From contig CDMY01000844.1 in assembly GCA_001179505.1 (NCBI GenBank), positions 1 to 15,827 of the forward strand: a stretch of DNA of 15,827 nucleotides, written 5' to 3'. This stretch comes from Vitrella brassicaformis CCMP3155 (Eukaryota > Protista > Chromerida). Of the stretch, positions 1 through 15,827 are shown one piece after another (positions within the stretch are counted from its first letter, which is position 1; each line of letters begins with the position of its first letter). A program made the translations under genes and the position numbers. The notes below the pieces were generated by a model. It was not told where the DNA came from and made no database searches. It was given only the letters and a program-made list of their open reading frames with translations.

Positions 1-584
1 CCCGCACCAGGTCCCCAGCGCCCTCCGCTCCTCGCCGTCACCCTCCTGCACACGTAGTACATGATACACACATCGATACAGACAGACGGACAGACAGACA
101 GACAGACAGACGTTCACAGTCTGTATGTGTTATGTGTAATGTGCTGTCCGCCCACCTTTGGGGTAAAGGCGTCATCACCTTCCTGTACTCAGACAAACAA
201 ACACCCACACACAGGCACATACATGGCTGGTCTGCGAGCGCTAAGTATGTGTGTGTGTGTGTCTGTGTGCTCCCGCACCCACCTCAAGATCGTCGTCATC
301 TTCGTCGCCACCACCTTCGGAGTCCTCAGGAGGGATCTCAGGCTCCTCGGGGACAGTCACCTCCTGCAAACACATGACACACACACACAAAGCAGCGACA
401 GATAGACAAGCGTGCACATGCATAGTGCAGAGAGACCACAGGTGGGTGGCCGTGAATTTCTTACGGTCGACGGATCAGTGACGGCCGTGGACTCCTGCAG
501 CTTGCGCAGGGAGGGTGGGTGCTTCATGTCAGCAGCAACACCGGCCACCAGGAGGGCACCAACAAGGCACAGAAACAGCTTCAT
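1..584 (-). CDS. Gene A: secreted prepropeptide-family member, 3' end runs off the window
   Basis: Exons 584-465 (MKLFLCLVGALLVAGVAADMKHPPSLRKLQESTAVTDPST), 363-283 (EVTVPEEPEIPPEDSEGGGDEDDDDLE), 182-156 (EGDDAFTPK) and 45-<1 (EGDGEERRALGTWCG...). All introns are GT-AG and phase 0. The N-terminus is hydrophobic and signal-peptide-like, and exon 1 is near-identical to gene C exon 1. Confidence 0.85.
78..111. repeat. (GACA)n intronic microsatellite
   Basis: Direct reading, in gene A intron 3. The same class recurs at ~1208-1229, ~1377-1401 and ~9020-9042. Confidence 0.9.
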
Positions 585-1029
585 CGTGGGAGAACAATCC
601 AGGGTTCGGAATGGACTGAACGCACAGATGTAGCACTGGAATGCCGACAGATGGTTGACGAATCAAGCAGGCTGCAAGCGGTCGGAGTCTGATGCAAAAC
701 AGAATGAATGCGAAGAGGCACAAGACAGTTCTCCCTATCCAGCCGGTCTCGGAACATTCCACTTCGCATTCCGGGAACGAACGAACACTCCGCGACTCAC
801 ACCGCGCCGTTCTCTTGGGGCGGGCTAGGGTCGAGGGCGTGCAACAACATATTATCGCGTTTCTGAGCTCACGTTCCCTCTTCTCGCCTGTCCCGTTCCA
901 AATGGGCAATGGGAAAGGGGACAGAGAGGGAGGGATTCCAGCTCCAGAATCGTCATTCCGCTCCAGATCTTCATTCCGCCGTCCGTCGTCAGGTGACTGT
1001 TGTCCTTTGTCGTTTCTCACTTGTTCGCG
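585..1029. promoter_or_regulatory. Putative bidirectional promoter region between genes A and B
   Basis: 445-bp gap between divergent ATGs. The B 5' flank shares tttctcacttgttc (1013-1026) and cttcat(t)ccgcc with the C flank. Promoter function is inferred from geometry only. Confidence 0.5.
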
Positions 1030-1651
1030 ATGAAGCTACTTCTGTGCCTTGCTGGCGCCCTCCTGATGGCCGGTGCTCTGTGCGCCCCAACACCCCTGCG
1101 CAAGCTGGCACCTCAAGAGTCCACGGCCGTCACTGATCCGTCGACCGTAAGCAATGCATGACCACCCACCTGTGCTGCCCTCTATGCCACTGTGCATGTT
1201 CATTTTTCTGTCTGTCTGTCTGTCTGTCTTTCTGTCCTCTCATGGTGTATGCAGAATGTAACCGTTCCCGAGGAGCCTGATCCAGAGATCACCCCTGGCG
1301 ACGAGGTGGGCAAGAGAACACTCACCCATACAGGCAGCGACCCACCCACCCACCCAGGCATAGACCCCTGCACGCCTGTCTGTCTGTCTGTCTGTCTGTC
1401 TGCATGTGTGTGTGCAGGAGGGTGGCGATGATATTGAACTGAGGGCTACGCACTGGCGCCACTATTGCTCTGAGTGCACCTGTGGGCATGGGTACCCTGG
1501 ATGGGCTGAGAACCATGGCAATCACGACCACACCCACGGTTGCCCGTGTAAGTGCCATGGCATGATGCACTACGGTTGTGAGTGTACGTGTGACCATCAC
1601 CATCACCACCATGGCCACGAGCACTACCATGACTGCGAGTGTATGTGTTAG
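1030..1651 (+). CDS. Gene B: secreted His/Cys-rich, metallothionein-like prepropeptide (133 aa)
   Basis: Exons 1030-1146 (MKLLLCLAGALLMAGALCAPTPLRKLAPQESTAVTDPST), 1255-1305 (NVTVPEEPDPEITPGDE) and 1418-1651 (EGGDDIELRATHWRHYCSECTC...HHHHHHGHEHYHDCECMC*). Introns are GT-AG and phase 0. The last 68 aa contain 18 His and 12 Cys in four Cys triads. Confidence 0.85.
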
Positions 1652-2440
1652 CACCAGTGTGTTTTGGACGTGAGTCAGTGGGTGGTGGCTGGGCTGTGGG
1701 TGGGGGAGAGAGAGATGAGCCACACGACGTCTGAGATGGCTTGCGTCCCTACTGATCTGATCTGCGGTGGTGTTTCATCAATATAAGTAGCTCGTCTCTG
1801 TTTGCCTGTGGCTCGTCTTGTTGTCGTCTGTGTGTCCGTGACACTCACACATACATATACAGTGCCATGAGCACGCGAGTCAAACAGGCTCAAGGGGAGG
1901 AGGGATCTCGAGATCCCCGCCCCATCAGCGTGTGTCTGGCTCTTGCTGGCTGGGCAGAGAGTATGTCTGTATGTCTGTTTTATGTCACGCATTCCTCGCT
2001 TGAGTAGCTGCCCCGCTCCCCCTCCCGCTCCATCCAGCTGCGGCCTGGTGGCTGGTTGGCTTTTTTCTTCAATGCACATAATTTATTGAATGTGTCGTGA
2101 GCGTCTTTGTGTGTTCGTCTTCCTGACGAGCTCTGAGCTGATGTGAAGTGTGTGGCTGGCTGACTGGCTGTGTGCATACTTGCATGTATTTCATGTGGGA
2201 GGGGGTGGGGCAGCCACAGACAGGGGAGGGGAGTGAGGGGGAGATGAGTCGTCACAATCCATCTTGGGGGTTACACACATGGGATGGGATGGACACATGG
2301 GATGGGATGGACAGAGACACCGACGAGACACGCAAATATATCAAGTGAATGATCCAATGACGCCCGGGTGAACCACTCATAAGCGAGATCTGCAGAACGA
2401 CTGTTGACCCCCTCCCTCATATTTTTCACTACTTCTGCAG

Positions 2441-2837
2441 ATTCAACAGTCAATTGAGGGACTGTTGACACTTGATGGAGCTGCTTCAGTGCCTTCATTT
2501 AGACAGCGTTCGGTAAACCACGGCAGGTGGACACACATGCAGACACATCTCATGTGTGGGTGTTTGAATGTCTGTGTGCAGTTTGACGATGGTGGCTAGG
2601 GCGACACCATCGAAGAGAACGAGATCGACGTTTTGGGTTTATGTCTCGACATTAAGAACCCAAGAGCCCAAAAGGCTTTAATGGCGAGGGGCGTCGGCTC
2701 TCAAGGCTGTTGGGAGGGAGGCTGTCGGCTGCACAGGTTGCTAGGTTGTTGAAGGTAAACCATCTGGAGGGGCACGGCATCCGAAGGCGGTCGTCACGAC
2801 TGATTGAATGCAGTCCAGAGAGTGGTCTCTGCTCTCA

Positions 2838-2874
<37 letters not shown>

Positions 2875-2960
2875 CTTTTGATTCGTTCGTCCGTTCTGAC
2901 AGGTGTCGAGTGGTGGGCCGCAGCAGCTGGCACATAGACGAGCCACATCACATGAAGGCT
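2441..2960 (+). pseudogene. Possible decayed spliced gene remnant, family not recognised
   Basis: Acceptor ...ttctgcag| precedes exon 2441-2512 (IQQSIEGLLTLDGAASVPSFRQRS), followed by a gtaaac donor. Acceptor gtgtgcag| at 2581 precedes FDDGG*GDTIEENEIDVLGLCLDIKNPRAQKALMARG with an in-frame TAG at 2597-2599. Intron-style CT/GT tracts follow. No start codon was resolved. Confidence 0.3.
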
Positions 2961-3839
2961 GATGACACAAGACCCCTTTTCTGACCCTTGTATGTGTGTG
3001 TGGGTGTGTGTGCATGTGTGTACGTGTGTGTGTGTGTCTGCTGTCCGCTGTGTCTGTCGTTTTGCCTCTGCCTGCCTGCCTGCCTGCATTTGAGTCAAGG
3101 CGTACATGTGTCCTCTTGACGTTGCTGCCTGACCTCCTTCCTGTTCTTGGCCAACTGTCCGTGTTCGTGTCTGTTAATATAGCAAGAGACTGTCCGCCGA
3201 TGTGTGTATGTGCACGTATGCGCGCTCGTCCCCAAATGACGGAAAGGGCGGGTGGGTACGATTGGATGACACGGATGAGACGGATGAGACCCACCCCACG
3301 AGGGACGCATGTATTACATGCAGACATAAAGGGAGTCAACAATGCAGCATGCAGTCAACCAAAATGTGCCCTTCCACACATAGTCTCCCCTTTCCGTCGT
3401 TGCCCCCATCACAGTTTGATCGATTTGATGACGTATGTACTGCATACAACTGACACCAACTGGCTGCGGCCTGCCTGAGACGCTCTCTCTCCCTCTCTGG
3501 CCACTGCTCCACACACCACTTCCCAAGGACAGCTCGTGCAGAGCACATCAGATTAGTCAGGCGAAATGATTAGCACAGCACTCAGAAAAAGGAAAACGAG
3601 AACACAGATTCTGAGACCTTCTACGAATTGATTGACCGAAGAGGAAAGAGCAGTCAGCCAGATGGCAGGTGGCGGATAGCAAGGGAAAACGAGCAGGAGA
3701 AGAGGAACAGAACAGTGTGTGCTCACTTGGGTCCTTCATCTGTACCACAAGCGCAGACAGCGATACCAACACTCACACCGATGTGTGTGTCCAGCAAGTG
3801 CGTTGACGCACCAGTGGATGATTTCAATAGTCGCCAGCG

Positions 3840-4591
3840 TCAATAGTCGCCATAGCGCCGATCGGATTCCCACGGGTAGGGGAGGTGGTTGTCGTGGTTC
3901 TGGTTCCTTCGGTGCCTGCGGCGCCACCACCAGGCTGCTCTTCGGTGGCGCCCCCACCACTGCAGAGCTCTCAGCTCAGCCCTGCCATCACCTTCCTGGT
4001 CGTCCTCGCCTTGTGCGGCAGTGAGGTCTTCATCGGGTTTCTCGGTCTCATCTTCCAGCAAGAGACACTCATGGAGATTTTCACACAGACAGTCGCTGTT
4101 CATGTATGATATTTTGCTGGCCAACCTCGATGTCGGCAGGGGGGTAGCCGCACCAGCCCGCCTCCCCGCCGCACCGACCACCCTCCTGCACTCAGCCAAA
4201 CCAATAACGGCACACGGGCATATGGCTGCTCTGCGTGTGCTGCATGTGTGTGTTTGTGTGCGGAAGCTCCGTTGCCCACCCCATCTGTTATATCGTCGCG
4301 AGAGTCGTCGTCATCGTCAACTGCGTAGTTGCCAGGAGTGATCTCAGACTCCTCGGGGACAGTCACCTCCTGCACACACACATCACACACACAGGGGAGC
4401 GACCGATAGACACGCGCATGAACATCCATCGAGGCATACAGAGCAGCACAGGTTGGCCACGCGTTCCTTACCGTCGACGGATCAGTGACGGCCGTGGACT
4501 CCTGCAGCTTGCGCAGGCAGGGTGGGTGCTTCATGTCAGCAGCAACACCGGCCACCAGGAGGGCGCCGACAAGGCACAGAAACAGCTTCAT
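3840..4591 (-). CDS. Gene C: secreted prepropeptide with acidic spacer and Trp/Arg-rich cationic C-terminus (~161 aa); last splice acceptor atypical
   Basis: Exons 4591-4472, 4369-4280 (EVTVPEESEITPGNYAVDDDDDSRDDITDG), 4185-4126 (EGGRCGGEAGWCGYPPADIE) and ~4055-3840 (EDETEKPDEDLTAAQGEDDQEGDGRAELRALQWWGRHRRAAWWWRRRHRRNQNHDNHLPYPWESDRRYGDY*). The expected last acceptor reads ttgcTG rather than ttgcAG. In-frame alternative AG acceptors would start the exon at 4067 or 4046. Confidence 0.75.
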
Positions 4592-5000
4592 CGCGGGAGA
4601 ACAAGTGAGAAAATGAAAAGGAAAAACAATCACTGGCAGAAGGAAGGCGGATGAAGAATGTCGAAGGTGCGGATCTGCCCTCCGACACTCTTCCCATTTC
4701 GATCAGAGGTGTTAGGACGAATTCGGTTTTACGCATGCGGTGTCCTGGGACTGGGAACGCGAAGACAGGTGGGACAGATCTCTTCCTCCTCGACAGATCC
4801 CAACTTGAGATTTCACATTGCGCCTTCCTTCCTTTTCAGTTTGTTTTTCCCTTGTCGTATTCTCGCTCGTTCTCCCGATGAAGCTGCTTCTGTGCCTGGT
4901 TGGTGCCCTCCTGGTGGCCGGTGCTCTGTGCGCTGATGACGTGAAGCACCCATCCTCCCTGCGCAAGCTGAGTCCTCAGGGCGTCGCTGATCCGTCGACG
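4472..5000. repeat. Imperfect inverted repeat: exon 1 plus ~90 bp of 5' flank of gene C versus gene D
   Basis: The reverse complement of the C flank (cagatcc...ccgccttccttc...gttctcccgcgATG) aligns by eye with the D flank (cagatcc...gcgccttccttc...gttctcccgATG), and the two exon 1 sequences are paralogous. The spacer is about 100 bp. Confidence 0.7.
4592..4877. promoter_or_regulatory. Putative bidirectional promoter region between gene C and ZIP gene D
   Basis: 286-bp gap between divergent ATGs at 4591 (-) and 4878 (+). Inferred from geometry only. Confidence 0.55.
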
Positions 5001-5084
5001 GTAAGGACATGCAACATGGCCACAACTTGCTCGTGCTGCCTCTCCGTCACCGTGGGTTTGCATGCGTCTGTTTATCCGTCGATC

Positions 5085-5120
<36 letters not shown>

Positions 5121-6045
5121 CAGCAGGGTGATGAAGCTCCTGTGAGGGCGCTGCATGGACCTCACCGCGACCACGATGATGACCATCGCCACGACCATGA
5201 CTACGCCGACCGTGTGGCCCTCGGTTTCGTCATGACCACCATCGCCGGTAGGTACGCACGTGTGCTGCCTGACACGACGCGCACGTTGTCGTGATGTCTT
5301 GCCGGTCACTCATTCGGTGTTGATGTGATGTTTCGCGGGTGCAGGCTTGTCCACTGCTGTGGGCAGCGCCTTGTCCTTCTGCCTTCCCAGGAACAATGGC
5401 AAGGCACGTGTGCTGCAGACACACGTGCCTGGATGGATCCGCACACACTGACTGCCACATCACATCATGTTATATCGGTGTCTGTCCGCAGGTGTTTGCG
5501 GTGTTGTGCATGTCTCTGTCTGCGGGCGTCATGCTCTACGTGTCCTTCGGGGAGATCCTCAGCAAAAGCATCGTACGATCGATCGATCGACATGCGCGCA
5601 CACGCACTCCCAAGAGCGCGTACGTGTTTGTACATATATGCACATTTTGTATGTGTTGTGTGCAATGAATAGGACGAGTTTCGTGAGGCGATTAGCGACG
5701 GGGGGGAGGCGTACGCCTACGCTACGCTGTGCTTTTTCGGCGGTATGCTCACACGCATACATACCCACATGTGGCCACACAAACATACACCTGCACACAA
5801 AACAAACAATATACCTATGTGTGCATCATTCGACAGGTATCCTTGCGGCGATGCTGCTCGACTACGCCCTGGATTCCATGTTCAAAGTACTTGAAGCCAA
5901 CACTCACTCCATGGACACACAATGACATGCACAAACATGCGAATGATGCCGTGACTCGCGTGTGCAGTGGATCCAGACCGAGCCCGAGGCGCCCAGCAAC
6001 AGCAGCCCAGTGCCCGACGAAGTCCCCAAGGTATGAAGTGCATGC

Positions 6046-6076
<31 letters not shown>

Positions 6077-7806
6077 GGAGAGACACGATATTACGTGCCA
6101 CACATGACGATTGACTGACGTGCACGTACACATGTATGTGGCTGCAGAGTGGGGCAGACCGGGAGCAGCAGCAAGAGGAACGTAACAACACTGAGCAAGG
6201 TGCGCACACCACACAAACGGAAACGCATGGATGGATGGATGGATGGAATGGCAGGCGGTTGCGATGGAGGCGCTCTCGCTCGAGAAAAGGTACTGTGTGG
6301 AGAGCAAGTAGCTGTGGTGAGTGCACACACCACAGACGACACGCACACACGCACATGCAAATATATACACATGATATATATATGCATGTGTACCTACCTA
6401 CCTACCTACCTCTGTACGTCATGTCCGCGCACACATGTCATGTGTCAATCAATAAAGGTGATTGAGCAGTCTCTCTGCGGCGATGATAAGATGGCCAGGA
6501 CGCCGTCAACCGACTGTGAAGGTACGTCATTCACGCCACGCCTCCGTTCACACGTATGTATGAGTGTGAACAGCACATCTCTCTCACACTACATATGGGT
6601 ATGTGTGTGTGTGTGTGTGTGTGTGTTCCTGTGCAGGTGCTGGGAGTCCGGACCAGCGCAGCACATCAGAAGACAACCCGAAGAAGGTCCATCTATCCGT
6701 CCGTCCGTCCGTAAATGCATACATGTGTGCGCGTCGTGTGTATTAAGGGTTCGTTGGAGAAGCAGTGGGCTGACAGAGCGGCCCTCAAAAGCCTCGGGAT
6801 ATTCAGGTACGTACGTACGTACGTACGTACGTACGTGGAACAAAGCGCCGACACATACACATATACACACATGTATGTCTTCTATGACTGCAATAAATAT
6901 CGGTTCGGTTTATCACCGATCGACCAGCGGTCTTGCACTAGCTATGCACAACTTCCCCGAAGGTTTGGCCACGTTCGCTGCGACACTGGCGGATCCAACC
7001 TTCGGACTCGGTACGTGCCACACACCCGCATCGCACACACGCCATGGATACACATTCATTGGTGTGTGCACACAGGGGTGGCCGTTGCCATCGCCATCCA
7101 CAATATTCCCGAGGGAATCGCCGTCAGGTATCCACACGCACAGATGGGTGCACGCACGGGCACAATGCCGCCGCTGTGCTTGTGCACATTCGATCAGTGT
7201 GCCGATCTTCTACGCAACGGGCAGCAAGTGGAAGGCATTCGGTACGTCCATACACATGCATACACGCACACATACACATGCATGTGTGTGCCTTTGTGTG
7301 GGTGTGTGTACAGGCTGGTCGCTGCTCAGTGGCCTAGCCGAGCCAGTCGGGGCTCTACTAGGTCAGTGAGTCAAGTGATTGCATCCATGCATTTGTCTGT
7401 CCACGCGCTCTCAAATGCATGTCTGCATGAATGCCACTCAGGCTACCTGGTGCTGATTCACGTGATGTCGCCCACTGCATTCGCCATTCTGTTCGGTACG
7501 TCTGTCTGCACGTGTGTGTGCACCCACCCGTGAGCACGCATTGTTGTCTTGTTGTGTCTCGATGGGGCTTGGCTTGCAGGTTTGGTGGGAGGTATCATGA
7601 TTCATATATGCATCAAGAAGCTGATACCCACCGCACTCAAATACGACCCACAAGTACGCCATCCACACACAGGTCCATCCTTCCTTCCGTCCAAACACAT
7701 GTACACGGTTGTGTATGTGTGTGTTTAGGATCGTGTGACGTCAAACACGTGTCTGGTGGGGATGGCCGTCATGGCCCTCTCGCTGGTGCTTTTCCAAGTC
7801 GTCTGA
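4878..7806 (+). CDS. zupT: Gene D: ZIP-family divalent metal (Zn/Fe/Mn) transporter, ZupT/GufA-like, ~420 aa, 19 exons, with family signal/pro-leader and His/Asp-rich N-terminal segment
   Basis: Exons 4878-5000, 5124-5247, 5345-5403, 5492-5572, 5673-5742, 5837-5886, 5968-6030, 6148-6199, 6255-6289, 6458-6521, 6637-6686, 6748-6806, 6928-7010, 7076-7127, 7198-7241, 7314-7361, 7442-7495, 7580-7653 and 7729-7806 splice into one open frame of 1263 nt. Motifs include MSLSAGVMLYVSF, TM4 HNFPEG (6947-6964), TM5 HNIPEG (7099-7116), SVPIFYATGSKWKAF and SGLAEPVGALLG. One GC-AG intron starts at 5404. Confidence 0.95.
5087..5116. repeat. (TG)n intronic microsatellite upstream of a splice acceptor
   Basis: Direct reading, ZIP intron 1. 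Similar TG tracts precede many acceptors in the window. Confidence 0.9.
6807..6834. repeat. (GTAC)7 self-complementary microsatellite starting exactly at a splice donor
   Basis: attcag|gtacgtacgtacgtacgtacgtacgtacgt in ZIP intron 12. Confidence 0.95.
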
Positions 7807-8589
7807 CTGAATGCCATGGAATGACCAATACAATACGTTCATGGAATTTGTTTGTATATATGTGAATATGTGTGTATATGTGTGTACGTGTGTATGTGCC
7901 TGGCAGTGATTTCACTAACTCACATGCATGTGGGCGGGTGTGGGGGTGTGTGAGTGCGTGAGCGTCTGAATTCACGGACGTCTTGATCGTTTCCTCCCGC
8001 ATCTTGTCTATCTACTTGTTTCTGCACGTAGGTCAGACGTCTTTGCATGATTTTAGGCCATGGTCTATCGGCATATCCACATGATAATCCCTGACTCTAG
8101 AAGTAGTTCTTTGTTTTGTGTGCATCTTTTTCGTATGTGGGGGGTCCTGGGTGCCTTGGCAGCCGTCGGTGCCTGTCAGTCATTCGTGTGACGACAAATC
8201 TGATCTGCGTGTGACGACTGACTGCACATACTCCGATGAGTGTGCCTATTCGTGATTGCATGTGTTCGATTCCATGTTTGTCAAGGGGGACAGTCAGAGA
8301 GAGGGAAGGGAGCGGCCACATACAGTTTTTTATGCGTGTGCATGCACACGAGAGGGACAGACAGAGACACCCGACACACACATGCAAACAAATAAACAAA
8401 AGAGCGTTTCGAGTCTACGTCGTTGTATCAATCAGAGACATCCATCCACGTATATACGGGCCAAGGAATCACCAGCAATAAATACCACACATGAAACAAC
8501 CTCATGATATATATGGAAAGAGGTGGGCATCATCCACACAACCACCTCACAGCCACACACCTGTGTGAACGTCTATCTGTGTGGTGCAG

Positions 8590-8919
8590 GTGAGTGAGAA
8601 GATCCGGGCGCGGGGCACGGCCGGGGCTGGGACGGCACCAGAGGGGGAGGAGGCCGAGACGGTCATGAAGTTCGTCCACAAGGTGGACCAGCCTCTCAGG
8701 TGCGTGTGGCTGCCACAGCGCGTGAGTGGTATATCATGGCCGTGCATGTGATGTCGTCGGTGCGCATGGGGGTGTGTGAGTGCAGGTCGTTCACGCGTCT
8801 GTTGTTTGTTCGTGAGTCCACCCATCCGGCTGGTCTTTTTTGTGTACGTCGCTTTCCTCCACCTCTACTGCCTGTTTCTGCTGCACCTCTTCTCACCCAA
8901 GAGCCAGCTCGACACGTGA
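8590..8919 (+). pseudogene. Golgin-84-like C-terminal (tail-anchor) fragment with frameshift
   Basis: Exon 8590-8699 (VSEKIRARGTAGAGTAPEGEEAETVMKFVHKVDQPLR), intron 8700-8785, exon 8786-8919. Removing a 4-nt duplication (tttg, ~8805-8808) gives DQPLRSFTRLLFVSPPIRLVFFVYVAFLHLYCLFLLHLFSPKSQLDT*, which matches the golgin-84 pattern D-x16-R-(V/L)F-x3-Y-x3-LHL as I recall it. No upstream coiled-coil exons lie between 7806 and 8590. Confidence 0.6.
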
Positions 8920-9226
8920 ACCTTCGAAGGAGTGCCAGACAGACAGGCAGAGACCCAGTGGCCAGCGTCCATGGACTGATGGACAGACAGACAGACAAGT
9001 GACGAACAGAGAGAGAGAAAGACAGACAGACAGACAGACAGACCGGTCAACCAACGGACGATCGATCGGGAATTCGTTACATGAGTCGCATACGTTCTGT
9101 ATTACGTCAATGTCTCTTACATTAATTCGAGCGCTGATCAGTGATTGATTGATCGATTGATTGATTGGCTTTCTTTCTTCTCTTGTCGCGTCGCATTGAG
9201 ACGAGTGAGTGAGTGAGTAAGTAGAA

Positions 9227-10959
9227 ATGGCAACTGGGCGGTCCGCCCGGCCCAGGCCACCCAGCAAAACTCCGCCACCATCAGCGGCACGCAATCGCTA
9301 TGCAGTCGGCACACAATCACTCACCACACAATCACCCGGCAACGCACACACATTGGTCACTCACGCCTGTACATGTGTTGTCTGATGTTTTTCTTTCGTT
9401 CAGTGATCCGCAATGTGCTCCGCACTGTGTTCGGGAGCATCGCCTACATCCGCGAATTGTTCCCCGAGGACTGCTTCGAGGAGAAGACCATCAGTGAGTC
9501 ACCGAGAGAGGCGACACATGTGTGTCTCTCTCCGTTTGTGTTGTGGCTGCGCGTTGTCTGTGCGTGTAGGTGAGCTGCCGTTGAAGATTTTGCGGCCCAA
9601 GGACGAGCACAGCGAGGCGGCGAAGCTGCACGCATGGCTCGACAAGAAGTGCCTCCGGTCAGCCAGGGATGCACTCTTGTGTGTGTGTCTTGTGCTGTGC
9701 TGTGTCGTGTGGACGGATGTATGGATGGATGGATGGATGTGTTGGTGCAGTATGTTGATCTTCGGCATCCATGACTCGTTGACGGACGCGCTGCTCGAGT
9801 CTCACCACTTCAAGGCACACAGACACACACAGAGAGAGACACTCACCACGCCACGCCCATCTCTCTCTCCATGTCTCTCTCTCTGTGTGTGTGAGTGTGT
9901 GTGTGCAGTTTGCCTACGACAACAGTGTGAGTGTGGACGTGGATCGCGACAACGGCGACCCACAGGCACAGCCGAGTGCGAGCGCCAGTGCCAGTGGAGT
10001 GTCCAAGGAGGAGGCCAAGAAACAGGCCACATCGATGCTGCTGAACCTCATCTTCCTCACAAGTAAGTCAGTCAACTCAGCCATTCGACACCCACACCAC
10101 ACACACTGACCTCCATCCCCCCTGTCTGTCTGTCTGTCTGTCTTTCTGTGTGTCTTTAGAGGAGCTCAGCCCGCTGCCAGGCAGGCCAAGCCCATCAACA
10201 CATACACAAGATGAGATAGATGCTCATCCTTACTGTCTTTCCCTCTGTGTGTGTGTGTGTGTGTGTGTGAGTGTGCAGATGACCGCTACCTGACCATGAA
10301 GATGATGTGAGCAGCTGTCGTCCGCCATCGGATCGGATAATTGAATCGAATTGCACACAGTGAGTCGTCCGCCACTATGTGAGCAGCGGCTTGAGGGAGT
10401 GCTTCTCAAGCCGTCCATCTGTGTGTGTGTGTGTGTGCAGGTGACGTGTGTGAGTTTGGCTGCGATGATCGAGCAGGACGAGGAAATCGCACAGTGCATA
10501 ATCGAGCAGTGAGTCACTGCCACACACACACACACACACACACAGATTGCCGTGTCATTCTCTGTCGTCAGGCTGCAGGAGAGCGGCTTGCTGAGTACAA
10601 GTGACCACATGGGCAAAGGCTTCATGGTGCCGCGACACACACACAACAACTCGCAGCAACATCAAGGTACAAAAGACACACACACAACACCTCTCGTCTA
10701 ATGCCATCTCATCTCTCTCGTCCGTCAGTGTCGCGCAAGCGTGGTCGTGCGGCGGTGGACGACGACAAGTCGTCGCACAGTGAGAACGGCGCCGACGACA
10801 AGAAGGGACGGCAGTCGATCAGAAGCCCCGGCCACGGACTCTCGTAACCACACCACACCACACACGGATGGATGGATGTCCCTGTATGTGTCTCTGTGTG
10901 TGTGTGTGTGTGTGTGTGTCAGGAAACGGCCGTGCCGCACACTGCCGATGCTCAAGTGA
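9227..10959 (+). pseudogene. HOP1: HOP1/ASY1/HORMAD-like meiotic axis gene (HORMA + winged helix), probably disrupted
   Basis: Exons ~9227-9304, 9404-9493 (MIRNVLRTVFGSIAYIRELFPEDCFEEKTI), 9570-9657, 9751-9814, 9909-10062, 10160-10180 (KELSPLP), 10279-10306 (DDRYLTMKM), 10441-10508, 10572-10666, 10729-10843 and 10923-10959. The HORMA identity is clear. Lesions: ATG 9227 is out of frame with the conserved frame, WL..KK lacks the usual E-GVFDAL, the YY..P..YxPPxF segment is absent, and exon 7 to 8 splicing yields ATG-TGA. Confidence 0.75.
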
Positions 10960-12018
10960 CAGACAGACAGGCAGACAGACAGACAGACTGACTGACAGGC
11001 AGACAGTCATGCGTGGCGTGTGTGTGGCGTGAGAGACAGTTTTGTTGATGCTATCGCAGCGCAGACACAGACGACAGACAGACAGACGAGTGGAGGATGA
11101 ACTCGGGACGCCTGCTCATTCAAACACGATGAGATTTGGTTCAAAATGTGTCCGAAACTGAAAGACGTCACCACACAGGACAAACAGACCGGAGACAGAC
11201 AGGCAGACAGACACAGAGAGACGGTTGGCTGAAATCGGTGTCTGTCTGTCTGCCAAATCGCCGAGAGTGTGTGTGTGTGTGAGTGTGTGTGTCTTGGGTC
11301 GGTTAGCTGACTGCATATTGTCGCGAGCGGTGCCTTTCGGCGAGCAGTTTGTTATTGTCTCTGGGGTGGTTGAAGGTCCACATCCTCAACGTGCGTCGTG
11401 CTCCACGTGCGCGCCGATTGGGTGTGCGACTAATTCGTTTTCTGCTTTCGTGCGGTGTAATTAAGTGCTTGTGCAGAATACTGACGCTGCATCGATCACC
11501 GGTGTTCAATGAGTGCTCTCATCCACGTGTGTGTCGCCCCCCGCGTGTGCGTCCACCCACAAAGACCCCATGCAGAAGTCCCTCAAATCCCCCCCCAGTT
11601 GCATCCATGCAGTGCACGTGCTCATTCCATCTCCGCATGGCCGTCACCCATCATTCGTCGAGTTTATAAGTGGTAGGGTTTGATAGTGGACAAACAAAGA
11701 TGAGATTGCTGTGTAAGTGGGGAATATTCATCTTGAATGCACTTGTCTTTTTTCACGTGGGTGTGTTGGTGTTGCGGTGTGGTCTCCATCCACACTGTCT
11801 GTGTGGCTGTCTCATTGCAGGGCTGGCCCAGGCATTACACGGAACCTGCGTTGACAAAGGCTTGCCCAGACGTAGGTCTAAAACGACAGCCTGCCTCTCG
11901 ACTGGCTTCTGCCGACTGGACAGATCAAAAAGAATACGACATAGATACCTCCCCTTCATCTATCATCTATCCGCTATCAACAAGAGAAAACAAGTACGGT
12001 CTTCTGAAGAACTTTCTC

Positions 12019-13976
12019 TCACTGTCGGTCCGCCAGCGGGCTCTGCAGCGAGCATGCATTGTCGACGGGGCACATGGACACGATGCTGAGACCCGCACAT
12101 CTCAAGGCTTCCCTGACATCGTCTATTGTCGCCTGCGATGGTTCAGGTGTCCGGGAGTATACCACACCGCCATCGTACCCGCACCAGGCGTCGTTGCATC
12201 CCATGTAGTACACAATGAAATACCTGATCGATCGATACACACATTGTTCACGCATGGAGGTGAATTTGTTCTTTCTTGCGGCCCACCTTTCAGGGTCGGC
12301 AGACAGAATGTACCAATCGTCGGATTGGTGTAGGTAGGTCGGGTCGTGGCTACGAAGCACTCCCGGAGAGCTCCTATGGGGAAAGAAGACCTGCTCCACA
12401 TGGCGGGTGAAAAATGGCTGTTTGTCACCACCCTGAATGAATCACACACGAAGGCAAAGACATACAGCACTGTGACCGACTGTTCTGTGTGTATGGTGCA
12501 GCGCTTCTTACATGGGGCACTGGTACCCGATAGGAGATATCGAATCTCACCCCATTGGCCGCCGTCCAAGCGCCATTCTTCCATCTCATTATCGGATGAG
12601 GAGCGCCATCATCCGAACGGACCGCCTCTGAAGTCTTGCCCTGACACACACACACACCACACACACACGTGTGTGGCACACCGGATGTGTAAGCAAGGGA
12701 TGTCGGCACATCGTAACACTGCATCCCCTATCTAATGAGGGCGATCCAGCTGACTCAGCGCCGATAAGCTAAAACCATCAAGGCAAGACGCCACGGATGG
12801 TCTCGGCAATTCGTGTCAGCACTGAGGTGAGTCGGTCAGGCACTCACAGCTCGACCAACAAGGAAGCAGTGCTCTCCCTGTCTACACGTTTGTCTGTCCT
12901 GTCTCTCTGTACTCACAGCTGGATATGTACGGTACGTAGGTATAGATGTATAAATGTCTTACCGGTGCGCTTTTGACGACTGAAGCAGTGTGGTGCTGAC
13001 AAGGGAAGCAGTCAAACACGGGGTTCAATCCATAGACAACCCACCACTCTCCCTGACAACCAGCAGAAAACCATGAAAGAAGAACTTCTTCCTCCCTTGT
13101 TCCTTCCGTCGTCCCACCTGCAGAGCGGCAGGCTCCAGTGCGGCGACGACAGGAATCCTCCTGTCGACCTCAGAAGCGCCAGGCAGCTGCCTGGCCACCT
13201 GCTCGCTCTTGCCCTGGTCATCCCGGACGCGCCCCTCCGCGGCATGTCTGTCGATCCTCTGAGGGATGACCTGGTGCTCGCTTATCGCGCATATGTGGAA
13301 CTCCTTTAGCACGTCCTCTTCGTACAAGTCGCCACATCTCATCTGGCACGCGATGTCGTCCATCCCACACTTCATGAGGCACACAAACTCGTGAAGACCC
13401 CGCCGGTCACTCATCGCCCGAAGCAAAGGACCACCGCATTTAGTCAGCAGGCCTGAATAACACAAGGCATAACAGCAATTCGTATGTGCAACAGCATCCG
13501 GATGTGCTGATACCATAGTAGTCGACGGAGCTCCTTGTCGACAGTGAGAAGACGCTCTGGCGTTTTCTTATCAGCGTATCATCCGGCGCCATGGCGCTTC
13601 TGCTGAGCCCATCCATCATAGCCTCTCTCTGCGCCGCATCGTAAGGTCTGCCGATCACATACAAAGACACCACGATCCCCAGCACAGCTACCCCAGCAAG
13701 AAGTCGCCTCCACAAGAGCGGAATGGGGCCCTCCCTTCTTCTTTGCCCTCCTTCTCCAGCACCCTTTTGCTTCCTTGGAGGCTTGGAAAGCCCGCGCTGG
13801 TGGTCACCATGACGCTGATCGGCAGATTGATCCAAGGGAGCATGAAGGGAAGCCCGGTCCTCTGTTCTTCTGGCTGAGTGGCGGACGGAAGGTCGGGGTG
13901 CTGCGAGAGGCTTGATGAACATCGGAGGACGGAAGGTGGCGGACGCAGCAAAGATGCCGCCTCGGACGAGTGTCAT
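12019..13976 (-). CDS. VDL: Violaxanthin de-epoxidase-family protein (VDE/VDL-like; Cys-rich domain + lipocalin domain, no Glu-rich tail), ~455 aa, 6 exons
   Basis: Exons 13976-13514, 13452-13118, 13052-12963, 12640-12512, 12432-12287 and 12223-12019 splice in frame (1368 nt). Motifs: CQMRCGDLYE..VLKEFHICA, GEWWVVYGLNPVFDCFPCQHH, FFTRHVEQ, PGVLRSHDPTYLHQSDDWYILS, YFIVYYMGCNDAWCGYDGGVVYSR, VDNAC, all parallel to plant VDE. The start codon is uncertain, and extra micro-exons within 12962-12641 cannot be excluded. Confidence 0.9.
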
Positions 13977-14167
13977 GACGGCATCGGCACACGCCAGGCC
14001 GATGATCTTGGTCTCACCAGGCCATGGTCAGCATCTGACAGGAGGACGGGCAGCATCAGGCATGCCTCCTGCGAGCTCACATGCATGCAGATGGGGGCGA
14101 GTCTTAGGCGTCTCAAAGAGGCAAGGACGAATGCATCGTGCAGCTCATCTCTCGGCAATTTGGTAGA

Positions 14168-15827
14168 ATGAAGAGGGGTGTCTGCAGTGCAAGGCGCAAC
14201 ACTGAGGTCGTGGCATTACGACACCAGATACAGGAGCTGCAGAAGGATAACAGGGACAAGTCAACGCAGATTGCTGGCTTGGTCGCCTCCGCTGGTGGGC
14301 AAATATGCAAAGAGGATACACACGAATCACCTCAATGACGTGCACGAATCACCTCATGTGGTGTGGTGCTGCGGGACAATCAAATAAAATCCATGCAGGG
14401 CGCATGAGGGCGGAGAACTCCTCCGACGTTCTCAATCTCAGGAGCCTCCTGAAGGAGTCCCAGAGACACAACGATGCCTCTCTGCGGAGCATGAGGATGG
14501 CTGAAAACAAAAGGGAGTCGCTGAAGCGAATTCTTGAGGAGGAGATCGCCGCCTCGAGGCTGAAGGTAATTTCGTCGATGAACACATGTGATTCGCTGCG
14601 TGCCACATCCATTCACTCCTTGTCTCAATGCATTCATGTGTGCAGGTATGCTCGCTGGAGACGGAGCTGGCCAAGGTCGTTGCCGAGAGGGACGATGCGC
14701 TGTGCCACATCCAAAGGTTCTTCATAGGGGAAAATGTGTGGGTGCTTGGCGCGGCAGGGGTTTTCGGTTGGAGGTTGTGTCTGAACTCCTTGCAGGTTGA
14801 ACGAAACCGTCCGTGCACTCCAGACGGCATATGACGAGCTATGCGGAAGGTTCCGCGCGATGAAAGAGGACCGATCCGCCCTCGTACGCATCCAAACACA
14901 ACACTCGCATGTCTCCTTGTGATGCTGCTACTTGAACAGTACGAGGAGTTGAAATGCCCCTCCCGCCCATCCACTAGCTCTGTCAGCAACGTCTCTCGCT
15001 CTCTTCGGCACGCCACACAGAGTGTCCCCAAGCCGACCTCACTTTTGCAGCGCATCCGAGGACATCACACCAATCCCGCCTCGCCCACGCCTCCAACTCC
15101 CACCTCATGCAAGCCAGTGATCCGCAGCGGCCGCGGGGCACTGGATGACATGCCCACTGTGGACACAGAGGCGCCTCATGAGGAGGAAACAGACGACCTG
15201 GAGGGAGATAATGCCACCAACGCGATTAAAAGCAGCTACGAGTCGCCATCTGCCAAGACTCCGGGCTGCTTTGCTATCTCGTCTCTCAAGGCGCGAGTGC
15301 AGCTGAGCGGGAGATCGTGTCGGAGCAAACAGGAGAGGGCCTACACGCATCACCAGCAGCGTGACCGGCAGGAACGTCGTTCAGGCCCCGAAAACGTCAT
15401 CAAATCCACAGAAGGTCGTCCTCAAAATGCGCCCTCATCGCTGGCTGCGGACGCCCGCTCACTCGCAGCATCGAAGACGTTCCAACAAACAGACACCGCC
15501 CTTCAGCAGCGTCTCACAGCGACGTTTTTGGCGTCTCAAGGCACCACGCTTCCATCACTTGCTGCTTTGGTGGCAGACCCAATGCCCAAGAAGGCCGAGC
15601 AGAAGCCGCCGTCAAGTCGCCGACTGCCGCCAGGAGTTGGCAGAATCGACGACACGCCCTCACCGGAGGTGCAGCCGTCGGCAAAGGCGCCAGGCGATGC
15701 TTGGCCGGGCACAGCCAATGAGACAGGAGTTCTCCCGCCTCCCCGTCACCATGCACCGTCGACTGGTGTTGGTGTTGGGAGTGTTGGGGGTGGCTGGGGG
15801 GCAGACTTTCTGAGCCCTCTCCACAGC
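14168..15827 (+). CDS. Hypothetical protein: N-terminal coiled coil followed by long Ser/Pro-rich low-complexity region; runs off the window
   Basis: Exons ~14168-14294 (..VVALRHQIQELQKDNRDKSTQIAGLVASA), 14399-14565, 14646-14716 (VCSLETELAKVVAERDDALCHIQ), 14796-14883 and 14940->15827 (open, no stop). All are GT-AG and phase-compatible. The true start is unresolved (14100-14190). Confidence 0.75.

Follow-up and report, generated by a model that had tools for sequence, protein, structure and literature searches.

The window analysed here is contig CDMY01000844.1 of Vitrella brassicaformis CCMP3155, taken whole (15,827 nucleotides). V. brassicaformis is a coral-associated alga and a free-living relative of the Apicomplexa. 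The window carries four genes, named A to D, in two head-to-head pairs (A/B and C/D), and transcription and splicing were found for all four gene types. Four copies of one leader exon, which the sequence-only reading had assigned to two divergent pairs (A minus, B plus; C minus, D plus), were recovered at 584..465 (gene A, minus strand, 120 nt), 1030-1146 (gene B, plus strand, 117 nt), 4591..4472 (gene C, minus strand, 120 nt) and 4878-5000 (gene D, plus strand, 123 nt or 41 codons). The leaders are 39-41 codons long and form a hydrophobic N-terminus, and 24 of about 40 residues are invariant across the four window copies. All four leader exons end in DPST and are followed by a GTAAG donor, and the first intron lies in phase 0, as had been proposed and as follows from the exon lengths. 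The leader exon DNA was 63-98% identical between copies, whereas the cargo classes were unrelated to each other. In A, B, C and D the similarity continues beyond the exon, at 53-98% across 100 nt of 5'UTR and at 52-100% across the initial 50 nt of intron 1, which makes the leaders duplicates at the DNA level.

A common junction of the form (E/Q)G(D/G)..R-A-(L/T) had also been claimed for all four genes. It held for A (EGDGEERRAL), B (EGGDDIELRAT) and D (QGDEAPVRAL), whereas the version of C (EGDGRAELRAL) can be read in the DNA but lies outside the frame of the sole transcript seen. The A/B intergenic region of 445 bp (585..1029) is common to both genes, with the B mRNA starting at about 857-863 and the A 5'UTR extending to at least 617 (transcript contig L003 is 91% alike to 794..467). 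Genes C and D have 286 bp in common (4592..4877), with the C mRNA start at or beyond 4680 and the annotated D gene start at 4735.

Peptide genes A, B and C

Gene A (1..584, minus strand) is truncated by the contig end, and its annotated counterpart is P0001 (91 aa, partial). The leader exon (465-584) is followed by exon 2 (283-363, an acidic spacer), exon 3 (156-182) and exon 4 (1-45), which encodes the junction and then GTWCG.... The joint between exons 1 and 2 (363|465) is present in RNA runs X1 and X2, and at the joint between exons 3 and 4 an RNA loose end at 151 matches window positions 11-40. The full-length paralog A2 (L010, 7328-8395) contains three EGD..R(A/E)L modules, with a His/Trp/Cys peptide behind every one.

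Gene B (1030..1651, plus strand) is absent from the public annotation and from the called genes. It consists of the leader exon (1030-1146), exon 2 (1255-1305, NVTVPEEPDPEITPGDE) and exon 3 (1418-1651), which encodes the junction, a 66-aa His/Cys cargo and the stop; the 3'UTR reaches at least 1906, and the product is a 133-aa precursor. The splicing predicted earlier was matched exactly by RNA contigs of X1 and X2, which cover 857-1146, 1255-1304 and 1417-1755 with 0 mismatches and show a GT..AG joint at 1146/1255. The cargo is as extreme in composition as had been stated, with 18 His and 12 Cys (27% His, net -6). B-type peptides are anionic and His/Cys-rich, and form the largest and best-expressed class (five genes). 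The 12 Cys are invariant in 5/5 members and metallothionein-like CxCxC triads occur; judged from sequence, the 12 Cys of a secreted peptide may be plain disulfides. A metallothionein identity was rejected despite the triads, given the lack of a Pfam metallothionein match, the secretory leader and the His content. In the Pfam profile search A, B, C, P0003, P0129 and P0005 matched no family at E up to 0.1, and the AlphaFold and Atlas models were of low confidence and decided nothing.

Gene C is transcribed from the minus strand (mRNA 3297..4680) in four exons: 4471-4680 (leader CDS 4472-4591), 4280-4369, 4126-4185 and 3297-4051 (ORF end 3971). These exon blocks agree at 100% identity with transcript contig L002, and the product (P0002) has 116 aa. 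L002 uses the acceptor at 4051, which places the junction and a Trp/Arg cargo out of frame. In an alternative-frame last exon (3840..4067, minus strand) an acidic spacer, EGDGRAELRAL and a 40-aa Trp/Arg-rich peptide would be read, with a cargo of net +6. This cargo is in frame only with the acceptor at 4067, 16 nt upstream of 4051, and no transcript using acceptor 4067 was seen.

The ZIP transporter D and its paralogs

Gene D encodes a full ZupT-like ZIP, as the sequence-only reading had recognised: 429 aa in 19 exons, with a match to Pfam Zip (PF02535) over the whole domain. The D-type protein P0009 scored 119.5 bits (profile positions 11-321 of 323) and the leaderless ZIP paralog P0011 129.8 bits, the curated cut-off being 35.1 bits. 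D matched BbZIP (5tsa) at E = 2e-9, and the TM4/TM5 metal-site motifs AMHNFPEG and AIHNIPEG, found in D, its paralog D' and P0011, align to BbZIP 5tsa/8ght. By profile and motifs D is a ZIP-family metal transporter, with a predicted transport activity. Exon 2 (5124..5247, plus strand) encodes a module of the family (QGDEAPVRAL and a His/Asp-rich stretch of 20 aa) and continues without an intron into the ZIP start (DRVALGFVMTTIAG, TM1); the His/Asp-rich tail is 30% His and 35% Asp/Glu. The ZIP core follows on the plus strand in exons 3-9 (5345-5403 with a GC donor, 5492-5572, 5673-5742, 5837-5886, 5968-6030, 6148-6199 and 6255-6316), exons 10-14 (6458-6521, 6637-6686, 6748-6806, 6928-7010 with HNFPEG, and 7076-7127 with HNIPEG) and exons 15-19 (7198-7241, 7314-7361, 7442-7495, 7580-7653 and 7729-7806 with the stop), and the 3'UTR extends to about 8424.

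The 19-exon model translates exactly as residues 25-453 of CEM35148.1 (P0130), in which the leader is in frame; the N-terminal extension of that record is doubtful. In transcript contigs L005 and L006 the D-type-specific end of exon 1 (SPQGVADPST) is joined straight to exon 2. As these contigs are mosaics of paralogs, they establish the joint for the D/D' type rather than for D itself.

The second leader-bearing ZIP, D' (CEM33597.1), lies head-to-head at 270 bp with an unannotated B-type His/Cys gene, B', which is the Pra1/Zrt1-like arrangement in the strict sense. The exons of D and D' are 94% identical and the introns 68%, and in the TM core dN is 0.009 and dS 0.109. This contrast indicates that purifying selection keeps both ZIP copies. 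P0011 was recovered in three independent transcript assemblies. It starts directly at TM1, and its homology to D begins only at 5199 (codon ~66 of D), which identifies the capture point of the leader.

Origin and possible function of the family

Homologous leader cassettes were found in the four window genes and in six further genes, in three or four genomic clusters. The leader does not occur on hundreds of unrelated proteins, the outcome that would have spoken against a dedicated family; it was detected on about 11 genes, all from Vitrella, of which two encode ZIPs. Transcripts for A to C, also named beforehand as decisive, are present (two RNA runs for A and B, one transcript contig for C). 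Beyond the window P0134 is transcribed, and B' and P0129 appear as spliced loose ends. Five other family members, with A2, P0129, P0134 and P0005 among those named, have no ZIP within 10 kb. The public record lacks B and B', which corrects the annotation, and the public P0005 gene model is probably wrong.

From its sequence, the window is best read as holding one of a pair of paralogous clusters. Their gene family is specific to Vitrella, and its members would share a reusable 5' cassette of about 100 nt of 5'UTR, the leader exon and the phase-0 intron, with the leader exon encoding a predicted signal peptide and then a short stretch ending LRKL..DPST. Phase-0 module exons would follow, leading from acidic spacers through an (E/Q/V)GD....R-x-L junction to a short His/Cys/Trp-rich peptide. 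The family would have grown by tandem and inverted duplication and exon shuffling. In one such shuffle the leader exon, one junction and the His/Asp module would have been set before a ZupT-like ZIP, so that the transporter would have acquired a signal peptide that can be cleaved off and, on the outside, a tail rich in His and Asp; the captured gene would then have duplicated to D and D'. Whatever the function, this is a clean, RNA-supported case of a polytopic transporter gaining a signal peptide and a putatively metal-binding outer tail from neighbour genes by exon shuffling. Because a paralog still shows the state before capture, the "pre-sequence capture" model discussed for malaria exported proteins can be put to a direct test here.

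The sequence-only reading had gone further and proposed a zincophore-like system. In the working proposed here for such a system, the peptide genes and the ZIP would be transcribed outward, and possibly co-regulated, from short common intergenic regions of 270-445 bp. The precursors would enter the ER, and the acidic pro-part would be cleaved off close to the R-x-L junction or exactly there. Outside the cell, the B-type and A-type peptides, anionic and rich in His and Cys, would bind divalent metal, and the ZIP, with a homologous His-rich tail at its entrance, would import it. Signal-peptide cleavage, R-x-L processing, metal binding, co-regulation and hand-over of metal to the ZIP are thus predicted steps. 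The proposal was partly supported. In its favour are the transcripts, the small family, the D'/B' layout and the selection on the ZIPs, and a common upstream region for a putative secreted binder and a ZIP was found at both B'/D' (270 bp) and C/D (286 bp). It was weakened on other points. The two ZIP loci are paralogous and therefore represent one evolutionary event, five members lack a nearby ZIP, and local leader capture explains the shared leader and the adjacency without any functional link. In the window the direct partner of the ZIP is C, not B, which lies 3.2 kb from D, and some family cargoes are cationic and resemble antimicrobial peptides. A metal role of this kind is plausible, and the shared leader and head-to-head layout suggest, without proving it, a common extracellular handling of metal. 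As an explanation of the whole, we tentatively favour an exon-shuffled leader and module cassette on a ZupT-like ZIP that works in a zincophore-like manner, at somewhat below an even chance.

Antimicrobial peptides and toxins are typically built from a conserved signal, an acidic pro-part and a hypervariable mature peptide. A role in defence or allelopathy is a less probable but serious alternative; bacteria or competitors would be the targets of the cargoes rich in His, Trp, Arg and Cys, and the ZIP would have taken the leader by proximity, gaining a signal peptide only. The pro-parts are indeed strongly acidic (net -9 to -18), and cationic Trp/Arg/Cys-rich cargoes can be read at C in its alternative frame and at the P0005 locus (net +17). 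However, the C cargo is out of frame in the C transcript, the P0005 reading is without RNA support, and the B-type class is anionic. Moreover, the ZIP acquired the His/Asp-rich module besides the signal exon, and both were kept in two copies. An Atlas feature search gave toxin and defensin precursor clusters only, with scores at noise level.

Metal could also be bound without being taken up. The peptides might buffer or detoxify excess Cu, Zn, Ni or Cd outside the cell, or form His-metal cross-links in the cell or cyst wall, the link to the ZIP being evolutionary only. The cargo composition, including the CxCxC triads, is the same as for uptake and equally consistent with both. ZupT-type ZIPs carry metal into the cytosol, and an inward-moving transporter fits acquisition better as a reason to retain a common promoter. 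We consider buffering unlikely. An artefact from a mis-assembled repeat family or gene models without real mRNAs is very improbable: the contig stops inside gene A, a paralogous contig begins 600 bp from B', and L003, L005 and L006 are paralog mosaics, but DNA-run contigs cover the window genes with zero differences, RNA contigs match with 0 mismatches and show canonical splice sites, and L002 and L013 are 100% identical to their own loci.

Comparison with known systems

The precedent cited for a zincophore-like arrangement was confirmed. In Candida albicans (PRA1-ZRT1) and Aspergillus fumigatus (aspf2-zrfC) one intergenic region lies between the divergent genes of a His-rich secreted protein and of a ZIP importer (PMC3386192). 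The outward layout is the same at B'/D' and C/D, and the fungal importer likewise has a His-rich outer N-terminal part. A homology of the peptides to Pra1/Aspf2 was rejected, with no Pfam match and no sequence relation, so the Vitrella system is at most an analogue and not a member of the zincophore family, and it would have arisen independently of the fungal one. In Vitrella the putative binder and the transporter carry leaders and modules that are homologous to each other, a feature with no described counterpart in the fungal pairs, and the ZIP resembles ZupT, not Zrt1. For the fungi, binding of zinc and regulation by it have been demonstrated; in Vitrella both would be predictions. If the function is true, the coupling of a secreted metal binder with a ZIP importer would have arisen a second time, independently, among eukaryotes, here in an apicomplexan-related alga, with the unusual trait that both partners share a homologous leader and His-rich module. 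Among ZupT/GufA-type proteins (bacterial ZupT, BbZIP), which resemble D in the full-length Pfam Zip match and in HNFPEG and HNIPEG, ZupT proteins are the nearest named relatives of D outside Vitrella. They have about 270 aa and begin at TM1, whereas D adds the signal-peptide exon, the His/Asp module and a long variable TM3-TM4 loop.

Frog skin peptides and conotoxins combine a conserved pre-pro region with a hypervariable mature peptide. The same holds for the secreted mussel MgCRP-I peptides and myticalins (PMC4558851, PMC5577615). The Vitrella family resembles these in DNA-level conservation of the signal and pro-part, far above that of the cargo, in the acidic pro-part, in its unrelated cargoes, and in tandem duplicates and multigene clusters. 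It differs in that one cargo is a polytopic membrane transporter and most are His-rich and anionic, not cationic.

For Plasmodium exported genes it has been proposed that existing genes, such as those of the FIKK kinases, gained a pre-sequence through recombination (PMC1431722). Like the Vitrella genes, Plasmodium PEXEL genes place the signal in a short opening exon, which a phase-0 intron separates from an exon with R-x-L near its start, and R-x-L was found at 11 of the 12 junctions read in the Vitrella family. The E/Q/D at the fifth PEXEL position is absent at these junctions (RALGT, RALHG, RALQW, RELHP), whereas the RxLxE/Q/D motif does fit two other sequences, RKLQE in the A and C leaders and RMLSE where the A2 modules end. 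Unlike Plasmodium export, the Vitrella system involves no host cell, and its R-x-L cleavage is predicted. The cassette might correspond, in a free-living chromerid, to the PEXEL/TEXEL pre-sequence of Apicomplexa, and a plasmepsin V/ASP5-like protease would then cut R-x-L, free several small metal-binding peptides from polyproteins such as A2 and trim the ZIP N-terminus, although we hold this to be rather improbable. If it were true, the capture by the ZIP, together with the surviving leaderless paralog, would be a direct example of "pre-sequence insertion by recombination".

The leader cassette and its distribution

The sequence-only reading had placed the same signal-peptide exon on four genes in two divergent pairs, each with a phase-0 intron after DPST. 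A repeat search of the window recovered all four leaders, of gene A (584..465, minus strand), gene B (1030-1146, plus), gene C (4591..4472, minus) and gene D (4878-5000, plus), as two inverted pairs with arms 87-92% complementary. The intron was borne out as well: every leader in the window is directly followed by a GTAAG donor, and intron 1 is in phase 0 because the leader exons measure 120, 117, 120 and 123 nt. In translation, 24 of about 40 positions are invariant among the four leaders, with the consensus MKL(F/L)LCL.GALL.AG...LRKL...DPST.

Ten family members were compared at the DNA level. Similarity was 63-98% in the leader exon, 53-98% in the 100 nt upstream of the ATG and 52-100% over the initial 50 nt of the intron, with a baseline of about 45-50% for unrelated sequence in the aligner used. 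As the similarity extends into the 5'UTR and intron 1, the leader copies are DNA duplicates of one cassette made up of 5'UTR, leader exon and intron start, with the leader exon more conserved than its flanks. A k-mer search of the family promoters for a common element returned cassette 5'UTR blocks only, namely TGTTCTCCC immediately 5' of the ATG, and TCTTCATTCC, and gave no candidate for a metal-response element. Plastid targeting by signal plus transit peptide was rejected, the post-signal stretch being acidic rather than basic and hydroxylated.

When 1.84 billion representative proteins were searched with a profile built from the four leaders, the only matches were Vitrella proteins and a few low-complexity chance hits. 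Gene D was not returned by this search, another protein representing its 50% cluster, and was recovered via an intron-spanning open frame and cluster look-up. A degenerate leader pattern had no match in a metagenome contig index, which does not include the JGI transcriptome containing L002 and L003. Word-indexed searches added P0129; among long proteins the leader was found only on ZIPs. The concern that the leader might sit on hundreds of unrelated proteins was thereby allayed: it was found on about 11 Vitrella genes, two of them ZIPs, and the true count may be higher because the annotation lacks two members.

Several family loci outside the window were fetched. A2 and P0129 lie in tandem on CDMY01000791, and P0134 on CDMY01000543, where its mRNA (L013) matches 100%. 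A2 is a full-length paralog of A and encodes a polyprotein, with three exons each opening EGD/EAA....R(A/E)L; a His/Trp/Cys peptide comes after each junction, and two of the three end in RMLS(A)E. P0005, on CDMY01000400, is annotated as a 105-aa protein. Rereading of its locus (L004, 10001-10782) gave an open final exon with VGDDDD...PLRML and a 49-aa Arg/Cys/Trp-rich peptide of net charge +17; the annotated downstream exons are probably wrong, and this predicted exon would replace the annotated tail.

The window covers contig CDMY01000844.1 (GCA_001179505.1; 15,827 bp) entirely, and its proteins are named Vitrella brassicaformis CCMP3155 in the source databases. The DNA is eukaryotic and rich in introns, many with (TG)n or (CTGT)n tracts preceding the CAG acceptor. 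(GACA)n/(CTGT)n tracts were seen in introns and intergenic DNA at 80-115, 1208-1232, 1377-1402, 8990-9045 and 10950-11010; these and the (TG)n tracts may promote rearrangements of the leader family. The contig also carries a HORMA domain gene (9110-10959, plus strand, 220 aa; annotation) and a violaxanthin de-epoxidase (VDE) domain gene (12019-13616, minus strand, 335 aa; annotation and Pfam). Both contigs with a leader-bearing ZIP gene (the window and L011) terminate inside a family gene or at most 600 bp from one. The assembly therefore seems to break at the repeated leader family, and cluster extents are contig-limited.

Transcription and products of the peptide genes

Transcripts were found for all three peptide genes, A and B in RNA runs and C in transcript contig L002, which disposes of the objection that these genes might be silent. 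For B, contigs from two RNA runs covered 857-1146, 1255-1304 and 1417-1755 with 0 mismatches, and the joint 1146/1255 was GT..AG. The 133-aa translation consists of leader, NVTVPEEPDPEITPGDE, EGGDDIELRAT and a 66-aa cargo, the predicted mature peptide after the junction. This cargo was indeed extremely His/Cys-rich, as had been read from the sequence, with 18 His and 12 Cys among its 66 residues and a net charge of -6. The pro-part, an acidic stretch preceding the cargo, has a net charge of -9 in B and -18 in A. All 12 Cys are kept in five B-type cargoes as four triads (mostly CxCxC), as are several His runs. No Pfam family was matched by any of the small proteins. AlphaFold2 gave a mean pLDDT of 41.8 for the B-type cargo, and an Atlas model had a pLDDT of 0.45 with look-alikes scoring at most 0.72; these predicted models are unusable and no fold can be claimed. 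In the 3' region of B, about 30 nt (1877-1907) had a word depth of 4921 as compared to about 50 nearby in a DNA-like run, with many differing loose ends at either side, and constitute a very high-copy short element.

A B-type gene, B' (L011 591-1085, minus strand), was located on the opposite strand 270 bp upstream of D', the paralog of D. Its product has the leader, then EGGDSLELRAL and a B-type cargo with 12-13 Cys, and its spliced mRNA appeared as a loose end in RNA run X2. Both B (1030-1651) and B' are transcribed, yet are without entry in the public gene calls.

Gene A is truncated at the contig end. Its E1-to-E2 joint was present in both RNA runs, and a loose end at 151 corresponded to 11-40, i.e. 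the E3-to-E4 joint. L002 was 100% identical to the C blocks 4680..4471, 4369..4280, 4185..4126 and 4051..3297. The acceptor at 4051 yields P0002 (116 aa); the conserved junction (EGDGRAELRAL) then lies, together with the Trp/Arg peptide, in a different frame, readable only with an acceptor 16 nt upstream. Since the cargo is out of frame in L002, C is either decaying or alternatively spliced. The splicing of B agreed exactly with the sequence-only reading, and the Trp/Arg cargo of C carries a caveat on its reading frame.

The leader-bearing ZIP genes

The full ZupT-like ZIP proposed as the cargo of D was upheld. D matched the Pfam Zip profile over nearly its whole length (119.5 bits) and BbZIP structures with E = 2e-9, it carries the metal-site motifs HNFPEG and HNIPEG, and its nearest named relatives outside Vitrella are bacterial ZupT proteins. 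Between junction and TM1 its 20-residue tail holds 6 His and 7 Asp/Glu. The gene model has 19 exons, with introns counted as 18 GT-AG and one GC-AG, and its translation equals residues 25-453 of CEM35148.1 exactly. The GC donor (GCACGT) is at intron 3 (5404-5491), the other 17 listed introns being GT-AG. The public model of CEM35148.1 starts at ATG 4735 (4735-4877) and adds 24 residues ahead of the leader Met; this extension is probably a prediction artefact, as D' and the transcript ORFs begin at the leader ATG.

The joint between the D-type leader end (SPQGVADPST) and exon 2 (QGDEAPVRAL...) is present in the JGI transcript contigs L005 and L006. Both are assembler mosaics that mix D, D' and the 5' end of P0129, so the joint holds for the D/D' type and not for D alone. 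L005, for example, opens with 268 nt that share 97.8% with the P0129 locus, matches D' in its middle and has complete (100%) identity to D at its 3' end. L003 is likewise a mosaic of paralogs, and P0003, P0009 and P0010, called on mosaic contigs, are not to be read as single genes.

A third ZIP paralog (P0011/P0135) was present in three independent transcript assemblies, with a 5'UTR of about 320 nt, without the leader and with the start MMDDYGDRVV. Its similarity to D starts only at 5199, 75 nt into exon 2, so D is composed of leader exon, one family module and ZIP. The ATGATG start of P0011 was also compared with GATGATGA in D exon 2; that similarity is too short to build on. Since ZupT relatives elsewhere have TM1 at their very start and the leader occurs in Vitrella only, the simpler history is a gain of the leader in the D/D' lineage.

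D' (CEM33597.1, 430 aa) lies at the very start of CDMY01000791. It diverges from D by 6% in exons and 32% in introns; in the TM core dN is 0.009 and dS 0.109, and the cytoplasmic loop evolves freely. Both leader-bearing ZIPs have thus been retained. At the second locus the B' region shows homology to B across cargo and 3'UTR (76-94%), but its orientation with respect to the ZIP is reversed, so rearrangement of the clusters has taken place around the cassette.

Possible functions and known systems

The Vitrella ZIP/peptide layout has a parallel in the fungal pairs PRA1-ZRT1 and aspf2-zrfC, in which the co-regulated genes for a ZIP and a secreted zinc-binding protein flank one common intergenic region (PMC3386192). 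The zincophore-like system proposed in the sequence-only reading gained from this layout and from composition, and lost from the five family members without a ZIP inside 10 kb. In addition, the two ZIP pairs count as a single event that was duplicated, and adjacency is already what local capture predicts. Weighing layout and composition against these caveats, we consider a role of the leader peptides and the leader-bearing ZIP in metal acquisition a real possibility, held tentatively. A defence function is less likely: some cargoes resemble cationic antimicrobial peptides, but the commonest cargo class is anionic and His/Cys-rich, and this composition, like the His/Asp tail of the ZIP, is more in keeping with metal binding than with attack on membranes. 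A role of the peptides in buffering or in other metal chemistry appears more doubtful still.

The junctions recall a second system. R-x-L stands directly before the cargo in 11 of the 12 junctions read, the leaders contain LRKL (RKLQE in A and C) and the A2 modules end in RMLSE. In genes for exported proteins of Plasmodium, exon 1 encodes the signal sequence, the intron after it is in phase 0 and RxLxE/Q/D lies at the beginning of exon 2; it has been suggested that existing genes captured this pre-sequence (PMC1431722). The likeness of the Vitrella cassette to this gene architecture is real, while its junction motif, a putative cleavage site, matches RxLxE/Q/D partially.

What the first reader, a model, noticed from the sequence alone, without database searches (positions are those of the whole stretch)
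1418..1651. Secreted metallothionein-like peptide with four His-rich modules each ending in a Cys triad
Seen: the 68-aa region after ELR has 18 His and 12 Cys arranged as HYCSECTC, HTHGCPCKC, HYGCECTC and HYHDCECMC, with a His6 run. Established: CxC motifs and poly-His bind Zn/Cu/Ni/Cd, and classical metallothioneins are cytosolic without signal peptides. Inference: this is a novel extracellular metal chelator (scavenging or detoxifying), or a disulfide-bonded His-rich wall or defence peptide.
Basis: partly seen in the sequence, partly recalled or inferred. Interest (0 to 1): 0.85.

Follow-up and report, generated by a model that had tools for sequence, protein, structure and literature searches.

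The report
Unannotated secreted His/Cys-rich peptide gene
The alga Vitrella brassicaformis has an unlisted three-exon gene for a small secretory peptide packed with histidine and cysteine, which borrows the signal leader of a neighbouring zinc-family (ZIP) transporter and so is a candidate extracellular metal-capturing partner for it, though no metal binding or function has been tested.

Summary
The 68 residues after ELR (1445-1648) have 18 His and 12 Cys, in four His-led Cys triads, plus a His6 run. This layout is far from chance (2 of 2,000,000 shuffles).

It is the last exon of a three-exon gene (1030-1146, 1255-1305, 1418-1651; 133 aa). The window is the whole contig CDMY01000844.1 of Vitrella brassicaformis, and its annotation does not call this gene.

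The leader exon has four copies in the window. One heads a ZIP metal transporter, where a transcript confirms it. Another heads a small gene whose mRNA uses the matching splice sites.

The His/Cys cargo has no relative in 1.84 billion representative proteins, Pfam or PDB. It fails the membership tests for metallothioneins and for the fungal zincophore Pra1.

Transcription and splicing of this gene are supported only indirectly, by word shares in sequencing runs.

Best reading (about 0.45): a secretory, probably processed, Zn-type metal-binding peptide linked to the ZIP. Rivals are a metal buffer, a disulfide-bonded peptide, or a young gene of little function.

The scan noted other Cys/His-rich genes elsewhere in this genome, none detectably related.

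The parts
930..1029 (+). Proximal upstream region / 5' UTR, homologous among genes A, B and the ZIP gene
   Evidence: DNA alignments A1 and A2. The gene B transcript L002 starts about 89 nt upstream of its ATG in the homologous stretch.
1030..1146 (+). Exon 1: signal peptide (MK + 15 uncharged hydrophobic/small residues, predicted cut after Cys18), then a conserved L-R-K-L ... T-D-P-S-T segment
   Evidence: Four copies of this exon in the window at 3 or fewer mismatches in 46 nt, with 0 expected by chance. BLASTP E 1e-12 to the ZIP leader and to gene B. GTAAGC donor at 1147.
1147..1254 (+). Intron 1 (108 nt, GT-AG, contains (TCTG)n)
   Evidence: The homologous intron is removed in the gene B mRNA L002. 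RNA-type runs hold 8% or less of the words of 1147-1417.
1255..1305 (+). Exon 2: acidic Pro/Glu-rich spacer (NVTVPEEPDPEITPGDE) with an N-x-T sequon
   Evidence: In frame. Homologous to exon 2 of genes B and D (EVTVPEE...), which is present in the spliced mRNA L002.
1306..1417 (+). Intron 2 (112 nt, GTGGGC...CAG, contains (CTGT)n)
   Evidence: Same donor and acceptor sequences as the confirmed gene B intron.
1418..1444 (+). Start of exon 3: conserved junction E-G-G-D-D-I-E-L-R, with R-A shared by all four paralogs; candidate processing site
   Evidence: DNA alignment A3 and the protein junction comparison. Cleavage itself is inferred.
1445..1648 (+). 68-aa His/Cys-rich cargo (18 His, 12 Cys): four His-led Cys triads at 1460-1483, 1535-1555, 1568-1591 and 1622-1648, and His6 at 1595-1612. 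Stop codon at 1649-1651.
   Evidence: No relatives found. AlphaFold2 single-sequence pLDDT 44.5.
1..584 (-). Paralog D (head-to-head with A): same leader, acidic exons, junction EGDGEERRAL, cargo cut off by the contig end
   Evidence: Annotated as a 91-aa partial product, which matches my four-exon model.
3297..4680 (-). Paralog B (tail-to-tail with A, head-to-head with the ZIP gene): 116-aa product P0003. The mRNA is seen as JGI transcript contig L002.
4878..7806 (+). ZIP (ZupT/GufA-type) transporter gene of about 19 exons. Its first exon is the same leader. Its second exon starts with the same junction (QGDEAPVRAL), followed by a His/Asp-rich ectodomain and TM1.
   Evidence: Pfam Zip E 1.5e-10, 41.3 bits against a cut-off of 35.1. 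BbZIP 5TSA E 1.7e-4. Transcript-derived proteins P0004/P0005 and contig L003.

Best explanation
Window 1030-1651 (+) is a real but unannotated three-exon gene of Vitrella brassicaformis. It arose when the 5' module of a ZIP transporter gene was duplicated. That module comprises the proximal upstream region, the signal-peptide exon and the first 13 or so codons of the next exon. In this copy it was joined to an acidic spacer exon and a new cargo.

The 133-aa product enters the ER through a cleavable signal peptide. It carries a 47-aa acidic Pro/Thr/Glu-rich pro-region. It is probably cut at or near the Arg-Ala junction that all four paralogs share.

The released or exposed 68-aa domain has 12 Cys and 18 His, built by internal duplication of an H-G-x-x-H-Y-x-C-x-C-x-C unit. 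It binds soft or borderline divalent metals, most likely Zn and possibly Cu, Ni, Co or Cd, on the extracytosolic side.

There it would act on the same face of the membrane as the His/Asp-rich ectodomain of the neighbouring ZIP importer. It would capture or concentrate metal for uptake, working like a zincophore.

Shown: the sequence, the gene architecture, leader homology to a transcript-verified ZIP leader, the clustering, and the absence of relatives. Inferred: signal cleavage, pro-peptide processing, metal binding, metal identity and hand-off to the ZIP.
For: 1. Composition and motif layout are exact and non-random.

2. The introns are canonical GT-AG and in frame. Their donor and acceptor sequences match those of paralog B, whose spliced mRNA is on record as L002 and maps at 99-100% identity.

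3. The leader exon occurs four times in the window. On the ZIP gene it is present in the transcript-derived proteins P0004/P0005 and in contig L003. ZIP proteins have an extracytosolic N-terminus (established topology of ZIP4 and BbZIP), so the leader is a working signal peptide.

4. The leader of A is 64% identical to the ZIP leader and 67% to that of B (E 1e-12 each). The 5' UTR and intron 1 are also homologous.

5. Runs X1, X2, X6 and X8 hold 50-62% of the words of 1000-2100 but only 4-8% of the intron-bearing stretch 1147-1417. DNA runs hold 56-80% of that stretch. This is the signature of a spliced RNA.

6. Between internal modules 1 and 3, the shared H-Y...E-C-T-C codons differ only at synonymous sites (TAT/TAC, TGC/TGT, ACC/ACG). 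That hints at purifying selection in this frame.

7. Precedents: the fungal genes PRA1 and ZRT1 share an intergenic region, and Pra1 has flexible C-terminal His-rich regions and a CHTHxxGxxHC motif (PMC3386192, PMC12663325). The diatom protein ZCRP-B is proposed as a surface Zn ligand feeding ZIPs, and Cys-containing ligands enhance Zn uptake (PMC9010474).
Against:
- No predicted protein in the 15-billion-protein collections contains exon 3, although the transcript-derived products of neighbours B and ZIP are there. Expression is therefore probably low or conditional.
- There is no ortholog, so no evolutionary test of constraint is possible.
- Paralog B's mRNA reads its last exon in a different frame from the one homologous to A, C and D. 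This suggests the family is in flux and some members may be decaying.
- Free thiols are unstable outside the cell, and 12 Cys could equally form 6 disulfides.
- A's immediate head-to-head partner is D, not the ZIP.
- A consensus donor GTAAGT lies inside exon 3 (1549-1554). An alternative isoform that truncates the cargo is not excluded.
- AlphaFold2 gives no confident fold. That is neutral for a metal-dependent peptide.
Confidence: 0.45

Rival explanations
1. An extracytosolic metal buffer, store or detoxifier that is not coupled to uptake. The peptide sequesters excess Zn/Cu/Cd in the cell wall, in sporangial layers, or in an acidic lumenal compartment such as a vacuole or acidocalcisome. The acidic pro-region would neutralise the protonated His-rich domain during transit.
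For: The composition evidence is the same as for the main reading. The secretory leader is the same. The 47-aa pro-region has 12 Asp/Glu against 3 Arg/Lys. The scan noted several other Cys/His-rich 'metallothionein-like' genes in this genome, which suggests heavy investment in metal handling.
Against: The gene shares its regulatory and leader module with an importer of the ZIP family, which moves metal into the cytosol. That fits acquisition better than detoxification. There are no expression data under metal excess.
Confidence: 0.2
2. A disulfide-bonded, His-rich structural or defence peptide (wall component or antimicrobial) in which the 12 Cys form six disulfides. His would give pH-dependent charge, and metal capture would not be the function.
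For: The Cys count is even and the protein takes the oxidising secretory route. The layout of leader, acidic pro-region, basic processing site and cargo resembles defensin- or hepcidin-type precursors (general knowledge). If cut after Arg65, the N-terminus A-T-H would be an ATCUN-type motif, as in hepcidin and histatin (inference).
Against: Tightly spaced C-x-C-x-C triads flanked by His are typical of metal-thiolate sites, not of known disulfide knots. At neutral pH the cargo is acidic (8 Asp/Glu against 2 Arg/Lys), unlike cationic antimicrobial peptides. No fold was predicted. There are no relatives among known cysteine-rich peptide families.
Confidence: 0.13
3. A young partial duplicate of the ZIP gene's 5' end that reads into internally duplicated TG/CA-rich simple sequence. 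It is transcribed at low level, but its product has little or no selected function (a proto-gene or decaying copy).
For: No homolog exists anywhere. It is unannotated and absent from transcript-derived protein sets that do contain neighbours B and ZIP. The triad-coding DNA (TGYGAGTGTAYGTGT) resembles the TG-rich simple sequence abundant in this contig. Paralog B shows a frame change relative to the family's ancestral frame.
Against: The frame stays open exactly to the end of the fourth module and uses all 12 Cys in triads. Synonymous-only differences occur between duplicated modules. It is the only such window in six frames of a microsatellite-rich contig. Splice sites are intact. Word shares indicate spliced RNA.
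Confidence: 0.2

Closest known systems
Fungal zincophore locus PRA1-ZRT1 / aspf2-zrfC (Candida albicans, Aspergillus fumigatus)
   Same: A secreted metal-capturing protein is encoded next to a ZIP importer, with shared upstream regions (PMC3386192). Flexible His-rich, Cys-flanked C-terminal motifs (CHTHxxGxxHC) are implicated in Zn binding (PMC12663325). The ZIP partner has a His-rich extracytosolic N-terminus.
   Different: Pra1 is a roughly 300-aa protein with a deuterolysin-like fold that forms hexamers. Here there is only a 68-aa low-complexity domain with no Pfam or PDB match. Here the peptide and the transporter share the same signal-leader exon by duplication, which is not described for PRA1/ZRT1. 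Gene A is 3.2 kb from the ZIP start and is head-to-head with paralog D. It is paralog B that shares the 286-bp intergenic region with the ZIP.
Metallothioneins, especially the His-containing ones (cyanobacterial SmtA, wheat Ec-1; from general knowledge)
   Same: Small size, 17.6% Cys in C-x-C type motifs, His as an additional ligand, and probably disordered without metal.
   Different: This peptide has a signal peptide and pro-region, 26% His, and 4 Tyr plus 2 Trp. It matches no metallothionein Pfam family even at E up to 10.
[quoted passage not shown]
   Same: A lineage-restricted orphan with a signal peptide, poly-Cys domains and a natural His tail. It was shown to bind Fe, Ni and Zn.
   Different: It is a much larger nematode protein with no sequence relation. 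Its Cys domains and His tail are separate, not interleaved modules. It has no transporter linkage.
Diatom ZCRP-B (PMC9010474)
   Same: It is proposed as a cell-surface Zn/Co ligand that raises local metal concentration for ZIP transporters in a marine alga.
   Different: ZCRP-B is a NikA-like, membrane-tethered folded protein induced at low Zn. It is not a Cys/His-rich peptide and is not homologous.
Plasmodium HRP2-type and diatom RxL-processed secretory precursors (general knowledge; scan note s1-080120)
   Same: A signal peptide is followed closely by an R-x-L motif (R-K-L here; R-K-L-Q-E in paralogs B and D fits the PEXEL pattern RxLxE/Q/D), then a His-rich cargo. Vitrella is a free-living relative of Apicomplexa.
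   Different: No host cell to export into is known, cleavage is untested, and gene A's own motif is R-K-L-A-P. HRP2 has no Cys triads.

Membership tests
Metallothionein superfamily | Small protein with high Cys content arranged in C-x-C / C-x-x-C motifs | tested here: met
   12 Cys in 68 aa (17.6%), all in four C-x(1,2)-C-x-C triads.
Metallothionein superfamily | Few or no aromatic residues and (classically) few His | tested here: not met
   18 His, 4 Tyr and 2 Trp in 68 aa.
Metallothionein superfamily | Sequence match to a recognised metallothionein family | tested here: not met
   Pfam gives 0 families at E up to 10. PDB sequences give only a His-tag match at E 3.8. No true hit among 1.84 billion representatives.
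Metallothionein superfamily | Cytosolic, no signal peptide | tested here: not met
   In-frame leader exon homologous to the leader of a transcript-verified ZIP.
Metallothionein superfamily | Forms metal-thiolate clusters | not testable with these tools
   Needs metal titration and spectroscopy of the peptide.
Pra1/AspF2 zincophores | Deuterolysin-like HRXXH core domain of about 250 aa | tested here: not met
   The whole product is 133 aa. There is no Pfam or PDB match and no confident fold.
Pra1/AspF2 zincophores | C-terminal CHTHxxGxxHC motif | tested here: not met
   The nearest string is H-D-H-T-H-G-C-P-C-K-C-H-G, which resembles the motif but is not it (motif from PMC12663325).
Pra1/AspF2 zincophores | Encoded next to a ZIP importer and sharing its upstream intergenic region | tested here: inconclusive
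   It lies in the same 8-kb cluster with homologous 5' regions. But A shares its intergenic region with paralog D, and paralog B is the one head-to-head with the ZIP.
Pra1/AspF2 zincophores | Zinc-repressed co-expression with the transporter, and re-association with the cell through it | not tested
Secretory proteins with cleavable signal peptide | N-terminal n-, h- and c-regions with small residues at -3/-1 | tested here: met
   MK, then 15 uncharged hydrophobic/small residues, then A-L-C|A, read by the von Heijne rule. No predictor tool was available. The leader is shared with an N-out membrane transporter.
ZIP transporters (PF02535), for the neighbouring gene C and not the peptide | Match to the Zip domain, including the paired HN-x-PEG motifs of TM4/TM5 | tested here: met
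   Pfam Zip E 1.5e-10, above the gathering score. BbZIP 5TSA E 1.7e-4. 974 ZIP/ZupT hits.
RxL / PEXEL-type processed precursors | R-x-L shortly after the signal peptide, cleaved by a dedicated protease | tested here: inconclusive
   R-K-L is present in all four leaders, and R-A-L at the cargo junction of B, C and D but R-A-T in A. Cleavage is not testable here.

The most novel reading that the evidence does not exclude
Vitrella runs a protein zincophore system of a new type. A ZIP importer has spawned, by duplication of its own promoter-proximal region, signal-leader exon and ectodomain start, a small family of secreted peptides. The His/Cys-rich member (gene A) captures Zn, or Co/Cu, outside the cell and hands it to the His/Asp ectodomain of the parent transporter. 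This would be the first peptide zincophore outside fungi, the first secreted metallothionein-type ligand tied to a transporter, and a genetically defined source of the strong Zn-binding ligands found in seawater.
Probability: 0.22. Interest if true: 0.8.

Novelty: new variant of a known kind. Interest (0 to 1): 0.55.

Why it matters
Marine phytoplankton live at picomolar free zinc, and most dissolved Zn is bound to organic ligands of unknown origin. Only one algal surface Zn ligand has been proposed so far, the diatom protein ZCRP-B (PMC9010474). Protein zincophores are known only from fungi (PMC3386192).

A gene-encoded, secreted Cys/His peptide physically and evolutionarily tied to a ZIP importer would give a directly testable candidate in a culturable alga. 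That alga is also the closest free-living relative of apicomplexan parasites.

The locus is also a clean example of new small secreted genes being built by re-using a transporter's 5' module and internally duplicating a short metal-ligand unit.

Practically, it shows a real gene missing from the reference annotation, and a probably wrong N-terminus for the annotated ZIP.

Tried and rejected
Read evidence
That used the only call, so no junction reads were seen.
- One local six-frame script over the whole window printed a translated window near 2956. That output went nowhere else.

Homolog and family searches
- The search for homologous proteins with exon 3 found no candidate.
- The exhaustive HMMER search returned two hits. 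Both are long repeat proteins matching an 18-20 residue stretch 13 times, so I rejected them as spurious.
- Pfam, PDB sequences and the ESM Atlas gave nothing usable.
- AlphaFold2 without an alignment gave pLDDT 44.5, so I ran no fold search.

Metagenome scans
- The search for related loci and an exact leader pattern in metagenome contigs were both blank.
- That collection also fails to return the known JGI transcript L002, which contains the pattern. These blanks are therefore uninformative.

Lookup not run

Readings considered and rejected
- Plastid targeting by a bipartite leader. The region after the signal peptide is strongly acidic, unlike transit peptides (general knowledge), and the same leader serves an N-out ZIP.
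- The antisense ORF 1322-1723. It is a mirror of the His-rich low-complexity frame, with no leader or splice support.

Full report
**What is in the sequence**

Window 1418-1651 (+) translates without a stop to 77 residues ending in TAG. After E-L-R come 68 residues with exactly 18 His and 12 Cys.

Every Cys lies in one of four triads led by His:
- HYCSECTC, 1460-1483.
- HGCPCKC, 1535-1555.
- HYGCECTC, 1568-1591.
- HYHDCECMC, 1622-1648.

A His6 run lies at 1595-1612.

Shuffling the 68 residues gives four or more triads in 2 of 2,000,000 trials. In a six-frame scan of the whole contig (6,405 stop-free 68-aa windows), no window outside this locus has more than two triads. That is despite abundant TG/CA microsatellites, which translate to CVCV or HTHT.

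The modules are related at the DNA level, at 68-79% identity over 19-30 nt. The domain therefore grew by internal duplication of a unit of about 54-57 nt, and the regularity is partly inherited.

**Gene model**

An ATG at 1030 opens a 39-codon exon ending at a GTAAGC donor. A 51-nt exon follows (1255-1305, donor GTGGGC). Exon 3 (1418-1651) follows in frame after GT-AG introns of 108 and 112 nt. Together they give a 133-aa product:
- a signal peptide (MK, then 15 uncharged hydrophobic/small residues, with A-L-C before the predicted cut);
- a 47-aa Pro/Thr/Glu/Asp-rich pro-region with one N-x-T sequon;
- the His/Cys cargo.

**Where it sits**

The window is the entire contig CDMY01000844.1 of Vitrella brassicaformis CCMP3155, assembly GCA_001179505.1. 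The annotation there calls:
- a partial 91-aa gene at 584-1 (−);
- a 116-aa gene at 4591-3971 (−);
- a 453-aa Zip-domain gene at 4735-7806 (+);
- a HORMA gene and a VDE gene.

It calls nothing at 1030-1651. The gene under study is unannotated.

**A family built on one leader**

The first 46 nt of the coding sequence occur four times in the window with 3 or fewer mismatches, where 0 are expected by chance:
- D at 584 (−);
- A at 1030 (+);
- B at 4591 (−);
- C at 4878 (+).

They form two head-to-head pairs, D/A and B/C. The 5' UTR, exon 1 and intron 1 of A, B and C align at 74% mean column identity.

Gene C is a ZupT/GufA-type ZIP. Spliced TM4-TM5 exons hit Pfam Zip at E 1.5e-10, above the gathering score, and BbZIP (5TSA) at E 1.7e-4. 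A wider search returns 974 ZIP/ZupT proteins.

The top hits P0004 and P0005 come from a JGI transcript assembly of Vitrella (contig L003). Their N-termini read leader, then QGDEAPVRAL, then a His/Asp-rich stretch, then TM1. This is identical to my splice model of gene C except for one residue. So the leader is demonstrably part of a ZIP mRNA. ZIPs have their N-terminus outside the cytosol (established topology), so the leader works as a signal peptide.

The leader of A is 64% identical to it and 67% identical to that of B (E 1e-12 each).

Paralog B's spliced mRNA is on record as L002 and maps to 4680-4472, about 4370-4275, 4186-4126 and 4053-3297. Its first two introns use the sites homologous to those I infer for A: GTCGAC(G/C)|GTAAG, GTGCAG|GAGGT, |GTGGGCAA and GTGCAG|GAGGGTGG.

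The first 13 or so codons of the cargo exon are also homologous in all four genes, with the pattern [E/Q]-G-x-x-...-R-A-[L/T]. Beyond that the sequences are unrelated.

The simplest history is repeated duplication of the ZIP gene's 5' module, with different 3' ends attached.

**Is it expressed?**

Direct read laying failed. 

Indirect evidence comes from word shares in two queries:

| Runs | Share of words, 1000-2100 | Share of words, intron-bearing 1147-1417 |
|---|---|---|
| X1, X2 (RNA?) | 0.52, 0.50 | 0.08, 0.08 |
| X6, X8 (type unknown) | 0.62, 0.61 | 0.04, 0.08 |
| X10-X12 (DNA?) | not listed | 0.56-0.80 |
| X3 (type unknown) | 0.80 | 0.92 |

Runs that hold most of the exons and downstream sequence but almost none of the introns are best explained by a spliced mRNA. 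For X6 and X8 the arithmetic requires some words from 1418-1651.

Against strong expression, no predicted protein in the 15-billion-protein collections contains exon 3, although the transcript-derived products of B and the ZIP are there.

The two blank scans of metagenome contigs say nothing. That collection also misses L002, which contains the searched pattern.

**Relatives of the cargo**

There are none:
- The word-index search found no candidate.
- The exhaustive search of 1.84 billion representatives gave only two repeat artefacts.
- Pfam gave none at E up to 10.
- PDB sequences gave only a His-tag match.
- The ESM Atlas top score was 0.64, in the noise.
- AlphaFold2 from the single sequence gives pLDDT 44.5. 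No fold can be claimed, which is what one expects of a metal-dependent, metallothionein-type peptide but proves nothing.

**How it most likely works**

Shown: a secretory leader shared with a metal importer, an acidic pro-region, a conserved Arg-Ala junction, and a cargo in which 30 of 68 residues are the two best protein ligands for Zn, Cu, Ni, Co and Cd.

Inferred:
- The signal peptide is removed.
- The precursor is processed near the conserved junction. R-x-L sites occur as R-K-L in all four leaders and as R-A-L at the junction of B, C and D, while A has R-A-T. An earlier scan note on another Vitrella precursor also proposed R-x-L processing.
- Each H...C-x-C-x-C module, together with the His clusters, binds metal on the extracytosolic side.
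- The peptide captures or concentrates metal for the ZIP, whose own N-terminal His/Asp ectodomain faces the same space.

Precedent for this logic comes from the fungal PRA1-ZRT1 locus. There a secreted Zn scavenger shares its upstream region with a ZIP importer, and it has flexible C-terminal His-rich, Cys-flanked motifs (PMC3386192, PMC12663325). In diatoms, ZCRP-B is a proposed surface ligand feeding ZIPs, and Cys-containing ligands enhance Zn uptake (PMC9010474).

A weak hint of selection on the frame: duplicated modules 1 and 3 differ at three synonymous sites and no non-synonymous site in the shared H-Y / E-C-T-C codons.

**Rivals**

- A buffer or store not coupled to uptake (0.20).
- A disulfide-bonded His-rich wall or defence peptide (0.13). 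Twelve Cys is an even number, and the precursor layout resembles defensin or hepcidin precursors. If cut after Arg65, the N-terminus A-T-H would be an ATCUN-type motif.
- A young duplicate with little function (0.20). It has no homologs, is absent from protein sets, and has TG-rich simple-sequence ancestry. Paralog B's mRNA uses a different frame from the ancestral one.

I rejected plastid targeting because the post-signal region is strongly acidic and the same leader serves an N-out transporter.

**Comparison and membership**

The peptide works like a His-containing metallothionein placed in the secretory pathway, and the locus looks like a zincophore-transporter pair. It is a member of neither family.

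For metallothioneins it meets the Cys-motif criterion. It fails on aromatic and His content, on sequence match, and on cytosolic location.

For Pra1 it lacks the core domain and the exact C-terminal motif, and its linkage to the ZIP is through a paralog cluster, not a shared intergenic region.

The nearest analogue in spirit is Ts-PCHTP of Trichinella, an orphan secretory poly-Cys, His-tailed protein shown to bind Fe, Ni and Zn (PMC2954182).

**Verdict**

I class it as a new variant of a known kind, with moderate interest (0.55). The main weaknesses are indirect transcript evidence and the lack of any ortholog.

No paper in the searched library mentions such a gene in Vitrella or a protein zincophore in phytoplankton.

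Noticed in passing
window 3840-4053 (-), with L002 358-575: The Trp/Arg-rich reading of paralog B's last exon (scan note s1-233338) is not the frame used by the mRNA on record. In L002 exon 3 joins the last exon so that it reads MRPRNPMK...AGLS*, giving the 116-aa product P0003. Yet the Trp/Arg frame is the one homologous to the E-G-D-G...R-A-L junction of A, C and D. So B seems to have shifted frame, or to use an alternative splice site not seen here.
   Followed up: partly
window 4735-4880: The NCBI model of the ZIP gene (453 aa) starts at 4735. That is out of frame with the leader ATG at 4878 used by the transcript-derived proteins P0004/P0005 (429/430 aa). The annotated N-terminus is probably wrong.
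   Followed up: partly
window 5404-5491: The third intron of the ZIP gene appears to be GC-AG (AAG|GCACGT...CCGCAG|GTG). It is the only near-canonical way to join the exons as seen in transcript L003.
   Followed up: partly
L003 1-139 compared with window 859-1000: The 5' UTR of the ZIP transcript contig L003 matches the upstream region of gene A (84%) better than that of gene C. Several internal exons are only 85-94% identical to the window, while the last 696 nt are 100% identical. Either a second, closely related copy of this cluster exists or the transcript contig is a chimera of two copies. P0004 and P0005 also differ in the cytosolic loop.
   Followed up: no
P0006 (Vitrella ZIP paralog, 383 aa): A paralogous Vitrella ZIP starts directly at the segment just before TM1 (MMDDYGDRVVLGF...). 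It has no leader and no His/Asp ectodomain, so these are an add-on specific to the window's copy, unless P0006 is 5'-truncated.
   Followed up: no
window 505-519 (-) and 4512-4526 (-): The leaders of paralogs D and B carry R-K-L-Q-E a few residues after the predicted signal cleavage site. This fits the apicomplexan PEXEL pattern RxLxE/Q/D, in a free-living relative of Apicomplexa. A and C have R-K-L-A-P and R-K-L-S-P.
   Followed up: no
window 1549-1554 (+): A perfect consensus splice donor, GTAAGT, lies inside exon 3 (within TGT AAG TGC of module 2). If used, it would cut the cargo after the second triad's second Cys. No evidence either way.
   Followed up: no
window 12019-13616 (-) and 9110-10959 (+): The rest of the contig carries a gene with a VDE lipocalin domain (violaxanthin de-epoxidase-like; Pfam E 1.7e-21 on one exon) and a HORMA-domain gene, according to the annotation table.
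   Followed up: no
window 6807-6836, 1207-1236, 1376-1402, 8982-9043: Tetranucleotide microsatellites ((GTAC)7.5, (TCTG)n, (CTGT)n, (GACA)n) sit inside many introns of this contig. The (CTGT)n words are probably what unrelated runs share with the intron query at 0.08.
   Followed up: no
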